Notes under the pieces: generated by a model
What the model was told of the DNA's origin: nothing
The model's database searches: none
What the model saw: only the letters and a program-made list of their open reading frames with translations
Virus record (IMG/VR): IMGVR_UViG_3300042567_001420
Origin: a virus
Lineage: Duplodnaviria > Caudoviricetes
Length of the DNA: 64,000 bases
Strand: one strand, 5' to 3'
Position numbers and translations under genes: made by a program
Part shown: positions 1-64,000 of the stretch, one piece after another
How the letters are laid out: each line of letters begins with the position of its first letter
Numbering within the stretch: the first letter of the stretch is position 1

Positions 1-236
1 TCGCGTTCTTTTGCAAATTGTTCTAAATAGTCTTTTAGACCAATATAAAGCTCTTTGGTAAACATAGAAAAAAGGCGAACGCGTCCATCCCACATACGAG
101 ATTTATACAGAGGATGAAACTTCGCTCCTGGAACTTCAAATGAAAAATGGTCATTTAGTTCTTGTGCAATTGAAGGTTCAGTATCAACTTGCAGATACAC
201 TTCATTCTTTTTTCTTACGCTTATTTTGTCAGACAT
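1..236 (-). CDS. uvsW: UvsW DNA helicase, N-terminal part (truncated at window edge)
   Basis: Manual translation MSDKISVRKKNEVYLQVDTEPSIAQELNDHFSFEVPGAKFHPLYKSRMWDGRVRLFS matches the UvsW N-terminus; ATG overlaps the uvsY stop (TAATG). Confidence 0.9.
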   Translation of the reverse strand, partial: MSDKISVRKKNEVYLQVDTEPSIAQELNDHFSFEVPGAKFHPLYKSRMWDGRVRLFSMFTKELYIGLKDYLEQFAKER

Positions 237-676
237 TACATCATACCGTTTGTGAACTTAGACCATTCAATACTATTCTTGATATCCCATGTTCTACTGT
301 TTAAGGATCTTATAATTTGTTCTAATTGATACATAACAGTTTTAAAGTATTCTACTTTGTCTTGTAGTAAAATTAAATCTGCATCAACCTGCAAAAATTC
401 GTCCATCTCATTTTTCAATGGTTTGTTACCTTGCCATTGAGTCCAACCTTCATCTGATAATTCAAGCTGGGTCATTTCTCCCCTGTAATACTTGTATTTC
501 TTTCTACGAAGGTTGAGATATTCAGACTCTGCTTTGCGTAGGTTAAGCCGAGTAGATGTTAAAAAATTCAAATACTTAGAATGTAATAAAGGTGTGCGAG
601 CAGATTCATGTCCAAGATTAGTCTCATTAATCTTACAATCATCTGCCCACATTTCCTGCAGGTCAGATAATTTCAT
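236..676 (-). CDS. uvsY: UvsY recombination mediator protein
   Basis: MKLSDLQEMWADDCKI...PLLHSKYL...LNSRTWDIKNSIEW; directly upstream of uvsW as in T4-like phages. Confidence 0.9.
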   Translation of the reverse strand: MKLSDLQEMWADDCKINETNLGHESARTPLLHSKYLNFLTSTRLNLRKAESEYLNLRRKKYKYYRGEMTQLELSDEGWTQWQGNKPLKNEMDEFLQVDADLILLQDKVEYFKTVMYQLEQIIRSLNSRTWDIKNSIEWSKFTNGMM

Positions 677-1596
677 TACTGAGGGCTAATCTGAATAATC
701 TGAGCAGGGTTGCCCTGGAAATTAAATGAACCGTAGTGATTCAATGAGATTGTTGGATCAAGCCAAATGTCGCCACCGATATCTTGCCAACGTCTGCTGA
801 ATGTATAATCTTCTGACAAGTAACGTTTGTCTTTGGGATCAATCATTGTGTCGAAGAATGCATAGAAGAAGTCTTGCAAATCTGGCGGAGTATTCAAATC
901 ATTGTTATACTTTAACTCTGGATATGCAGCAATCATCTTGTCAATTGCTTCACGCTTAATCATCATAAAGCCTGTAGCTCCGTCGTGCAATTTAATTACA
1001 CCATTTTCAATAGCAATTTGTTTTGACTCACGATTAACAAACTTAAAGTTAATCGCATAGTCGGAACCAGCGGCAGCAATATCTCTATCAGAAATATCTT
1101 GACCGGGTTTAGAATTAATGCTATCTTTAATACGTTGCCAGTTGACGCCCTTTTTAGGATATGCGCCTACACAAACTTCTTTGTTGTGAGCAATTAATTT
1201 AAGTACATCTTCAACTTGAAACTCAATATCAGCATCAATAAACAACAAACGAGTGTAATTGCTTTGAAGAAAATATGCAACCAACACATTGCGAGCACGA
1301 GTAACTAAAGACTCATTTGCAATAGTACCAAACGCCAATGGGATTTGATGTTGATTGAAGAATGTCAATGTGCGAACCATTGAACGGAAATATGCCTCTG
1401 TAAGCATACCACCATAACAAGGAGTTGCCACAAAGATTCTTTCTTTACGCAAATCATCAATATTGATTTGCAATTGACCTGGTTGTGCGGCAGGGGGTGC
1501 CGCAGGGGGTGCCGCAGCTGCGACTGGGGGTTTGTTAAACTTAGGAACCGGAATTTTTGGAATGTTCTTCAGTCCAGGTTTATTGTTGTTAGCCAT
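676..1596 (-). CDS. Putative GT-A fold (GT2-like) glycosyltransferase with Pro/Ala-rich N-terminal tail
   Basis: IFVATPCYGG, ESLVTRARN, LLFIDADI (DxD), GATGFMMI, YLSEDYTFSRRW, HYG motifs. Confidence 0.7.
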   Translation of the reverse strand: MANNNKPGLKNIPKIPVPKFNKPPVAAAAPPAAPPAAQPGQLQINIDDLRKERIFVATPCYGGMLTEAYFRSMVRTLTFFNQHQIPLAFGTIANESLVTRARNVLVAYFLQSNYTRLLFIDADIEFQVEDVLKLIAHNKEVCVGAYPKKGVNWQRIKDSINSKPGQDISDRDIAAAGSDYAINFKFVNRESKQIAIENGVIKLHDGATGFMMIKREAIDKMIAAYPELKYNNDLNTPPDLQDFFYAFFDTMIDPKDKRYLSEDYTFSRRWQDIGGDIWLDPTISLNHYGSFNFQGNPAQIIQISPQ

Positions 1597-1612
1597 AAAA
1601 TCTCCATATTAA

Positions 1613-2197
1613 TTAAAGTTGCTCCACTTCAAATAGCGTATATTTAAAAGAGGCAATTGCGGTAAAATATTCCACACCGGCAGATGCAATATCAAAATCC
1701 AATCCTTCTAATGAGATTGGGAATATATCCTTATATATTATATTTACTTTAGGCGTATTTGTCGAGTCTAAAATCGTTAAAGTTGCATCCGAGTATGCCA
1801 AAACTTCAGATTCGCCCCGTTGATTCACTTTAAACGGGAATCTACTAGGTCTATTCTTTATTAACGCGTCAAACTGTGTATAATCTTTAGGAAAACCTAA
1901 AGCCACTAACCAATTGTATAATTCTAAATAATTGGACATATCTTCCGATATCAAAAATCTAATTGTAAACGAACCGAAGTCTAGTTTATCACCGATACGT
2001 GGAATGTCAGTAAACGGGGTAGGCTGTACGGCAAAACCTAATGCGAGTTGCGGCAAATTAGCTGATTGGCAAGTAAAAGACACATTGGGAATATCCTTAA
2101 CAGAAAAGCGGAAAGCATTCGGTCTTAGATAATCATATGTCGTGGGTAATGAATTTGCATAATTTTGCTTTGCTACATTTACATTTGCAGTATACAT
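1613..2197 (-). CDS. gp3: Tail completion / tail tube terminator gp3
   Basis: YLRPNAFRF...CQSANLP...GDKLDFGSFTIRFLISEDMSNYLELYNWL; downstream of gp23. Confidence 0.85.
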   Translation of the reverse strand: MYTANVNVAKQNYANSLPTTYDYLRPNAFRFSVKDIPNVSFTCQSANLPQLALGFAVQPTPFTDIPRIGDKLDFGSFTIRFLISEDMSNYLELYNWLVALGFPKDYTQFDALIKNRPSRFPFKVNQRGESEVLAYSDATLTILDSTNTPKVNIIYKDIFPISLEGLDFDIASAGVEYFTAIASFKYTLFEVEQL

Positions 2198-2215
2198 TTC
2201 TTTCCTCCGTTATTA

Positions 2216-2223
2216 TATTTATA
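2216..2223 (-). promoter_or_regulatory. T4-type late promoter TATAAATA (gp3)
   Basis: Exact TATAAATA 18 nt upstream of the gp3 start. Confidence 0.85.
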
Positions 2224-2224
2224 A

Positions 2225-2254
2225 GGCAAAAAAGGGGAGCCTAAGCCCCCCTTT
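2225..2254 (-). terminator. Rho-independent terminator after the major capsid gene
   Basis: AAAGGGGGGC-TTAG-GCTCCCCTTT stem-loop followed by a U run. Confidence 0.85.
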
Positions 2255-2294
2255 AGAAGTACCGATCTTTGTCGGCTTACTCGATAATATCGAA

Positions 2295-3596
2295 TTACAT
2301 CAAGTTCAACACTTGTGTACGACGATAATATTGGTTACGATTTGCTGTGAATGATGCTGCATCTGCATCTGATACGCCATCGGCAGATGTAACGTATGGG
2401 TTAGCAATTAAACCATAACGTGTCTTGAAGCCAATTTTTGGCTGGAAGCTGTTAGGATCAACTGCGCGAACCATTTGTAAAGGAACATATGGGCAGTAGA
2501 ACATACCTGCGTCATAAGGAGAAGAACCCTTATAACCAACCATGTAGAACTGGCTTGCTGAACCTAGGTTGCTGGAATACGGATCAATATAAACACGATA
2601 GCGTCCGTTTAGAACACCTGCGAATGTATTGCCTGTATCGTCAACATTTAGACCTGTGCTCAAAGCTGGAGCGTAGTCTAGAACACCTGACATAGCTAAT
2701 GCACTTGCAACGTCTGCAGAGCAAACGATGAAGTTACCTTTACCACGACGTGTGTCTTGTGCAATGTGGTTAGCATCGCGTTCAATGTTGAACAATAGAC
2801 CTTTGAAACGCTCAACAGACCAACGTCCATTAGAGTCAACGTCTAAGTCAAATGTACCAGCAGATGCTGTTGCAGGTGAACCTGGTTTAGCAACTTTGTA
2901 AATTGTACGAATAACTTCGCGATTAATTTCAAACATGAATTCTTGTGACAAGATGTTTGATAATTCTGCTTCAGCGTCAAGACCGTGAATAGCTTTCAAG
3001 TCTTGTGCTAATTCAACAGTGTATTCAGCCTTTAAAGCACGTGATTTCGCAGTAACTGTTGTCTTATCAATGGAGAAAGACATTTCGTTGAATGCTTGAC
3101 CACCAGTAGTGCCCATAGCTTCAGCAGTTGCTGTAGCAACGCCGGCACCTGTTGTGTAAGCGCCGCTAACAGGATTTGATCCTGCGTGAGTAGTTGCAGT
3201 ACCTGCAAATGAGGTGTTAGCTTCATTGTACAATGCTTCAACGCGAGTTGAAGTATTGTTACGCTCTGTACCATATGTAGAACGCATTGCAAAGATCAAA
3301 CCTGTTGGACCTGTCATTGGCTGAACGCCGCAGATGTCATAAGCCATTAGGTTAGGCATTGCACGACGTACTAAACCGATCATGATCGGATCATACTTGT
3401 CGATACCGCTTGTTGCGTTAATATTGTTTGCAGGAGCTGCCTCAAACATTGCGCTACGCTCTTCACGTAGTGAACGCTCTTGGTTCTCTAACAATACAGA
3501 TGTAACTGCACGCTTGTAGGAATCCTTGATCGCTGGAAGATCAGGGTGCTCTAAAATGGCTTGCCATTTTTGTTGTAAGTTTTCAGATAAAAACAT
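2295..3596 (-). CDS. gp23: Major capsid protein gp23
   Basis: YDPIMIGLVRRAMPNLMAYDICGVQPMTGPTGLIFAMR, SRALKAEYTVELAQDLKAIHGLDAEAEL, FQPKIGFKTRYG. Confidence 0.99.
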   Translation of the reverse strand: MFLSENLQQKWQAILEHPDLPAIKDSYKRAVTSVLLENQERSLREERSAMFEAAPANNINATSGIDKYDPIMIGLVRRAMPNLMAYDICGVQPMTGPTGLIFAMRSTYGTERNNTSTRVEALYNEANTSFAGTATTHAGSNPVSGAYTTGAGVATATAEAMGTTGGQAFNEMSFSIDKTTVTAKSRALKAEYTVELAQDLKAIHGLDAEAELSNILSQEFMFEINREVIRTIYKVAKPGSPATASAGTFDLDVDSNGRWSVERFKGLLFNIERDANHIAQDTRRGKGNFIVCSADVASALAMSGVLDYAPALSTGLNVDDTGNTFAGVLNGRYRVYIDPYSSNLGSASQFYMVGYKGSSPYDAGMFYCPYVPLQMVRAVDPNSFQPKIGFKTRYGLIANPYVTSADGVSDADAASFTANRNQYYRRTQVLNLM

Positions 3597-3626
3597 TTAT
3601 TTTCTCCTTGATGGATAACGTATTAA

Positions 3627-4763
3627 TTACGCTCTTTTGATTGATCTTGAAAGCGCTTGCGCGTATGCGTTGACTACAGTGTCACCCGTATAATCAGGTG
3701 TACTGCCATTGTCTTCAATTAAAGTTTGTTGAACTTGTGAAGTCTGTTTAGATTCAGTTAATTGCTTCTTAGGGAAATAATTTTCCTTAATAACAGAAAC
3801 TTTCTCTCTATATAGATCTTCATTCTCAAAATCAACACCCTCTAAAAGCTTACCTAATTTAGCTGCTTCTGTATCAGCTAGATCTTTGGACAGTTCTTCG
3901 ACAACTGCAATTCGCTTTAAAGAAGTGACTTCTTTGTTAAGGTCTACATTGTGACCAATAGCTTCGTCTAGTTTTGCTTCTAGTTCTTCTGCCTTGGCTT
4001 GTAGTTCACCGATTACATCATATTTTTCTTCGGGTACTTCAATGTAGTGTTCCTTGAATAATACCTTTAGTCCTGCCATGAAGTCTTCTGCAATCTCTGT
4101 GCGAAGACCATTCTCAATGGCTAATTCGTTATCTCTAATGTAGTTTTCGACCACATAGTTTAGATACGAGTCAATTTTCTCAACAATACCTTCTTTGTAG
4201 TCAGCTACATCAGCTGCATACTTTTCTTCTAGAGAAGAAGTTACTTTGTCCATTTCCGAATTAACGCGAGCAATAACTGCTGCTTCGAAAATAGATGTGG
4301 CCTTCTCTTTAAATTCTTCTGAAAGATCATCGCCAAAGATTGGTGATAGATCGATTGCGGCAGGGGCTGCTACAACTTCATAGTCATCTTCAGCTACAAC
4401 GTCTGCATCATCGGCTGTCTCATCTTCTTCGCGCATTCCTGCAGAAGTAGGTTGACCGACAACAGAAGTAGGATCTGCCGTAGTAGTGAAATTAGGAGCG
4501 GATCCTGGACCAGACTGTGTTAATGCGTTTTTCTTAACATTACCAGAAACTTTGGCACCCTGATTCTCTTCTTTCTCATCACGTACTTCGTAAGAAGCGT
4601 CTTGCGAGTCGCCCTGTTTTGGGTTTGTTGCATCGCCGCTATTCGCTGGCTTAATAGTGCTGTCTTTGTTGACGCCGGTTGCGCCCATCATATCAGCCTC
4701 TTCAAGACTTGCTTTAGCATCTACGCGCCCTAGCAATTCTTTAATTTTGCTTTCTACTGACAT
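3627..4763 (-). CDS. gp22: Prohead core scaffold gp22
   Basis: EEFKEKATSIFEAAV, KIDSYLNYVVE, FKEHYIEVPEEKYDV; between gp21 and gp23. Confidence 0.95.
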   Translation of the reverse strand: MSVESKIKELLGRVDAKASLEEADMMGATGVNKDSTIKPANSGDATNPKQGDSQDASYEVRDEKEENQGAKVSGNVKKNALTQSGPGSAPNFTTTADPTSVVGQPTSAGMREEDETADDADVVAEDDYEVVAAPAAIDLSPIFGDDLSEEFKEKATSIFEAAVIARVNSEMDKVTSSLEEKYAADVADYKEGIVEKIDSYLNYVVENYIRDNELAIENGLRTEIAEDFMAGLKVLFKEHYIEVPEEKYDVIGELQAKAEELEAKLDEAIGHNVDLNKEVTSLKRIAVVEELSKDLADTEAAKLGKLLEGVDFENEDLYREKVSVIKENYFPKKQLTESKQTSQVQQTLIEDNGSTPDYTGDTVVNAYAQALSRSIKRA

Positions 4764-4792
4764 TAGTGTCTCCTAAATGGATTGTTCTTAAT

Positions 4793-4800
4793 TATTTATA
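4793..4800 (-). promoter_or_regulatory. Late promoter TATAAATA (gp22/gp23)
   Basis: Exact TATAAATA in the gp21-gp22 gap. Confidence 0.85.
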
Positions 4801-4807
4801 AGTTTGG

Positions 4808-5458
4808 TTATCTAGATAATCTAGATATAAACTCTTCAAACATCTTTAATTTTGTCTCTTCGAGATTAGCTTTAGATGCCTTCTTTAATGTTTGTTGCGC
4901 TCGTTCGACGTCAATCGCTTTCCAAACTCCGTTTTCGCAAATCCATTCTGCAGACTCATAAATGCCTTGAACATAGGCATCATGTGCTGACGGATCCGCG
5001 ACAATATCTACAGTCGCAAGATGAAAATCATCCTGTACTTCATTAACACCCTCTTTATTGAGTTTTAATGATCCTAACCCTCTAGATGAAACTCCCAACA
5101 TTATTTCGTTCTCAATTAAATTGCGAGCAATGTTACCCATTGGGGTTTCTAAAATTTTTGCTTTACCAATTACATTTTTACCTTCAAAACGAAGGCTTGT
5201 AATTAGGTGAGATACTTTATCTAAATTAAGTGTTGGGTTAGAAGGATGCCCTAACTCTCCCAAAGAACGCTTCTCGTCAATTAATTTTTGATATCTAGCA
5301 ACTTCTTTTTCCATAACAGCCATGGGATACATTCTACCATTTCTGTTAGGTTGTTCTGCCTGCATAAAAATGCCTTCAATGAAAACATTCTTACCGCCAC
5401 CTTTTTTATCTTCTTCAAGATATTGTAGGTCTTGTACGACTTCTGTAATTAAACGCAT
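4808..5458 (-). CDS. gp21: Prohead protease gp21
   Basis: FIEGIFMQAE..NRNGRMYP, LGELGHP, GVSSRGLGSL, DIVADPSA. Confidence 0.97.
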   Translation of the reverse strand: MRLITEVVQDLQYLEEDKKGGGKNVFIEGIFMQAEQPNRNGRMYPMAVMEKEVARYQKLIDEKRSLGELGHPSNPTLNLDKVSHLITSLRFEGKNVIGKAKILETPMGNIARNLIENEIMLGVSSRGLGSLKLNKEGVNEVQDDFHLATVDIVADPSAHDAYVQGIYESAEWICENGVWKAIDVERAQQTLKKASKANLEETKLKMFEEFISRLSR

Positions 5459-5471
5459 TTTTATCTACCTA

Positions 5472-5876
5472 TTATACTTTAGTTTGTTGATCGGGTTCTT
5501 GATACCCGTTTTTCTTTGTCAATGTTAAATATAATGTTCCGCCAGCTGGTGGCAATAGAATATTTATATTTGAACTAGAATTTGAATTATCAGGAAATCC
5601 AAACATTTGTGTTAAGGACCAATTGTCATTGCCAAACAATATCAATGTATTTGCAGCTGCAGTATGTGGTCTTTTAATAACAATGGGGGATGCAACTGAA
5701 TCGGATGCAGACCAAACCATGCCTGTAATTGTAACATTAGTATTAGCGTAACCTAAAAAAGTTTCATCCGCTAAAGCCAAATCAGAATTTAAATCAACGT
5801 TGGCCTGACCGTCGCCGACAAATTTAACAACCGCCTGTTGTCTAACTTTTTTAATTACCGTTTTTGTGACAGCCAT
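5472..5876 (-). CDS. Hypothetical protein in head cluster (possible virion protein)
   Basis: Clean ORF with SD (GAGG) between the core gene and gp21; no function recognised. Confidence 0.6.
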   Translation of the reverse strand: MAVTKTVIKKVRQQAVVKFVGDGQANVDLNSDLALADETFLGYANTNVTITGMVWSASDSVASPIVIKRPHTAAANTLILFGNDNWSLTQMFGFPDNSNSSSNINILLPPAGGTLYLTLTKKNGYQEPDQQTKV

Positions 5877-5885
5877 TTGTGCCTC

Positions 5886-7427
5886 TTAAAAGTTTCTAGA
5901 TGCGGCAGACGCTAGTCTTGCAGCAAAATTTTGTTTACCAATAGCTTTAGTTACGCCACCAATTGCTTTGATGCTTTTAGGTACACCTTTTTGTGTGTTA
6001 CCACGCTTTGAAGCAACTTTGGGGTCTGTAACTTTATTCACATATGATTGATATGTAGATGATTTCAATTCGTCAATTTGATTTTCGTCATCTTGCTCAA
6101 CGCTATCACCCATATAGCGACCTTTTTCATATCCTCTGCTATTGGGATCTGCTTTGGGAGCAGGTGCACTCGCAGGCTTTGGATATTGTTTTGCGCTGGC
6201 GGTTTTAATGCCTTTTTCCAATTTGGCTTTTTTAGCCATTGAATTTGCATCAGTGTTGTTTCGTATGCTGTCAAATTTCTTGTGGCCTGCTACTTTATAA
6301 TTTTGTAAAGTATTTTTTGATAATTCATCTAAAGTGTTTTCGCCGTCTGGTTCAAATGATGCAACTTGCATTGCGCCTTTTGATTTCATCCATGCCTCAT
6401 ATTCAGACATATCGCGGAATTTTTTCCCTGTAATTTTTTGCTTCATCTGATCTTTATCATTAGTTGCAAAATATTTTTTCATATCTGCCAATTTAGCTGA
6501 TACAGGAGCAGGTTTTTTATTCTGTGAACCAAAAGATAAATTCATCTCATCTATTTCACTTGACATATAGTTTGAAACAGTTGAAATATAATCTTCTGCC
6601 AGTGTAATTTTAGATTGAACCCACTCAGGAAGATTATCATTGTCTTCTAGCATATCATGCACTCTTTGAGCATTCATTATAATACTTCGTAATTGACCAC
6701 GGGCCATATCGCCTTCGTAATCGTATTCACTTTTTTCTTTGGCTTCTTTAACTTCCGAAGCATGATGCTTTGATAACTCAAATGTAAATTTACCAGCTTG
6801 TACAGGCATACCTGTATGAATAGCTTGATGCTTAACATTTGTACCGTGAATAGCATTGGCAACAGATAAATTAGCGTGAGTATGAATATTACCTTCTGAG
6901 TCTTTTGTAAGCACTAAAGGATCTTCATGAGTTGTAGTAACTTCTTCATTTCTTTGAATGTTACCTTTTAAAGTTTTAACATCTTGTTTGTTTGCTTTTC
7001 CTGTGCTAGTTACACGAGCAGGAGTTCTGTTTGCAAGTTTATCATAACTTCCAAGTGTATGGCCTGGTCTTGCATAGTGACTTTTGGCATCAGCGGCACC
7101 TTGAACGGCAGCTGCTGATTTTGCATCTTTAGTCTTTTTGGCATGGTCTGCAAATTTTTGAGGATCGTGTGACTTACCATAGTAGTAATCGGAATCAGGA
7201 TCCGATGCTGACTTAGCAGCTTTAGCTAAAGTCTTTGTTGATATTTCATCAAGGTTTTCTTCAGCAACTCTTTTAGCGGCTGCTGTAGCAATAGCCATCT
7301 TTTTGCCCATGTCCATACCTGGATTCTCACGCTCCATGGCCATAGCAATTTCCTCTCGCTTTTTCTTTTCAGCGGGAGTAAGAGTTTTTTCTACTAAATC
7401 TAATCTTATTTGATTAAACTTCTTCAT
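5886..7427 (-). CDS. Prohead core / internal head protein at the gp68 position, modular
   Basis: Between gp67 and gp21; charged; contains YDYEGDMARGQL...LPEWVQSKITLA module and repeated (L/I)DE(L/I/M) motifs. Confidence 0.6.
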   Translation of the reverse strand: MKKFNQIRLDLVEKTLTPAEKKKREEIAMAMERENPGMDMGKKMAIATAAAKRVAEENLDEISTKTLAKAAKSASDPDSDYYYGKSHDPQKFADHAKKTKDAKSAAAVQGAADAKSHYARPGHTLGSYDKLANRTPARVTSTGKANKQDVKTLKGNIQRNEEVTTTHEDPLVLTKDSEGNIHTHANLSVANAIHGTNVKHQAIHTGMPVQAGKFTFELSKHHASEVKEAKEKSEYDYEGDMARGQLRSIIMNAQRVHDMLEDNDNLPEWVQSKITLAEDYISTVSNYMSSEIDEMNLSFGSQNKKPAPVSAKLADMKKYFATNDKDQMKQKITGKKFRDMSEYEAWMKSKGAMQVASFEPDGENTLDELSKNTLQNYKVAGHKKFDSIRNNTDANSMAKKAKLEKGIKTASAKQYPKPASAPAPKADPNSRGYEKGRYMGDSVEQDDENQIDELKSSTYQSYVNKVTDPKVASKRGNTQKGVPKSIKAIGGVTKAIGKQNFAARLASAASRNF

Positions 7428-7596
7428 TTTCTTGTTCTTCTTTTTGTCCGATTGAAGCTGCTATTTCTTGTTTCTTTGTATCTAATGCATTGGATAATTT
7501 AAATCCCATTGCTGCATTAAATTGATTAACTGCATCGTTTGAACGATCAGCTAAAATATCATCTACCATATTTCTAAGCGTTGCTGTAGTTTCCAT
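7414..7596 (-). CDS. gp67: Prohead core protein gp67-like
   Basis: Small helical ORF immediately after the portal; F..AM..KL..ALD.KK.EIA pattern. Confidence 0.7.
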   Translation of the reverse strand: METTATLRNMVDDILADRSNDAVNQFNAAMGFKLSNALDTKKQEIAASIGQKEEQENEEV

Positions 7597-7604
7597 AATT
7601 TTCC

Positions 7605-9152
7605 TTACTGTTGATTATTTATAGCATCTAGAGGTTGTCCGCCAGCGCCCAATGTAGGTGAAGGTTCAGATTCAATCTGTTCTTCCATCTGCCCAATTTC
7701 TTCATCAGTCATTCTTAACACATTTTTCATTATATATTGTTTACTAAAATAAGTCCCAACATATGGTTGCATCTGATTAATAATATCTACGCGGTTACGA
7801 AGATTTTCAGAATTTTTCATTTCCTCAAAATATTGATCTTGTGCAAACTTATATTGTATTTTTTCTTTAATATCATCCCAATCTTGGTCGGTTATAACAC
7901 CTGTTAAGATTAGTTGTGTTTTAAGAACATCATTAAATAATTCACTAAACTTCTTACGCAGTCTGCCAACAAATTTAGCAAACTTTAATTCATCTCTAGT
8001 AATCTCTGTTGCTCTACCAAATGAAATACCTTGTTGAGGTTGCATTCTTGATAAAGGAACATTCAATGCCTGATATAACTTATTCTGAAAATAAACTATG
8101 TCTTCAATTTGACCTAAGTTTTCACCGCCGGGCAAAGTAGTAATTTCAGTACCTCTGCCGCCTTCTCTACGAGGCAACCAAAAGTCTTCCAACATTGACA
8201 TAAATTTACGGTCATCTCTGATTTCGCCGGTAGCAGAATCATAAACAATCTTGTTTCTATAGCGAGCCATAATATCTTTTAAATATTGCTCAGCTTTCAA
8301 TTTAGGTAAATTACCTACATCAATATAAAATATTCTTCGTTCTGGAGCACGAGCAAGTCTATAAATGACTAACGCGTCTTCCATCATTTTAAGTTGGTTA
8401 ACCGGCTTAATAGCCTTATGTAAGTAACTTAAAACTACATTTTGTTCTGAATCATTTAACCCAGAAGGAACATATGTTATAGAATCTACAGCAACTTTTA
8501 GTCCCTGATTTGTACCAGAAACTGAAGTTTGATAATTGGGATTATAGTTAATCCCTTTTTCGCTATAGATAAAATATTCTTCAATTGACTTAATTAAATC
8601 AACACCCGTTTTTTGATCCTTATCCTTTTTAACTTCTCGGACTTTACGAATCTTTCTTGGGTCAATTTTTCTTAATTCTAAGATTCCCTTTTTAGGGGTC
8701 TTAGTATCAATAATTTTTTGATAATATATTCTTCCGTCAATATACCAACTGCGGAATATATCAAAGCCCTTCATATTAAAATCCAACAATCGCACAACAG
8801 TATTAAACTGTTCCGTAATTGCGGTTTTAATGTTGTCAGGTAAATCTAATCCATCAATATTAATCTGTACTGCAGCTTCATCTTCAACCGCTGCAATTGC
8901 TTCAGTTACAATTTCATCAATTGCACTGGAACAATCAGCATACATAGATGCTTCTCTGTATCGAGTAATTAACTCAGATTCAGACTTTGCGGTAGCATCC
9001 ATATTAAGATAGGTGCCAAAATAGCCACCACCTTGTACGGTTGCTGTTCCATCATCAGTAACAGGTGGCACGAAAGATTGATTCCGCGCCACCTTGTTAA
9101 TATCATTTACATCGTCACGACTAATTGTATAGCCAAACAAATTAATTGCCAT
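7605..9152 (-). CDS. gp20: Portal protein gp20
   Basis: LSYLHKAIKPVNQLKMMEDALVIYRLARAPERRIFYIDVGNLPK, EDFWLPRREGGRGTEITTLPGG. Confidence 0.99.
   Translation of the reverse strand: MAINLFGYTISRDDVNDINKVARNQSFVPPVTDDGTATVQGGGYFGTYLNMDATAKSESELITRYREASMYADCSSAIDEIVTEAIAAVEDEAAVQINIDGLDLPDNIKTAITEQFNTVVRLLDFNMKGFDIFRSWYIDGRIYYQKIIDTKTPKKGILELRKIDPRKIRKVREVKKDKDQKTGVDLIKSIEEYFIYSEKGINYNPNYQTSVSGTNQGLKVAVDSITYVPSGLNDSEQNVVLSYLHKAIKPVNQLKMMEDALVIYRLARAPERRIFYIDVGNLPKLKAEQYLKDIMARYRNKIVYDSATGEIRDDRKFMSMLEDFWLPRREGGRGTEITTLPGGENLGQIEDIVYFQNKLYQALNVPLSRMQPQQGISFGRATEITRDELKFAKFVGRLRKKFSELFNDVLKTQLILTGVITDQDWDDIKEKIQYKFAQDQYFEEMKNSENLRNRVDIINQMQPYVGTYFSKQYIMKNVLRMTDEEIGQMEEQIESEPSPTLGAGGQPLDAINNQQ
7616..7623 (-). 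promoter_or_regulatory. Late promoter TATAAATA inside the 3' end of gp20
   Basis: Exact TATAAATA 19 nt upstream of the gp67 start. Confidence 0.65.
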
Positions 9153-9170
9153 TATTTAAATTCCAAAAAA

Positions 9171-9764
9171 TTAAACACTTAATCCAAGCACTGCACCTGC
9201 TATTAGTGTGGAAGCCGCTACACTATCAGCTGCTCTTAGACCATACTCAAAATGCTGGTATTGGAATGAAACTGTAAATGTAGATAATTGATCATTTGCG
9301 CTAAAGTCTAATCCAACAGGAGAAATATCCACTGGAAATGCACCTAGCATTTTATATGATCTTAAAGTTGCACCATTTCTATCCAATTGCATAACATCAA
9401 TGATTGACTGATATGCAGTAGGATTAGTAAAACCAGTTTTTAGTCCCATGTTTTCAATTCCATTCATCCACTCTTCTATACCATTTCTTAGTTTAAAATC
9501 TGTGTCGTTTAAAATTGTGCATTGGAAAGGTGCGAATACTTTATCGCCAGCCAGTTTAACTTCCCTACCTCTATAAAATACCGGAGTGGTACCTATAGTC
9601 TGGCCTGGAAGTTCTGCTACTGTAACTAAGAAACTACTAGATTCTAATAGTTGTCTGTCGTTTTGAACATACGCCGGAAACCCAATTCTAACTTGGAATT
9701 GATTAGGACGAGCACCGCCGCCCTTTAGTTGCGTTTTAAATTGATCTATTCTAAAATTGCTCAT
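9171..9764 (-). CDS. gp19: Tail tube protein gp19
   Basis: LKGGGARPNQF, GREVKLAGD, LNDTDFKLRNGIEEW, GAFPVDISP. Confidence 0.95.
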   Translation of the reverse strand: MSNFRIDQFKTQLKGGGARPNQFQVRIGFPAYVQNDRQLLESSSFLVTVAELPGQTIGTTPVFYRGREVKLAGDKVFAPFQCTILNDTDFKLRNGIEEWMNGIENMGLKTGFTNPTAYQSIIDVMQLDRNGATLRSYKMLGAFPVDISPVGLDFSANDQLSTFTVSFQYQHFEYGLRAADSVAASTLIAGAVLGLSV

Positions 9765-9779
9765 TTATTTTCTCCGGTA

Positions 9780-11501
9780 TTAAGCGCCGAGCTCTTCAAA
9801 AGAAATACTCGATCTAGTGGCAACAAATGTCAATGTTATAAAGTTAATAGAACGAGCAGGCTTAACAAAAATGTCAGCTCTAAATTCATTTCTATCAATC
9901 ACGTCGCCAGTATTGTTTGTTTCGTCACAAACAACTTTGAAGTCTGTAATACCGCGACGACCCTGAACATCTCTTAAGAATGGTTCAACTAAATTTCTAA
10001 ATTGAGCACGTGTGAATTGATCGTTAAATTCAAACAACTGGAATTTTGCGGCTGTAGCAACTGCTTTTTCCAACACGATAAACAATCTACGAACATTGAT
10101 TCTATCAAATGCGCTTGGTTTAGCTTGCATTGTTTTGTCGCCAAACAATATAGTACCTTGTCCAGGGAATGTTACCACAGGATTGATACCTGCTTTGTAT
10201 AACGTATCTCTGTCAGCTTTACCTGGGCTATATGCTAATTTAACAACATTTCTAATTTGTCCGCGATTGTAACCACTAGGGCTGAACCATGGATCTGCTA
10301 CAAAATCTGTTCTTGCGCATAAACCAGCAACGTCGCCATTTAATGGGACCCAACGATATTTGTCATTGTAACGGTCATACTGATATTTCCATCCGGAATC
10401 TATTTCAGCATAGCTAGAATTTACAGAGATTTGATTATTTCTATAATCTACAACATTAATTGGTTGCTGAGCAGGAGTAACGCCTACCACATCTGATAAC
10501 TCAGGTGATAAGAATACCATACAATCTTTTCTGTCTTCTGCAAGGGCTACTAAACTACTAACAACTGCGGCGTTACTCCATGGACCTGCAGGAATTAAAC
10601 TAACGTCGAACTCTTCGTCATTGGAGAATAAATCAAATCCGGCAATAACATTGCCATTACTTAGGGCAGTCTCTGCAGAAACACCTAGCGATAAGGATGC
10701 TGCTACACCTGTAGATAAAGAAGTAAATGCCTTCCCCGCTATTGCTGCAGTTCCCCACGCGTTTGCGCCAGAGGTCATTCCTGTTGGATGATCTATAGAC
10801 CAAACATATTCCGAAGATAAATTAATTACATCTTTATAGTAATTGGAAGAACCGTTAGTATTTCTAGCATCTGATGCTTTTGACAAAAATGCGAATTTTT
10901 CTAATACGGAGTTGCGTGCACCGCCAGACCATGCTCCGTCTTCGTCAATCACAAGAACGTGAACTTCATCATTGGTTGCGCCAACTGAAGTTGCGTATGT
11001 TGACGTTCCTGGAGAACTATCAAATTGTCCCGTAATATTAGGAGTAACTGCGGTAGTTGCAAATGTGTTTGCGTCTACTAAAACAACTTTTAAAGAGTTA
11101 CCTAGATTTCCTGGGTATTTTGCAGCAAATTCGCCGAGGCCTAAGCCACCTGCCGAATATATACCATTTAAAAAGTCATCTTCATTTTTAATTAAAATTG
11201 CGGTTGCGCTTGCGTTTGCAATTGCGTTTTTCGCGGTTCCTTCGTTAACAACACGAACTAGTTGTAAATTATTACCGTATGATAAAAAGTTAGCTGCAGT
11301 ATAAAATGATGTATAAGTTTCGTCAGTAGGCCCGCCGAAAAACTTAACCAAATTATTCTCAGAATCGACGGTGGTAACTTGCCCAACAGGTCCCCATTGG
11401 AAGGCGCCAGCGAATGCGCCAGCGGAAGTAGCAACAGCCGGCACTATCGAAGATAGATCCTTTTCTTGTACTAGTACGCCAGGTGAAAGCTGAAATGCCA
11501 T
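9780..11501 (-). CDS. gp18: Tail sheath protein gp18
   Basis: MAFQLSPGVLVQEKD, FYTAANFLSYG, WFSPSGYNRG, AFDRINVRRLF, FIKPAR-like KPARSINFI. Confidence 0.98.
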   Translation of the reverse strand: MAFQLSPGVLVQEKDLSSIVPAVATSAGAFAGAFQWGPVGQVTTVDSENNLVKFFGGPTDETYTSFYTAANFLSYGNNLQLVRVVNEGTAKNAIANASATAILIKNEDDFLNGIYSAGGLGLGEFAAKYPGNLGNSLKVVLVDANTFATTAVTPNITGQFDSSPGTSTYATSVGATNDEVHVLVIDEDGAWSGGARNSVLEKFAFLSKASDARNTNGSSNYYKDVINLSSEYVWSIDHPTGMTSGANAWGTAAIAGKAFTSLSTGVAASLSLGVSAETALSNGNVIAGFDLFSNDEEFDVSLIPAGPWSNAAVVSSLVALAEDRKDCMVFLSPELSDVVGVTPAQQPINVVDYRNNQISVNSSYAEIDSGWKYQYDRYNDKYRWVPLNGDVAGLCARTDFVADPWFSPSGYNRGQIRNVVKLAYSPGKADRDTLYKAGINPVVTFPGQGTILFGDKTMQAKPSAFDRINVRRLFIVLEKAVATAAKFQLFEFNDQFTRAQFRNLVEPFLRDVQGRRGITDFKVVCDETNNTGDVIDRNEFRADIFVKPARSINFITLTFVATRSSISFEELGA

Positions 11502-11554
11502 CTTATTCTCCTTAAGATTTTATAGATAGTCCAATATAACTATTGATTACTATT

Positions 11555-11562
11555 TATTTATA
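11555..11562 (-). promoter_or_regulatory. Late promoter TATAAATA (gp18)
   Basis: Exact TATAAATA in the gp17-gp18 gap. Confidence 0.85.
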
Positions 11563-11573
11563 AGTATCTCTTT

Positions 11574-13277
11574 TTAGACATTTTCCAACCAATTTCTTTT
11601 CATTTTTTTCATCTCTGCTTCAGGGTCTTGATTCCACCATAAATCCGAGTCAATAACTTCTGGCTGCGATTTTTCCGGTAGCCCGTCATTTACTATTCCA
11701 AACGGTGTAAGATTTTCCTCAATCTGTTTAAATTGATCTTCGTATAATACTTTTCTAAGATTTGTGTCTGTCAAATCTTTAAAGAATGGTTCGTTTGTTG
11801 CCCATGAGAATAAAACCAAACACATGACCAAATCGTCATGGTATCCTTCATCTGCTTTATGGGTTCCTCGAACTTCAATAAATGTAGATATTTCCTCAAT
11901 AATTTCTGCATCATGTATTAATAGTTTCGTGGCTTCTACCAAACTCTTAAATGACGTGCATCCTAATCGTTTAACTTGTTTCGTAGTTCTAACTCCAAGA
12001 GTCGCCCCATGGGTAAATCCACCGGACAAGTATTGTCCTGTTTTGCTATTACTTCCCACAAAGAATACATTTTCGTATTCTAAATCCATATACAACGAAT
12101 CTGCTACTTGCTGTCCGTTATCGTTAATCTCAACTAAACAGTAAGCTTTATTATAATCTTTTGCTACTTTATATATTACATTGGGAAACATCAACGGACT
12201 GATTCTGTTACTTCTATACTTTGCAACCACTTTGTATGGATATGCGGTAATATCTATAACTGCAAATGCTGAGTAATCTCCCCCAACGCCTCGCGATGTG
12301 TCCGCGACAAGCATATAGATATGATCTTGTCCTTCGTACGTTCCATCGTCTTTTTTGGTTGCTCTAATTGGTTCTTCTAAAACATCCAGTCCGTCTTTTG
12401 TATAAACGAATTGACGAGTAGACATCTGAGAAATTGTGTCGGGATTAATAAGAGTATTGGATGAACCTAAGAATCTGCATAAAACCTCTTGGTTAAACTT
12501 TAGTTCGCCAAGCATAGATTTTTGTTCTGCTGCCCATTTCTCATCTCTACCAGGAATTTTGCTATATGGAATGAACATTGGAACAAATCCATTCAATCCT
12601 TGTTCTGCCTCATTCCAGAATTTCCAGAAGTGGTTATATCCCAATGGTGTAGATGTAAGAAGAATCTTTGTTGTTTGTCCCGCAGAAATTGTTGGGTAAA
12701 CAGATGTGAAAAATTGTTCTGCAACATTATTTGGAATAATTGCTGCTTCGTCAATATACAACCAGTTTACAGATTTACCTCGAATACCAGATGAGCTTGT
12801 AGCTGACGTAAATACTTTAGATCCATTTTCAAGTTCAATATCACCCTTGTTGAATGTCTTGACACCTTGCTGCATCCACATAGGAAGCATCTCATACATT
12901 AGTTCGTATCGGGAAAGAACCTCTCGAGCTGCCGATGATTTATTTGCGAGAATAGCAACGGTTTTGTTTTCTTGAAATAACGTATACCAAAGAATACATG
13001 CTGCAGCTGTGATGGTCTTTCCCTGTTGGCGACCTTCCATCAAAATAACTTTACGGTTATTGAGTATTACGTGCACTTTTTCTTTTTGACAATCATATAA
13101 TTTAAATGGTACAAGTCCGTAATCAAGAGAAACAATCTTACAGTAGTTCTCAATAAAATAGATAGGATCCTGCATACAACGCATAAGTTCTTTAACTTGT
13201 TCTGCGCTGTAAGATTCAACAATTCCTATCGGTTTAAGATTTGGATTGCCGTTATATGATATTTGTTTATTGCTCAA
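11574..13277 (-). CDS. gp17: Terminase large subunit gp17
   Basis: RQQGKT Walker A, LYIDEAA Walker B, STPLG, nuclease VADTSRG...HDDLVM. Confidence 0.99.
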   Translation of the reverse strand: MSNKQISYNGNPNLKPIGIVESYSAEQVKELMRCMQDPIYFIENYCKIVSLDYGLVPFKLYDCQKEKVHVILNNRKVILMEGRQQGKTITAAACILWYTLFQENKTVAILANKSSAAREVLSRYELMYEMLPMWMQQGVKTFNKGDIELENGSKVFTSATSSSGIRGKSVNWLYIDEAAIIPNNVAEQFFTSVYPTISAGQTTKILLTSTPLGYNHFWKFWNEAEQGLNGFVPMFIPYSKIPGRDEKWAAEQKSMLGELKFNQEVLCRFLGSSNTLINPDTISQMSTRQFVYTKDGLDVLEEPIRATKKDDGTYEGQDHIYMLVADTSRGVGGDYSAFAVIDITAYPYKVVAKYRSNRISPLMFPNVIYKVAKDYNKAYCLVEINDNGQQVADSLYMDLEYENVFFVGSNSKTGQYLSGGFTHGATLGVRTTKQVKRLGCTSFKSLVEATKLLIHDAEIIEEISTFIEVRGTHKADEGYHDDLVMCLVLFSWATNEPFFKDLTDTNLRKVLYEDQFKQIEENLTPFGIVNDGLPEKSQPEVIDSDLWWNQDPEAEMKKMKRNWLENV

Positions 13278-13689
13278 TTGTTTTGCCGTCGTCTTTGTTC
13301 TTTAGCATTTTAAATAACTCAGCGGTTGAACCTGCGAATACTACGTTATTATTTGTAACATTCTTTGCAGATACAGAGTCGCCGTCTTTTAAATCTTTAA
13401 CTTTTTTCTGTAATTCAATTAAATCTTTAGCAACATCTGATACGGTTTTTATTAATTGGCCAGCAACCTCATATGTTCTGGGATGCTCAGAATTTTTAGC
13501 AAGTTCAATCATGTCATCCAAAGTATTTTCACTTTTATATATTAGATTGCGTAATGTACTTCTTGCCAATTGGTAATCATCTTCTTGATCTAAGTTTTTG
13601 CTTGTTTCTGGCGCAATTACAGGCAAATTTTCCGCAGGGGCCTGAGATTCAATGTCAAAAATCTTATCAAGTTCTGGTATATGTTTCAT
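13267..13689 (-). CDS. gp16: Terminase small subunit gp16
   Basis: DDYQLARSTL...SEHPRTYEVAGQLIK...FAGSTAEL. Confidence 0.95.
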   Translation of the reverse strand: MKHIPELDKIFDIESQAPAENLPVIAPETSKNLDQEDDYQLARSTLRNLIYKSENTLDDMIELAKNSEHPRTYEVAGQLIKTVSDVAKDLIELQKKVKDLKDGDSVSAKNVTNNNVVFAGSTAELFKMLKNKDDGKTIEQ

Positions 13690-14441
13690 TAAAAATCTTC
13701 AAAGGTTTCAATAAAGCCAATGTCATCTCCAGGTTTAGCTGTCAATGGATTTGGTTGTATAGTAATAGATGATTGCTTTTCAGTTAAATTTTCATTACTA
13801 TAAGTGTTAGCAATAACTTTCTTAATAACACCCTGTCTACTAATTGGGCCATAATAATTTAATTTCATTGTAAAATTTAATGTCCAAATGATAGACCGTC
13901 TATCTGAAAAATCGCCCTCATAGGTATCGTCGAAAGATATACTATTTAGTAGAATTGGTAAATCATTTTTAATACCCATCTGCGGTATTGTTTTCATCGT
14001 TAAATTATAATCAGGATTAAAGTATGGTATAATTTGTTCTATTATCTGTAAACCATCATCTTGATTCTTAGCATATACGTATAATGCAACTTGTATATTA
14101 TACGGAGTAGGTGCATACTGAGTATCTAAAGTATTAATTGTAGAATTAATTGCTCTATTTTGTTGAAGCGGACTTATTTTTCGATTAACATCATATTCCA
14201 ACGACAACATCTCAAAAGACATTCTTGGCAATACTACTTGAACTGGCCGCTCATCCACATTGGGTTGCTGTTGTATTCTAGTTAAGAACTTTGTTTTAGG
14301 CGCATATGATAACGGTATTCTTAATGTTTCCTCACTATTTCCATCCGCATCTTTACGATCAATGGTAATTGAATTAAACATATTACCAAAAGCAACAATT
14401 GCTTTTCTAGTTGTTCCCCAGTAAAATCTTTGATCTAACAT
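13689..14441 (-). CDS. gp15: Tail sheath stabilizer / completion protein gp15
   Basis: RKAIVAFGNMFN, IPLSYAPKTKFL, LPRMSFE, EQIIPYFNP. Confidence 0.95.
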   Translation of the reverse strand: MLDQRFYWGTTRKAIVAFGNMFNSITIDRKDADGNSEETLRIPLSYAPKTKFLTRIQQQPNVDERPVQVVLPRMSFEMLSLEYDVNRKISPLQQNRAINSTINTLDTQYAPTPYNIQVALYVYAKNQDDGLQIIEQIIPYFNPDYNLTMKTIPQMGIKNDLPILLNSISFDDTYEGDFSDRRSIIWTLNFTMKLNYYGPISRQGVIKKVIANTYSNENLTEKQSSITIQPNPLTAKPGDDIGFIETFEDF

Positions 14442-15190
14442 TATTTAAATACCTCACCAAATGGATTTCTTTCTGTGAAATCTAATATGTCAGTAATGCC
14501 GGTATCAAAGTCGTCGTTTCTAGCGCCAGCATCAACTGTTGTTATTTTGTAACTTTCTAGAATCATCGGTGTTTCTGTGTTAAATTCTAATAATAATGAC
14601 CCGTCTGATTCTATCAATAATTCAAAGTTGTTGAGATTTTGATCTATCGAATCTGCATAAGTATCAATCTCATCAATACCCGTATTAAAGTTCTCGCTAG
14701 AGAATTGCATTAGCTCACATTGCATTCTAAATATGTAGAGTTTGCCAAGCTGATAGAATGGGGTATCACCTTCTACTTTGCGTATTTCAAAATAGGATTT
14801 TGTTAGTGGAAAATATAATACGTCACCTTCAGCGGGTCTGTTAGCCAAAACTGTTTGACCTTTACTGCCAACTTCTTTATCCCATCTACGTCTGGATACT
14901 ACAAAGGATGCGCTGTCGCGAAGTTCGACTCCAAATCTTGTTAGCAGGTCTCCCTCACCTTCAAACCCATTTGTGTTTTCCAAATACATCTCAATTGGAT
15001 ACGCATTCTCATAATAGTTTAACGGATCCTCAACCAAAATACGATCCTCATTAAAAGATGTTCTTGGGATATAATAGACTTCGAAACCATAGATTTGTAG
15101 GCATTCGATTATTAGATCTTCGTAGAGATTCTGCTCCGAGGCTCTGCCCATCGGAATGCCAGATTGAAAATAATGGTTAACTGTTGCCAT
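14441..15190 (-). CDS. gp14: Neck protein gp14
   Basis: EQNLYEDLIIECLQIYGFEVYYIPR, RPAEGDVLYFP, FYQLGK, FTERNPFG. Confidence 0.96.
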   Translation of the reverse strand: MATVNHYFQSGIPMGRASEQNLYEDLIIECLQIYGFEVYYIPRTSFNEDRILVEDPLNYYENAYPIEMYLENTNGFEGEGDLLTRFGVELRDSASFVVSRRRWDKEVGSKGQTVLANRPAEGDVLYFPLTKSYFEIRKVEGDTPFYQLGKLYIFRMQCELMQFSSENFNTGIDEIDTYADSIDQNLNNFELLIESDGSLLLEFNTETPMILESYKITTVDAGARNDDFDTGITDILDFTERNPFGEVFK

Positions 15191-15254
15191 AATTCTATAG
15201 ACTTCTATTGACTTCGGTGTTAGTATATGCTATGAGGTTAGGTGATATTAAGTA

Positions 15255-15998
15255 TCAGCCTGTAAAGAAATCTACTGGTAGTTCAAATCTAGATTGTATT
15301 TCAGCTTCAATTTTTAGCAATTCATCCTCTGCTTCATCATATATTTTACCACCATTTAAAACAACTCCTCCAGGAAGTTGCACTCCGTCAAATTTTTTCA
15401 TATTTGTTCCCCATTGCCGCTTAATTAAAGCTGTCGCATATCTTTTCAAGAACATATCGTTGTAAACATCCGTGTATGTGTCCGGATCTAATATTCTCCA
15501 GGCTTCAACAACGATATTACTTCCTACATCAACATCCGCTGCCCAGTCCATATCTATGTATAGACGATTCATATGGCGATTGAATCTAACAGGCTTTACG
15601 CCTACTAATGTTTGATTAATCAATTCTAATTGTTGTCTAACTTGCGTGTAATAAATTAAATCAGTAGACATTAAAGAATACAGATCATTAATTAAAATTT
15701 GATACCTAATGTCGAAAATATTTATCCCCGTAGATTTATTACTAAAAGGCAAAACTCGTTCGACTCCAACAACCGCATCGGGAATAGGTATGTACAAATT
15801 AGTTAGGTCTTGTTCGGTTATCAAATGCTTTAGGTAAACTTTTTCTACAGCATCATAATGATACTCTCTGTAGAATTGAAATGCATCATCAATACGATCT
15901 TCAAGCTGATCTTCATCTACATTGATTTCAATAACAGGAGCACCTAGTCGGCGTAGGCAATATTCCTTCAATTGTTCTCTAGATGTTATTGACGCCAT
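15255..15998 (-). CDS. gp13: Neck protein gp13
   Basis: SREQLKEYCLRRLGAPVIEINVDEDQLEDRID, KRYATALIKRQWG, LPGGVVLNG. Confidence 0.97.
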   Translation of the reverse strand: MASITSREQLKEYCLRRLGAPVIEINVDEDQLEDRIDDAFQFYREYHYDAVEKVYLKHLITEQDLTNLYIPIPDAVVGVERVLPFSNKSTGINIFDIRYQILINDLYSLMSTDLIYYTQVRQQLELINQTLVGVKPVRFNRHMNRLYIDMDWAADVDVGSNIVVEAWRILDPDTYTDVYNDMFLKRYATALIKRQWGTNMKKFDGVQLPGGVVLNGGKIYDEAEDELLKIEAEIQSRFELPVDFFTG

Positions 15999-16023
15999 GT
16001 GATATCCTTTATATTTATTTTTA

Positions 16024-17616
16024 TTATGTATTTATTGTAATATTATTCATTACAACACCAGGAGTAACATTAAAATTTGTTGCAGCGTTAAACGGTTGAA
16101 ACGCATAAGAATTTCGGCTACCGTGTAGGGTGTACAGTACACTATAATCGTCAGTTAATCCAGTATCAAACAAAACATTGGATGCGCTATCATTAACTAT
16201 CCTATCTTTGATTTGTGCTGGAGTATACGATGGGTATGCCTGTAACAATTGCGCACACATACCTGCAACTTGAGGTGAGGCCATTGAAGTTCCAGATAAA
16301 GTTCCTATCAAAAAAGAATTGTTATTAGGATACTGCGTATTACAACTAAATGCATTTGTAGTTGACATTGTACTTATAATAAATGTGCCAGGAGCATAAA
16401 TATCGACTCTTGGGCCAGACTCACTGGATGCTGCCTTTTGTTCGGCAAATCCTATGGAAGGATCTCCTATCCATATATTTCCCACAGTAATTACACCTGA
16501 AGCTGCGGTTGGGCTACCGCCTTGCATATAATAAACCTGCCCATATACGCTGCTATTATAGTAATTATTAAAATTTATTCCAGTAGGAGTATCTATTGTT
16601 TGATAATTATTTCCAGCAGCGCCACATATAACAATGCCAGCTGCTATCATTTCGCTAATGTCTATATCTACAGAACTTATTCTAACACCGTGAGTATTGG
16701 TGTCGCTTCCAATCATACCGTACGCAGCTTGTTTGGTTGTTCCAGTCCACGCATTGCCTTGATAATTTCCGCCAGTTATATTTTGAAATGTAGCGGTATA
16801 CCCCCAACTCATATTGACAACGGTAGGGCGTTTAAATCCTGTTGTAGGATCTATTGGTTTGTTATTGTGCCAACCTTTAATTACGTCAAACACATCACTA
16901 ATAGGCATGCCCTGTGAATTTGCACCGTTTAATCCGTCAACTGTAATAGAATAAATGTTGGAGTTTTTTGCTCTGCCATAAGTTTTTCCAGCAGCAATTC
17001 CTGCAACATGAGTTCCGTGTCCGTCGGTATCAATATAGAAAAGATTGTCAGCTGGTTGTGTGCCAGGTAATCCACTAGCAGAATACCAATTTATTTTTTG
17101 AACTCTGGTTTCTCCTTTGGAATTTTCAAATTCTGGATGATCGCATTGTAATCCTCCATCTTGAATTACTATATCGACGCCTGTTCCATCTAACGGATAG
17201 TTATACAATAAATTTCCAGATGCTCCTATGGTATTATTTGTATTGCTGTTTAGTCTGAATAATCCCCAATTCACACCCAATGCATTGTTGGGATTTCTGC
17301 CTGTATTTGGAAATTTATAATAAATCCCAGATTGGCTTGCAAAAGATTTAATTTTAATATCTGTTCGCTGATCTGCGGGAATTTCAACACATTGTACTCT
17401 GGAATCTTGTCTTAATGCAATCGCCTCTAAGTCAGTTAATGCGTAATGGCAACACCGTGTACTTAAAGGTCTCTCATTAATAATTTCTACTGGGCGACTT
17501 GGAACATATTCAGTTTCGAGAATTTCATTTTCATTTTCAATTTCATACCAAAAAGTATTATAATCTACGTTCTCTTTCAACCCCACAATATATTCTTTAA
17601 ATTCTGTCTGCATCAT
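16024..17616 (-). CDS. Subtilisin-like (S8) serine protease with N-terminal propeptide-like region
   Basis: Catalytic triad motifs VDIVIQDGG, DGHGTHVAGIAAG, GTSMASPQVAG; oxyanion AAGN; ATG at 17616 overlaps the upstream stop (ATGA). Confidence 0.93.
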   Translation of the reverse strand: MMQTEFKEYIVGLKENVDYNTFWYEIENENEILETEYVPSRPVEIINERPLSTRCCHYALTDLEAIALRQDSRVQCVEIPADQRTDIKIKSFASQSGIYYKFPNTGRNPNNALGVNWGLFRLNSNTNNTIGASGNLLYNYPLDGTGVDIVIQDGGLQCDHPEFENSKGETRVQKINWYSASGLPGTQPADNLFYIDTDGHGTHVAGIAAGKTYGRAKNSNIYSITVDGLNGANSQGMPISDVFDVIKGWHNNKPIDPTTGFKRPTVVNMSWGYTATFQNITGGNYQGNAWTGTTKQAAYGMIGSDTNTHGVRISSVDIDISEMIAAGIVICGAAGNNYQTIDTPTGINFNNYYNSSVYGQVYYMQGGSPTAASGVITVGNIWIGDPSIGFAEQKAASSESGPRVDIYAPGTFIISTMSTTNAFSCNTQYPNNNSFLIGTLSGTSMASPQVAGMCAQLLQAYPSYTPAQIKDRIVNDSASNVLFDTGLTDDYSVLYTLHGSRNSYAFQPFNAATNFNVTPGVVMNNITINT

Positions 17617-18722
17617 GTATACCACTGTGTGTAACTTGCAGAAATTAAACGCAGAGTATTGCTGTTACTTGTTAGTACATATGCGGTATTGGCAGATGCC
17701 CCATCGATTTGTGCATTTAATTGTGGGTATACTGATATATCATTGCCAGTTGCATTTTTAATAAAAATTACAATGCCAGGATTCACATTTGGCAAAATAA
17801 CACCAGATCCATTTATACCGGTATTTACAATGTTAATTGTATTACCTAATAGTGTAGCAGAATTTTGCGTAGTCCCAGCTGCAGAAATATTAGTTTGTAT
17901 TGAATTTATTAAATAATTTCTTGTGAGTAAATTTGAACTTGTTATATCACCAATTGCTGTTAAAGTTCCACTGCCTAATATCCTAACAGCAATGGTAGGT
18001 ATTAAATCTAAATTGGTTACTGAAGATATAGCGGGAGTGCCTGCCCCCGATCCTACAAAATTTGAAGCAGTTATATTTCCCGACGCAACGATATTATTGC
18101 CGGTTAACGTTCCTGCTATTGTTAATGCGGTTAAAGTGCCAACACTAATAATATTTGTTTGTATGGGATTTGTTACAATATTTGATGCAGGTACTGTCCC
18201 TACAACATTTGATCCAATTATACCAGTTAAGAATGATCCGTTACCTGTAAAATAATCAGCTTTAATATTTGTTGTATTATTTGGCAATAAACTTATGACA
18301 TTTGCATATACTCTTGCATTCGTAAAATATAAGTTAGTACCTTCAGATATATCCGAAGTATTTTTACCATTTATTAAAATTGATCCGGTTGCTATTCCAG
18401 AAACTCCGGGATATACAGTTATAATTCCTTCAACGATTCGTATAACGGTGTTTCCTTGCAAGGCTTCAACATCGTAAACATATCTTCCATGCGGTAAATT
18501 TGAAGTCTGAGTTGCCGACAACGATAATGATATGTTTCCATATGCCGCATTTATAACAGTTGCTGCAATTGAGGCGGAGTTTGCGCTTTTATAAGATTTG
18601 CGTAATTGGCTTCTAACAGTATATCCTGTTAAATCTACAGGAATTTTACTATTTGTAACGTATTGTAGATTGGCAGTAAATGTACTACCTTGGTCTATTA
18701 CTAAATTTTTAGTTATTGCCAT
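17613..18722 (-). CDS. Fibre/adaptor virion protein (Ig-like N-terminal domain plus fibre-like beta repeats)
   Basis: LVIDQGSTF...DLTGY...SQLRKSY...GRYVYDVE...RIVEGIITV N-domain; TSDISEGTNLYFTNARV motif typical of T4-like fibres. Confidence 0.65.
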   Translation of the reverse strand: MAITKNLVIDQGSTFTANLQYVTNSKIPVDLTGYTVRSQLRKSYKSANSASIAATVINAAYGNISLSLSATQTSNLPHGRYVYDVEALQGNTVIRIVEGIITVYPGVSGIATGSILINGKNTSDISEGTNLYFTNARVYANVISLLPNNTTNIKADYFTGNGSFLTGIIGSNVVGTVPASNIVTNPIQTNIISVGTLTALTIAGTLTGNNIVASGNITASNFVGSGAGTPAISSVTNLDLIPTIAVRILGSGTLTAIGDITSSNLLTRNYLINSIQTNISAAGTTQNSATLLGNTINIVNTGINGSGVILPNVNPGIVIFIKNATGNDISVYPQLNAQIDGASANTAYVLTSNSNTLRLISASYTQWYT

Positions 18723-18725
18723 TTA

Positions 18726-21700
18726 TTATCCGCAATGGTATGAGCAAACAATTTGCTTAACTTCTGTGGGTGATGAGAATGTAACATTTTCTCTTGCCTT
18801 TGCTACAGTATAATTATGTAATAAATCATCATCTTGTTTCATACCTTTACCTGGCATTGATGATGTTGTAATAAAATCTCCTATTTCAATATCACCATTT
18901 TCTCCGCATACATTAACTAAGCCTTCGCCTATGCTATTGATGTATACAAATTTATGCGTATCTATTATAGATTGATAAATTGGATTTAATCTTTCATCCT
19001 TTACAATAGTAGGTGCAACTTCAATGTTAGCGGTATCTCCTATCGAAATATTCTCTATAATTTTTTCATATTCTTCAGCTAATGTATATGGGATATATTT
19101 CTCATATGTATATTCTCGCATAATGCCAAATACTGATTTTTGATTTATTTGTGTTGATTTTGTAACAATACCTACAGCATCACTTATATTTTTTGAAGCA
19201 ACTATACTTACATCAACTAAAATATCTCCTATCTCTACAGCTTCATTTAGTTCTATAAGTCCGTCGTGCGATCCTGTAAATGATACAACTATGCCTGCTC
19301 CTGTAACTATAGTACCTCTAACTACTTTTATAGCATTACCCGTTGCTTCTGCAAGCCTTACTGCTGCAACCTGAGTTCCATTGAAATCGTTTTGAACTGC
19401 AGAAACTGCAACATCCCCATAGTTTCCAAGGAATGCTGAACTGTTTACTGATCCGTTAGGATTATAAGCACCAAAAACACCCGCATTGACTGTCCCACCT
19501 ATGAAACCGTGCGTGTTAAAATTTTGGGGGCCAGCAGAATACGAACCGTAACGCATATTATAGAATGCCCCTGCCGTACCGGATCCTCTATTCGCCATGA
19601 CCAGCCCAGGTTCGGTTGTTGCGCTTGCAGCAATTACCCCAAATTTACCGGCTGAAGTTACTTCAAATGCACCAACTGCACCAAAACCTGCAACATTTGT
19701 TCCTGCGCCAAAGCCAAATGTACCTGATCCTGCAATCGCTGCAGAACTTGCTGTAATTTTATCTGCAGTAATTGCACCTGCTTGAATTTTGTCTGCAGTA
19801 ATTGCACCTACTGCTATCTTGCCTGCAGTAATTTGTAATGCATCAATTTTATCTGTAGTAATTGCGCCAGTTGCAATTTTATCTGCAATCACTGTTCCGT
19901 TTACCAGTATCGACCCATTAAATTGAGCTACAACAGATGTCCATGCCGATCCCGTATATACTTTGGTTTCTGAATAATTTCCTGAATGTAAAGTAACCTC
20001 ATCTGTTCTAATAGGCGATCCTCCTCCTGCAACTGCTATTGCGTTATTTGCAATAACATCGCTCCATGAACTGGCTGCTGCAGATGTTCTAATACTTCCT
20101 CTTGTACCAGGTGCACCATTTGTGCCATTTGTTCCAGGATTTCCCTGTGGGCCTTGTTTTGCCTTAGATAATTTATATATTCTTGTTAAATTAGAATATC
20201 CTGATCTTGATCCAACAATAGTTACTGTTGCGGTATCTGCAGACATTGCAGTAACTGTTATTGTTCTATTGCCGACTCCTGACCGTGTAATGGTACACCC
20301 ACTTGCAGTAGACGCAAATGTCCAATTATTAGTATCTTCTACTAATCCTAGATATACCGCTGCTGTAGTATTAACTCCCGAGAAAGAAGCAACTGTACCT
20401 GAACTATCTGCAGGTAAAGTTCTATTTTCATCGGTTAAATACATTAACGGAGTAGTACTACCGTCATATACTTTATATAAACTAACAACATCTTCGAACG
20501 TTGTTGATCCGTCAACAATTGACGCAGTAATTGTTACTGAGTCAGACAACATATTTGCAAATGTTAATTTTCTAGCATTGGCAGTGGCGCCAGCTGTCAA
20601 AGCAGCTGTTCCAGCTGTAACAGCGAATGTAACCGTACCTGACAATCCAGTTAAGTCTGCAGTTAATGTTATTTCTGGAGTATTAGTAAATGTACCAGTT
20701 CCACTCACTCCAAACCCTGGATGATCATTTCTCAAAGTTAAGAATTGTGCTGTAGCATTGGATGCAAGAGCTTCAAGAGTTGTTGTGCCACCTCCTACAA
20801 TTGCTACTGGTATATTCCCAGAAATAAATCCCGCAGAAACTAAAATATTCCCATTAGCGTCTCTAATAGTTAATCCTCTAGAATCAATTTTATCCGCAGT
20901 TATTGCATTGGCCGCGACTGATACCGCTGTAATTGCATTTGCTGCAATTTGATTTGCTGTAATGCAATTTGCGACCAAGTGATATGTAAACACAGAATTT
21001 GCTGCAATTTCTACAGCAGTAACCGCATTTGCTGCAATTTGATTTGCCGTAATACAATTTGCCTGAATTGCGTCTGCATAAACAGAATTTGCTGCCAATT
21101 GAACTGCTGTAATTGCATTAGCAGCAATTTGAGCAGCCGTGATAGAATTTGTTTGGATTGCATTTGCATAAACGGCATTGGCTGCCAATTGAACTGCTGT
21201 AATGGAATTTGCTGCAATTTTATTTGCTGTAATTACGTTTGCCTGTAATGCCTCAGCATATATAGAATTTGCTGCAATTTGAGTTGCGGTAATTGCATTT
21301 GCTGCAATTTCTACTGCGGTAATTACTCCTGCGCCAATTTTACCCGCAATAATTGCATTAGATGCAATTAAACTTGCAGTTATTGCGTTTGCCTGAATTT
21401 CTGCGGCACTAATAGCAGCCGCGCCAATTTTTCCAGCAGTAATAGCTCCAGCTACAATCATTGACGATGTTATAATATTTGCACTTAAAACAACATTGCC
21501 TGTGCCAGCAATGTAAGTATCATATGAATTCCATCCACCACTTATAAAGATGTATAATTTGTTGTTATAAAATCCTTGGCGACCTTCAAAATCTCTACCA
21601 TCTCCTGGTCCGGTAGCTAGAGAAAAAGTTGTGAATATTTCAACACCGCTAATAGAATTAGCAGTAGGGGTAAAGGCCGCGCCAGGACTTATCCAAGAGT

Positions 21701-22232
21701 TCCCTCCCCAAATATACAACCCACCATCTGTAACATTATATACCGCTTGACCATTTGCAGTACCATTTGCGGTTAAATTAGATACCAACCCCACAGCAAC
21801 ATTTGATGCTGTAGCGTTCGATGTTAATGTATTAAATGCGTTTGTAAAATTAGATAAAGATGTATAATTAACAGTTGCCAAAGCATTATTAAGTGCTCCC
21901 AAATTAACCGGCGCAACATTAGCTAATGCATTTGCAAGAGCTCCTAAATTTGTAGGGCCAATATTTGCTAATTTGCTTGAAAGAATTGCCAAATTAGTTG
22001 TTGAAATATTTGGCCAGCCTTCAAAGTCGCCTCCGCCATAAAAATTAGTAACGTTTGTTACATTACCCCCTCCGCCGCCACCTAAACCATTATAATATGC
22101 TAAATTGGCATACGCATATACGTTTGCAAAATTTTGATTTACTTTTACAAACGCGGTCCGTAGAGGATCACCTTGCCCGTCATTTGCAACGGTGCCTATA
22201 TTTACGTTACTTACAGAATATGTGTTTGACAT
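18726..22232 (-). CDS. Long tail-fibre / receptor-binding protein
   Basis: N-terminal IGTVANDGQGDPLRTAFVKVNQNF anchor; 10-residue ITA.KI/QI repeats; short collagen segment; C-terminal FTGSH chaperone-like domain. Confidence 0.8.
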   Translation of the reverse strand: MSNTYSVSNVNIGTVANDGQGDPLRTAFVKVNQNFANVYAYANLAYYNGLGGGGGGNVTNVTNFYGGGDFEGWPNISTTNLAILSSKLANIGPTNLGALANALANVAPVNLGALNNALATVNYTSLSNFTNAFNTLTSNATASNVAVGLVSNLTANGTANGQAVYNVTDGGLYIWGGNSWISPGAAFTPTANSISGVEIFTTFSLATGPGDGRDFEGRQGFYNNKLYIFISGGWNSYDTYIAGTGNVVLSANIITSSMIVAGAITAGKIGAAAISAAEIQANAITASLIASNAIIAGKIGAGVITAVEIAANAITATQIAANSIYAEALQANVITANKIAANSITAVQLAANAVYANAIQTNSITAAQIAANAITAVQLAANSVYADAIQANCITANQIAANAVTAVEIAANSVFTYHLVANCITANQIAANAITAVSVAANAITADKIDSRGLTIRDANGNILVSAGFISGNIPVAIVGGGTTTLEALASNATAQFLTLRNDHPGFGVSGTGTFTNTPEITLTADLTGLSGTVTFAVTAGTAALTAGATANARKLTFANMLSDSVTITASIVDGSTTFEDVVSLYKVYDGSTTPLMYLTDENRTLPADSSGTVASFSGVNTTAAVYLGLVEDTNNWTFASTASGCTITRSGVGNRTITVTAMSADTATVTIVGSRSGYSNLTRIYKLSKAKQGPQGNPGTNGTNGAPGTRGSIRTSAAASSWSDVIANNAIAVAGGGSPIRTDEVTLHSGNYSETKVYTGSAWTSVVAQFNGSILVNGTVIADKIATGAITTDKIDALQITAGKIAVGAITADKIQAGAITADKITASSAAIAGSGTFGFGAGTNVAGFGAVGAFEVTSAGKFGVIAASATTEPGLVMANRGSGTAGAFYNMRYGSYSAGPQNFNTHGFIGGTVNAGVFGAYNPNGSVNSSAFLGNYGDVAVSAVQNDFNGTQVAAVRLAEATGNAIKVVRGTIVTGAGIVVSFTGSHDGLIELNEAVEIGDILVDVSIVASKNISDAVGIVTKSTQINQKSVFGIMREYTYEKYIPYTLAEEYEKIIENISIGDTANIEVAPTIVKDERLNPIYQSIIDTHKFVYINSIGEGLVNVCGENGDIEIGDFITTSSMPGKGMKQDDDLLHNYTVAKARENVTFSSPTEVKQIVCSYHCG
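19741..19895 (-). repeat. Second block of 10-aa repeats (ITADKIxxGA)
   Basis: VIADKIATGAITTDKIDALQITAGKIAVGAITADKIQAGAITADKITA. Confidence 0.85.
20885..21480 (-). repeat. In-frame degenerate 30-nt (10-aa) tandem repeats with a 90-nt super-period
   Basis: AITAVQLAAN / SVYADAIQAN / CITANQIAAN cycles; recurring tttgctgcaattt on the + strand. Confidence 0.9.
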
Positions 22233-22454
22233 TTATTTTCCCGACTGAGAATTATTTACCAATTGTTGAAGCAATGATTTTATCTCGTTAATTTCCGATT
22301 TCATATTATTTATTTCATCTGAGATGTGTATCATTTTGGTAGTTGTTTCTTTTTTATTTCTATACTCTTTTAACCCAGCAATATCTTGATTAATTAATGC
22401 AAGATTTTCTATGTTTTTTACAAAACTGTTTTCATTTTCTAATTTTACAAACAT
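22233..22454 (-). CDS. Small coiled-coil protein that follows the DUF4815-type structural gene
   Basis: FVKNIENLALIN...INNMKSEINEIKSLLQQL; position typical of T4-like phages. Confidence 0.65.
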   Translation of the reverse strand: MFVKLENENSFVKNIENLALINQDIAGLKEYRNKKETTTKMIHISDEINNMKSEINEIKSLLQQLVNNSQSGK

Positions 22455-22455
22455 T

Positions 22456-24165
22456 TTAAATAACCGCAGTTGCTATTAGATTTTTAATTTTTGGCACAAT
22501 TGTAGTATTTTCTGCATAAAATACAACCTTGACTTGAAACTTGTTAAAGGATGTAAATGTTGTAGCTGCTCCCGCCCCAACATTTGAAGTATATGATAAA
22601 TTAGGAGTACCCGTGGTTACTAAAGAATCTCCTTCTAAAATTTTATAAATTTCAGGAAGAAAATCTGTTTCGGATGAACCTACATATTTTTTACCAATAC
22701 TTCCGGTAATACTACTCTCATTAATTACATTTGCAGTTTGATTAAACAACGGCATTAATCTCCAATTTTTCTTTTCTATTGAAGAATCTATACCAATATC
22801 AGCTGAACTAATTACCCTACAAAAAACATCTATATCTGTACCTGTTTTCCTATTTACATCCAGTTTGACTTCCAACCCAGTAGAATCAAACCCATTTTCC
22901 AAAGTAACAATTTTACTAATATATTTAGATTGCGCAACTCCGTTACTATATTGTAGTTCAGAGTTTCTTGTATCTATTTCAAAGGGGTCAATTAAATTTT
23001 TAAATGAGTACAGTTTAGTTCTTGCTTTATCTATTGCGGGAGATACATCGGTTGAATTATTTGTAAAGGTAACCTGCACTTTACAATCACCTACATTTTC
23101 TGTTACGAATCTATTAATTAATCTAAACGGCGTTTTTTCTTTAAAAGCCAAATAAGATTGTTGAACATTGTCTGACGAACGAGTACCTTTAATTTCATAA
23201 TCTATTTTTGTTAAAGCGCCAAAATTATATTGAGCAGTATCTAAAAATATATTATCAAATTCTGTTCTTGGAATTGCCGCAGTTTGTAATTCAAAACTCT
23301 TTTCTCCTGTTACAAATTTTGCCTTATTAATTTTAAAACACAGGTCAGTATTTGTTTCCTCCAACCATTGATTTGTATTTTGCGATTTAAATAATCTTCC
23401 AGTATATGGTTCTTTACTTACAGTTACACTACTACCTAAAATAGTTTCTCCTAATTTTCCAGCATATAGCGTATAATTTGGGGAATTCGACACTACGGAA
23501 AACGCATATTCTCCAGGAGTTAAATATACCGGGGAAAATGAAAATTTCGTAGATGGCCCGATGCCAGAATTAGGATCATTTGGAACATTTACTTCTGAAG
23601 AATTTTTAACAACTGTGGAGTCTTTTATAACTTCTCCTGCGGACGGTAATCCATTTATAAGTCGTCTTAGTTCTATAGAAACAGGTAATTCGGAATCTTT
23701 TGTTGCAAAAAATAGTTCAAGAGAAGTAATAACAATACCTTGAGTATATCTTTCAGGTACAAAAAATGTTTGAGTAACTGGACTTAGTGTGTTTGTTGCT
23801 TCTTGTATGCCTGAGCTATTTGTAGGAGATACTGCCCTTCCTCCACTTGTTAATTTATTATCAGACCTGGAAGACAAATTAGCAATAGCATAAATAGGGG
23901 GATCAAACCCATCGCGTGTTGTCTCTGAGCTACCAAACGTAATTTGTATATCGCCGGAATATGAAGAAAACCATTTATTTAAAATAAGTTTACCTTTTAA
24001 TCTGCCCGTACCATCTGAGATTAATGGTTCAACAATACCAGAGTTATTTACACACATAAGAGTATGATCTACTCCTGCAACCATCACAGCAATATTTGTA
24101 TAAGGTGGCAAATTGAATACATCAAAATTAACAACAGAAGAGGATAAACGTGTTACATTGTTCAT
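22456..24165 (-). CDS. Virion structural protein, C-terminal part of a VrlC/DUF4815-type protein
   Basis: SPVTQTFFV, ITSLELFFATKD, GEYAFSV, GRLFKSQN..W....DLCFKI, KYISKIVTL. Confidence 0.7.
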   Translation of the reverse strand: MNNVTRLSSSVVNFDVFNLPPYTNIAVMVAGVDHTLMCVNNSGIVEPLISDGTGRLKGKLILNKWFSSYSGDIQITFGSSETTRDGFDPPIYAIANLSSRSDNKLTSGGRAVSPTNSSGIQEATNTLSPVTQTFFVPERYTQGIVITSLELFFATKDSELPVSIELRRLINGLPSAGEVIKDSTVVKNSSEVNVPNDPNSGIGPSTKFSFSPVYLTPGEYAFSVVSNSPNYTLYAGKLGETILGSSVTVSKEPYTGRLFKSQNTNQWLEETNTDLCFKINKAKFVTGEKSFELQTAAIPRTEFDNIFLDTAQYNFGALTKIDYEIKGTRSSDNVQQSYLAFKEKTPFRLINRFVTENVGDCKVQVTFTNNSTDVSPAIDKARTKLYSFKNLIDPFEIDTRNSELQYSNGVAQSKYISKIVTLENGFDSTGLEVKLDVNRKTGTDIDVFCRVISSADIGIDSSIEKKNWRLMPLFNQTANVINESSITGSIGKKYVGSSETDFLPEIYKILEGDSLVTTGTPNLSYTSNVGAGAATTFTSFNKFQVKVVFYAENTTIVPKIKNLIATAVI

Positions 24166-24170
24166 TTTTT

Positions 24171-24842
24171 TTAGTTTAAAAAGTTGTTAGTTAAAAATGC
24201 AGTTTTCAATTTTGCTATATTTTCTTCTGCTAAATCTTGCACGCCTTGCAGGTGTGGGGATAAATCTAAATCGTTTACAGCTACTCCCGTATAATTATTT
24301 AAGTATCCGTTGTTTATTGTGTAGTCTGAAGATGTTGTTATATTAGACGTGACATAAACATTATTTGTATTTAATGTAGTATTAACAAAAGAATCTAGAG
24401 CGGCTATGTTTGCAGAAAATCCAGTAATATTACTATAGAATTTTTTCTCAGGAATCATTACTTGAAAACTATTTGCAACAATTCCATTTGCGGTATTAAA
24501 ATTTGTAGGAATACTTCTAGTAGTATTTTCAATTGCAATTTGATTTACAACATTTCCCGAACTTTTATTAGTAATTGTATCTGCAATTGCTCTGCCAGTT
24601 GCAGTTTCATTTATTTTTAAATCTCTTATAGCATCTGCAGTAGCTATAACATTTATATTTTGCACAGTTAATAATAATCCGTTTGTATTTGAACTGTTGG
24701 TGTTATTCTCATCGTTAAGAATAAGTTTTGCTAAATCTATAGCAGCATCTTTAGATGCTCCTAATCCGGTCACCAGTGAAACTGCAGTGGCAGCCGCGTT
24801 TATGTTTAAAGGTTTAACTAATTGTTTGAAAAAATTTGCCAT
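24171..24842 (-). CDS. Asn/Thr-rich structural protein (middle piece of the split locus)
   Basis: ATG at 24842 preceded by SD AAGGT; ORF-track start at 24878 is a TTG without SD. Confidence 0.55.
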   Translation of the reverse strand: MANFFKQLVKPLNINAAATAVSLVTGLGASKDAAIDLAKLILNDENNTNSSNTNGLLLTVQNINVIATADAIRDLKINETATGRAIADTITNKSSGNVVNQIAIENTTRSIPTNFNTANGIVANSFQVMIPEKKFYSNITGFSANIAALDSFVNTTLNTNNVYVTSNITTSSDYTINNGYLNNYTGVAVNDLDLSPHLQGVQDLAEENIAKLKTAFLTNNFLN

Positions 24843-24894
24843 TTTTACCTTAAAATAATTTATTAAAATTGCGTGCAAGTATCTTTATCATCTC

Positions 24895-27800
24895 TTACTC
24901 GCTTCCACCTGCTGACGCATTGTCAGCATAAAAATCACGATTTGAATATGAAACAGTAGTGACCGTGCCTTTTTCACCAGTAATTGTAGATGTTGCTCCC
25001 GTTACCCCTGATTTTTGATCTTCGTTATTAGATTGTGTTTGTCCTGTTAATTGATTTTCCGGTATAACATTTTCATAAATTAACGATGCAAGATCTCCGC
25101 CACCTGTAATTACTGAAGGATATATAACTGCTCTAGCATTATCCCCAACTACTCCGTCTGGATTAGGATTTGAATTTTTATTACTTGCAATAGTTTGACT
25201 AATAAATTCTTCTTCAGTATAATTCATATAGACCAAATCATTTAAGATTGACACGTCTGGATCTGTAACATAAAACAAATTATGTTCTATTGCTGAAAAC
25301 GCAGGTCGACATTCTTGTCTAGAAGTATCTATAGCTGCGGTAAAGTCCGGACTTCTTACATACCCGGGACCATACCCTGAAAAATTGTCTACAAGTATTC
25401 CTGTTTTATATAATATATTTCCCGTAGATCCATTTCTATCAAAAACTATATTGTTTAACGCAATAATATCTAAACCTTGTTTTTTAACACGTTTTTCTAA
25501 TAATGTCAATTTTTGATCAATTATAGAGATATCTTTCATAGTATAACGCGGGGCATCATTGTATTCTATTAATATATCTTGATAGCTTGCGGTATAAGGC
25601 TCAACGTATAAAGTAGCAATTAATTGTTTAGTACTATCCGTAAAATCTTTAGGAGAAGTTGGATTTAAACTAGGTACACCGGAATCAATACTAAACTTAT
25701 TTTGAATTTTCTTTACACTTGCATCTCTATTATTTAGATATAATCTATCAATTCTACCTAGATAAAATTCAACATCTGCTTCTGTACCCGGAACTTCGGA
25801 TGGATTTGGTTTAATATGAGCATCAAAATAAAATATATTTGATAATCTTCCATCATACCCAGGTTGAACACTAAGAGGAGTGTCATCTTGTCTGCGAATT
25901 CTATAATCTAAACAATCTCTTAAATTAAATTCTGTAGCATCTATTACAGATCTATAAGTAGGGATTTTAGAATATAGATTTGCCGGATAAGATTCTACAT
26001 CTAATGCGCCTGTTCCCGAATGTGTAAAATAATCAAAAGTAATTAATACATTGCCGGGTATACTATCTTGTGTCCCTAAAAATCTAACGGATCCGTGATC
26101 GTACCAATTATCAGTTTGTCCAGTATTTAAACTATAAGACAATAATGATTCTTTTTTGACCTTTTCCCAATATGCAATATTTGTTAATGATTGTCCTGTA
26201 CTTGAGGTATTTGCTCTGTAAATTAAACCATTATATTGAACTAGATTGTTTGTATTATATGCGGTAGAAGAATTATAATTTCCAACATAGGAATTACTAC
26301 CTATTTTAAAAATTCCTTTATACGAATAAACATCTGATTTTAATACTGAATAATCTACTTGAGGAACTTGTATGTTGGCATTAAATGTTTGATTTTCAAC
26401 TAAAGTTTTAGTTCTTCTTGTTAAAGTGTCATTTTCCAAAGTTGCTATTATATCAACAGTGCCAGATAATATAATATTATTAAAATTTATAGTTAATTGT
26501 GTACCGGTTCCATTTAATGTCATTGAAGTATTTTCAAGAGGAACAAAAATATTACCAGAATATCCTCCAGAATATGAGTCTCTGACCACCATAGTATAGT
26601 ATTCTCTTTTTATTGAGGACGGCAATGAGGAACTAAGGGGCCCAACAAATTTATTAGGAGAACTAGTATTTAATGTTATAATTCCAGAAGTACCTAAAAC
26701 ATTAGGAAATAATTGAGAATAAACAACTTTATTTTTTGATACTTTTTTAATATTATTTTTTGGTATTTTAAAAACATTTCTGTTTTCTCCTACCTCATAA
26801 TATCTTAGTCTATTATCAACTAATCCATATGTTGGATGTATATTTGCAAAAAATGTTGGATGATTATATGTACCATTGTTGCCATAATTTATTGTGAATG
26901 GATTTTGAACCCCGATAACAGATCTAATATTATCTGGGGTTAAAGTAGTAGATGCTTGTTCATAATAGTACCAATAAAATCTAAAAGACGAACCTGTTCC
27001 AATTCCAGTTTCATATTGTATGTGTTTTGGGACAACATACCCCACCAGGGTAGAAGCATTCATTGCAGATCTATTAGTTGTATTATGACATTCGTAAAAA
27101 TTCTCACCAGCTAAATCTGCTATTTGCGGCAATCCAAAAGTTGGTGCCTCAATTACAACATAAGTTCCAAAAAAGGTATTTATATTTAACGCTTCTAAGG
27201 TATCAGTTGTTAATGCCTTAGGAATTGAAATTTCAGTTTTCCCGTAAGTTGCAATATCATATCCTCCTACAAATGCTCTGCCGGGGCTAATAAAAAAGTT
27301 CTCACTTAATCCATCTGTAGATGGGCCAGTAGTTTGTAAATTAAAAGGAGATACTAAATAATTTCCAGATTCAGCATATGTTCTTGATGCTAGAGTTTTT
27401 GCAAGTTCAGCATATTTAGAATCCCCTGTAGATTCAATTAAATCTAAATTACCATTTTTATATCTACCTATTTCTATAAATGTTCCAGATATATCAGGTT
27501 TATTATCAGATGTTAAGTCCACCCCATCTAAAATTAATTGCATTTTTAATCTATCAGCACCTGGTGCTAAATAATTTGAACTACCAAATGATGGATCTAA
27601 CAAACTGCTATCATCATTATAATCAATTATAGTTTCGTTGTACCTTAAAATAATAGATTTTGTAGGATATGCTGTATATTTTTGAGGTACAATTTTTTGT
27701 TTAATAGTTTCTATAAAAAATCCATTTTTATAATAGGTTCCTGAACTAGTTCCAAATATCAATGTGGGGCTGGTATTTCTTCGTTTAAATTGTATACTAA

Positions 27801-28494
27801 CATTGGTATCGGTAATTCCTATAATTTGATTAACTTTTATACTTGTATTTGTAATAACTTCAACCACATATAAATCTGAACTTAAACTTGGACCTATTAT
27901 TTGATCTCCTACTTTAATTATACCTGTGGTTGTAGTTAATGTGATTGTATCAGAATATTCATTTAAATTTGCAGTTCCTGTAATAAATGAATCAGAAGCT
28001 GCCGATACTGTTAATGATGTTGCACTTTTTGAATTTGCATCTGTAATTGTATTATAGAACTTTAAAGTTTCTTCAGACTTAAATTCGCTTGTACCTTCTG
28101 TTCTAATTAAAGACATTACAAAAGTTGGAGGATCTCCCACATCTGGATTATCTGCATCAAATACAAAATCTACTTTACCAATAATATTTGAAGTAGTTCC
28201 GGTAACATACTTATTTAAATATACTTGTAAGTTTGCAGTATTTGCGTCTGGTTGCAATTTAACAGCACGGCCATTATCATTAATAGTAACTGCTACAGGA
28301 TCGTCACTTAATATTCTGCTTCCATCTACAAAAATATGATTTGCAAATTTCTTTATCTGATCCTGTAGGATACTTTGAATTTGCGTAAGTTCTCTTGCCT
28401 GTACGGGCGTACCTGGCTTAAAAAGAATTCTATAAAAATTCTTAGTACTATCAAAATCGTCATAATATGGGTTTGTTGTTAAATTTACAGCCAT
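24895..28494 (-). CDS. VrlC/DUF4815-type baseplate/virion structural protein, N-terminal part
   Basis: NPYYDDFDSTKNFYRILFKPGTPVQARELTQIQSILQDQI, APGADRLK, LASRTYAESGNY, YKTGILVDNF. Confidence 0.85.
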   Translation of the reverse strand: MAVNLTTNPYYDDFDSTKNFYRILFKPGTPVQARELTQIQSILQDQIKKFANHIFVDGSRILSDDPVAVTINDNGRAVKLQPDANTANLQVYLNKYVTGTTSNIIGKVDFVFDADNPDVGDPPTFVMSLIRTEGTSEFKSEETLKFYNTITDANSKSATSLTVSAASDSFITGTANLNEYSDTITLTTTTGIIKVGDQIIGPSLSSDLYVVEVITNTSIKVNQIIGITDTNVSIQFKRRNTSPTLIFGTSSGTYYKNGFFIETIKQKIVPQKYTAYPTKSIILRYNETIIDYNDDSSLLDPSFGSSNYLAPGADRLKMQLILDGVDLTSDNKPDISGTFIEIGRYKNGNLDLIESTGDSKYAELAKTLASRTYAESGNYLVSPFNLQTTGPSTDGLSENFFISPGRAFVGGYDIATYGKTEISIPKALTTDTLEALNINTFFGTYVVIEAPTFGLPQIADLAGENFYECHNTTNRSAMNASTLVGYVVPKHIQYETGIGTGSSFRFYWYYYEQASTTLTPDNIRSVIGVQNPFTINYGNNGTYNHPTFFANIHPTYGLVDNRLRYYEVGENRNVFKIPKNNIKKVSKNKVVYSQLFPNVLGTSGIITLNTSSPNKFVGPLSSSLPSSIKREYYTMVVRDSYSGGYSGNIFVPLENTSMTLNGTGTQLTINFNNIILSGTVDIIATLENDTLTRRTKTLVENQTFNANIQVPQVDYSVLKSDVYSYKGIFKIGSNSYVGNYNSSTAYNTNNLVQYNGLIYRANTSSTGQSLTNIAYWEKVKKESLLSYSLNTGQTDNWYDHGSVRFLGTQDSIPGNVLITFDYFTHSGTGALDVESYPANLYSKIPTYRSVIDATEFNLRDCLDYRIRRQDDTPLSVQPGYDGRLSNIFYFDAHIKPNPSEVPGTEADVEFYLGRIDRLYLNNRDASVKKIQNKFSIDSGVPSLNPTSPKDFTDSTKQLIATLYVEPYTASYQDILIEYNDAPRYTMKDISIIDQKLTLLEKRVKKQGLDIIALNNIVFDRNGSTGNILYKTGILVDNFSGYGPGYVRSPDFTAAIDTSRQECRPAFSAIEHNLFYVTDPDVSILNDLVYMNYTEEEFISQTIASNKNSNPNPDGVVGDNARAVIYPSVITGGGDLASLIYENVIPENQLTGQTQSNNEDQKSGVTGATSTITGEKGTVTTVSYSNRDFYADNASAGGSE

Positions 28495-28506
28495 TTTTAT
28501 TTTACC

Positions 28507-29811
28507 TTAGAATTCTATAACTATATGAATATTTTCTGCTTGGTCTAAAGCTCTTGTAATTTTAGCGCGGTTTTCCACATATAAAATTTGACCAGTATTT
28601 TTATTTACTTCAGCAGGTGTTATTACACTAATAGTTCCTACTGCCAATGAATTTGCTCCACGAATTGTTTCCCCGGTTGAAAATATAATATTTCCCGAAA
28701 ATAATTCAATCGGAGTAATATATCTAATAGTAACATTCCCGGCCGCCACATTCGCATTTGCGCTAACTATAAATGCGTTTGAGTTGGTATTATCTCCACT
28801 AATATATTCATCTAATGCAAATGTGCCAGTAACGTTTGAAACATTTAATGTAATTGTTGCATCAAGCGTTGTTTCAGTTGCTATTGTAGATGTTATGTTT
28901 GAAATTGGATTTTTAATTATTCCAATTCTTCTATAATCATTTACTACAGGAAAATCACCACCACCTTCTGCATAATTAAGCCTTGTATTAATCATTACAT
29001 ATCTAGCACCCAATTCAGTCAACACATCTGATCCATGACCATTTACGGGAGAAATAATTGCTCTAGCAGTTGCATTTGCTCCTCCTCCTCCTGTAATTAC
29101 TAGATTTGCATAATTATAATTAGATCCTGGGGTACTTAATATAATACGACTAATTGTATTTGCGCTAGTAATAATACTTCCTACGGCAGCCCCGCTACCG
29201 TCTCCCAATATACTAACAGTAATATTTGAATTTGTTGTATAAGAATTGCCGGCATTAACTACAATTGCATTATCTATAGTGCCTTTAATTGCAGTTGAAG
29301 TAACATCATAATTTAAATTAACCGGCATAAAATTACTTGTTAAAAATTTTAATAAATCGGTATCTGACAATGAATACAAATATTTCCATCTATATCCGTC
29401 AGAGGTTGTTATAACACTCATGGATGTTCCGGTGGGTTTACTGGATGAAGCTGCCCCAAAATTATTAGATATACATTTGTAAACATTATTATCTTGTGTT
29501 AGTACATAAAAATTAGATCCATAAAAATTTTGATTTTCATTATCATATTGGGAATATACAACACCCGAAGACCAATTGTTACGTAAGACAACTTGTTTGA
29601 AATCATTTGGCACAATTCTTTTTAATGCGACAGTATCCGTCCAATAAAGTGTATCTTGATATGGAACGTTTACTGGTGTGGGTGCCGTTGGTTCATTATC
29701 CCAACTTTGGGGTCTACCTATAAAAAGATACAGGTTATTAGTATCAACAACATACTCTATAAAACGAGTAGCATTAAATACTCTAAAATTTTCTGTAATG
29801 ATTTGAGCCAT
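28507..29811 (-). CDS. gp8: Baseplate wedge gp8
   Basis: LYLFIGRPQSW, NNVYKCISNN, TSDGYRWKYLY, NDYRRIGIIKNP, GQILYVENR...IVIEF. Confidence 0.95.
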   Translation of the reverse strand: MAQIITENFRVFNATRFIEYVVDTNNLYLFIGRPQSWDNEPTAPTPVNVPYQDTLYWTDTVALKRIVPNDFKQVVLRNNWSSGVVYSQYDNENQNFYGSNFYVLTQDNNVYKCISNNFGAASSSKPTGTSMSVITTSDGYRWKYLYSLSDTDLLKFLTSNFMPVNLNYDVTSTAIKGTIDNAIVVNAGNSYTTNSNITVSILGDGSGAAVGSIITSANTISRIILSTPGSNYNYANLVITGGGGANATARAIISPVNGHGSDVLTELGARYVMINTRLNYAEGGGDFPVVNDYRRIGIIKNPISNITSTIATETTLDATITLNVSNVTGTFALDEYISGDNTNSNAFIVSANANVAAGNVTIRYITPIELFSGNIIFSTGETIRGANSLAVGTISVITPAEVNKNTGQILYVENRAKITRALDQAENIHIVIEF

Positions 29812-29839
29812 TATAATTCCATTAATTTTTAATTATTTA

Positions 29840-31624
29840 TTACAGTATATTGAATATATAATATACATGATCTGTAGATATAGGTAAATTTTGTACTCTG
29901 CTATTTGAATAAGAAGTCATGCTTGCATCAAATGGGGGAATATTCATATCTGCAGTTATACCCAAATAATCCCAAATCTCATTATCAACCGTTGTTTCAA
30001 CATTTGCTGAAATCTGATTAGTAATAAAAACTTCACCAAAAACTTCCATGCCCGCCGGATGAACTGTGGATTTGACAATATCTTTCCATTTATCAATAGA
30101 TTCTCCGCTTCTTACCACATATGAATATTGTTGATAAAATATTTTAGATTTATCTACAGAATCAACTGCAGGACCTTGGATATAAATTAATTCAGATAAT
30201 TTACCTTTGTTGTTTAACCAATACCCCTCACTTTCTTGAACTGCTCCAATATTACTAAATAAGTTTGCTGTTCTTGTATATTTTAAATTTGCAAAAATAG
30301 CAGTTGAATCCAACCCGGTCATTGTAAATCTAAACCGGGTATCATCTAAAATTGTGGTGACGGTAATTACATTTTCCGCGCCATTAATATAACTATTAGA
30401 ATTTCCGTAAAAAATTAAATTGGCATTTTTTCCTCTAGATAAACCATGAGGAACTGTACCGGTAAATGTGCCTATTGTATTACTAAGTCGAACATTTCCT
30501 TGCACTACATTTACCGGATCTTCTATAGATGCATTAACAAAAAATCCTACCGGTAGTGCACCATTTATCGGAGTAAGGCCTGCAAATACTCCAGGATTAA
30601 CTACTTTAATTGTTCGAATTCCGCCGGTATCTGTTAAAGATGTTATTCGTACATTTGCATCTCGTACTAAAATTTTAGTATTTGCAGTATATCCATTTTC
30701 TCCGTCAATGATGTCAAGTTTAATTAACTGCGGAATTATGCTTGCATTTATAATTTCTCTAGTATTTGTGGTAGAATTTGTTAATTTACTAGCAGTTATA
30801 TTTTCAATTAAAAAATTACCTTTAATTTTTTCAAGAGTTAATTCATATACAGTAATTGTGTATCCTACATCAGGATTAATTTTAACAACATTATTTACTA
30901 CGGCAGATGCTCCAGATACATCCCCTACAATTTTAGTATTAATAAAATTGAATATATTGGAATTATCTATAGATATAACTCTTAAATTATAATCTTTTTT
31001 CCAAACTCCGTCAGATGCCTTTAAAACTACAGTATCCGGATAAAAGAAACTAGCTTCATCGTTAAAAATTATTCTAAATAATAATTTGTAAGCTTCTTCA
31101 GTTCCTTTTGTTTTATGTATATCTTTAAAGTGTTTAATAAAAGTGCGTTTATCTGTAATGATGTTACGCGGAATATCATTGCCATAATTTATAAAGAAAT
31201 TCTCAATTAATGAATCAATTGTAGTTTCACTATCAGCGTATTGTCTTGCATTTTGTAATAGTTCTTGTGGGCTTTGATCTTGTTCTAAAAATTTGTAATA
31301 TGCCTCTAAAAATTTTATAAAATTAGAACTAGTATCCGTTTTAACAAAACTTAATTGTACAGAAGTAAGTGTTGCTGGTGCAACTGCACTAATTTGAATT
31401 TTAGTATTTGATAATATACTTATAACATAGAGTGAACTAGTAATTTGTGCATGTGATAGTTTATCACCTGCCATAATATCTACACTATTATTTACAGTTA
31501 CAATATCAGATCCAGCAACAGTAGAACCAATTGCATAAGATACTGCTTCAGATTCTCCTACACGCAAAAACTCAGGTATTTGATGTGTAAATATTTTTGA
31601 TATTTTTTCTGTTATTCGGCTCAT
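29840..31624 (-). CDS. gp7: Baseplate wedge initiator gp7-like
   Basis: QIPEFLR, FIKFLEAYYKFLE, KTKGTEEAYKLLFRIIF, YQQYSYVVRS, VHPAGMEVFGE. Confidence 0.85.
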   Translation of the reverse strand: MSRITEKISKIFTHQIPEFLRVGESEAVSYAIGSTVAGSDIVTVNNSVDIMAGDKLSHAQITSSLYVISILSNTKIQISAVAPATLTSVQLSFVKTDTSSNFIKFLEAYYKFLEQDQSPQELLQNARQYADSETTIDSLIENFFINYGNDIPRNIITDKRTFIKHFKDIHKTKGTEEAYKLLFRIIFNDEASFFYPDTVVLKASDGVWKKDYNLRVISIDNSNIFNFINTKIVGDVSGASAVVNNVVKINPDVGYTITVYELTLEKIKGNFLIENITASKLTNSTTNTREIINASIIPQLIKLDIIDGENGYTANTKILVRDANVRITSLTDTGGIRTIKVVNPGVFAGLTPINGALPVGFFVNASIEDPVNVVQGNVRLSNTIGTFTGTVPHGLSRGKNANLIFYGNSNSYINGAENVITVTTILDDTRFRFTMTGLDSTAIFANLKYTRTANLFSNIGAVQESEGYWLNNKGKLSELIYIQGPAVDSVDKSKIFYQQYSYVVRSGESIDKWKDIVKSTVHPAGMEVFGEVFITNQISANVETTVDNEIWDYLGITADMNIPPFDASMTSYSNSRVQNLPISTDHVYYIFNIL

Positions 31625-33495
31625 TCAGTTACAACTGCGATTGTATTAACAGTTAATCCTTGTAGTCTATTTGCAGCACCATTAAAAGTACTGTCATCTA
31701 ATAGTAAAATTTCATTTTTACTAACCATAATATCTAAATATGAATCTTGCACGGTTGTTGATAATCTAATATCTGTAGTATCTTCCGTGTATCCTGTAGG
31801 ATATAAAGAGTCTATTGAAATTATACCGTTGTTATAATCAATAGTTCCATAGTTTGATGTAATAATTTCGGATGTATCTGCATTAACTAACTTAAGTGTG
31901 CCAAATCCTAATCTATTTGGGACAATATCATTAGGAAAATCTTTAATTCTGGCTTCAACGGAATTGCCGTTTTGCGAAACAACAAATCTGGTAGTCTCTA
32001 AACTACCGGGTTCAATTCCATTTTTAAAGTTAATTGTGTTACCTATAGTATAAGAATTATCAAAATTTAATATTGGTGTTATTCTTTTCTGCAATTTAAC
32101 AGTCATTAAATTACCTATAACAGAATTATCTACTGCATCAATTGTTCTTGATAATTTAGAATAAACAAAATCTTTATCAAATTTTTGCAAATCATTATTA
32201 AAATATGTTCGTATCGTTGATATTACTAAATTTTTAATTTGTGTTGCAGATACTGTAGAAATTTTAGAATTGTACTTCACATTCACTGCTAAATTAATAT
32301 AAAAATATTCTGGTTCAATAAATTCTGGTATAATAGATAATACTTGTTTACTTTGTAGAACTAAATTTGAAATATCATCTTTAGTTTGTTGTGTTATCTC
32401 GTATCCATCATATGGGTTTAATGAAATAATAACTTTGCCATATTTCGGAGGATTATTATCTTCTCCGCCCCATACTGAGATAGATTCAACTAAAGGATAA
32501 TTTTTAGAAATTAATACTTTATAATCTTCAGCAGTAACTGCTCTATTTTGAGAAGATCCAAATTTTGGAGCATTAAATCTAATACTTTCAATCGTTTCTC
32601 TAGAAGTTCCGCCTCTTGAATTTGAAGTGGGTGTGATTATACCGGTAACCGAACCGCCGCCAATTTGCGAGCCGCAAAAAAATTCTTGAGAAATATTACC
32701 AGAAACATTACCTAGCGTGCCATTACTAATTAAATAGGTAACTTTAACAAGATTGCCTCTATTTAATTTTTTACCTAAAATACCATCGCCAAAATGTATT
32801 TGATATCTATCGGCTGTATTTTCTTCTAAGAAATAAACATTAGACGTTCCGTCAATATTTAAAGTATCTTCTGCTAAGGAGTATACTGTAGTTGTTGTAT
32901 CTGATAATGAATTTTGCACAATAACTTGAATAGATGAAATGTCGCAATTTTCATTAGGTATTATATATTTTTCTGCTGGACCAGGAACATCTGCAGTAAA
33001 TATATATTCTAATGGAATTCCCTCTACAACTTCTACATCAGTAAATGTATATGTTCCAACATTGGGTTGTATCGTTACAGAATTTAAATTAACAAATGTT
33101 AGAGAATTTTCATTTATAGTAGTTGTAAATGGAGTAAATCTTTCAAGTGTCAAAAAGTTTGGATTATTCGTAGGGGAGTCAACTTCGAATGATAATAGCG
33201 CTCTTGCACCTTGTGTAGAAAATGGTGTATATCCCAGATGTTTTGCAATAGAAACTGCCGACGCTCTTTTAACGGCCGAGTCTAAAAACATCTCATTAAC
33301 TACCATGTTTGCTAAATAAGCATTGTAGTGAGTATTGTAAGATAACACATCCAACAGAATAGATAGCCCAGATCCTTCATAATCAAAGTCTGTGAAGTAT
33401 GGTGCACCATCGTCATCAACGTAATTTTTTAAAAAGTCTTTTAGATTTGATTTTATTGTATCAAAATCTAATTCCGCTATTCTTAGATTGGACAT
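31621..33495 (-). CDS. gp6: Baseplate wedge gp6
   Basis: ELDFDTIKSNLKDFL, DFDYEGSGLSILLDVLSYNTHYNAY, QNRAVTAEDY, SVWGGEDNNPPKYGKV. Confidence 0.97.
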   Translation of the reverse strand: MSNLRIAELDFDTIKSNLKDFLKNYVDDDGAPYFTDFDYEGSGLSILLDVLSYNTHYNAYLANMVVNEMFLDSAVKRASAVSIAKHLGYTPFSTQGARALLSFEVDSPTNNPNFLTLERFTPFTTTINENSLTFVNLNSVTIQPNVGTYTFTDVEVVEGIPLEYIFTADVPGPAEKYIIPNENCDISSIQVIVQNSLSDTTTTVYSLAEDTLNIDGTSNVYFLEENTADRYQIHFGDGILGKKLNRGNLVKVTYLISNGTLGNVSGNISQEFFCGSQIGGGSVTGIITPTSNSRGGTSRETIESIRFNAPKFGSSQNRAVTAEDYKVLISKNYPLVESISVWGGEDNNPPKYGKVIISLNPYDGYEITQQTKDDISNLVLQSKQVLSIIPEFIEPEYFYINLAVNVKYNSKISTVSATQIKNLVISTIRTYFNNDLQKFDKDFVYSKLSRTIDAVDNSVIGNLMTVKLQKRITPILNFDNSYTIGNTINFKNGIEPGSLETTRFVVSQNGNSVEARIKDFPNDIVPNRLGFGTLKLVNADTSEIITSNYGTIDYNNGIISIDSLYPTGYTEDTTDIRLSTTVQDSYLDIMVSKNEILLLDDSTFNGAANRLQGLTVNTIAVVTE

Positions 33496-33896
33496 TATCT
33501 TGCTCTGCTAATAGTTGTTGCTACGGTTATAGGTTCTTCGGTATTACTAAGTGCGAATGTTACTTCTATATCAATTGCATTTTTATCAGAATTATCAATA
33601 ATCTGAATATCTATAATTCTTGCCCTTGGCTCAAATTTTCGTATAGTGGTTTCAATTGATTTTTCTAATGCAGTAATTGTAGATGGTATAAAATTTTCAA
33701 AAATCAACGCACTAATTTGACTACCTATTTCCGGGTGAAATGGTCTCTCATAATTTTTTGTCAGAATTAAATTCTGAATAGCAGTTTTTACTGCGTCAGC
33801 ATTTGTTCTAGTTAAAACATCTTTTGAATAAGGATGCGGCTTAAATAACAGATTTAAATCTGTATATCTTCGTACAATTCGATTTACGGTTGCCAT
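33495..33896 (-). CDS. gp25: Baseplate wedge gp25
   Basis: YTDLNLLFKPHP, NLILTKNYERPFHPEIGS, IRKFEPRA. Confidence 0.95.
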   Translation of the reverse strand: MATVNRIVRRYTDLNLLFKPHPYSKDVLTRTNADAVKTAIQNLILTKNYERPFHPEIGSQISALIFENFIPSTITALEKSIETTIRKFEPRARIIDIQIIDNSDKNAIDIEVTFALSNTEEPITVATTISRAR

Positions 33897-33953
33897 TTTT
33901 ATATTTATTGTTTTTGGTAAGAGGCTAGAACATTATTATTTATGTAGTAATTT

Positions 33954-36020
33954 TTATCCATAATTTACAAACGAATTGCGAGCCCCAGGAGCATTGGCAC
34001 TGTGATTTACCAGTGTACCTATAGGCATTGCAGATTTTGATCCGTTGCTAGCTGCCGCAACGTGTATCCAAGCAACTATTTTTCCATTTGGTTTTTTAGC
34101 ATATTCTAGCAATACTTGTTTATATGGAGTATTTGCCTCAATCCATTTTGCAATATCATAATAATCATCGTTTGACCTGCCTGTAAATTGTATATCTACT
34201 GCCTGTCCTTTATCATGATCCGATCCTTCATTTTTACTTCTAAACCCGCTGGTTATAATCATATCAGGATATTGTTCTTTTATTTTATCTAATACGTTTA
34301 CGGATAAGTGTTTTAGATTTCCTACAATCTGAGCAGAGGTTAGTCCACCTTGATCCCTGACTGCGTACGATGAAGCAGCGGCTCTGGTTGAAAGATCTCC
34401 TAATGTAAAATATTTTGATAACTTCATAGAATCTGGGAAAGTCTTCAATCCTGCAAATTCTGATACATCTACCGGTGTTGGTTGAACGCCTCCGGTTATC
34501 GATGAAGATTTTTCTGTATTAGTATCTCTAGATAATGTTGTTAGATCTTCTACGTTTGTAGTAATTTCATTATTTTTAATCCTTGCTGCAGTATAAGTTT
34601 CTGCGCTTTTATCTAAAGAATCTCCTAAGAATATACTTTCCGGGCTATCGGGTCTTACAGAATCTTTAATAATTACAGGTGTAGGTGATTTAACTTCAGG
34701 AGGTGTTGGCACAGGAAGCGTAGTAGTGGATACTTGTATGGACCCCATTTTTGTTTTTACGGTTGCCGCATCTAATAACAATTCTAATCCGCCCTTTACA
34801 CTTGCGGTTGTGCCTGCTTGCAATGCAACTTCTTTTGCAGCTTTTGCAGCAAATGCGCCGGTTTTTGCATTTAGTGTGATACTACTACCTTGTATGTTAA
34901 CAGGCCCGTCACTTGTAATTTGTACACTAGATTTGCCGGATACTTTAATATCATCTCCAACTATTTGAACTGTTTGCGCCGCTTGCACTAAAGCAGATCT
35001 ATGTGTTAAAATACTGGCTTCGCCGTCTACTTCAATGTCTGCATCATTTTGTACGAGTATTTTTGTAGTGCCACCTACTGTTAAATTATATGCACCTTTA
35101 ACATATACATAACCATTTTTATCAGTTAATTCATAACTATCACCTACAGTCTTTTTAACAGATGAACCATTTACATCTATTTCAATATAGGATCCTTTTT
35201 TATGATATATGTGAATTCTTTCAGCATTTGGACTAGAATCTAATTCAATGACATGCCCTGCTTCAGTTTCAATAACTTGGTTGTACGGATACAAGGCGTT
35301 ATATGCCGATTCCGGTTCATCCCATGTTCCCGTTGATTGCGCTTTGGATATACTTGTTTTTCTATTTTTAGTTTTTAACGCAAAATACTTATGTGATTTA
35401 TCCTCTGCTGCTAATTTATTAGTGTCGGGTTTTTCTGAATACTCGATCTTAGGATACACTCCATTTGGATCTTTGAATGCTTTGGCCTTTACATCCGATG
35501 GATTGTTTAAAGGACCTGAAGATTTAGCTTTTGGATTATTTGGATGATTTAAAAATGATGAATTTTGATCATAATTAGAATCTGCAACATCTGTTCCAGT
35601 TTGTATTGGGTTACCTGAAATATCGGTTACTGGATTGCCTGAAGAAGTTGTTAATAAATTGTTCGCAGCTAATTGATCTTGCGCAATTTTCTTATCAGCG
35701 TTTGGATGTTTTTCATTTTTGCCTGCAAGAGTACCCATCATTACAGGCTGTTGTCCTTCTTCATTATCTAAGAACCAACCAAATACCCAAGTGCCTTCAA
35801 CTGGGCCAACAGGTGCAATACCGATACCAGATGTAGCGGCAGATGTTATTGGCTGCATGGGAATAGCCCATGGCAAATCTGCTTTAGGCAACACGGTCAA
35901 ATCATCTATATGATATCCAAATATTCTTACTTTACATCTACCTAATTTTTCGGGATCTTGTCTATCTTCAACTACCCCTACCCACCAGGTAAAATTTTGT
36001 CCGCCATACAGGTTATTCAT
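33954..36020 (-). CDS. gp5: Baseplate central spike gp5 with C-terminal M15 metallopeptidase
   Basis: OB-fold WWVGVVEDRQDPEKLGRCKVRIFGYH; YPYNQVIETEAGHVIELD; C-terminal SKYFTL...ITSGFRS...SDHDKGQAVDI...WIHV. Confidence 0.93.
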   Translation of the reverse strand: MNNLYGGQNFTWWVGVVEDRQDPEKLGRCKVRIFGYHIDDLTVLPKADLPWAIPMQPITSAATSGIGIAPVGPVEGTWVFGWFLDNEEGQQPVMMGTLAGKNEKHPNADKKIAQDQLAANNLLTTSSGNPVTDISGNPIQTGTDVADSNYDQNSSFLNHPNNPKAKSSGPLNNPSDVKAKAFKDPNGVYPKIEYSEKPDTNKLAAEDKSHKYFALKTKNRKTSISKAQSTGTWDEPESAYNALYPYNQVIETEAGHVIELDSSPNAERIHIYHKKGSYIEIDVNGSSVKKTVGDSYELTDKNGYVYVKGAYNLTVGGTTKILVQNDADIEVDGEASILTHRSALVQAAQTVQIVGDDIKVSGKSSVQITSDGPVNIQGSSITLNAKTGAFAAKAAKEVALQAGTTASVKGGLELLLDAATVKTKMGSIQVSTTTLPVPTPPEVKSPTPVIIKDSVRPDSPESIFLGDSLDKSAETYTAARIKNNEITTNVEDLTTLSRDTNTEKSSSITGGVQPTPVDVSEFAGLKTFPDSMKLSKYFTLGDLSTRAAASSYAVRDQGGLTSAQIVGNLKHLSVNVLDKIKEQYPDMIITSGFRSKNEGSDHDKGQAVDIQFTGRSNDDYYDIAKWIEANTPYKQVLLEYAKKPNGKIVAWIHVAAASNGSKSAMPIGTLVNHSANAPGARNSFVNYG

Positions 36021-36029
36021 AATTATCTT

Positions 36030-37367
36030 TCAAAACGCAGTAGTTGATACATTTGTGGCATCTATTAAAGTTGCGGCAGCAGGATCAAACGAATCTTTTA
36101 TTATTTCCATAGATATACTATGAGTTAATATATTAATTTTGTGGTTGATTGCAGTTATTAAATATCTTCCAGAATACTTAGGATCAATTTTATCTTTGGC
36201 AATATCAGCTTCGCTAGGAGGATCCATATCAGGAAATTTTACATTCATAAATTGCCCAGCTTCTATATCTGTTCGGCCATGTATTATTATGTTTAATTTT
36301 AAATTGCTCAACTCTTTTATATTTGATAATCTATTGCCATAAATTTCACCCATGCGTTCATTATAATTCTTTTTAACTCCGGTGTGCAGATTAGGATATT
36401 TAGGATAAACACGCACATGAGAATTTACATTTCGGGTAATCGCATTCGTTGAAAATAAAGGAGAAGGATTATATTGTGTCGAGTGTTTATATTTTGAGTA
36501 TTGCTCAACGTGATCGTATTCTGTAACTTCTTGTTTTTTATTGTATAAATTTAATGAAATTAATTTACTTGCAAAATACCCAGAATCTAATCCTACAACA
36601 TAGTCAAGTCCATTTTGTACAGATAACTCTGTGATTAAAGTCATCTTTTCTTCTATATCGTCAGTGCCAACAGATACACCGGTTGCTGCATATCTGTAAT
36701 CACCTATAGAATTTCCATTTTGAAATAAAGTTTCTAAACTACCAAAATAGAATGATTTAGTTGATTCCCAGAATAAAAAATTGCAGGCTTTTCCGTCGCT
36801 GGGAATAGTTTTCTTTGCTAACCAATTTATACATTTAAAGGGACTCCACCCATTACTTAGAAATTTCACATTGTTATCTGCACCGGTAAAAACAATTAAG
36901 TCTTTACCCATTTTTAAATTATTGTTAAATAAATCTTGTACTATTTTTGTTATATTTCCTTTAAATGGGGAATATAACATTGAATATGAATCTACAATTG
37001 CCTCAGGAGAAATTAACTTTAGTTTATAAATTTGAGTATTTTGATCTCTTGCCAAGACTCTATCTTCAACTGTAAAAACTCTAAATATTTTTTCAATTTT
37101 ATATTTGTTATCATTATTAAATCCAGGTGTTTTTAAACGCACGCTTAAATATTCTTCTCCGGTAATTGGAAAATGTCTTATTAAATTTGCACTATCTGAT
37201 AATATTATTTCTCCGCTTATAACATTACTAAATATGCTTTCATATAAATTTAATTCTATAAGATAATCTATTAGAGAGATAGATTTTCCGTTAGTAGATA
37301 TCAGAGATAATTCTTCGATTGATACTTCGCCTGGGGTTTGTAACCCATCTTGAACCGTGTTACTCAT
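36030..37367 (-). CDS. Baseplate hub protein (gp27-like)
   Basis: LNLYESIF...GEIILSDS...PITGEEYL, FLFWES, SGRYLITAINH; between gp53 and gp5. Confidence 0.7.
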   Translation of the reverse strand: MSNTVQDGLQTPGEVSIEELSLISTNGKSISLIDYLIELNLYESIFSNVISGEIILSDSANLIRHFPITGEEYLSVRLKTPGFNNDNKYKIEKIFRVFTVEDRVLARDQNTQIYKLKLISPEAIVDSYSMLYSPFKGNITKIVQDLFNNNLKMGKDLIVFTGADNNVKFLSNGWSPFKCINWLAKKTIPSDGKACNFLFWESTKSFYFGSLETLFQNGNSIGDYRYAATGVSVGTDDIEEKMTLITELSVQNGLDYVVGLDSGYFASKLISLNLYNKKQEVTEYDHVEQYSKYKHSTQYNPSPLFSTNAITRNVNSHVRVYPKYPNLHTGVKKNYNERMGEIYGNRLSNIKELSNLKLNIIIHGRTDIEAGQFMNVKFPDMDPPSEADIAKDKIDPKYSGRYLITAINHKINILTHSISMEIIKDSFDPAAATLIDATNVSTTAF

Positions 37368-37957
37368 TCTTTTATGATCTTATTAAAATCGGAATCTATT
37401 CCCGATACTAATTCGGGTTTTAAAATACTAATACGCCTTCTTTTTTCATTTAGTGAATCCTCATACATAAAGTTTGTAATTGGAAATAAATTATTTGTAG
37501 GAGCATTCTGAGATACTATTGGAGAAGAAAATGTTCCGGAACTTTGCACAACTAAAGAAATGGGATTATTAAATGTCGATCCGGGTTGTAACATTCTATA
37601 ACCATTGATAATATATTCCGCTTGATTAGCATAATGATGTATATGATATACTTGATTCTTACCATATTTACCACTGCAATATTCGTTCAACATATTGAAA
37701 TCCATGGGCCAATCAAATCTAGGATCAATAATGTCATTTGCCATTAATATAATCCAATGAAAAGTTGAGTCACCATAAAATTTATCTGCTAAAATTTCAG
37801 GAGTTTCTCCGTCACGAATATCATACTTATCAAAAAACGCATCATTGTTTTTTAACTGATCTGAGAATTTTACTCGTCGTAAAATATCAGGCACAAGTTG
37901 ATATGTACTTGTGTTATCAAGCGTATACGCAAGTAGAGGAAATTTACTAAAAAACAT
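37364..37957 (-). CDS. gp53: Baseplate wedge gp53
   Basis: FFSKFP, YDIRDGETPEILADKFYGDSTFHWIILMAN...DWP, NEKRRRISILKPE. Confidence 0.93.
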   Translation of the reverse strand: MFFSKFPLLAYTLDNTSTYQLVPDILRRVKFSDQLKNNDAFFDKYDIRDGETPEILADKFYGDSTFHWIILMANDIIDPRFDWPMDFNMLNEYCSGKYGKNQVYHIHHYANQAEYIINGYRMLQPGSTFNNPISLVVQSSGTFSSPIVSQNAPTNNLFPITNFMYEDSLNEKRRRISILKPELVSGIDSDFNKIIKE

Positions 37958-39058
37958 TTAATATCCTTGTCGAATAGAATCTTTAGTTAACAATTCTAAT
38001 TCTCTAAAACTTAATGTGATGTTAATTTCTGTAGGTGACCCATCTGAAAATGCTGCAAATTGTTCGCCGCCGTAATCTACAGACATATCAGTTAAAGCAC
38101 ATTGAGAAATTCTATTAAAGTATGGGTTTTCTTTATTTTTATAATAATAAACAATCTCAAACTCCGAAGGGTAAATGTAAAAATATCCTCCCTTAGATAA
38201 TTCAGGGTGCATATGTTCTTTAAATGTTTGAATAATGTTGTATACTGCTTGAGACTCTGTTCTGTCTTTCGGCATAAATCTATATCTAAAATTAAATTGT
38301 CTATAATCAACACCTTCAAAAAATACCTCTCTAAACGGATTTGTTCTAACCTTTGCACTTAATTGCGCAATATCTCCCAAACCTGCTGACCCAAACCCCG
38401 GCAACATTGATGGGATTTTAGCTAACTGTAATGCAAATGCTGATCCAAGTTCTCCGCCACTATTTTTAAAAGATTCGGTTATTGATGAATTATCGGTTAA
38501 AAATCCTCCCAATATACCCATATCTTTGTCTTGATAATTTATGCCATATTTTACACTAGGTCTTTCTTCAAGATGTAATGTTATAACATCTTTTAATCTT
38601 GATTTATTATCAGGCCTTAATGTATCACCCAATGTAGCTGCAGCTACAACCGCCCCAGCGGTTCCTGCTGTTACCAGAGCAGTTTTTATACCTACCGCGC
38701 CTGCTCTACTAGGATCATCTATTGCTGTTTGTAATGCTGCAGCAACGCCTGTTGCCGCAGATAAGGCTCCTATTTTAGTAACAGTTCCTGTACCGGAGGC
38801 TGTTAAATCATAATTATCTGATCTTCTATTTCTTACATTAACATCGGCTTTTTGATAAGATTCAAAAAATTTAGATTTACCTCGAATATTAACAAAGAAT
38901 GCTACGTAGTGTTGTAAATCCGGAGATTTGCCCACACCGCTAGGATATGTATACTGGTTAACATTATACTTGTTAGATTCTGGGAAACTAAAGGGAGCGT
39001 CGTATTTCTTAGCTCTATTTTCCGTATATTCTCGTATGTCTTTTGGGATATCTGCCAT
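37958..39058 (-). CDS. gp48: Baseplate tail-tube cap gp48
   Basis: NPFREVFFEGVDYRQFNFRYRFMPK, YPSEFEI, CALTDMSVDY, LSFRELELLTK. Confidence 0.9.
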   Translation of the reverse strand: MADIPKDIREYTENRAKKYDAPFSFPESNKYNVNQYTYPSGVGKSPDLQHYVAFFVNIRGKSKFFESYQKADVNVRNRRSDNYDLTASGTGTVTKIGALSAATGVAAALQTAIDDPSRAGAVGIKTALVTAGTAGAVVAAATLGDTLRPDNKSRLKDVITLHLEERPSVKYGINYQDKDMGILGGFLTDNSSITESFKNSGGELGSAFALQLAKIPSMLPGFGSAGLGDIAQLSAKVRTNPFREVFFEGVDYRQFNFRYRFMPKDRTESQAVYNIIQTFKEHMHPELSKGGYFYIYPSEFEIVYYYKNKENPYFNRISQCALTDMSVDYGGEQFAAFSDGSPTEINITLSFRELELLTKDSIRQGY

Positions 39059-39066
39059 ATTTTGCC

Positions 39067-39074
39067 TATAAATA
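39067..39074 (+). promoter_or_regulatory. Late promoter TATAAATA for the gp4 operon
   Basis: Exact TATAAATA 28 nt upstream of gp4. Confidence 0.85.
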
Positions 39075-39088
39075 TTATAGTTATTAAT

Positions 39089-39096
39089 TATTTATA
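39089..39096 (-). promoter_or_regulatory. Late promoter TATAAATA for the gp48 operon
   Basis: Exact TATAAATA on the minus strand 30 nt upstream of gp48. Confidence 0.85.
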
Positions 39097-39102
39097 TGAG
39101 TT

Positions 39103-39552
39103 ATGTACACCAAAACCTACAAAGGCCGATTTAGGGTATTGAATCCTGCAAAATATAAAGGCGACATTACTACGGTAATCTATAGGTCTCTATGGGAACT
39201 TAGATTTATGAAATGGTGCGATCAGAGCCCCTCAATTATAGAATGGGGATCTGAGACCGTTATAATACCCTACGTGTCCCCGGTTGATAAAAAGGTGCAC
39301 AGATATTTTGTAGATTTTTATATAAAAGTTAAATCTAAGAACAATACGACTGAGAAGTTCCTCATAGAAATAAAACCCGAAAAATTTACTAAACCGCCAG
39401 AAATCCCTAAAAAGAAAACAAAACGGTTTATTGACGAAGTTTTCCAGTACGGCGTAAATGAAGCTAAATGGAAAGCAGCTTTTGAATTTTGTACTGATCG
39501 AAATATGAAATTTATAGTATTAACCGAAAAAGATTTAGGATTATCCAAGTAA
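39103..39552 (+). CDS. gp4: Head completion protein gp4
   Basis: YKGRF...NPAKYKGD...YRSLWE, WGSETVIIPYVSPVDKKVHRYFVDF, VNEAKWKAA. Confidence 0.93.
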   Translation: MYTKTYKGRFRVLNPAKYKGDITTVIYRSLWELRFMKWCDQSPSIIEWGSETVIIPYVSPVDKKVHRYFVDFYIKVKSKNNTTEKFLIEIKPEKFTKPPEIPKKKTKRFIDEVFQYGVNEAKWKAAFEFCTDRNMKFIVLTEKDLGLSK

Positions 39553-40112
39553 TGGCCACCAACGCGTTTGAAACAATTAGGCTAAATGCCGCCGGAGAAG
39601 AAAAGTCATACCAATGGTATAGGCAGCAAATTGCATCTTTGGGCAAACTAACAAATACTAATCAGATATTAAGAGATACAAAAATTGCTACTAGACTTAT
39701 TCCTGGCGAAATGTACTTGTTTTATTATGACCCTAAGTACAAAGATACTTTGCCTTACTATGATAGATTGCCGCTAGTATTACCTTTTAGAAAAGTACCA
39801 GATGGCTTTTATGGAATAAACCTACATTATTTACCATATATGATGAGATTCAGAATATTAGGGCTTTTATCAGACTACTCCACGGGTAAAGATGAAGATA
39901 CTAGAATTCAATTATCTTGGAGACTATTAAATGCCTCTTCAAGATTACATCCGGCAAAATTCGCAGTAAAACACTATTTAAATTCACACGTCAAATCTCG
40001 TCTTTATAAAATACCCTATACCGATTGGGTAACTGCTTCTCAATTACCTGTTGAAAAATTTGTCGGTGCACAGAAAACTAAAGTCTGGCAAGACTTTAAC
40101 AGAACACTATAA
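39552..40112 (+). CDS. gp2: DNA end protector gp2
   Basis: PGEMYLFYYDPKYKDTLPYYDRLPLV, FYGINLHYLP, VKHYL..HVKS. Confidence 0.93.
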   Translation: MATNAFETIRLNAAGEEKSYQWYRQQIASLGKLTNTNQILRDTKIATRLIPGEMYLFYYDPKYKDTLPYYDRLPLVLPFRKVPDGFYGINLHYLPYMMRFRILGLLSDYSTGKDEDTRIQLSWRLLNASSRLHPAKFAVKHYLNSHVKSRLYKIPYTDWVTASQLPVEKFVGAQKTKVWQDFNRTL

Positions 40113-40120
40113 AGGACATA

Positions 40121-40744
40121 ATGTCAAACTTTAGTATATCAAATTTTATTTCGGAAGTAAATATTAGAGGTTTAGCTAGACCCAATAGATTTGAAGTATT
40201 TATTCTCCCGCCTTCCGGATTGGGGGCTTTCACTGGTAGCGGAAGACTTGTTAGTTTATTGTGCGAGTCTGCTAGTTTACCTGCAATGAGCGTATCTACA
40301 AAGCCTTTTAGAATCTACGGAGCAAGTTATCAAAGACCAGTATCTTCAGAATTTAATGGAGATGGAATAACTTTATCTTTCTATATAGATAACAAAATGG
40401 AAGTTAAATCTTTCTTTGACGCTTGGATGTTCAAAGTTGTCAATCCAAATTCTTTTAATGTTAGCTATCAGCAGGAATATGTGTCGCAAATTAAAATAGC
40501 GCAATTAGATGAACAGAATAATGAAAGTTATTCAGTATATCTAGAAGATGCATTTCCCAGAGCAGTTAATATGTTAGATTTAAATATGGGGTCGACAAAT
40601 CAAGTACACAAATTAAATGTTACATTTGCGTACAGAAGATGGTTTCCCGAAAGCGAATTATTAAACAGAATAAATTTTAACCCCAACTTATCTGATTTTG
40701 CAGCTGGGGCAGCATCCGGGGCAGTACTCGGACAATCTTTTTAA
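40121..40744 (+). CDS. gp54: Baseplate tail-tube initiator gp54-like
   Basis: GLARPNRFEV, CESASLP, LEDAFPRAV, KLNVTFAYRRW (gp19 paralogue). Confidence 0.8.
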   Translation: MSNFSISNFISEVNIRGLARPNRFEVFILPPSGLGAFTGSGRLVSLLCESASLPAMSVSTKPFRIYGASYQRPVSSEFNGDGITLSFYIDNKMEVKSFFDAWMFKVVNPNSFNVSYQQEYVSQIKIAQLDEQNNESYSVYLEDAFPRAVNMLDLNMGSTNQVHKLNVTFAYRRWFPESELLNRINFNPNLSDFAAGAASGAVLGQSF

Positions 40745-40758
40745 CATAGGAAATTATT

Positions 40759-41454
40759 ATGCCTTTACCAATATTAGAAACGCCAAACTATGAATTGATG
40801 TTACCATCAACCGGCAAAAAAATTAAATATAGACCATTTCTAGTTAAAGAATATAAAATTCTATTAACAACAATGGAAGCAGAAAGCAAAGAGATATCTA
40901 GAATAGTTACAGAACTTGTAGATAATTGTACATTTAAAAAATTAGATATTGATAAATTAGCAAGCTTTGATATAGAATATTTATTCTTAAACATACGAGC
41001 AAGGTCTATAAGCGAAACTACTGATATCATTATTAATTGTGACTGCGGAGAAAAAATAGACTACAGTATGGATTTAACAAAGATTGAAGTCGATAAGCCA
41101 ACTGGTATAGAAAACAAAATTATGTTGACTGATGATATCGGGGTCGTTATGCGATATCCTAGATTTGACGAAATATTAGATATATACGAAAACTCAAATT
41201 CCGATAAAATTTTATCATTAGTTGGAAATTGTATAGATGCCGTTTATACGAAGACGGAATACTTTGATAAGGATACTTATTCTGAAAAAGAATTAGATGA
41301 TTTTGTTAGTTCTTTCTCAAAGAATCAATTTGACCTATTGGAAAAATTCTTTGAGAAATTGCCAAGAATTGTGCATCATATTGAAGCCGATTGCCCGGCA
41401 TGTGGTAAGAAAAATACAGTGGATTTAGAGGGCCTGCAAAATTTTTTCGTCTAA
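40759..41454 (+). CDS. gp26: Baseplate hub assembly protein gp26-like
   Basis: MPLPILETPNYELMLPSTGKKIKYRPFLVKEYKILL, FDIEYLFLNIRARS, CPACG...LEGLQNFF. Confidence 0.9.
   Translation: MPLPILETPNYELMLPSTGKKIKYRPFLVKEYKILLTTMEAESKEISRIVTELVDNCTFKKLDIDKLASFDIEYLFLNIRARSISETTDIIINCDCGEKIDYSMDLTKIEVDKPTGIENKIMLTDDIGVVMRYPRFDEILDIYENSNSDKILSLVGNCIDAVYTKTEYFDKDTYSEKELDDFVSSFSKNQFDLLEKFFEKLPRIVHHIEADCPACGKKNTVDLEGLQNFFV
41442..41448 (+). promoter_or_regulatory. Candidate -1 ribosomal slippery heptamer T TTT TTC
   Basis: In-frame AAT TTT TTC GTC TAA at the end of gp26; the -1 frame stays open to 41636. Confidence 0.65.
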
Positions 41455-41636
41455 CTCTTTCTCATGATAGTTTAGTGAATTATTATCAATTGAATTTCTC
41501 GTTAATGCAGCACCATAAATACTCATTAACAGAAATTGAAAATATGATTCCATGGGAAAGAGAAATTTATGTGTCTATGTTGATTAATTATATTGGTGAG
41601 GAAAATCGTAAAATACAAACTAAGAAACAGGGGTAA
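41445..41636 (+). CDS. gp51: gp51-like baseplate hub assembly segment (not in the ORF track)
   Basis: FRLTLSHDSLVNYYQLNFSLMQHHKYSLTEIENMIPWEREIYVSML; first ATG at 41505 has no SD. Confidence 0.85.
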   Translation, partial: FRLTLSHDSLVNYYQLNFSLMQHHKYSLTEIENMIPWEREIYVSMLINYIGEENRKIQTKKQG

Positions 41637-41641
41637 TTAAT

Positions 41642-42199
41642 ATGTTAGGTAATAATAAAACTGAAGAAGTTATAGAAGAAAAGAAAAAACCAGATGAAGA
41701 CTGGATGACAAAAAAATGGCGTCCTATGATGGCAATGATGTATATGTCTTGCTGTTTGTTTGATTTTGCTCTATTTCCAATCATGTTCACAATTGTGCAG
41801 TTCTGGGAAGTCCAAGCTGCTAATGACGCATTTAGACAATGGGTACCTATTACCCTACAAGGTGGTGGATTATTTCACGTAGCGATGGGTGCGGTATTGG
41901 GTGTTTCTGCGTATGGTAGAACACAGGAAAAAGTTGCAGGCGCATCAAATGTCTCAACCAGCTTTTCATCAGGTGGGGTACCAACGCCTAACCTATCTTC
42001 GGCAGTACCGTCATTCTCTGGCGGAGGATTTAACTCCCAAACACAATCAACCGGCTTTGGACCTCAGACTCAATCATTCGGATCTTCTCAGTCATTTAAT
42101 ACTACAGAAACAACAACTGAATTTAGCATGAGTCCCGCTTCGGTCGATAATAGTTTTGGAAACGCACCGTCCAAACCAATAGTTAGAAGACCTGTATAA
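41642..42199 (+). CDS. Putative holin (GTA 3TM holin-like)
   Basis: DWMTKKWRPMMAMMY + hydrophobic segment, LFHVAMGAVLGVSAYGRTQEK; low-complexity Ser/Thr tail. Confidence 0.7.
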   Translation: MLGNNKTEEVIEEKKKPDEDWMTKKWRPMMAMMYMSCCLFDFALFPIMFTIVQFWEVQAANDAFRQWVPITLQGGGLFHVAMGAVLGVSAYGRTQEKVAGASNVSTSFSSGGVPTPNLSSAVPSFSGGGFNSQTQSTGFGPQTQSFGSSQSFNTTETTTEFSMSPASVDNSFGNAPSKPIVRRPV

Positions 42200-43746
42200 T
42201 GGCAACTAAACAACCAGTTAATTCTTCGGGTATTATGACTTCATTAATGCAGTCCTTTACCGCAACAGCTAAAGATAAAGATATTGAAGCATTAAAAAAA
42301 TCAATAGATAATTTATCTAAGATTTTAGAACGACGAGTAGGTAAAGTTAAAAAATCTTCTGAGTCTGCCGAGGATAAGGAAGATAAACAAAGAACACTGG
42401 TTGGTGATATTAAAGATTTTGGTAAAGGATTTATAACCCCATTTGCCGAAACAAAAAAATACATATTAGGGGGTAAGAATACAATGCCACCTAATATGAA
42501 TTTAAAACCGGCAGAAGGTGAAGAAAAATCTGAAAATAAAGTATTAACATTATCGCAATTTAAAAATGAATTGCTAAAGATGAAAAATACAGAATTGGAA
42601 AAGAATATACTTGCGGAAGTGGTTGTAATACGAAAAATTGTTGCGCAAAAAGCTGGCTATGGTGATAATAAAAGTACAATACCTGCATTATCGGGTTCAG
42701 GGTTAGAACCTAACACCGAAGAAGATAAACAAAGAGATAGAGAACTTTTGGCAGAAGCAATTGCAAAAAAATTAAAGGGTTTAGCAGACAATAATAAAGG
42801 TGGTGGGATAATTTCTAGTATACTTGAAGCCCTAGGATTAAAAGGATTGTTAGATGGCGGCCCAGGCAAAGGCAGAGGCAAAGGCAGAGGCAAAGGTGGC
42901 AAAGTGCCACCGGCAGGCGGAAAAGTTCCAGGAAAAATGGGGTTGGGTGGAAGATTATTAGGTCCGGCTAGTCTTGCATTGGGTGCGTATGAAGCAAGTG
43001 AATTTTTAGGTGAAACTGAGTATGGCAACAATATGTCAAAAGGTGCAGGCAAGGCTGCAGAGACGGCATTTAGAGAAAATGTTGCCCCCACTATCGATCC
43101 TGTTAAAACGGGCATGACTCCTGAACAAGCAAGAAATGCTTTAGGGGGAAGCAATCGAGATATAGAAAAATTAGGTGGAAGAGAAGCTCTATTAAAAATA
43201 GCTAATACTGATTTTGAAAGTTCCAGTTCTTCTAAAGATTTAAAAGAACAAATTAGAATAAAAGAACAAAGTCTTAAGACATCTGGGCCGATGCTTAATG
43301 CAGAATATAGAGATAAGTTGCAAACAGATATAGACACGTTGAACAAACGTATTCCTACTGCAGATATGCCAGACCAAATGGCGGCAGAGACCGCAAGATT
43401 AAATCGTTATTCCAATATTGAAACAAAACAATCATCTGCAACTGCAGAAAATGTTGTGCCAAAACAAGATCAATCGTTAGAATCAACTCTTGCCAATAGT
43501 TTTAAAAATGAAACTCTTAAACAATTAAAAGCTGCTACAACCGGCGACCAAAAAATAGATTTATTAAACCAATTAGAAAATGTAAATATGGATCTAAAAG
43601 ATTCTATGGGATCTATGTCGCAAATACTTGCACCTATGATATCGAATAGAACTGTAGATAACAGTACCCAACAATTTGTAACATCTCCTCCAAGACCATA
43701 TCCAAATTCAAACGGAGTTGATCGTTGGCAAGATAAGCGGTACTAA
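42199..43746 (+). CDS. Tape-measure / gp29-like hub protein
   Basis: 515 aa, helical with a Gly-rich patch; follows the gp26/gp51 genes. Confidence 0.55.
   Translation: MATKQPVNSSGIMTSLMQSFTATAKDKDIEALKKSIDNLSKILERRVGKVKKSSESAEDKEDKQRTLVGDIKDFGKGFITPFAETKKYILGGKNTMPPNMNLKPAEGEEKSENKVLTLSQFKNELLKMKNTELEKNILAEVVVIRKIVAQKAGYGDNKSTIPALSGSGLEPNTEEDKQRDRELLAEAIAKKLKGLADNNKGGGIISSILEALGLKGLLDGGPGKGRGKGRGKGGKVPPAGGKVPGKMGLGGRLLGPASLALGAYEASEFLGETEYGNNMSKGAGKAAETAFRENVAPTIDPVKTGMTPEQARNALGGSNRDIEKLGGREALLKIANTDFESSSSSKDLKEQIRIKEQSLKTSGPMLNAEYRDKLQTDIDTLNKRIPTADMPDQMAAETARLNRYSNIETKQSSATAENVVPKQDQSLESTLANSFKNETLKQLKAATTGDQKIDLLNQLENVNMDLKDSMGSMSQILAPMISNRTVDNSTQQFVTSPPRPYPNSNGVDRWQDKRY
42865..42903 (+). 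repeat. 12-nt in-frame tandem repeat (GKGR) in the tape-measure-like gene
   Basis: ggcaaaggcaga ggcaaaggcaga ggcaaaggtggc aaa. Confidence 0.8.
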
Positions 43747-43763
43747 CCTACATATGCTGCCAC

Positions 43764-43797
43764 AAAAAAGCCCAGAATTAACTGGGCTTTTCTTTTT
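43764..43797. terminator. Bidirectional Rho-independent terminator between convergent operons
   Basis: AAAAAAGCCCAG-aattaa-CTGGGCTTTTCTTTTT. Confidence 0.9.
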
Positions 43798-44041
43798 ACT
43801 TCTTAGCTTTTTCGGCAGCTAACTCTTCAGGTCGTTTAACAGTTGGCTTTGGAAGTTTCTCTTCTTTGGCCGCCCCTTCCTTTTTCTCTATTTTAATAAC
43901 ACCCGGTGTTGCTGTAGGTGTCGGTGCTGCAGGCTTTGCCTTTACAGCCTTTGCTGGCTCTTTTTTCTTTTCTGCAGGCTCTGCTGCAAAACCTGAATGA
44001 GCCATAGCCATTGCGGCTAGAAATACAATAAGGGATTTCAT
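43796..44041 (-). CDS. Small secreted Ala/Lys/Pro/Glu-rich protein
   Basis: Start at MKSLIVFLAAMAMAHSGFA (GGAG SD); signal-peptide-like with GFA cleavage site; low-complexity mature part. Confidence 0.75.
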   Translation of the reverse strand: MKSLIVFLAAMAMAHSGFAAEPAEKKKEPAKAVKAKPAAPTPTATPGVIKIEKKEGAAKEEKLPKPTVKRPEELAAEKAKK

Positions 44042-44072
44042 GTTATCTTCTCCAAAAAGAATAGTCGCAAGC

Positions 44073-45005
44073 TTAGTCATCGCTCGCTAGTTTTGAGAAA
44101 TATGACAATGATTCATCATCGTCATCAAAGTCAACTTCCTTTGTAGGAGCTGCCTTTGGCGCGGCTGCTGGGCGTGCTGCAGATGTTGCAGGTTGCACAT
44201 AATTTGCATCTTCACCCAATGTAACTTCTTCTGCCTTCTTAATTGCAGATGTACCTCCAGAAAGAACCATGTCTAGTTTTTTCTTAAGATCGTCATATGA
44301 CTTGAAGTTTTTAGGGTCAAGAAACGCTGTAAGAGAATGTTGCTTATTCCAAATATTCTCGATAATAGAATCATCCTCGGAAATTGGGCTTGGTGTATCA
44401 AACTCTGATTTATCGTAATTGCGATATCCTTCCACATTACGAATTTTTAATTTAAAGTTTGCACCTTCCCAAAAGTCGAACGGATTAAGTGGCTTTTCGT
44501 CCTCGAACTGTGGCTCAGCAACATCCTTAATTTTGTCGAAAATCTTTTTACCAAACTTAAACAAAAATACTTTGCCTTCATTTTCAGGGTGCTTAGAATC
44601 CTGAACGATAAGAATATTTGTGTAGTAAGTTAGTTTACGCTTTTGTTTTCGAGCAACTTCTTTATTGGCCTCTGAGCCAGAATTCCATAACTCAGTATTA
44701 AACTCAGATACAGGATCAGTCTTGCCAATAGTTGTTAGTGAATTTTCAATGTACCATTTCCCTGTTGGGCCTTGGAAACCGTGATTCCAAACTCTAACCC
44801 ATGGAAGTTCTTCGCCCTTAGGAGGAGCTAAGAAGCGAATGACAGCGTAGCCGTTACCCGCTTTGTCAACCTCAGGTTGCCAGAAACGGTCGTCATTTCT
44901 ATTGTTAGATTCGGATTGTGGATTTGCGATCTTTTCAACTTCTTTCATTAAAGAATCGAAGCCGCCTCGTGATTTGCGGAGATCTGCTAGTGATGTGAAT
45001 GCCAT
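44073..45005 (-). CDS. gp32: Single-stranded DNA-binding protein gp32
   Basis: DDRFWQPEVDKAGNGYAVIRFL, GPTGKWYIENSLTT, FKFGKKIFDKI, NYDKSEF, acidic tail LSYFSKLA. Confidence 0.98.
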   Translation of the reverse strand: MAFTSLADLRKSRGGFDSLMKEVEKIANPQSESNNRNDDRFWQPEVDKAGNGYAVIRFLAPPKGEELPWVRVWNHGFQGPTGKWYIENSLTTIGKTDPVSEFNTELWNSGSEANKEVARKQKRKLTYYTNILIVQDSKHPENEGKVFLFKFGKKIFDKIKDVAEPQFEDEKPLNPFDFWEGANFKLKIRNVEGYRNYDKSEFDTPSPISEDDSIIENIWNKQHSLTAFLDPKNFKSYDDLKKKLDMVLSGGTSAIKKAEEVTLGEDANYVQPATSAARPAAAPKAAPTKEVDFDDDDESLSYFSKLASDD

Positions 45006-45050
45006 AGTATGTCCTTTCGTATTAACGGTGTATGGTTTTTCGTTTTAGTA

Positions 45051-45239
45051 TTAACGTTTTTTAAATTTTTGATTAGCGTATGCATAATCTAGGTACTCAT
45101 CAAACGCATCGTCGTCTTTATTGAACGATGCTACATTATATATAATCTTTCGATGCTTGTCAATCTTCTGTGTGCCCTTTTCAACTCGGCGCATTTTCTT
45201 CTCACGATCATTATAATCGTTCTTCTTAAACTTTTCCAT
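45051..45239 (-). CDS. Hypothetical basic protein
   Basis: 62-aa ORF directly upstream of gp32. Confidence 0.6.
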   Translation of the reverse strand: MEKFKKNDYNDREKKMRRVEKGTQKIDKHRKIIYNVASFNKDDDAFDEYLDYAYANQKFKKR

Positions 45240-45268
45240 TTTAAAAAATCAAGGCTCCTACCTTAAAG

Positions 45269-45490
45269 TTAAACATCTTCTTTACCCTTAGCTTTAACCT
45301 TTAGGAAAGGCCAAGCTGTCATTCTTTTATTTAATTCCATTTGACTGTGCGCCAACTTAATTAAGTATCTTTGAGTTTCTTTCAAAGATTCCTGAGTCGT
45401 AAAAAGCGATTCTTGTAACATTAAAATATCTTGTTCTAAACGCTTAATCTTTTGCGTTTTTAGTTCCAACTCGTCTTCTAAAGATTGCAT
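45269..45490 (-). CDS. Hypothetical coiled-coil protein
   Basis: 73-aa heptad-rich ORF overlapping the gp59 end. Confidence 0.6.
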   Translation of the reverse strand: MQSLEDELELKTQKIKRLEQDILMLQESLFTTQESLKETQRYLIKLAHSQMELNKRMTAWPFLKVKAKGKEDV

Positions 45491-46064
45491 CGTATTTTTC
45501 CATGTCGATTAAAAGAAAAGGTTTGTACTTTTTAATAAGTCTAGAAACATCAGGCCACACTACGGTGTCACTAATCTCTCGATCAAACCTCTCGGTAAAT
45601 TTATTTAGTCTTTCCAATATCACTAAAGTTTCTATACTAATTGTGTTTCGTAAGAATGCTTTAATTATATATGGATGCTGACCTTTTGACACCGCAAAAA
45701 TATCCTCAATTTTTAGATTGGATTCTTCCAAATCATTAATAATATTATCCAATTCTTGTTCGAAATTATAGGATAAACTCTCGACTCGCTTTTTCCATTC
45801 TTTATATCGTTGACCTGCTTCTAAATCAAACATTCCGCCCCAGCGATCACCTGACACAAAATTTGCTACTAAAAAATTTGCAACTTCTTCATCTGAATAG
45901 CTTTTTGCAATTTTTCTAATTGAGAACAAATCTTTACGCTTAGCATATGCTTGACGACTTGCCCTCACTCTGCCCTTTTGTTGAATTACATCATAATTGT
46001 CTGTTGTGAAATGTAATCGCAAAGCTAAGTACATTTTATAAACTGAATATTCATCCATTATCAT
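45444..46064 (-). CDS. gp59: Helicase loader gp59
   Basis: YKMYLALRLHFTTDNYD, FLVANFV, ISIETLVIL, KKYKPFL. Confidence 0.9.
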   Translation of the reverse strand: MIMDEYSVYKMYLALRLHFTTDNYDVIQQKGRVRASRQAYAKRKDLFSIRKIAKSYSDEEVANFLVANFVSGDRWGGMFDLEAGQRYKEWKKRVESLSYNFEQELDNIINDLEESNLKIEDIFAVSKGQHPYIIKAFLRNTISIETLVILERLNKFTERFDREISDTVVWPDVSRLIKKYKPFLLIDMEKYDAIFRRRVGTKNAKD

Positions 46065-46330
46065 AGGGGTAATTTACCACGCGGCCTCATATAGTTTTGC
46101 TCTTCTGCCTCATTTTGAATCTTATCTTTTAGTGATTGATTAATTAGATTGGCAACGGCCGCAACATCAATATCAATTTCATTGCAGTATTGTATTACTG
46201 CATCCATATATCCTATACTTTCAGATAAGACCTTTTCTTCAATATACAAAGAGAATTCATTTTGTGATCTGAATCTTTTGGTAATAATTAAACTGTCGGT
46301 CAATACTTCATTTAAATTAAGTTCTGTCAT
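46061..46330 (-). CDS. gp33: Late transcription co-activator gp33
   Basis: FSLYIEE, GYMDAVIQYC..IDID..A.LI..SLKDKIQNEA. Confidence 0.9.
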   Translation of the reverse strand: MTELNLNEVLTDSLIITKRFRSQNEFSLYIEEKVLSESIGYMDAVIQYCNEIDIDVAAVANLINQSLKDKIQNEAEEQNYMRPRGKLPL

Positions 46331-47001
46331 TCGATCTCTGGAAATAAAATTTCATCCATAAAGGTTCTAAACACAGTTTGATCTATGCCAAGGGTAGTCA
46401 TCATTGCTGGGGTGTGGGGATTCATCTTTTGAAATTTACAATAGTTGTTGTATCTCTCTTTATATGACTCTCCGGTTTTTTCTACTTGTCCTACATTATA
46501 AAGGTAAACGTGCAAGCTTTCAATAGCTAGATCGGACAATTTGTCCAATTCTTCTTCTTCGGATATATTGCCCGCCGCAATCATTCCGGGACTAAAAATT
46601 TGAGTTGCCCACTCAGGCAATATTCTTGGTTTATTCCATTCTAATTTAGATGAACGATCAATAAACCAAGTATACAAATCACAATTTCCGTTTTTAGAAA
46701 AATCATGGAATGCACCTGTAATTTTGCTAGCTCCGCACACTACATCAAATCCAAAGATTGGAGTAGGATCATCAAACTCTGGAAAAATTGTCATGTGCAT
46801 AACCCAGATCTTTTTTGCTTCGCGCGCATCAACAATTTCCACATGGGCTCTGCGATAATTCTTCGAAGTAAAAATATAATTTTCCCAAAGATATCCTTTT
46901 CCTTGTTCTGCGGTATATTTTAATTCATCATCTGTTGTTTGTTCCAATGTCTCAAGAATATTTTGAGACAACGGAATCATTTTATCCCATACTAAAGACA
47001 T
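46327..47001 (-). CDS. pcyX: Ferredoxin-dependent bilin reductase (PcyA/PcyX-like)
   Basis: YRRAHVEIVD, VMHMTIFP...PIFGFDVV...KITGAFHDFSK, WATQIFS, YCKFQKMNPHT. Confidence 0.85.
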   Translation of the reverse strand: MSLVWDKMIPLSQNILETLEQTTDDELKYTAEQGKGYLWENYIFTSKNYRRAHVEIVDAREAKKIWVMHMTIFPEFDDPTPIFGFDVVCGASKITGAFHDFSKNGNCDLYTWFIDRSSKLEWNKPRILPEWATQIFSPGMIAAGNISEEEELDKLSDLAIESLHVYLYNVGQVEKTGESYKERYNNYCKFQKMNPHTPAMMTTLGIDQTVFRTFMDEILFPEIE

Positions 47002-47528
47002 TAGTTAAATTCCTTAACAATTTGTATGTTATAATCAAATCCTACACAGGCTTCTTTGCCCATATCGTCTTTTAATTTAGCTCGGAACTTTTCTGTTAAT
47101 TCTTCTTTATTTTCAAACTGAAACATTTTGCCTGAACCAGGAACAAGCTTAGCAAAAATTTGGCCGCCATTTAAATCACCTAAGTATCTTACATACATAT
47201 GTGCAATTAAATCATCATGCTTAGTAATGTCCATGATATACTGAATATACTTTAATGTAGATTCTTTAATCGTATATGTTTTATCTGGTACAGCTAATTC
47301 CTGAAAATCTTCAAAGATTGCTTTAGATCTATAAAGGCCAGGGATACCTTCATACGCACCTAATTTTGGACCTGCAATGTTTTCCATTGCATGATATACT
47401 AAGTATAGTTGATAGAGGTATTCCGCATACTTATTTTTATCAACTCTCTTCTGAAAGATTTCTTTAATAAATGATTGCGTTTCCGCTTCTTTATGTTTTT
47501 CGTGTGTTTGTTCTTTTAATGTAGACAT
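47001..47528 (-). CDS. hemO: Heme oxygenase
   Basis: LKEQTHEKHKEAE (proximal His), AHMYVRYLGDLNGGQ; likely start MSTLKE at 47528. Confidence 0.93.
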   Translation of the reverse strand: MSTLKEQTHEKHKEAETQSFIKEIFQKRVDKNKYAEYLYQLYLVYHAMENIAGPKLGAYEGIPGLYRSKAIFEDFQELAVPDKTYTIKESTLKYIQYIMDITKHDDLIAHMYVRYLGDLNGGQIFAKLVPGSGKMFQFENKEELTEKFRAKLKDDMGKEACVGFDYNIQIVKEFN

Positions 47529-47532
47529 AATT

Positions 47533-47844
47533 TTATTTAAATAATATAAGTGCAAGTAGAGTTGAGTGAATAATAAAACCTGCACCGATTGTTACAACGT
47601 GAAGAATATCTTTAAGTATTACTGCTCTAACAAACAGCATAGATAATCCCGCCCAAATAAACAAAATAAGATCAACCGGTGGCATCTTATCTGATAGTCC
47701 AGACATTACGGAAATCATTGTTGGCACAGTTGCGGCATGAATAAGAACAATTCCAATCCATGAAATCGTTTCTGCAGTAGCAACCGTTAATGTTGTTTTG
47801 CAATAATTAATAACATCTTGTAGTGTGGGGTATTTAAAGTTCAT
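47533..47844 (-). CDS. Small multi-pass membrane protein
   Basis: Three hydrophobic segments (ISWIGIVLIHAATVP; LILFIWAGLSMLFV; VVTIGAGFIIHSTLLALILF). Confidence 0.7.
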   Translation of the reverse strand: MNFKYPTLQDVINYCKTTLTVATAETISWIGIVLIHAATVPTMISVMSGLSDKMPPVDLILFIWAGLSMLFVRAVILKDILHVVTIGAGFIIHSTLLALILFK

Positions 47845-47847
47845 AAT

Positions 47848-48378
47848 TTATTTGTAAAAAATGTGATTGCCAATTTGTGCGATTTGTTGTCGTTTCCATC
47901 CAGGTGAAACGTATGTTGCGTGATAATAAAGTGCTTCAGTTAGACCAGCTAATCGGAATCCCTCAAGTAATACTTTCTTAGCTACCTCATATGATTCTCT
48001 ATATGCGGATTGGTGAATAGGTCTTGTCTTTGTAGAAGTTTCGCAGTACCAACTAAACTGACAAATAACTTTTTCATACACTACGTTCTTTTGATATACA
48101 ACTTTACATATATCGTTTGGAAATCCAGCATTTGCTGCTCTATTCATTGTTACTTGAGCCACTGCGACTTTACCTTCGAATGGTTCACTTCTTGCTTCGT
48201 GGTAAATATTTTTTGCCAAACAATCCAATTGCTGTTCTCTAACTGCAACCGTTGCTTTAGTATCGTTAAAATTTAGTTGTTTTAAATTTTGTAGTTTCGA
48301 TGTTGTTACTTGTGTTAGTATTGATACCAACAATACTGCAGATACTGCTACTAAAAATGTTTGTGTATATGTTTTCAT
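47848..48378 (-). CDS. SleB-like cell wall hydrolase with N-terminal membrane anchor
   Basis: CLAKNIYHEARSEPFEGKVAVAQVTMNR, CQFSW, ALYYHATYV.P.W, IGNHIFY. Confidence 0.92.
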   Translation of the reverse strand: MKTYTQTFLVAVSAVLLVSILTQVTTSKLQNLKQLNFNDTKATVAVREQQLDCLAKNIYHEARSEPFEGKVAVAQVTMNRAANAGFPNDICKVVYQKNVVYEKVICQFSWYCETSTKTRPIHQSAYRESYEVAKKVLLEGFRLAGLTEALYYHATYVSPGWKRQQIAQIGNHIFYK

Positions 48379-48415
48379 TTATCTATGCAAGGGGATTTCT
48401 CCCCCTGCCTTCAGA

Positions 48416-48688
48416 TTACTTTTTACTAATAGTCTTTATATTATCTTGAGGAATGTTAGAAACAAAGCCATTCAATACATGAGCCTTTGCAATAATATCA
48501 GTTTCTGAGGGGTAGGCTGGAAAGCCTGGGTGATCCGGAGGTGTTTGGCCAGCATGTTTAGCTGTCTCTACCTTAGTAGACCAATCGTTAGATATTACTT
48601 CACGTTTACCGTAGTAATCGTCACCAAGCATATCTTTGGCCATTTTTAAAAGTTCTAATCTAATTTCGAACGGTGTCATATTACTCAT
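48416..48688 (-). CDS. Hypothetical protein downstream of tmRNA
   Basis: SD AAGGAG; MTPFEIRLELLKMAKDML...YPSETDIIAKA..LNGFVS. Confidence 0.75.
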   Translation of the reverse strand: MSNMTPFEIRLELLKMAKDMLGDDYYGKREVISNDWSTKVETAKHAGQTPPDHPGFPAYPSETDIIAKAHVLNGFVSNIPQDNIKTISKK

Positions 48689-48773
48689 TTTAATCTCCTT
48701 GTGTGTATGAGTGTTTGTAAAATGGTTAGTTATTCTGTTACGAGGAAACTAACCGAAACCCTAGCTACCTTAT

Positions 48774-48806
48774 TTAGGCGGCAATGCGAAACTGTGAGTC
48801 GTTTGC
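48774..48806 (-). other. tmRNA proteolysis-tag reading frame ANDSQFRIAA*
   Basis: GTAAAC-GCA AAC GAC TCA CAG TTT CGC ATT GCC GCC TAA. Confidence 0.9.
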
Positions 48807-48863
48807 GTTTACTTTGTTTTAGTTTTAACATCTACTCTGATGTGCTGTCCACTCTGGTACTCT

Positions 48864-49061
48864 TTACCCTGTCGAATCTATTTCAGGCCCATCATAAAGA
48901 CTTTTCCAACGATTGTGTGCTTCGAAATAACTAATCCAAACACACCCTTCGCATCCTTTACCGCAACAAGAATTTGGCTTTTGCGGTTCGGGCGGTAAAT
49001 CTTTATGGTGGACCTGGCGGGATTCGCACCCGCGTCCAGAATCTGTTTCTCTTTGCTTCAT
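48864..49061 (-). CDS. 65-aa Oxidored-like cysteine-motif protein overlapping the tmRNA precursor
   Basis: PPEPQKPNSCCGKGCEGCVWISY.EA..RW motif falls exactly in the tmRNA intervening segment. Confidence 0.6.
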   Translation of the reverse strand: MKQRETDSGRGCESRQVHHKDLPPEPQKPNSCCGKGCEGCVWISYFEAHNRWKSLYDGPEIDSTG

Positions 49062-49075
49062 ACAGCAATAACTCT

Positions 49076-49104
49076 ATTATAACGCCTTTTGTTTAAGAAG
49101 TCAA
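49076..49104 (-). promoter_or_regulatory. sigma70-type promoter for tmRNA
   Basis: TTGACT-17 nt-TATAAT; predicted start near 49069. Confidence 0.85.
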
Positions 49105-49767
49105 AAGTTGTTTGTCCTTTTCGTATAAATCTCTATACTCTAATAATTTGGTTACCCAATTATCTCGTTTTTCGACAAATACTTGCGGATCATCGTTTTC
49201 AACTGCCATAATAATAACTAATTTACTTACAGGTACCCCTGTTCGTTCTTCATACATAACTGCATATGCAGCACATTGCATAAAGTAATTATGAATGTGA
49301 TCTTTATCTTTTCGTCTACTAGACGTTTTATAATCTATAATTGCTAAGCGACCTTCATATTCGGCAACACAATCTACAGTCCCCGCCAATCTTAAATGAT
49401 CGGAATATAATCTTTGTTCTTGAACATGAACATTGTTAATTTTGTGTAAATATGGAATAATACTTTCAAACAATTCTCTTTGAAATACTGGAATTGTATC
49501 TAGCACATTTACATTATTAAGATAATTCTCACAATGTAAGTGCATTTTAGTGCCACGTCTTGCAGCTGCACTTGCAATTTTATTTGCTTGTTCTTCACCT
49601 ACTCTTTTACGCCATTCCATCAGACCTTGTTTACCATGTGCTGATAAAACAGTGGTTACCGAAGGATATTTTTTACCATTCGGTGTTGCGTAAAATCTTA
49701 CTCCATCTTCTCGAGTAACTTGTTCCAGTTTCTCAAATTCTTTCACCTTAACATGATTATAAATCAT
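49093..49767 (-). CDS. PD-(D/E)XK exonuclease (MGME1/Cas4-like superfamily)
   Basis: YPSVTTVLS, RGTKMH, LAGTVDCVAEYEGRLAIIDYKTS, YFMQCAAYA. Confidence 0.9.
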   Translation of the reverse strand: MIYNHVKVKEFEKLEQVTREDGVRFYATPNGKKYPSVTTVLSAHGKQGLMEWRKRVGEEQANKIASAAARRGTKMHLHCENYLNNVNVLDTIPVFQRELFESIIPYLHKINNVHVQEQRLYSDHLRLAGTVDCVAEYEGRLAIIDYKTSSRRKDKDHIHNYFMQCAAYAVMYEERTGVPVSKLVIIMAVENDDPQVFVEKRDNWVTKLLEYRDLYEKDKQLLTS

Positions 49768-49769
49768 TC

Positions 49770-50408
49770 TTATTCCTGTAATATTTCCACTGCGTGATTG
49801 TAGTGTTTAAGTCTATCTTCAAGACCAATAAATCCACCATTGATTTTCTTTGTCATCATTTTAATATCTTGCGCATCAGCAAGCACATTTAAATTATTAG
49901 CATTCCAGAACCAGCATGCAGAATTTAACGCATAGTAGGGTTGAACTAGAATATCAGGTTGTTCTAATAAAGTATGATCGTCAAAAAATGCTTCAGAACA
50001 TTTTGTGTAATTATGTTTACCTGTTAATTGAATTAAGCCTCTGCCTCTAAATTTCCAACCCTCACCACTTGCTTCGTCTCCATTACCCATTCTATTTGCG
50101 TACACTTTATTAGCAATCTTTTCAGGTTGTCTTGCGTATTGGGTTGCGATTTGAGGATTAGGAAAATACTTACCAAATATCTTTTGCAGGCCATCTGCAC
50201 TATAGTTAAGATTTTCTTGCATAATCGCAAATCCGCCAGATTCATGAGCGCATTGTGCAATAAATGCAGAGACTCGAGCGATATCGTTGATACCATATTG
50301 CGGTAAAGTTTCTACCATTGAGTCATACCACTCTTGGTGGTTTTTAACTCGAGGTAATAAATGCTGTACTTTGTCTAATGTGAAATCGAAATCAAATCCA
50401 TCTGCCAT
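49770..50408 (-). CDS. GH19 family endolysin
   Basis: FIAQCAHESGGF...ENLNYS, FRGRGLIQLTGKHNY, SACWFW, TKKINGG..GL.DR. Confidence 0.93.
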   Translation of the reverse strand: MADGFDFDFTLDKVQHLLPRVKNHQEWYDSMVETLPQYGINDIARVSAFIAQCAHESGGFAIMQENLNYSADGLQKIFGKYFPNPQIATQYARQPEKIANKVYANRMGNGDEASGEGWKFRGRGLIQLTGKHNYTKCSEAFFDDHTLLEQPDILVQPYYALNSACWFWNANNLNVLADAQDIKMMTKKINGGFIGLEDRLKHYNHAVEILQE

Positions 50409-50420
50409 TTGTATTATCCT

Positions 50421-50714
50421 TTATCTTTGATAGCAAATTCGTTCTCTTTTTATTGTGCCATCAGGTTGTTGTGTTTCTTTCCAAGCAGAACATTCCATAT
50501 TGTTTTCAACAGTAACACTCGGTTGTTGAATAATTACTGTGCTGGGATATTGCTGCGATCTACTAATTCCATATCCAATTGCTCCGGCTATAATTAAGGG
50601 AACAACTAAATCACTAGATGTACGATACGGACCGTGTCTCGAGTGCCAGTGCATATATTGCGCTGATGCAGTTGCTGAAAATAATAAAGTAATAAGAATT
50701 AGAAGTTTTTTCAT
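50421..50714 (-). CDS. Small secreted/membrane protein
   Basis: Signal peptide MKKLLILITLLFSATASA; second hydrophobic segment; C-terminal Cys pair. Confidence 0.75.
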   Translation of the reverse strand: MKKLLILITLLFSATASAQYMHWHSRHGPYRTSSDLVVPLIIAGAIGYGISRSQQYPSTVIIQQPSVTVENNMECSAWKETQQPDGTIKRERICYQR

Positions 50715-50762
50715 TTTAGTTTCTTTTGATGAAAAAGAGCCGAATTATTAGCTCGACTCTTT

Positions 50763-50770
50763 TATTTATA
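50763..50770 (-). promoter_or_regulatory. Late promoter TATAAATA ahead of the secreted protein and GH19
   Basis: Exact TATAAATA immediately after the phoH stop. Confidence 0.8.
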
Positions 50771-51523
50771 TTAATGAACGATGTGTCTACTTTCGTAGTC
50801 TAATCTAGCAAGAATATACTCCTTAACAAGTTTTGATCTAACAATATCATCTACACCAAATTCGAAGACCTTAAAAGAGGGCATAAGGTCGGCAATTGCC
50901 ATGAATTTTTTTAGTCCAGACATATCGGTTTTTCTATACAAATCCGTTTGGCGAAAATCGCCGCAAAATATAATTTTTGACCGCTCTCCTACGCGAGTCA
51001 TAATTGAATTAAGTTCCATATCTGTCATATTCTGACATTCATCTACAACGATAATAGAATCATCTAGAGTAATGCCTCTGACAAACGACGTAATTAAAAA
51101 CTTTACTGCACCTTGTTCCGTCAATCTTTGATACGCATCGCTACGACCAAAAAGATCTTCACAAATTCCGATATAAGGTTCAGTATATACTTCTGTTTTT
51201 TCTTTTTCATCTCCCGGTAGATGTCCGATTTCTCTGCTAGGAACAGCTGATCGAACGATTATTACTTGTCGATATGGATTTGATTTATCTAATACTTCCT
51301 CCAATGCGTGATAGAGTGCTATGAATGTTTTTCCTGTCCCGGCTACTCCATGAAGCAACATGATTTTGGAATTATCATATGCATCAAATACTCGCCGCTG
51401 GTTGTCTGTCAATGGATCAATTGTTTTCATATCATCTATTCTCATCTTTAGTTTGTTGTTAACAACTAAATTGAGCGGTGGATGAGTTGGCTGCAATTGA
51501 AGATTATTTTTAGACTTGGCCAT
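50771..51523 (-). CDS. phoH: PhoH-like ATPase
   Basis: GVAGTGKT, IGHLPG, FVRGITLD..IIVVDECQN, GDFRQTDL, DDIVRS; start MAKSK with SD GAGGG. Confidence 0.95.
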   Translation of the reverse strand: MAKSKNNLQLQPTHPPLNLVVNNKLKMRIDDMKTIDPLTDNQRRVFDAYDNSKIMLLHGVAGTGKTFIALYHALEEVLDKSNPYRQVIIVRSAVPSREIGHLPGDEKEKTEVYTEPYIGICEDLFGRSDAYQRLTEQGAVKFLITSFVRGITLDDSIIVVDECQNMTDMELNSIMTRVGERSKIIFCGDFRQTDLYRKTDMSGLKKFMAIADLMPSFKVFEFGVDDIVRSKLVKEYILARLDYESRHIVH

Positions 51524-51537
51524 GTATACCCTCTTAA

Positions 51538-51577
51538 GAAAAAGAAAGGACACTAGCTACCGTGCTATTGTCCCCTC
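51538..51577 (-). terminator. Terminator-like hairpin immediately upstream of phoH
   Basis: GAGGGGACA...TGTCCTTTC stem with inner TAGC/GCTA pairing, followed by TTTTT. Confidence 0.6.
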
Positions 51578-51601
51578 AGGTAAAAATTGAATTGAAACAT
51601 T

Positions 51602-51859
51602 TTATCGTCTACTTAATTTGTCTGCCAAGTTACTCTTATAATTTTGAGAGTGTATCTTAGACAAGACTTCTTTAAAACCACCATCAGGTTGAGTAATCCC
51701 GAGACGAACGGGATCACCTAGTGCAGGAGCACCGGTGATGATGTTTTCGTGATTTATTGATTTGCAATTTGTGCATTGCTGTTCTGGGCGTGCTGCGTAA
51801 CGACATAACACGTCGAATATTGTATCACAATCGTTGCATTTTAATGTATAACTAGGCAT
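51602..51859 (-). CDS. FmdB-like zinc-ribbon protein
   Basis: MPSYTLKCNDC...CTNC; PDGGFKEVLSKI. Confidence 0.8.
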   Translation of the reverse strand: MPSYTLKCNDCDTIFDVLCRYAARPEQQCTNCKSINHENIITGAPALGDPVRLGITQPDGGFKEVLSKIHSQNYKSNLADKLSRR

Positions 51860-52394
51860 ATGTAAACCATTCAGGTATTTGTCGTTTTTTCCAGGCTGCT
51901 AGATGTTGCTTTGCACCTAGGTAATAATTTATATATGATCTGACGGAATTACCGGACACCTTATACTCATCTGGCATTGCCGGAGTGGGTTCAGTAAATC
52001 CTACACCTTTTGGGATATTAGCAGGTGGCTTATACAATGCATCTACTAATCGAGCAGTTGCGTGTGTTCTACCATACCTATACGTGTATTCTTCTAATAC
52101 TGCAATGAATAGCTTATATAACCATTCATAATTTTCATATGATTGTCTTACCCAAATCGCTGAAGGATGATTAATATGAGTAGAACGGTACAAAGTATAT
52201 TCACGCTCATCGGAAATAACATACCTGGTTTGTTTTCGATTAGTTTTACTGACACCCACAGATTGAAAACCATCAAGAACACGATGAGCAGTAGAAAGAA
52301 GTTGAGCATATTCGAGTATCATTTTAACGACGTGTTTATCGTTGTGCAATTCAGCGCACTTTTTAGGATCATGGTGTAAATAAAAAATATTCAT
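51852..52394 (-). CDS. Pyrimidine-dimer DNA glycosylase-like protein
   Basis: MNIFYL...HNDKHVVKMILEYAQLLSTAH, THINHPSAIWVR, YTYRYGRTH, PTPAMPDEY. Confidence 0.8.
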   Translation of the reverse strand: MNIFYLHHDPKKCAELHNDKHVVKMILEYAQLLSTAHRVLDGFQSVGVSKTNRKQTRYVISDEREYTLYRSTHINHPSAIWVRQSYENYEWLYKLFIAVLEEYTYRYGRTHATARLVDALYKPPANIPKGVGFTEPTPAMPDEYKVSGNSVRSYINYYLGAKQHLAAWKKRQIPEWFTYA

Positions 52395-52639
52395 ATATAT
52401 GTATCAATATTAGAACCTCTTTGATGAATCTCGAATTGTTTCTTTTGCCTAATACTTTCATACTCTCGTATTTTTTCGATTTCTTTCATTAATTGAATTG
52501 CAAGAATGCGCCGGGCTTGTTCCGTAGCTTCTTTTAGTTTTTCGTTTTCGAATCTTTCAAGTTTACGAGTATATTCAATTATTCCATATTTTCTATTATA
52601 TAGATTATTAGTTATTTCCGTACTTGTTATTTTACTCAT
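52391..52639 (-). CDS. Hypothetical protein
   Basis: 82-aa ORF with 4-nt overlaps to both neighbours. Confidence 0.6.
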   Translation of the reverse strand: MSKITSTEITNNLYNRKYGIIEYTRKLERFENEKLKEATEQARRILAIQLMKEIEKIREYESIRQKKQFEIHQRGSNIDTYI

Positions 52640-53970
52640 TTTATTTTTTTGCTTGAATCTGCTATATCTTTATCTTCACGCATTTCAATAAATGTAGGCA
52701 AGAACAGACGTTCTACGCCGTCTCCGCGATCTTTAATGCGTGCGTTATATTTAACAGTTACGATTTTTCCAATTACAGCTTGTTTGGTAAATTCTTTACG
52801 TTGTTCATCGGAATATCCTGAACCCACATTAACTTGAATTAATCCGTCAGATGATTCGCAAACTAGTGCTCCCAATCTGCCGACATTTTTGCCGGTACCT
52901 TCTTCCCAATTAACAACCACAAGATCACATTCCAATTCACCTTTGAATTTAATTTGCTCCTTAGAGCGTTTATCTTCCCAGATGTTTGTTTTAGATTTGA
53001 GTATAGTACCTTCTTGACCTTCTGCTAAGAATTTCTCAAAAATCGTTTGTGCTTCAAATTGATTATTTACTTCTTTAGTCCAAACACAATCAATCAATGC
53101 ACCCAATGCTTTATTTGATGTTTTTAGATTAACCGTGCGTTTAACTAAAAATTGTAAACGATCTTCATACGGTGTAACAAATTTACCAATTTTAAAATCA
53201 TCATATGGAATAGCATCCCATAATGTTACACGAACAGAACTTGCTTCTGTTTCTGACATTGTACCTTTAACACCTTTGCTTAAGATACCATTGCCTGTTT
53301 TACGATCAAGAGGTTTGCCTGCAGAATCTACAACTAATAGCTCACCATCAAAAACATAATTGGCACCGTAATAAGAAGCCAATTTGAGTAAAGCATCGCT
53401 AAATAGCTTACTTGGAATATTAAGTTCTTTACCATTGCGGCTCCTGTATTCTACTGTGCCATTTCGGACGATTGCGTTAAAACGCATGCCATCTAATTTT
53501 AACTGACAATATGCCGGGAATTTAATTTTGTCGACAAGCTTTTGGTCGAATCCAGAAGCCAACATAACCGGATACGTTGAGATAAGCTTGGGCCAGATTT
53601 TGTTTGCGGTTGCTTCACTGACTCCACAACGAAGGTCTTGCTTGATGATACGCTCAATAACGCTGGCATCTTTTTCATTCACTGACTCCAATACAAAGGT
53701 TAGATGTTCAATTGCTGCATTGCCCGTCACATTGCGGGTTGCAAATTCATTAAGGAGTTCTTGCATAGCCCAAGTTAAAGATTGTTTACCTTTAGCTTGT
53801 TTGGTGTATGCTGGAATTTTGCGAATATAATAACTGATAAGAGGATCTAGCGCAATTCGAAACGCTTCTTTTAGGTCAGCATTATTCTTATTGGTTGTAA
53901 GAATTGCTTCTTTAGCCAAGCGAGAATTGTCAGATGCGAGTTGATCTAAAATATCATATACCGTTGTCAT
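52636..53970 (-). CDS. gp30: ATP-dependent DNA ligase gp30
   Basis: QLKLDGMR (KxDG), FDGEL, EGTILK, WEDKRS..QIKFK, VGSGYSD, LFLPTF. Confidence 0.97.
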   Translation of the reverse strand: MTTVYDILDQLASDNSRLAKEAILTTNKNNADLKEAFRIALDPLISYYIRKIPAYTKQAKGKQSLTWAMQELLNEFATRNVTGNAAIEHLTFVLESVNEKDASVIERIIKQDLRCGVSEATANKIWPKLISTYPVMLASGFDQKLVDKIKFPAYCQLKLDGMRFNAIVRNGTVEYRSRNGKELNIPSKLFSDALLKLASYYGANYVFDGELLVVDSAGKPLDRKTGNGILSKGVKGTMSETEASSVRVTLWDAIPYDDFKIGKFVTPYEDRLQFLVKRTVNLKTSNKALGALIDCVWTKEVNNQFEAQTIFEKFLAEGQEGTILKSKTNIWEDKRSKEQIKFKGELECDLVVVNWEEGTGKNVGRLGALVCESSDGLIQVNVGSGYSDEQRKEFTKQAVIGKIVTVKYNARIKDRGDGVERLFLPTFIEMREDKDIADSSKKIK

Positions 53971-53993
53971 AATAACCTTTCTTCATATGCTTT

Positions 53994-54022
53994 ATTATAA
54001 CATCTTTTTTGGTAAGTGTCAA
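53994..54022 (-). promoter_or_regulatory. sigma70 early promoter (ligase)
   Basis: TTGACA-cttaccaaaaaagatgt-TATAAT, 17-nt spacer. Confidence 0.9.
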
Positions 54023-54041
54023 GCATAAAAGTGCTCATTTT

Positions 54042-54230
54042 TTAAGCAAATGGTCGCATTTCGGTGTTGATTTTATAAGTAATACTTGTATACTTATGAG
54101 GAGCATCTTCAACCGCTTGTTTGGCTTTTTCTAATTTTTGGATATCGTCATAAACACCGATAATATCTTGTTTTCGAGTACGACCAATAGTGTCACGCCA
54201 TTCAGCTTCTAAAATATACAAGGTTTTCAT
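54042..54230 (-). CDS. Hypothetical protein
   Basis: Likely start MKTLYILEAEW right after the dsbA stop. Confidence 0.55.
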   Translation of the reverse strand: MKTLYILEAEWRDTIGRTRKQDIIGVYDDIQKLEKAKQAVEDAPHKYTSITYKINTEMRPFA

Positions 54231-54231
54231 A

Positions 54232-54504
54232 TTATGCAGACATTCTTGTAGAATTTGTAATGGTCTCATACATTGTTTCAAATTCTTCATGTTCTTCAAT
54301 TTCTTTGGTAAAATTTTGTTTGTGATATACCTTAGCCATACGACGAAATGTCTTTTTGCTAAGTTCTAGATTATCACATAACTCTTTAATTGCTTCTCGT
54401 TGAAACTCACGTTCACCTTCAGTACGTGTCATACTTGCTGAAAGTTCTTTCATACAATCAAGAATTGCTTTACGATCCGTGGGACTGGATGGGATACCTG
54501 CCAT
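54232..54504 (-). CDS. dsbA: T4 DsbA-like dsDNA-binding protein
   Basis: AIKELCDNLELSKKTFRRMAKVYHKQNF...EEFETMYETI pattern. Confidence 0.75.
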   Translation of the reverse strand: MAGIPSSPTDRKAILDCMKELSASMTRTEGEREFQREAIKELCDNLELSKKTFRRMAKVYHKQNFTKEIEEHEEFETMYETITNSTRMSA

Positions 54505-54507
54505 AAT

Positions 54508-55272
54508 TTATTTCCTTTCAATATCATCTTCAATACAATTGTCGCCATACTGGATTTCGACAATCTTCAATGGTGACTCAGTTTCATTACAAAGCTGATG
54601 CCACTCTGTTTTACCAATATGGAGATTTTCAAATTTATTGAATTTCCCAATTAGTTCAACATCTGTGCTACAATTTAACGTATAAACCGTAGCTGTTCCT
54701 TCTGATACAAACCAATGCTCGCTTCGATCTTTATGTCGTTGCATACTTAAACATTTGCCAGGGGCAACAGTTAATTCTTTTACTTTGACATCTTTACTTT
54801 GTTCATGAAGAACTCGATAATAGCCCCACACCCTTTCAGTTTTAGGTGTTTTCCATTCTTGTAATATCCATGAACTAGAATTAATTTTGTTTTCGCCACC
54901 AACGCCAAACGCAAAAACTAAATTATCATCTTTAATATCCATCTCGGGAATATTTTCCTGAGTACGATCTCCGCCATTTGCAAAAACAATTTGATCATTG
55001 GGATATAATGCTCGCAAATCTCGAATAGCTTCTTTAGCTGATCCATCTCGATCATTAAAAAATATTGTACGATCTACCATGCTCAAATTTTTAACAATGC
55101 CATTACGCTCTTGTTCAGGCATAAACGGTGCACCTTTTTTACGACTAAGCCATGCATCTGAATTTATTCCAACAACTAATAAATCACCTAATTTTTTAGC
55201 TGATTTAAAATATTCAATATGCCCAGAATGTAAGGGATCAAACCCTCCGGTTACTAAAACTATTTTTCTCAT
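54508..55272 (-). CDS. Cytidylyltransferase-like domain fused to a type II phosphomannose isomerase-like cupin
   Basis: TGGFDPLHSGH (HxGH), GINSD, FANGGDR; RVWGYY...ELTV.PG..LSMQRH..RSEHW...EIQYG...EDDIER. Confidence 0.88.
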   Translation of the reverse strand: MRKIVLVTGGFDPLHSGHIEYFKSAKKLGDLLVVGINSDAWLSRKKGAPFMPEQERNGIVKNLSMVDRTIFFNDRDGSAKEAIRDLRALYPNDQIVFANGGDRTQENIPEMDIKDDNLVFAFGVGGENKINSSSWILQEWKTPKTERVWGYYRVLHEQSKDVKVKELTVAPGKCLSMQRHKDRSEHWFVSEGTATVYTLNCSTDVELIGKFNKFENLHIGKTEWHQLCNETESPLKIVEIQYGDNCIEDDIERK

Positions 55273-55667
55273 TATCGCCTCATTGTAGAAATTTCTTTTG
55301 CCTCGTCATCACTAAAGATGGGGACAGCATTAGACTTGTGCATTGTACCAATACCTAGAACCTTTGTTCCAGTATACACGGGTGCCGGCTTGCTAGAAAC
55401 TGCACCTGTTATTTTATCGTTTAAACTTTTAATATTTTTATTCGTAATGCCTCGGGGATTAGAAGATACCGGAGGAATATACGCATCTGCTTCCATAGCT
55501 CGTTTACGTTTTTTATCCTCATCTGCAATACCCCATTTTTTCTGCATAAGTTTCCATTCTTCTGCTAAAGCTCTAGCATTACGTGCCTGTTCAGCACTTT
55601 GAAATTTAACTTTTGATTTCTTTTTTCCGGTTGTAGATAACCAGGGTCCAACGATGTGCATTGTCAT
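55272..55667 (-). CDS. Conserved phage hypothetical protein
   Basis: C-terminal YTG..VLGIGTMHKSNAVPIFS...A.EIS.MRR. Confidence 0.75.
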   Translation of the reverse strand: MTMHIVGPWLSTTGKKKSKVKFQSAEQARNARALAEEWKLMQKKWGIADEDKKRKRAMEADAYIPPVSSNPRGITNKNIKSLNDKITGAVSSKPAPVYTGTKVLGIGTMHKSNAVPIFSDDEAKEISTMRR

Positions 55668-55686
55668 ATTAAATCTCCCATACTAT

Positions 55687-55715
55687 ATTATAACATCTTT
55701 TTCAATACTTGTCAA
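55687..55715 (-). promoter_or_regulatory. sigma70 early promoter
   Basis: TTGACA-agtattgaaaaagatgt-TATAAT, 17-nt spacer. Confidence 0.9.
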
Positions 55716-55835
55716 ATGCTCGATATTTGTGGTGGTTTACCGTTCTACTGTCATACATTGGGTCATCTGGTATATCATCCGAAACTAACCAATTACTTAC
55801 GACTGGTTCGGGTTCGTCTCGTTTGAAGAACCTAG

Positions 55836-56348
55836 TCAATCTTTCAAAGAGACTGCGGCTTTTTTTGCTTTTGGTTCTTTCTTAAGAACTGGAATAATAT
55901 CTACAATAGTTTTTGGTTTAGCAGGGGGAAGAATATTGGGAAATGCTTCTCTAACTAAATCTTCTGTAAGCGTTTTATATCTAGTTTCAAGATTTTTGTC
56001 TTTAGCTAAACATATTACTTCAGACTCTGTCCAATGGATACCTTCAAGCATTTGAACAAACAATTGTTCTTTTTTAATTTTAGATAGGTTAATATTTGGT
56101 TCTAGCCAAATATACATACGTCTAAATTCTGCATACAAGTTTGTTTCGGAATATCCAATTGGAATTTTCTCATCTTTCTTGAATGGCGGTTCACCCTCTG
56201 GTAAATCTAATTTAACATCTGGGTTAAAATTGATTTGTAGAACGCCCTCAAGCTGTGGGCTATGGTATGATCTTAATACAGCAATCTTTTTATCTTTGCC
56301 GTTTGTTTTTTCGACTTCTTCGAAAATTTGTGGTATAGTTGTTCGCAT
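55836..56348 (-). CDS. Conserved T4-like hypothetical protein (DUF6433-like)
   Basis: LPEGEPPFK...LY.E.RR.Y...K..EQLFVQMLEG...E......KDK...Y..LT..LV.EAFP. Confidence 0.7.
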   Translation of the reverse strand: MRTTIPQIFEEVEKTNGKDKKIAVLRSYHSPQLEGVLQINFNPDVKLDLPEGEPPFKKDEKIPIGYSETNLYAEFRRMYIWLEPNINLSKIKKEQLFVQMLEGIHWTESEVICLAKDKNLETRYKTLTEDLVREAFPNILPPAKPKTIVDIIPVLKKEPKAKKAAVSLKD

Positions 56349-57235
56349 CAGAACTCCTCAATTAATTCCAACATATTCTTCATTTTATGCTCAATGAAAA
56401 AGTTCAAAAGCATACTCTTGTTTTTATCAGGCTGACCTGTGTAGTTATTTATAATAGAATTTTTAATCTCTTCTGGGATGCAGGCAAAGTCAACCAATTT
56501 GCGATTACGTTCAAATCGAGTCTTAAATTCATCATCTTGTGGCATAAGCGTTGCATCTTTGTACCAAGCTTCTAATTTTTTAGTTGTGATTGGTTTTTGT
56601 CTTTCACCTGCAACAATACTATCATCTGCAGATAATACGTTAGGTACTCCGTCGCCCTTGTCGCCTTTAATTGTATGTTCGAAGATATATTGTTTAGGTG
56701 ACATATCAGGTTTAACATATTTCTTTTGTACTGGAGAAAATTGTTTTACATTCTTAAACTTTTGAAGTTGAATAAAATCATGATCGCCCGATACAATTAA
56801 AAAGGGTTTTGGATCATCTTCAAAAACTCCACCACCTGCAAAATCATTTGTTTGAGACCACTCTGCTAATACTGCAATAACGTCATCTGCCTCTGCGCCA
56901 TCGACGTTAACAACTTTGTAAGGAAAAAACTTATCGATCTCATTTCTGATTAGATCCAGAGCTTCAAAGATTGTTTTCCAATCTAAACCAGAATCCTCAC
57001 GAGCTTTTTTGCGACCTGCCTTATAATATTGGAATTCTTGTCTCCTCCAATAATTTCTATTGTCTACTGCAATAACTAATTGACCAAATTCTTTTCCGAA
57101 TTTTTGTTTGTAGCCTCGAATAGAATTTAAAATCATGTGACGCAATAGGGGCACCTGTATTTCAATATCTTTTCTGCCGCCAATTTCTGCCATCAAATTT
57201 GAAATAGCCGTTTGGCTGTAATCAACAACAATCAT
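56348..57235 (-). CDS. rnh: RNase H / 5'-3' exonuclease
   Basis: IVVDYSQ, NYWRRQEF.YYKAGRKK, GAEADDVI, VSGDHDFIQLQ, KGDKGDGVPNVLS. Confidence 0.96.
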   Translation of the reverse strand: MIVVDYSQTAISNLMAEIGGRKDIEIQVPLLRHMILNSIRGYKQKFGKEFGQLVIAVDNRNYWRRQEFQYYKAGRKKAREDSGLDWKTIFEALDLIRNEIDKFFPYKVVNVDGAEADDVIAVLAEWSQTNDFAGGGVFEDDPKPFLIVSGDHDFIQLQKFKNVKQFSPVQKKYVKPDMSPKQYIFEHTIKGDKGDGVPNVLSADDSIVAGERQKPITTKKLEAWYKDATLMPQDDEFKTRFERNRKLVDFACIPEEIKNSIINNYTGQPDKNKSMLLNFFIEHKMKNMLELIEEF

Positions 57236-57250
57236 AATATATCTTTCTGT

Positions 57251-58159
57251 TTAGGTTGCAAGTGTGGTATTTGTAAAAGGTTGACCGGTTGCGCCATCCA
57301 AAGCCGCGTCAAGTTGTTGTTTCTGTATATATTGAGCATACGGGGTTATAGCTTCTTTTACCGAAGGGATTAGTGTTGCATTTAGCAAAGTATTGCTACA
57401 ACCTGTTAATAAGTTAAAAACAACATAATTTACGTAAGATTCAACCGCTCTTTTAATTGCAAGTTTATTAATCTTGGTAGTTACAGTAGTATTAAAAGTA
57501 TTAACTGTTGATTGTAAATTTCCAAGCGCACTAATTAATGCTGCACCGCCAGTATTAGCAAGTACTGCCTGGGTCAGCGCACTCTTTGCACCTTCAATAA
57601 TAGCACCAGATTTAAATCCATCTACAAGAACTTGAAGGTCAATATCTGGTACATCACCTGCCGGACTACATCCATCTCCCAATAAATCTGCAAGTGTGCA
57701 TCCACCAAATGGTTTACCATCTTCGGGATCAGCTTGGCCTGACAATCTATCACTATGAGTTTTAAAATTTGTCATTTCAGTTTTTAAACTATTTAAATAT
57801 GCAAATTCAGTTGCATTGCCAGATGTTGCCACAGGACCAGCACCAAGATCTTCCGTAATTTGAGCAAGGCGCAAATTAATTTGCGTAATAGTCTGAGTCG
57901 TAACAGTTCCTACTGGATTATAGAAAAACTGATTAGCCATTTGTTGCATAGCATTTACGTCGCCGGATATTCCATTTAATGTAGTAGTTACCTGATCAAT
58001 AAATGCTTTAATTTGTGCAATCTCTGAAGGAATAATTCCTCGTGTAGATATCTGCTTCATGCCCTGAGATAACTGAGTGTATACCTGTTGTAATGGACTA
58101 CCGCCAATCTGTGCAAGAACAATCTTAATTAATTGGCAATATGATATTTTTAACGCCAT
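57251..58159 (-). CDS. Hypothetical helical protein, possibly virion-associated
   Basis: 302 aa, Gln/Thr/Ala-rich; ATTAAATA late-like motif just upstream. Confidence 0.6.
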   Translation of the reverse strand: MALKISYCQLIKIVLAQIGGSPLQQVYTQLSQGMKQISTRGIIPSEIAQIKAFIDQVTTTLNGISGDVNAMQQMANQFFYNPVGTVTTQTITQINLRLAQITEDLGAGPVATSGNATEFAYLNSLKTEMTNFKTHSDRLSGQADPEDGKPFGGCTLADLLGDGCSPAGDVPDIDLQVLVDGFKSGAIIEGAKSALTQAVLANTGGAALISALGNLQSTVNTFNTTVTTKINKLAIKRAVESYVNYVVFNLLTGCSNTLLNATLIPSVKEAITPYAQYIQKQQLDAALDGATGQPFTNTTLAT

Positions 58160-58167
58160 TTGAAACC

Positions 58168-59256
58168 TTATTTAATAACTCGAAGGATTAATGTATCAGC
58201 ATTCATTCTGCCATTTGCAGGCGATGCTTTAGAATTTACACTATCCATATACTTTCTTAATTGTACCTTTGTAGCACCCATCAAATCTTTAAGTTGATCT
58301 GCAGGTTTACGCAAAGTCTTTTGACATCCCATTTCTGGATCGTAGTTCTGAAAGCTGGAACCTTTAACAACAATACCCATAGCTGAATCTGTTTTATATA
58401 GAGCCAACTTACGAGTTTTACTATTAAATACCCACACTTGTTGTGCACCAATAATTTCTGCAGGGTCAACTGAATTAAGACCTAGCTCAGTATCTTCTTT
58501 TTTATATTTAAGATTCTTAACTTGAACACTCGCAGGCTTAGCCTTAATCATTCGAGGTTTACGATTTGCTTTCTTGAACTCTGAATATTTATCACAATCT
58601 TCAATAAATTGTGCGAGCATTTTTACAATGCTTTTTAATTCTTTCTTTGTAATATTAGAATAACCTTCTACAAGTTGAGAATCCTTGCCCTCATATACTT
58701 GAATGTATTCGCGAAGTTTATTCTTAGACCATTCCTTAATATCATTTACATAAGGCTTTGGAATTTGATTCGCCTGCATATTCTTATATAATGAAAAATC
58801 TTCTTTTGCATTAACTACAGAATCGAATGATCCTTCTAACTCGCCCAAATACTCTGAAATTTTTTCTTTCATTGCATCTTGGATTGAAGGCTTAGGTGCA
58901 GATACAACAACCTTTTGTTCTACTGGTTCTGGAATATAAACCGTAGAAGCTAATGTATCTTTTAGATATCCTGTAAGTTTTGTAACATGCTTATCTGATA
59001 TTTTACCATTGCGCATAATGATACGAGAAATCCAACCATATGTGTTTACAATGTTTACATCTTTAACCTGGTCAAATGTGTTCAACTCACTTGGCATTTT
59101 AGCTTTGACATATTCTCGCATATACTTGCGAGCGTCAGCTTTTACTTTCTCAGCAGAATACCAGTTCATGATTCTCATCAATTGAACATTATAAGTATTT
59201 TCTTCTGGAGATAGTACAGCAATGCTAGGTTCAGCGTCAAGTGATACTCGTGCCAT
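58168..59256 (-). CDS. Conserved T4-like hypothetical protein
   Basis: 362 aa; C-terminal IIGAQQVWVFNSKTRKL...VKGSS...KTLRKP...NGRMN. Confidence 0.75.
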   Translation of the reverse strand: MARVSLDAEPSIAVLSPEENTYNVQLMRIMNWYSAEKVKADARKYMREYVKAKMPSELNTFDQVKDVNIVNTYGWISRIIMRNGKISDKHVTKLTGYLKDTLASTVYIPEPVEQKVVVSAPKPSIQDAMKEKISEYLGELEGSFDSVVNAKEDFSLYKNMQANQIPKPYVNDIKEWSKNKLREYIQVYEGKDSQLVEGYSNITKKELKSIVKMLAQFIEDCDKYSEFKKANRKPRMIKAKPASVQVKNLKYKKEDTELGLNSVDPAEIIGAQQVWVFNSKTRKLALYKTDSAMGIVVKGSSFQNYDPEMGCQKTLRKPADQLKDLMGATKVQLRKYMDSVNSKASPANGRMNADTLILRVIK

Positions 59257-59358
59257 TATTTTTCCTTAATTACTAATTTTTTAAATTCTCTAAGATCGCG
59301 TTTATTTAGTAACGGATCGGGAATAAACTTGCGTTTATTTTCAATCAATTTTGTTGGC

Positions 59359-59664
59359 TTAAATGTCGAAGCGGATTTCTTTGATTGTTTCATATCGAAT
59401 AGCACGCCATGCGCCTTTATCCATATCCCATACTGGAAGTACTTCTGTGTTTTCTTTTCGTTTAATTTCTTTTTCTTCAGTTACAGGCAAATATCCTGCG
59501 CCGAGAGTGCAACGCATATCGCGAATTGTATTGTCTTTTTTGGTAAATTTAATTTTCATCTCACCCATTGCAAGATGACTCTTAATCCAACTTTTAAATA
59601 TATCGCGCTCTTGGTCTGAAGCAGTCGCATACCATGCGCCTGTATACTTTTCGGTATCTGTCAT
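59359..59664 (-). CDS. WYL_2/DUF2693-like SH3-fold protein
   Basis: IKFTKKDNTIRDMRCTL...VWDMDKGAWRAIR; SD AAAGGA before MTDTEKY. Confidence 0.75.
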   Translation of the reverse strand: MTDTEKYTGAWYATASDQERDIFKSWIKSHLAMGEMKIKFTKKDNTIRDMRCTLGAGYLPVTEEKEIKRKENTEVLPVWDMDKGAWRAIRYETIKEIRFDI

Positions 59665-59684
59665 ATTTTTCCTTTTCATGCTAT

Positions 59685-59713
59685 ATTATAACATCTTTTA
59701 GTAACCCTGTCAA
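59685..59713 (-). promoter_or_regulatory. sigma70 early promoter
   Basis: TTGACA-gggttactaaaagatgt-TATAAT, 17-nt spacer. Confidence 0.9.
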
Positions 59714-59724
59714 CCGTAAGGGTA

Positions 59725-60000
59725 TTATGCTGTAGAAACATATCGATATTGATTAATAACATTAATTTCATCTGCAATCGTTTTATCTTTGATTCTACCA
59801 AATTCTTGTTCCATATAATATCTGGCCATTTTTTGAGTACATTGATCCATTAAACTAGATGTTTCTCCTTCTAGCCAAAAACGAACAGGGGATTTTCCCC
59901 ACGTATTATGTTTTAATGCTGTATGGAAAATTTCACGGTGTGTTTTATCGGTTGGATTAAATGTTACCCATGGACGCGAATATTGCTCAACTTTACTCAT
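59725..60000 (-). CDS. Hypothetical protein
   Basis: 91 aa with SD GGAG; RPWVTFNP....HR...W...PVRF. Confidence 0.65.
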   Translation of the reverse strand: MSKVEQYSRPWVTFNPTDKTHREIFHTALKHNTWGKSPVRFWLEGETSSLMDQCTQKMARYYMEQEFGRIKDKTIADEINVINQYRYVSTA

Positions 60001-60012
60001 AATATAAACTCC

Positions 60013-60843
60013 TTAAACTTCAAAAATAATATTGGGATCAAAATCATCAGCTCTTTGCTCATAATTAACATATCCCCTCGGATTACAAACTACTCTAGTA
60101 CTACCCACAAGATAATCGAAAGTATCATGCGTGTGTCCGTGTGTCCACATTTTAATTTGCGGATGATCTAAAATGAATTCTGATAGATCAGATGAATATG
60201 CACCATTCATAAGATAATCATCTTGATATCTTGGTTTTGTAGATAACTTGCTTGGTGCATGATGACCAACAACTACAAACTTTTGATCGTATTTGCCTTC
60301 AATGATAATACGAATATATTCCAACATTGATTTATGGTCAATAACTACATCGTCAGGTTTTAATCTGTTAATACGATAATATGGTTTATTGGAATTATTA
60401 TCTAATTTACCATTAGAGACTTTTATAAAGTCGTTCATCATACCACTAATACTAATCATAGATGAAGCATCTTCCTTATTCATATCAGTCCATAATGTTC
60501 CGCCGATGAATGTTACATCATCAATAGTAACAATCTCTTTATCGAGAATATGCAGATTATCTAAATACTCGAAGGATCTTTTTAGGTGAGGTATTGTTTG
60601 TTGAAAGTCGCCATTATAATGTTCATGATTACCAACAATATAAATTACATTTTTATATTCTTTAGAACACATTTCAAAGAAATCGTGAATCTTTCTAGAC
60701 TTGTTATCTAAATCATCTTTATGCATTACATCAATCGCAACGCAAATATCACCAGACAGAATAAGGACATCTGCCCTCTCTGTATTTTTAATTTCAATTG
60801 GTCCGAATTCTAAATGAATATCAGACGCTATATTAATCCTCAT
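60013..60843 (-). CDS. Calcineurin-like metallophosphoesterase
   Basis: SDIHLE, LSGDI, VGNHEHY, GGTLWTD, VGHHAP, WTHGHTH, CNPRGY. Confidence 0.93.
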   Translation of the reverse strand: MRINIASDIHLEFGPIEIKNTERADVLILSGDICVAIDVMHKDDLDNKSRKIHDFFEMCSKEYKNVIYIVGNHEHYNGDFQQTIPHLKRSFEYLDNLHILDKEIVTIDDVTFIGGTLWTDMNKEDASSMISISGMMNDFIKVSNGKLDNNSNKPYYRINRLKPDDVVIDHKSMLEYIRIIIEGKYDQKFVVVGHHAPSKLSTKPRYQDDYLMNGAYSSDLSEFILDHPQIKMWTHGHTHDTFDYLVGSTRVVCNPRGYVNYEQRADDFDPNIIFEV

Positions 60844-61300
60844 CTCCCGCACCTTTAATTTTTTCTGCAACAATTCTATGTTCTACATCTTTACCAAATG
60901 ACATATTTTCATGGTACAACTTAATCAGTCCTTTTCGATAAAGGTTCTCCATTGTAACCATTATCATAAATTGATTAATTTTTCGTGTTAGGTCATCGTC
61001 ATCTTCAGAGATTAAACCTTCTGCACGAGAAAGCATTTCTGTCATAAGAACAAAGTCTGCCATTCGCTCGTCGGTTACTTCATCGTCTTCGTCAAACCCC
61101 ATATGTTGTTCAACGATATCACTAAGAATTGCTAAATCACTTTTGGAAATATTCATTAGAAAATCCCCAACCGTCATATATGGATTAGCTTTCAAATCTG
61201 CAGCAAGAATACGTGTCATAGATAAACATTCTTTGCTGGCAATCACATTGTCGTAATTAATATCAAAGTCTGTATATTGCTCGTCGTCTTCTTCCATCAT
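60833..61300 (-). CDS. Acidic hypothetical protein
   Basis: 155-aa ORF with ATGA overlap to the upstream ORF. Confidence 0.65.
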   Translation of the reverse strand: MMEEDDEQYTDFDINYDNVIASKECLSMTRILAADLKANPYMTVGDFLMNISKSDLAILSDIVEQHMGFDEDDEVTDERMADFVLMTEMLSRAEGLISEDDDDLTRKINQFMIMVTMENLYRKGLIKLYHENMSFGKDVEHRIVAEKIKGAGDED

Positions 61301-61476
61301 TTTTTACTTTCTTTCTCAAGTTGTTCGATTGCTTTTTCCAATTTAGGAATTAGGTGGTTATAGTTATCCGGACTTAGTAGTCTGGACACCCATTTCTTAC
61401 GTACTAAAATTCTATCTTTAGTAAGTGCGAAATAGATTTCTTCTAACAATTCTTTTATAGATTGTTTATCTTCCAT
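61297..61476 (-). CDS. 59-aa hypothetical protein (below the ORF-track cutoff)
   Basis: MEDKQSIKELLEEIYFALTKDRILVRKKW...LEKESKK*; fills the gap, TGA overlaps the next ATG. Confidence 0.6.
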   Translation of the reverse strand: MEDKQSIKELLEEIYFALTKDRILVRKKWVSRLLSPDNYNHLIPKLEKAIEQLEKESKK

Positions 61477-61482
61477 GTTACT

Positions 61483-61498
61483 ATTATAACATCTTTTT
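61483..61498 (-). promoter_or_regulatory. Early promoter core AAAAAGATGTTATAAT (extended -10, no correctly spaced -35)
   Basis: Same core as the promoters at 53994, 55687 and 59685. Confidence 0.7.
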
Positions 61499-61500
61499 CG

Positions 61501-61710
61501 TCAATTTGTGCCGAGATTATCCAATTTTTTTGGTTTATTTTCGGCAATCCACTCATCTTCACCGGTAAATGTGGAAGATTTGGATAACCAATATTGACAT
61601 TCCCATAAAGTCTGCAAGATTTGTTGTTTGTAATGGAAAGCAGTGTATCCATCATTATACGGAGAAATCATTTCGTGACCGTATTTTTCAATATCATAGA
61701 TTGTACTCAT
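61501..61710 (-). CDS. Hypothetical protein
   Basis: 69 aa; SPYNDGYT.F.YKQ...F.GE.EW. Confidence 0.65.
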   Translation of the reverse strand: MSTIYDIEKYGHEMISPYNDGYTAFHYKQQILQTLWECQYWLSKSSTFTGEDEWIAENKPKKLDNLGTN

Positions 61711-61958
61711 TGTTCAATTTCCTTATCATGTTGATATAACTTTTGCTCTTGAAATGTTAGCTCACCAAATGTTTTTCTGGGGTTTGCACACATTACGCAA
61801 TTTGGATTTCCGCATGCCATAGCATGATGCTTATTAAATTTATGCGGTTCTTTAACAGGGATCCCAAACGTCTTTGCAATTACTTCTTGCTTATGTATTT
61901 TGGTCTCTTTTTGGTAAATTCTTTTAGAATGCTTAAAACGATCTTCTTCTTTTGACAT
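61707..61958 (-). CDS. Hypothetical protein with a CGNPNCVMC metal-binding motif
   Basis: KHHAMACGNPNCVMCANPRK. Confidence 0.7.
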   Translation of the reverse strand: MSKEEDRFKHSKRIYQKETKIHKQEVIAKTFGIPVKEPHKFNKHHAMACGNPNCVMCANPRKTFGELTFQEQKLYQHDKEIEQ

Positions 61959-61986
61959 ATTGAATCTCCATAGTATGTGTTATATA

Positions 61987-62298
61987 TTAATCTCCCAATG
62001 AGGCATCGTAGTCCGGGTCTGGAGGTGCATCCTTAATGACAAATAGTGGCATGTCATCAATCCACACATCTATATGTATTCCCAGTTTATAGCATGCTTC
62101 TTTTTTGGCCTTGCGAGCAGTAAAGATAATACCATCAACCATGGGTCCCAATTGATTTCGTACTTCGTCACCCTCTGCATTGGATCGCATTGTGACACAA
62201 TATACATTGTGCCCAGAGGCTTTGGCAAGTTTAATAAATCCGTTCCAAAGATACTTGTCTCTGGTATAAGTGTTATCGTAATCAAGTGAGATATTCAT
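61987..62298 (-). CDS. Minimal HAD-superfamily protein
   Basis: SLDYDNT (motif I), VTMR (II), KK (III), IDD (IV). Confidence 0.7.
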   Translation of the reverse strand: MNISLDYDNTYTRDKYLWNGFIKLAKASGHNVYCVTMRSNAEGDEVRNQLGPMVDGIIFTARKAKKEACYKLGIHIDVWIDDMPLFVIKDAPPDPDYDASLGD

Positions 62299-62462
62299 TA
62301 GTAGTTTACCGCAATATAGAATTTAAAAAACCAGATCGTAACCCAGTCACCGTCGTAATAGCTATGTTTAAAGCCAAAACGATATCTATCAGAATGGTTG
62401 TCAAATCCCCATTCCCATTTACCATATCTAACGGCATAATACATATGTCTAAAGATACTCAT
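62298..62462 (-). CDS. 54-aa aromatic-rich protein (below the ORF-track cutoff)
   Basis: MSIFRHMYYAVRYGKWEWGFDNHSDRYRFGFKHSYYDGDWVTIWFFKFYIAVNY*; SD AGGGGA; TAATG coupling. Confidence 0.6.
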   Translation of the reverse strand: MSIFRHMYYAVRYGKWEWGFDNHSDRYRFGFKHSYYDGDWVTIWFFKFYIAVNY

Positions 62463-62503
62463 AAGTTCCCCTATTTCCCGGTTTTTTCAACGGCCGAAAT
62501 CCG

Positions 62504-62680
62504 TCAATTTCTAGAAGTATCTAAAAGAATAACCGCACCCAAAATTAGCGCGATCCAAGCATTCGTAGTCATATCACCATGCCGAAGATACACAGCGGCC
62601 GCGGCAAGTAGATTGATCGTGCCCACAAAATAACCAATAGGTTTTCTATAGAAATTAGCCCAAATTAAAAATTTATTCAT
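62504..62680 (-). CDS. Small two-TM membrane protein
   Basis: Start MNKFLIW with SD AGGA; two hydrophobic segments. Confidence 0.6.
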   Translation of the reverse strand: MNKFLIWANFYRKPIGYFVGTINLLAAAAVYLRHGDMTTNAWIALILGAVILLDTSRN

Positions 62681-62694
62681 ATTTTTTCCTAAGT

Positions 62695-62907
62695 TTATTT
62701 TACTCCGTACTTTTGTCGAATCTTCAGGGCAACGATGTTCGCGGGATACATAGGTTCCAGGGACAGCATATCGTCGCACACATCGTCGATCAGCATTCCA
62801 GCGAACTTCTCGGGATCGATAAGGAGAACAGATTGCATCTGCCCGTCGACCAAGATAGTTTTATACGCTTTCGACAGTTCAGCGTATTGTTTAATTTTTT
62901 CATTCAT
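62695..62907 (-). CDS. Hypothetical protein, GC-rich
   Basis: Start MNEKIKQ with SD GGAG; DPEKFAGMLIDD...IRQKYGVK. Confidence 0.6.
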   Translation of the reverse strand: MNEKIKQYAELSKAYKTILVDGQMQSVLLIDPEKFAGMLIDDVCDDMLSLEPMYPANIVALKIRQKYGVK

Positions 62908-63041
62908 AATAAGTAACTCCAAAGTCTAATTATCCAGTATATAATCCAATATACAATAACAAGCAGTATCAGGCCCCAAAAGGTTAACACTGCTGTCATA
63001 AACGCAGTTCCCAATAGTTTTATAATAAGGTCAAATATCAC
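62904..63041 (-). CDS. Possible 45-aa membrane peptide
   Basis: GTG start; MIFDLIIKLLGTAFMTAVLTFWGLILLVIVYWIIYWIIRLWSYLL*; overlaps both neighbours. Confidence 0.4.
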   Translation of the reverse strand: MIFDLIIKLLGTAFMTAVLTFWGLILLVIVYWIIYWIIRLWSYLL

Positions 63042-63285
63042 GATTAACTTCGAAATGATCTAATAGTAATTGCTCGATATCTACAAAATCTCCACATCCA
63101 TTATCTATAGCAACCTCGACACATTCTCTAACGATTAATTCACCGAATCGCTCAATAGCTTTACGATCATACTCATCAAGTTGATCCCAACAACCAGAGG
63201 CAGTTAGACCCGACCGATACATCAGGTCTTCAAATTTAGTATCCATATAATTTCCTGCGGTAGTAAATTTTAAATCGTTCATCAA
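63031..63285 (-). CDS. Hypothetical protein
   Basis: LKFTTAGNYM...IERFGELIVREC...HF motif seen in small phage ORFs. Confidence 0.6.
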   Translation of the reverse strand: MMNDLKFTTAGNYMDTKFEDLMYRSGLTASGCWDQLDEYDRKAIERFGELIVRECVEVAIDNGCGDFVDIEQLLLDHFEVNRDI

Positions 63286-63588
63286 TTACTCCAGTAGAGT
63301 ACGTCCATCGATTTCCCAGTATCGCTCTACACCCTTACGGGCCCAATCGGAATCAATAAACTGACCAAGCGTTTTTTCCATATTGTTCTCCAAGTATACA
63401 CGACCACCCCAGATACCTGTTTTAGTACCGACAGTATAGACTGCTCCAATAATCTTACCATCAGAGCTATCAAAGTATACCCATTGCCCGAATTCTTTCT
63501 CCATCCATTGTTTCTGTTGTTTACGATTGTTGAGCATAAACTCAACCTCTCGTTTTACATCATCTTCGTTCATATCATCTCCATGCAT
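63286..63588 (-). CDS. Hypothetical protein
   Basis: 100-aa ORF abutting its neighbours. Confidence 0.6.
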   Translation of the reverse strand: MHGDDMNEDDVKREVEFMLNNRKQQKQWMEKEFGQWVYFDSSDGKIIGAVYTVGTKTGIWGGRVYLENNMEKTLGQFIDSDWARKGVERYWEIDGRTLLE

Positions 63589-63802
63589 TAACTAAACCTA
63601 TTGCGCAAGTAACGATTGCTACAATATTTACCACCATCTGTGGATGGTTCTTTGCACGTATAGCCCATGTTAGAAACATAACGGTACCTAGTGTAAAAGC
63701 AACAATATTCCAGGGATAGGCATCAGGACCAATAGCATTGGCAACGTGTCCGATTATAATAGCAACTGCACCCAGCCATTGAATAATATCGTTAAATTTC
63801 AT
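63575..63802 (-). CDS. Small three-TM membrane protein
   Basis: Start MKFNDIIQWLG; YPWNIVAFTLGTVMFLTWA motif. Confidence 0.65.
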   Translation of the reverse strand: MKFNDIIQWLGAVAIIIGHVANAIGPDAYPWNIVAFTLGTVMFLTWAIRAKNHPQMVVNIVAIVTCAIGLVNAWR

Positions 63803-63803
63803 A

Positions 63804-64000
63804 TTAGTACTTTGTAGACCACTCATCAGTATCAGTTACTTGTGAAGCAATAATTAAAAAAGTATTGAAATTTATATCCCAATGTTTGTATATCTTCTTA
63901 GCAACCATTACAGCTTGTATTCTTTGTGTAAGTTCAGTAACAGGCTCATCGACATCTACAGAGAAAGGAATCTCCCATATCTCAGCAATCTCATTCCGTA
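63804..64000 (-). CDS. 3' part of a hypothetical protein (truncated at window edge)
   Basis: Open frame ...RNEIAEIWEIPFSVDVDEPV...TDEWSTKY* ending 1 nt before the next ATG. Confidence 0.5.
   Translation of the reverse strand, partial: RNEIAEIWEIPFSVDVDEPVTELTQRIQAVMVAKKIYKHWDINFNTFLIIASQVTDTDEWSTKY

Follow-up and report, generated by a model that had tools for sequence, protein, structure and literature searches.

In an uncultured freshwater T4-like phage, a single gene very likely gives rise to two forms of a tail-hub assembly chaperone, one short and one long, through a -1 slip of ribosomes near the end of its gp26-like coding sequence. Support for this reading is comparative; the proteins, the slip itself and its efficiency have not been shown. 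The window, by which we mean the whole 64,000-nucleotide stretch of DNA that was analysed, is part of the genome of this phage, and its DNA is present in lake metagenome runs from 2016 to 2024. The junction comprises the following features.

40759..41454, + strand: gp26-like gene, 0 frame, encoding the short product of 231 aa and 26.7 kDa (PF12322 T4_baseplate, E 2.1e-63; phrog_150, E 1.2e-66)
41428..41432, + strand: GAGGG, a Shine-Dalgarno-like run in Glu-Gly codons, 9 nt 5′ of the heptamer; possible stimulator
41442..41448, + strand: slippery heptamer T TTT TTC in the X XXY YYZ register of the 0 frame, present in 191/193 related loci
41452..41454, + strand: 0-frame stop TAA, one codon 3′ of the heptamer; the same one-codon spacing in 191/191 heptamer loci
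41448..41636, + strand: -1 frame extension of 62 codons plus TAA, a gp51-type C-terminal tail (phrog_634 'baseplate hub assembly catalyst', E 2e-29)
40759..41636, + strand: extent of the predicted fusion, with 230 residues read in the 0 frame and 62 in the -1 frame (292 aa, 34.2 kDa)
41505..41507, + strand: ATG, codon 22 after the slip site, the sole start candidate conserved within the window clade; no purine-rich Shine-Dalgarno-like run upstream

The gp26-like gene of the window ends CAA AAT TTT TTC GTC TAA, and the -1 frame is open from stop to stop between 41409 and 41636, where it reads FFRLTLSHDSLVNYYQLNFSLMQHHKYSLTEIENMIPWEREIY.... From 41409 up to the GTG at 41475 this frame contains no ATG, GTG or TTG, and none of the candidates at 41475, 41490 and 41505 has a visible purine-rich Shine-Dalgarno-like run (AGGA/GGAG) 5′ of it. 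In contrast, AGGA precedes the gp26 start and AAGGA the gp54-like start. The predicted fusion junction is ...LEGLQNFF/RLTLSH..., and the expected peptides are the junction tryptic peptide NTVDLEGLQNFFR for the fusion and the 0-frame C-terminal peptide NTVDLEGLQNFFV for the short form. An earlier note, made from the sequence alone, had described the gp26 end, the heptamer at 41442-41448 with its register, a -1 frame open to 41636, a fusion of 292 aa versus 231 aa, and three possible starts (GTG 41475, TTG 41490, ATG 41505) lacking the Shine-Dalgarno sequence found as AGGA at the gp54 and gp26 starts. All of these claims were correct. Its inference that one gene yields a short and a long chaperone is supported by the comparative evidence given below, without any protein having been seen.

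Taken by itself, the heptamer is at chance level, with TTTTTTC occurring 40 times in the window compared to 40.7 expected. The signal exceeds chance because the heptamer is kept in register in nearly all related loci. Contigs from three DNA runs span the stretch without an indel, these runs being possibly the source of the same DNA. Since the same arrangement is found in 191 separately assembled loci, we argue against an assembly error in the T run.

Conservation of the slippery heptamer among relatives

For the comparison, 193 loci were collected, each holding the 3′ end of a gp26 homologue and together representing four clades with 33-100% protein identity. The set covers the window clade (68-100% identity), a second freshwater clade (~35-38%) and marine cyanophages (~40-45%), and includes the cultured phages P-SSM2, S-SSM7, S-PM2, KVP40, RSP15, Marzo, K352 and T4. 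A metagenome scan supplied 7 loci only, and a search for related loci with RSP15 as the query recovered only RSP15 itself.

The earlier note had called for an alignment of gp26/gp51 junctions, and such an alignment showed that the heptamer and its -1 register are kept in 191 of the 193 loci (118 distinct junctions), with T_TTT_TT(C/T) placed exactly one codon 5′ of the stop. The heptamer is TTTTTTC in 188 loci and TTTTTTT in the other 3, and the T runs of relatives comprise 6-7 T. Across 66 distinct junctions, the run was always preceded by an NNT codon (AGT, AAT, GAT, TCT, GGT or GCT, encoding six amino acids), compared to a wobble T at 73% of such sites elsewhere in the same genes. Likewise, the first Phe codon was always TTT in these junctions versus 70% in the same genes. 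Phe-Phe is a conserved motif of the protein as well, so that part of the T run is explained by protein sequence. The motif is not the explanation for the NNT codon, because the preceding residue varies, yet its wobble base is invariant.

Only two of the 193 loci lack the heptamer. T4 gp26 encodes Phe-Phe as TTC TTT, which is not slippery, and Vibrio phage K352 reads CTT TTC. K352, which carries a single PF12322 gene, has lost the heptamer and retained an ATG 2-3 codons past the slip position. An ATG two to three codons 3′ of the slip site is also found in many other relatives (TAATG, TGATG, TAAGTATG), and is absent from that position in the window clade and in Sf-CH1b-like cyanophages. For the latter two groups, the choice is between a frameshift and a 44-aa peptide missing a third of the conserved module. 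In some lineages, as indicated by K352 and the nearby ATGs, a free-standing tail peptide might suffice, and it is possible that both routes operate there. Overall, the frameshift signal is not peculiar to the window lineage and is common to almost every T4-like phage sampled beyond the T4 group. The earlier note, which had ascribed the frameshift to 'this lineage', was too narrow in this respect.

These observations bear on a rival explanation, in which the tail ORF gives a small protein of its own (44 aa if begun at ATG 41505, 53 aa if begun at GTG 41475), translated from an independent start or from one coupled to gp26 termination. In this scenario there is no fusion, and the T run is kept only for the Phe-Phe end of gp26. 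Several points speak for it: many relatives have a start codon that overlaps or adjoins the stop, K352 has an ATG without a heptamer and a single PF12322 gene, Phe-Phe is conserved in T4 gp26 too, with non-slippery codons, and cyanophage database records annotate 'gp51' as a separate gene of 55-65 aa. Against it stands the wobble T of the NNT codon, whose invariance over six amino acids goes beyond what the protein motif explains. Together with the evidence from the -1 frame and from T4 gp51 described below, this leads us to consider a separate tail protein unlikely, and ribosomal frameshifting remains the preferred reading.

The same fusion could also arise by transcriptional slippage, with RNA polymerase adding one U in the T6 run and no slip of the ribosome. 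The site is indeed a homopolymer, of 6-7 T in relatives, and transcriptional slippage cannot be excluded from these data, since no RNA reads were found over the slip site. The sole RNA contig (171 nt, from one metatranscriptome) spans 41484-41646, stops short of the slip site and is no proof of transcription. At the known sites where bacterial RNA polymerase slips, a run of about 8-9 bases or longer is required. In contrast, the run at this junction is short, is held in a fixed codon register and is followed by a stop one codon on in all 191 heptamer loci, a pattern that tandem tRNA slippage requires and polymerase slippage does not. We therefore regard transcriptional slippage as very unlikely and favour a slip of the ribosome.

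Coding selection on the -1 frame begins at the slip site

From the Phe-Phe onward, the -1 peptides of all clades form a gap-free alignment with the consensus FFR-L/I/V-x-x-x-H-D/E-x-L-x-N-Y-Y-x-x-N-F-x-L-M-Q-H-H-K-Y-S-L-x-E-x-E-x-M-x-P-W-E-R. Selection was tested in the 19 codons from the heptamer to ATG 41505. Within the window clade, entropy in these codons was 4.98, 4.2 and 12.85 for the first, second and third positions of the -1 frame, respectively, with the third position being the highest. Codon differences over the 19 codons were 184 synonymous and 153 non-synonymous when read in the -1 frame, compared to 59 and 291 in the 0 frame and 47 and 286 in the +1 frame. This pattern was shared by the two other clades.

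The third codon of the -1 frame overlaps the last gp26 sense codon and precedes every candidate start. Of 66 distinct relatives, 64 have Arg at this codon, spelled by each of the four CGN codons (31, 22, 7 and 4 times), while the last residue of gp26, read from the same bases in the 0 frame, varies between V, G, A, D and E. Because Arg is maintained via four different codons and the 0-frame residue is variable, selection at this site reads the -1 frame. These analyses demonstrate that coding selection acts on the -1 frame from the slip site on, ahead of any start codon.

Both the codon 3 arginine, which lies ahead of all candidate starts, and the 19 codons 5′ of ATG 41505, which are under -1 coding selection and align to T4 gp51, argue against the separate tail protein. 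In the -1 alignment of the 66 distinct relatives, no start codon is conserved in any column before codon 35. Codon 22, the column of ATG 41505, is ATG in 51/66, the remainder being Ile, Val or other codons (Ile or Val in 13-15/66), and GTG 41475 is GTA in relatives of ≥96% identity. In addition, neither of these two starts has a visible purine-rich Shine-Dalgarno-like run 5′ of it. In support of the separate protein, ATG 41505 is retained across the whole window clade. Among 1049 representative tail homologues, the called N-termini lie 16-25 residues upstream of the slip site, at the slip site or at codon 22, and such widely differing starts are expected for a frame without a real start. For the window lineage, none of the outcomes on homologues that the earlier note had named as refuting a frameshift was met: the heptamer is kept, its relative frame never varies, and there is no conserved independent gp51 start.

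A further alternative regards the tail ORF as what is left of an ancestral gp51 gene and as no longer translated, a view for which the missing start codon and the missing purine-rich Shine-Dalgarno-like run could be cited. However, the tail ORF is open, with 58-68 codons, in all complete loci, its amino acids are strongly conserved while its codons vary synonymously, and it has the 1049 representative homologues mentioned above. A remnant is thereby very unlikely.

Relation to T4 gp26 and gp51

The T4 proteins gp26 and gp51 are hub assembly chaperones, of which gp51 is essential, has no known function and is absent from the particle (PMC3004832). T4 gp51 (249 aa) matched the whole PF12322 profile over residues 1-201 (E 7.7e-55) and is therefore a full paralogue of gp26. 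Its residues 201-244 aligned with the window tail from the first residue of the tail (E 3e-7). On the phrog_150 profile, the window gp26 ends at position 232 and the -1 peptide matches positions 235-276. This adjacency, together with the gp51 alignment, indicates colinearity of the predicted frameshift product with T4 gp51 and of the unshifted product with T4 gp26. The short form of the window phage is a homologue of gp26, and the correspondence of the predicted long form to gp51 includes the tail. While T4 encodes the two forms by the separate genes 26 and 51, the window phage has one gene and a frameshift signal. T4 gp51, the only characterised carrier of the tail, bears it on a full gp26-like domain, which is a further point against a free-standing tail protein.

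T4 has two PF12322 genes, which are diverged paralogues, divergently transcribed and without a slippery site. In contrast, a single PF12322 gene was found in each of P-SSM2, S-PM2, KVP40, RSP15, Marzo, K352 and a complete relative of the window phage (202,665 bp, with terminal repeats; gp26 69% identical). Copy number beyond the 64 kb of the window could be assessed only via this complete relative. Separate genes for the short and the long form, as in T4, were not seen in these relatives. With only one PF12322 gene each, phages outside the T4 group can obtain a long form of the gp51 type from this junction alone. One in-frame fusion that occurs naturally, P0197, consists of PF12322 followed by the tail and reads ...NFF/LLILSHESLIDYY... 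(...NFF/LLILSHESL...), with the same junction as predicted for the window. Such fusions are rare. P0197 is known as a protein only, and an assembly error in its T run is not excluded.

We found no report of a gp26-gp51 frameshift in the literature searched, which did not cover subscription journals, and a slippage join or joined CDS annotation was absent from all nine database records examined. The mechanism itself is of the well-known G/GT type. Even for T4, the reference phage for contractile tails, what gp26 and gp51 do in hub assembly is still described as unclear. If the long form is made by frameshifting, the conserved tail-chaperone frameshift extends to the T4-like group, and gp26 and gp51 can be given a definite function, open to testing, as T4's G and GT. 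The short genes labelled 'gp51' or 'hypothetical protein' in many cyanophage, vibriophage and metagenomic records would then be mis-annotated, and T4 would offer a natural case of a frameshift replaced by gene duplication.

A bolder reading is that the frameshift is ancestral to the T4-like group and that T4 genes 26 and 51 are its duplicated, 'hard-wired' version. The two proteins would then be the long-missing T4 counterparts of lambda G and GT and act as chaperones of tape measure and hub, with the shared domain holding gp29 and the tail recruiting a hub or tube partner. We lean towards this reading by a small margin. If it is true, T4 is no longer an exception to an otherwise general tail-chaperone frameshift.

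Proposed mechanism and setting of the gene

In the mechanism that we propose, a programmed -1 frameshift on U UUU UUC (41442-41448) would bring a fraction of ribosomes into the -1 frame. With UUU in the P site and UUC in the A site, both Phe-tRNAs would re-pair one base back on UUU UUU, and the ribosome would then read CGU (Arg) and go on for 62 codons. The result would be two proteins with identical first 230 residues, gp26 of 231 aa and a 292-aa form carrying the 62-residue gp51-type tail. By analogy with lambda G/GT and T4 genetics, both forms are presumed to be chaperones of the baseplate hub and tape measure that are absent from the virion. The shared domain may hold the tape measure while the tail recruits another hub or tube component, an inference drawn solely from the analogy with lambda. 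The occurrence of the slip, its efficiency and the binding partner of each part are all inferred only.

Possible helpers of the slip are the GAGGG 9 nt upstream, the invariant spacing of the stop one codon 3′ and a stretch of ~15 nt after the heptamer, in which third positions are invariant within the window clade. The Glu codon of the GAGGG run is GAG in 10/10 window-clade junctions and in 40/61 junctions overall, compared to 19% GAG in the same genes. The run is not universal, with many relatives of the L018 clade having GAAGG. Downstream RNA structure was not significant in the window (z -0.57), and no consensus structure was found in the window or L018 clades. A hairpin is found solely in cyanophage relatives, where it lies 5-8 nt 3′ of the heptamer and shows a compensatory change between P-SSM2 and S-SSM7.

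The -1 frameshift of Escherichia coli dnaX takes place on A AAA AAG and is flanked by an upstream Shine-Dalgarno-like element and a downstream hairpin. Similar to dnaX, the window has a tandem heptamer slip site and a GAGGG at about the dnaX spacing, and the cyanophage relatives have the hairpin. In dnaX, the shifted frame stops at once and yields the shorter product. In contrast, the shifted frame of the window gives the longer product, and the window clade lacks significant downstream structure.

Another parallel is lambda gpG/gpGT, for which, as for the chaperone genes of long-tailed phages, a conserved -1 frameshift is reported (Levin, Hendrix and Casjens 1993; Xu, Hendrix and Duda 2004). 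Both systems share an N-terminal part between two products, an X XXY YYZ heptamer near the end of the upstream frame and a -1 extension without its own start. Moreover, the window gene, like lambda G, adjoins a tube-family gene, with a tape measure downstream that is presumed from position only, and its N-terminal part has a predicted chaperone fold. Unlike lambda G/GT, the window protein belongs to PF12322 and is larger, with a second domain holding two Cys pairs in addition to the chaperone-like domain, the slip site of the window type is always exactly one codon 5′ of the stop, and the T4 pair acts in hub assembly, before tube growth. The neighbouring genes are as follows.

39103-39552, + strand: gp4-like head completion gene
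39552-40112, + strand: gp2-like DNA end protector gene
40121..40744, + strand: gp54-like tail tube family gene, directly 5′ of the gp26-like gene (phrog_45 'tail tube', E 1.2e-39; PF23849, E 5.9e-7)
41642..42199, + strand: 185-aa membrane protein gene, placed 3′ of the tail ORF and 5′ of the 515-aa gene (PF11351 GTA_holin_3TM, E 2.7e-5; phrog_3427, E 1e-4)
42199..43746, + strand: 515-aa candidate tape measure in the gp29 position; proposed from position only, identity not established

The gp26-like gene is thus preceded by a tube-family gene, which falls into the same phrog_45 as T4 gp54, and is separated by the 185-aa membrane protein gene from the unidentified 515-aa gene. The 185-aa ORF showed no similarity to the ORFs directly after gp51 in P-SSM2 or KVP40. 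The earlier note had placed a tape-measure-like gene one gene downstream. Counting the tail ORF separately, the candidate lies two genes downstream, and the assignment is weaker than stated, as the 515-aa protein does not significantly resemble T4 gp29 or any family. It had no Pfam or PHROG match, and BLASTP against T4 gp29 gave only a non-significant E of 0.027. The T4 tape measure profile PF25671 matches T4 alone and none of the relatives. On these two grounds, the gp29 comparison and the T4-only profile, tape measure identity of the 515-aa protein stays positional. A value of 0.88 to a T4_Tape_measure cluster in the Atlas is a mere lead, and complex prediction for gp26 with the 515-aa candidate scored 0.00, giving no verdict either for or against binding.

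Among Pfam families, the window gp26 matched PF12322 only, over positions 2-218 of 219 and hence at full length, with no match to the lambda-type chaperone families. Tail assembly chaperones are known to have diverged beyond the reach of sequence searches. An AlphaFold2 model of the window gp26 was built from a 58-sequence alignment (pLDDT 87.2). Foldseek comparison of this model with the PDB and AlphaFold DB Swiss-Prot returned no match. A VIA-align scan of 48,161 representative solved chains ranked 3fgx (Z 7.5), 2ob9 (7.1), 3klu (6.7) and 5ir0 (5.6) first, with the next chain at 4.2, and all four aligned to gp26 residues 1-90. The structures 2OB9 (HK97), 3KLU (YqbN) and 3FGX are tail assembly chaperones (PMC9603447), and 5IR0 is the tail assembly chaperone of the Vibrio satellite PLE1 (PMC12987554). 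Taken singly, these Z values are middling, but chaperones in all four first places are not a chance pattern, and the model thus predicts a chaperone-like fold for residues 1-90. With this fold and the architecture of T4 gp51, a gp26-like domain followed by the tail, the analogy to lambda G/GT drawn in the earlier note has gained support. Residues 91-231 of the model weakly resemble small zinc ribbons, in agreement with the two Cys pairs of this part of the protein.

Sequence context of the slip site in the window clade and in other phages

Comparison of 10 distinct sequences of the window's own clade (68-100% identity) showed no third-position variation in the seven codons that come first past the slip site when read in the -1 frame (window 41442-41462, + strand), whereas later codons do vary there. 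This pattern may reflect an RNA-level constraint on the spacer or a small-sample effect. In cyanophage relatives, a hairpin was found 3' of the heptamer, at a distance of 5-8 nt, and the annotated gp51 ATG falls inside its stem. The stem arms read ATGGCTCA...TGAGTCAT in P-SSM2, and the stem in S-SSM7 carries a compensatory change (ATGTCTCA...TGAGACAT). The heptamer itself was missing in Vibrio phage K352, the sole such case among the non-T4 relatives seen, where the start of the tail ORF is an ATG overlapping the stop codon. The K352 genome contains one PF12322 gene.

Junction features in related phages
L001 1545-1575, hairpin 3' of the heptamer, cyanophage locus
L002 1718-1748, hairpin 3' of the heptamer, cyanophage locus
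L026 1900-1960, junction without heptamer, Vibrio phage K352, reads CTT TTC AAG TAATG

Metatranscriptome match and a possible fusion protein containing the tail peptide

In lake metatranscriptome run X20, one 171-nt contig matched the gp51 tail ORF (window 41484-41646), with a single difference from the window, G to A at 41595. The slip site lies outside this contig, and the match is a weak hint that the tail ORF is transcribed. In P0154, a 203-aa protein of the representative library, the gp51-type tail peptide, which begins MAHIDLESYF..., is followed without a break in the reading frame by a domain resembling metallo-beta-lactamases (PF12706, E 1.4e-4). The protein could represent either a genuine fusion or a chimeric assembly.

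Cysteine pairs of gp26 and neighbouring genes

Alignment A1, a mixed alignment of diverged gp26 homologues, revealed two cysteine pairs, CxC and CPxCG, near residues 94-96 and 213-216 of the window gp26. The gp26 proteins of the window, KVP40, RSP15, Marzo, and T4 retain both. Those of the cyanophages P-SSM2, S-SSM7, and S-PM2 lack the second pair, and the zinc-ribbon-like element therefore seems decayed there.

Neighbouring genes in the window
41642-42199, + strand, 185-aa ORF, membrane domain resembling PF11351 GTA_holin_3TM (E 2.7e-5)
39103-39552, + strand, gp4-like head completion protein

The 185-aa ORF, located between the gp51 tail ORF and a 515-aa gene, is rich in Gly/Ser/Thr/Gln in its C-terminal half, and no similarity was found to the ORF directly after gp51 in either P-SSM2 or KVP40. 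The gp4-like protein gave an additional match, to PF08722, the TnsA-like endonuclease N-terminal domain (E 2.1e-20).

Follow-up and report, generated by a model that had tools for sequence, protein, structure and literature searches.

The locus analysed here lies on the minus strand of a 64,000-nt stretch of viral DNA (hereafter the window), and it raises the question of whether a single short stretch can encode a stable RNA and a protein at the same time, and, if so, how the two are related and where they come from. An earlier note, made from the letters of the sequence, had described a phage-encoded circularly permuted (two-piece) tmRNA with its own promoter.

In regard to the RNA, the different approaches agree. 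ARAGORN calls a permuted tmRNA at 48718-49118 on the minus strand, and two Rfam models match the same place over their full length, both above their gathering scores and well clear of anything expected by chance: RF04321 (tmRNA_permuted; model positions 1-213, 108.3 bits against 47) and RF01850 (beta_tmRNA; 100.3 bits against 84). In the clan comparison, RF01850 is the best member and out-competes the alpha and cyano tmRNA models at the locus. The description of a permuted tmRNA is thus upheld by ARAGORN and both covariance models; ARAGORN did not misread the locus, as one-piece tmRNA scanners and tRNA finders had been expected to do. The 3′ half of the gene precedes the 5′ half, and all elements could be placed in the minus-strand order proposed earlier, namely promoter, T-arm with acceptor strand and CCA, intervening segment, acceptor 5′ strand, tag and terminal hairpin. 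The parts of the gene are as follows:

49006..49067, minus strand: acceptor piece of the two-piece tmRNA, about 62 nt, placed by Rfam alignments, sequence and covariation
49067-49062, minus strand: closing-helix strand UGCUGU, in the acceptor piece
49043-49037, minus strand: P2a strand GAUUCUG, in the acceptor piece
49033-49017, minus strand: T-arm, in the acceptor piece
49016-49010, minus strand: acceptor 3′ strand CAGGUCC, in the acceptor piece
49009-49006, minus strand: discriminator A and CCA (ACCA), 3′ end of the acceptor piece
48891..49005, minus strand: intervening segment (spacer), 115 nt from the CCA end to G1 of the coding piece, boundaries from the acceptor stem
48724..48890, minus strand: coding piece, about 165 nt, including the D-loop analogue
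48890-48884, minus strand: acceptor 5′ strand GGGCCUG, pairing over 7 bp with CAGGUCC and forming G3:U70
48871-48865, minus strand: P2a partner CAGGGUA, in the coding piece
48848-48843, minus strand: closing-helix partner ACAGCA, in the coding piece
48842-48829, minus strand: PK1-position hairpin CAUC/GAUG, in the coding piece
48774..48806, minus strand: tag frame called by ARAGORN, with resume codon GCA (48806), tag ANDSQFRIAA and stop TAA (48776-48774)
48782-48764, minus strand: stop-codon hairpin, in the coding piece
48754-48724, minus strand: 3′ (terminal) hairpin, in the coding piece

The tRNA-Ala-like acceptor is complete: the 7-bp stem with G3:U70, the discriminator A and the CCA can be read directly from the sequence, as had been claimed. 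The T-loop, UGCGAAU, carries a G at the position of the usual U55, the norm in the T-loops of tRNAs and of most tmRNAs, and this G is conserved in the sub-lineage. In the alignment to RF01850, the first of the two 3′ hairpins of the model is present (48754-48724) and the second is deleted. No strong terminator was found 3′ of the tmRNA.

The proposed folding is supported by related genes. Relatives were collected from IMG/VR by an exact 36-nt pattern spanning T-arm and acceptor, which retrieved at least 119 contigs, nearly all of them called permuted tmRNAs, and the covariation of the helices was scored over 77 unique related phage genes. In the closing helix, five of the six positions occur with 2-5 standard pair types, and between 61 and 77 of the 77 sequences are paired; compensatory versions include GCUGU/ACAGC, GUUGU/GCAAC, GACUGU/ACAGUC and GAUCGU/ACGAUC. 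In P2a, two positions vary, with 6 and 4 pair types, and are paired in 74/77 and 77/77 sequences. At the PK1 position, a hairpin is retained with differing sequences, and six fully paired, compensating versions of the 5-bp T-stem occur among further relatives. Two pairings between the pieces had been put forward in the earlier note, and they fared differently: UGCUGU/ACAGCA covaries and stands, while CCAGAGU/AUUCUGG has to be replaced, as compensatory changes across the 77 relatives pair xxUUCUG with CAGGGxx (48871-48865), a helix whose outermost pair is a G-A mismatch in the window. Near-identical relatives encode the tag ANDSQFALAA, and the FRIAA ending of the window differs from theirs by a +1/-1 indel pair, to which the stop-codon hairpin of the window has been re-paired. 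Judged from this comparison, the re-pairing suggests that the tag template is maintained and works.

The gene is preceded and followed by these elements:

49076..49104, minus strand: sigma-70-type (phage early-type) promoter, TTGACT 49104-49099, 17-nt spacer, TATAAT 49081-49076
49093..49767, minus strand: PD-(D/E)XK exonuclease gene upstream of the tmRNA, with the -35 box in its last codons, a neighbour also found in Melnitz
48416..48688, minus strand: conserved 90-codon gene directly downstream of the tmRNA, with its own AAGGAG ribosome-binding site

The promoter lies where a sigma70 promoter had been proposed, agrees with the consensus at 11 of 12 positions and outranks every other site within the 3 kb between 47500 and 50500; from its spacing, transcription is predicted to start at about 49069. 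The window contains six copies of the arrangement TTGAC-N18-TATAAT, where 0.16 would be expected. Five of the six belong to the minus strand of the early-gene region, at 45 to 60 kb, and four of these five share the spacer end AAAAG(A/G)(T/C)GT. Because of this recurrence, on one strand and in the early-gene region, the tmRNA appears to be transcribed from one of the early-type promoters of the phage itself. The downstream 90-codon gene may be co-transcribed with the tmRNA, and the 90-residue gene also follows the tmRNA in four syntenic contigs (L254, L255, L301 and L302).

The phage itself belongs to a known group. PHROGs annotation of the window reveals T4-like genes for major head, scaffold, portal, sheath, terminase, gp32, PhoH, an ATP-dependent DNA ligase and the PD-(D/E)XK exonuclease, and in the major head protein the window shares 66% identity with Methylophilales phage Melnitz and 62-64% with the Pelagibacter phages Mosig and HTVC008M. 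DNA of the window was found in 20 public runs, of which 14 DNA runs, from freshwater and lake water metagenomes filed from 2016 to 2024, cover most of it, and six RNA libraries cover about one fifth. Contigs assembled from four of the RNA libraries are mostly 90-99% matches from relatives with other spacers, and they show neither ends, strand nor joints. A two-piece tmRNA has been described in Melnitz (Buchholz et al. 2022; PMC9004378), in a study that counted 53 two-piece tmRNA forms in phage genomes; of its 47 Melnitz-like contigs, 17 had a permuted tmRNA. We confirmed the permuted tmRNA in Melnitz, Mosig and HTVC008M. The tmRNA of the window is, in itself, an additional freshwater member of this published class, phage two-piece tmRNAs having been known since 2022 (PMC9004378).

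What lifts the locus above the ordinary, and in our opinion matters more than the tmRNA itself, is a frame for a small, conserved protein rich in cysteine that is threaded through it and that the earlier note had not linked to the tmRNA:

48864..49061, minus strand: 65-codon open frame, ATG at 49061 just after the closing-helix strand, TAA at 48866-48864

The frame passes through the P2a strand, the T-arm, the acceptor strand, the CCA and the whole spacer, and it stops in the region of the D-loop and P2a partner in the coding piece. Its residues 22-54, which correspond almost exactly to the spacer, match the Pfam family PF09791 (Oxidored-like) with an E-value of 9.4e-11 and 41.7 bits, against a cut-off of 24, and the product also matches the PDB chain 7zm7_o ("Oxidoreductase-like domain-containing protein") with an E-value of 1e-6. 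The residues of the motif CCxxGCxxCVW (C32, C33, G36, C37, C40, V41 and W42) are invariant in the alignment with stand-alone bacterial proteins. The Oxidored-like (OXLD1) domain extends from bacteria to human mitochondria and, to our knowledge, has no known function. An AlphaFold2 model of the 65-residue product, built from a 10-row alignment, has a mean pLDDT of 55 and a single helix at residues 40-56.

As no ATG, GTG or TTG with a ribosome-binding site was found inside the spacer, translation would have to start at the upstream ATG at 49061. This codon has no Shine-Dalgarno sequence, and with about 8 nt between it and the predicted 5′ end of the transcript, the message would be near-leaderless. 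The same ATG is present in many relatives that do not carry the Oxidored-like domain, and it may be a structural element co-opted as a start. In two contigs, L300 and L310, it is replaced by ACG, and the frame there has a conserved upstream extension of 20 codons with its own ATG, an arrangement of the ATG-less lineage that is consistent with real translation.

The variation among relatives indicates what is selected in the different parts of the frame. Among 10 variants of the frame, pN/pS ranges between 0.02 and 0.5; for instance, L020 and L050 differ by 12 synonymous changes and one non-synonymous change, and the window and L031 by five and one, respectively. In the spacer part, variable columns at the first, second and third codon positions number 14, 11 and 30 among 23 spacer variants. 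In the 17 codons of the acceptor piece the corresponding numbers are 11, 9 and 9, and the changes there are compensatory changes in stems. Since the third-position excess is confined to the spacer part, selection switches from RNA to protein at the CCA. As judged from these substitutions, the spacer-encoded part of the 65-codon frame shows protein-level purifying selection. Furthermore, the frame is open from an upstream ATG in 36 of 36 unique variants, including the lineage in which the ATG at the place of 49061 has been replaced.

In phages, the domain was found together with the permuted tmRNA. A search of 5.8 billion proteins gave six gene-called homologues with 62-95% identity, and in all fetched contigs encoding them the frame lies inside a permuted tmRNA (96-121 bits on RF04321). 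A degenerate DNA pattern of the motif retrieved 44 IMG/VR contigs, with the domain in the spacer of a permuted tmRNA in 43 of them; in the remaining one (L336) it lies just upstream of a permuted tmRNA (115 bits), and the frame reads into the acceptor piece. Bacterial genomes were also searched for such an association. Among 151 genomes of one betaproteobacterial order, which we read as the Burkholderiales of GTDB, 35 have a PF09791 match and four have a strong permuted tmRNA, and in none of the 151 do the gene and the tmRNA occur at the same place. ARAGORN and motif checks at ten bacterial Oxidored-like loci were likewise negative. A broad T-arm pattern matched one-piece tmRNAs of many phyla in bacterial genomes.

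Spacers of the same tmRNA family hold other genes as well. Half of the unique spacers of at least 80 nt (28 of 56) contain an ATG frame that spans 60% or more of the spacer, compared with 4 on the antisense strand; shuffled sequences gave 3.6 on average and 10 at most. These other frames usually have an AAGGAG-type site and an ATG right after the CCA, and many end 1 nt short of G1. One of them encodes a thioredoxin (PF00085, E 4e-21), and several others encode membrane peptides of 23-24 residues. The tmRNA spacers of Xanthomonas phages look structured and non-coding. The Oxidored-like frame occupies the same slot as the other spacer genes, but differs from them in having no start of its own and in overlapping the mature tmRNA on both sides, and the reading through the tRNA-like part seems to be particular to it.

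Considering all of the above, the best joint explanation, which we hold to be quite likely, is that the phage has a functional, circularly permuted ssrA gene of betaproteobacterial structural type, expressed from an early promoter, with a precursor that also carries a selected protein frame. The mechanism assumed for the window is the experimentally established one of the Caulobacter two-piece tmRNA, where tRNA-processing enzymes cleave one precursor and the two resulting RNAs, base-paired with each other, serve in trans-translation (Keiler, Shapiro and Williams 2000, cited in PMC9004378 and PMC11915505). By analogy with Caulobacter, host RNase P would cut 5′ of G48890, and 3′ trimming would leave the encoded CCA at 49006. 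If processing proceeds as in the known two-piece tmRNAs, the 115-nt intervening segment would be removed, and the acceptor and coding pieces would be held together by the acceptor stem, P2a and the closing helix. The host AlaRS could then charge this RNA by way of G3:U70 and the discriminator A, and the charged RNA, together with host SmpB, would rescue stalled ribosomes and add the tag ANDSQFRIAA. In regard to the frame, its layout suggests that, on the unprocessed precursor, ribosomes would initiate at the ATG at 49061 and pass through the tRNA-like region. As the RNase P site comes before the stop codon, a normally terminated protein could come from the unprocessed precursor only, and each transcript would be either translated or matured; a message cut by RNase P would be left with no stop codon. 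It is conceivable that this dual use of the precursor goes further, with the Oxidored-like protein functionally tied to the tmRNA, maturation generating a non-stop mRNA, and the rescue system thereby setting the yield of the protein. The functional tie is suggested by the 44 of 44 motif-bearing viral contigs in which the domain lies inside or abutting a permuted tmRNA gene, and we nevertheless regard the full scheme as unlikely.

Both halves of the preferred explanation can be challenged. The RNA could mainly be a decoy or modulator, which might for example titrate SmpB or AlaRS of the host or compete with the host tmRNA, instead of a working rescue and tagging RNA. The tmRNA-like molecule of mycobacteriophage DS6A, which consists of the TLD only, has been discussed as a likely inhibitor (PMC4131195), and in the window the unusual G at position 55 of the T-loop and a tag that departs from the ALAA ending of the family consensus would fit such a role. 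However, the tag frame, the resume codon, the C-terminal AA and the stop-codon hairpin are kept throughout the family, the last being re-paired after the indel pair of the window, and this maintenance of elements that a decoy does not need makes a decoy very improbable. In the same way, the 65-codon frame could be untranslated, with its conservation reflecting a constraint at the RNA level on a structured spacer or a captured gene fragment in decay. The missing Shine-Dalgarno sequence and the lack of a start codon inside the spacer are what such a frame would look like; the spacers of the Xanthomonas phages offer a precedent that looks structured and non-coding, and the structure model of the product is of low confidence (pLDDT 55). 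On the other hand, the PF09791 match exceeds its cut-off, the third-position excess and the low pN/pS are found in the spacer part only, the frame stays open from the upstream start in all 36 variants, also where the ATG has been replaced, and other spacers of the same family contain clear genes with ribosome-binding sites, such as the thioredoxin. We therefore give an untranslated frame hardly more than an outside chance.

A further question is whether the tmRNA was captured passively and recently from a betaproteobacterial host, in which case it would identify that host. A two-piece tmRNA was reportedly described from Betaproteobacteria by Sharkady and Williams in 2004 (cited in PMC9004378). 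RF01850 being the best clan member is in line with such a capture, as are the bacterial beta-type genes, which have the same promoter layout, the sequences UUCUGGAC and UUCGACAGGG, and similar tags (ANDEHFAIAA, ANDERFALAA and ANDENFALAA in the betaproteobacterial order); moreover, the nearest cultured relative of the phage infects a methylophilaceous bacterium, and the phage DNA comes from lake metagenomes. Against it, none of 185,579 bacterial and archaeal species genomes contains the exact 36-nt T-arm/acceptor string, which is present in the at least 119 viral contigs, some of them phage contigs of more than 300 kb. The bacterial beta-type genes reach 156-166 bits on RF04321, compared with 108 in the window. 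We also found unannotated beta-type permuted tmRNAs in the Xanthomonas phages JGB6 and Rb1, and Melnitz carries an alpha-type tmRNA although its host has another type (PMC9004378). A recent capture is consequently doubtful. Because the string was found in viral contigs only, the same type occurs in Xanthomonas phages, and the types of Melnitz and its host do not agree, the tmRNA type seems to travel among phages, and the beta-type tmRNA, by its distribution in the searched sequences, appears to circulate among them. The hint about the host that the earlier note had drawn from the tag is thus sound in so far as the beta subtype fits best and bacterial tags are similar, and it remains a weak pointer in view of the string found in viral contigs only and of the Xanthomonas phages.

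With the phage-borne, betaproteobacterial-type tmRNA and its selected frame as the preferred reading, several implications can be drawn. Neither the type of a tmRNA nor its tag should be used without caution as a predictor of a phage host. The locus is a clear example from nature of DNA that is selected for RNA structure up to the CCA and for protein from the next base on, and the threaded frame implies that the precursor of a stable RNA doubles as a messenger. The Oxidored-like domain, which in the 44 motif-bearing phage contigs is always linked to a ribosome-rescue RNA, gains in this frame a testable handle. Annotation pipelines will report one of the two, the RNA or the small protein, but not both.

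Compared with the described tmRNAs of its own phage group, the window shows a mixture of shared and distinct features. Melnitz, Mosig and HTVC008M have the permuted form of the gene in common with it, and in Melnitz, as in the window, the tmRNA lies downstream of an early promoter, after the genes for PhoH and the PD-(D/E)XK nuclease and before the gp33 and gp59 genes; one syntenic contig (L254) combines the gene order of Melnitz with a tmRNA of the window's type. In contrast, the tmRNAs of these three phages are alpha-type (RF01849) and that of the window is beta-type, and the window differs from them in coming from fresh water and in the protein frame through its tmRNA spacer. A glutamine riboswitch such as the one at the 3′ end of the Melnitz tmRNA was considered for the window and rejected, as no Rfam match to it was obtained at the locus even at E-values up to 10.

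The Caulobacter tmRNA, from which the processing is borrowed, belongs to the alpha lineage and is a cellular gene with a non-coding spacer, unlike that of the window. The bacterial beta-type genes share with the window a promoter abutting the acceptor piece, the sequences UUCUGGAC and UUCGACAGGG and a tag of the form AND..F..AA. However, four bacterial examples have spacers of only 10-55 nt without frames, compared with 115 nt and a frame in the window; the bacterial genes also possess a second, GC-rich 3′ hairpin that the window lacks, and their RF04321 scores exceed that of the window by about 50 bits.

In regard to protein genes within the precursors of stable RNAs, the tmRNA database paper of 2025 draws attention to two tmRNA intervening sequences, for a tRNA gene and a repeat element, and places protein genes in group I introns only (PMC11915505). 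Protein genes in tmRNA intervening sequences were not found in the literature that we searched, which is no proof of their absence. S23p frames are located in the intervening sequences of the 23S rRNA of Leptospira and Coxiella. Group I introns in the T-loops of tmRNAs harbour LAGLIDADG genes (PMC11915505). Like the frame in the window, both are protein genes placed in an excised segment of a stable RNA precursor. They are, however, self-contained within this segment, whereas the frame of the window starts in the acceptor piece of the tmRNA and ends in its coding piece.

The window tmRNA, a permuted tmRNA at positions 48718-49118 on the minus strand, lies in a region flanked by two different cell-wall hydrolase genes, and is followed by a small gene without a known family:
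49770-50408, minus strand, cell-wall hydrolase gene
47848-48378, minus strand, cell-wall hydrolase gene
48416-48688, minus strand, 90-codon gene

One of the hydrolases resembles the GH19 and PHROG 'endolysin' families, while the other belongs to Hydrolase_2 (PF07486), and both genes are kept in the syntenic contigs. The 90-codon gene invariably comes after the tmRNA in the syntenic contigs L254, L255, L301 and L302, and a strong AAGGAG site precedes its ATG by 7 nt. In regard to the tag, the window encodes ANDSQFRIAA (48774-48806), whereas contigs that are near-identical elsewhere encode ANDSQFALAA. The two versions are set apart by an insertion (+1) and a deletion (-1) 8-9 nt from each other, and the window's hairpin around the stop codon has a correspondingly altered downstream arm. 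Five promoters of the form TTGAC-N18-TATAAT were found on the minus strand between 45135 and 59713 of the window. Because TATAAT is directly preceded by AAAAGATGT in three of them and by AAAAGGCGT in one, the sequences suggest a class of early promoters that is specific to the phage and in which the end of the spacer is conserved.

The Oxidored-like frame, part of which lies in the window's spacer between CCA and G1, and a thioredoxin gene were found at related tmRNA loci in two other IMG/VR contigs:
IMGVR_UViG_3300008262_005621 (L060), 210-464, minus strand, thioredoxin of 84 residues with WCGPC (PF00085, E 4e-21)
IMGVR_UViG_3300020182_002139 (L336), 8966-9414, Oxidored-like gene and tmRNA

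The permuted tmRNA that hosts the thioredoxin gene belongs to the window tmRNA's family and has a spacer of 268 nt; within this spacer the gene has its own AAGGAA site immediately 3′ of CCA and a stop codon 1 nt ahead of the coding piece G1. In L336, the Oxidored-like gene is placed upstream of the tmRNA and has its own ATG; its final 20-odd codons are the tmRNA acceptor piece, and its stop lies just past CCA. The spacer there holds a further small frame with a ribosome-binding site, and an array of eight tRNA genes is present at the same locus. An Oxidored-like frame also occurs in the spacer of a tmRNA with a divergent T-arm in an ENA contig of 47.6% G+C (ERZ27247984, L257), where TctC and DctP transporter genes adjoin; this tmRNA may reside on a bacterial chromosome instead of in a phage.

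Unannotated permuted tmRNAs are also present in two Xanthomonas phages, both of them cultured:
JGB6, OQ436456.1, ~52.6-53.0 kb, permuted tmRNA (RF04321, 114 bits)
Rb1, PQ569993.1, ~16.3-16.6 kb, permuted tmRNA (RF04321, 103 bits)

Their tags are VTANDSYFEVALAA and ANDDNFRPALRLAA, respectively. In JGB6, an opposite-strand CDS annotated as 'hypothetical protein' spans the locus, and the tmRNA also matches the beta_tmRNA model RF01850 (94.7 bits). Xanthomonas is a gammaproteobacterium, and its own tmRNA is expected to be one-piece.
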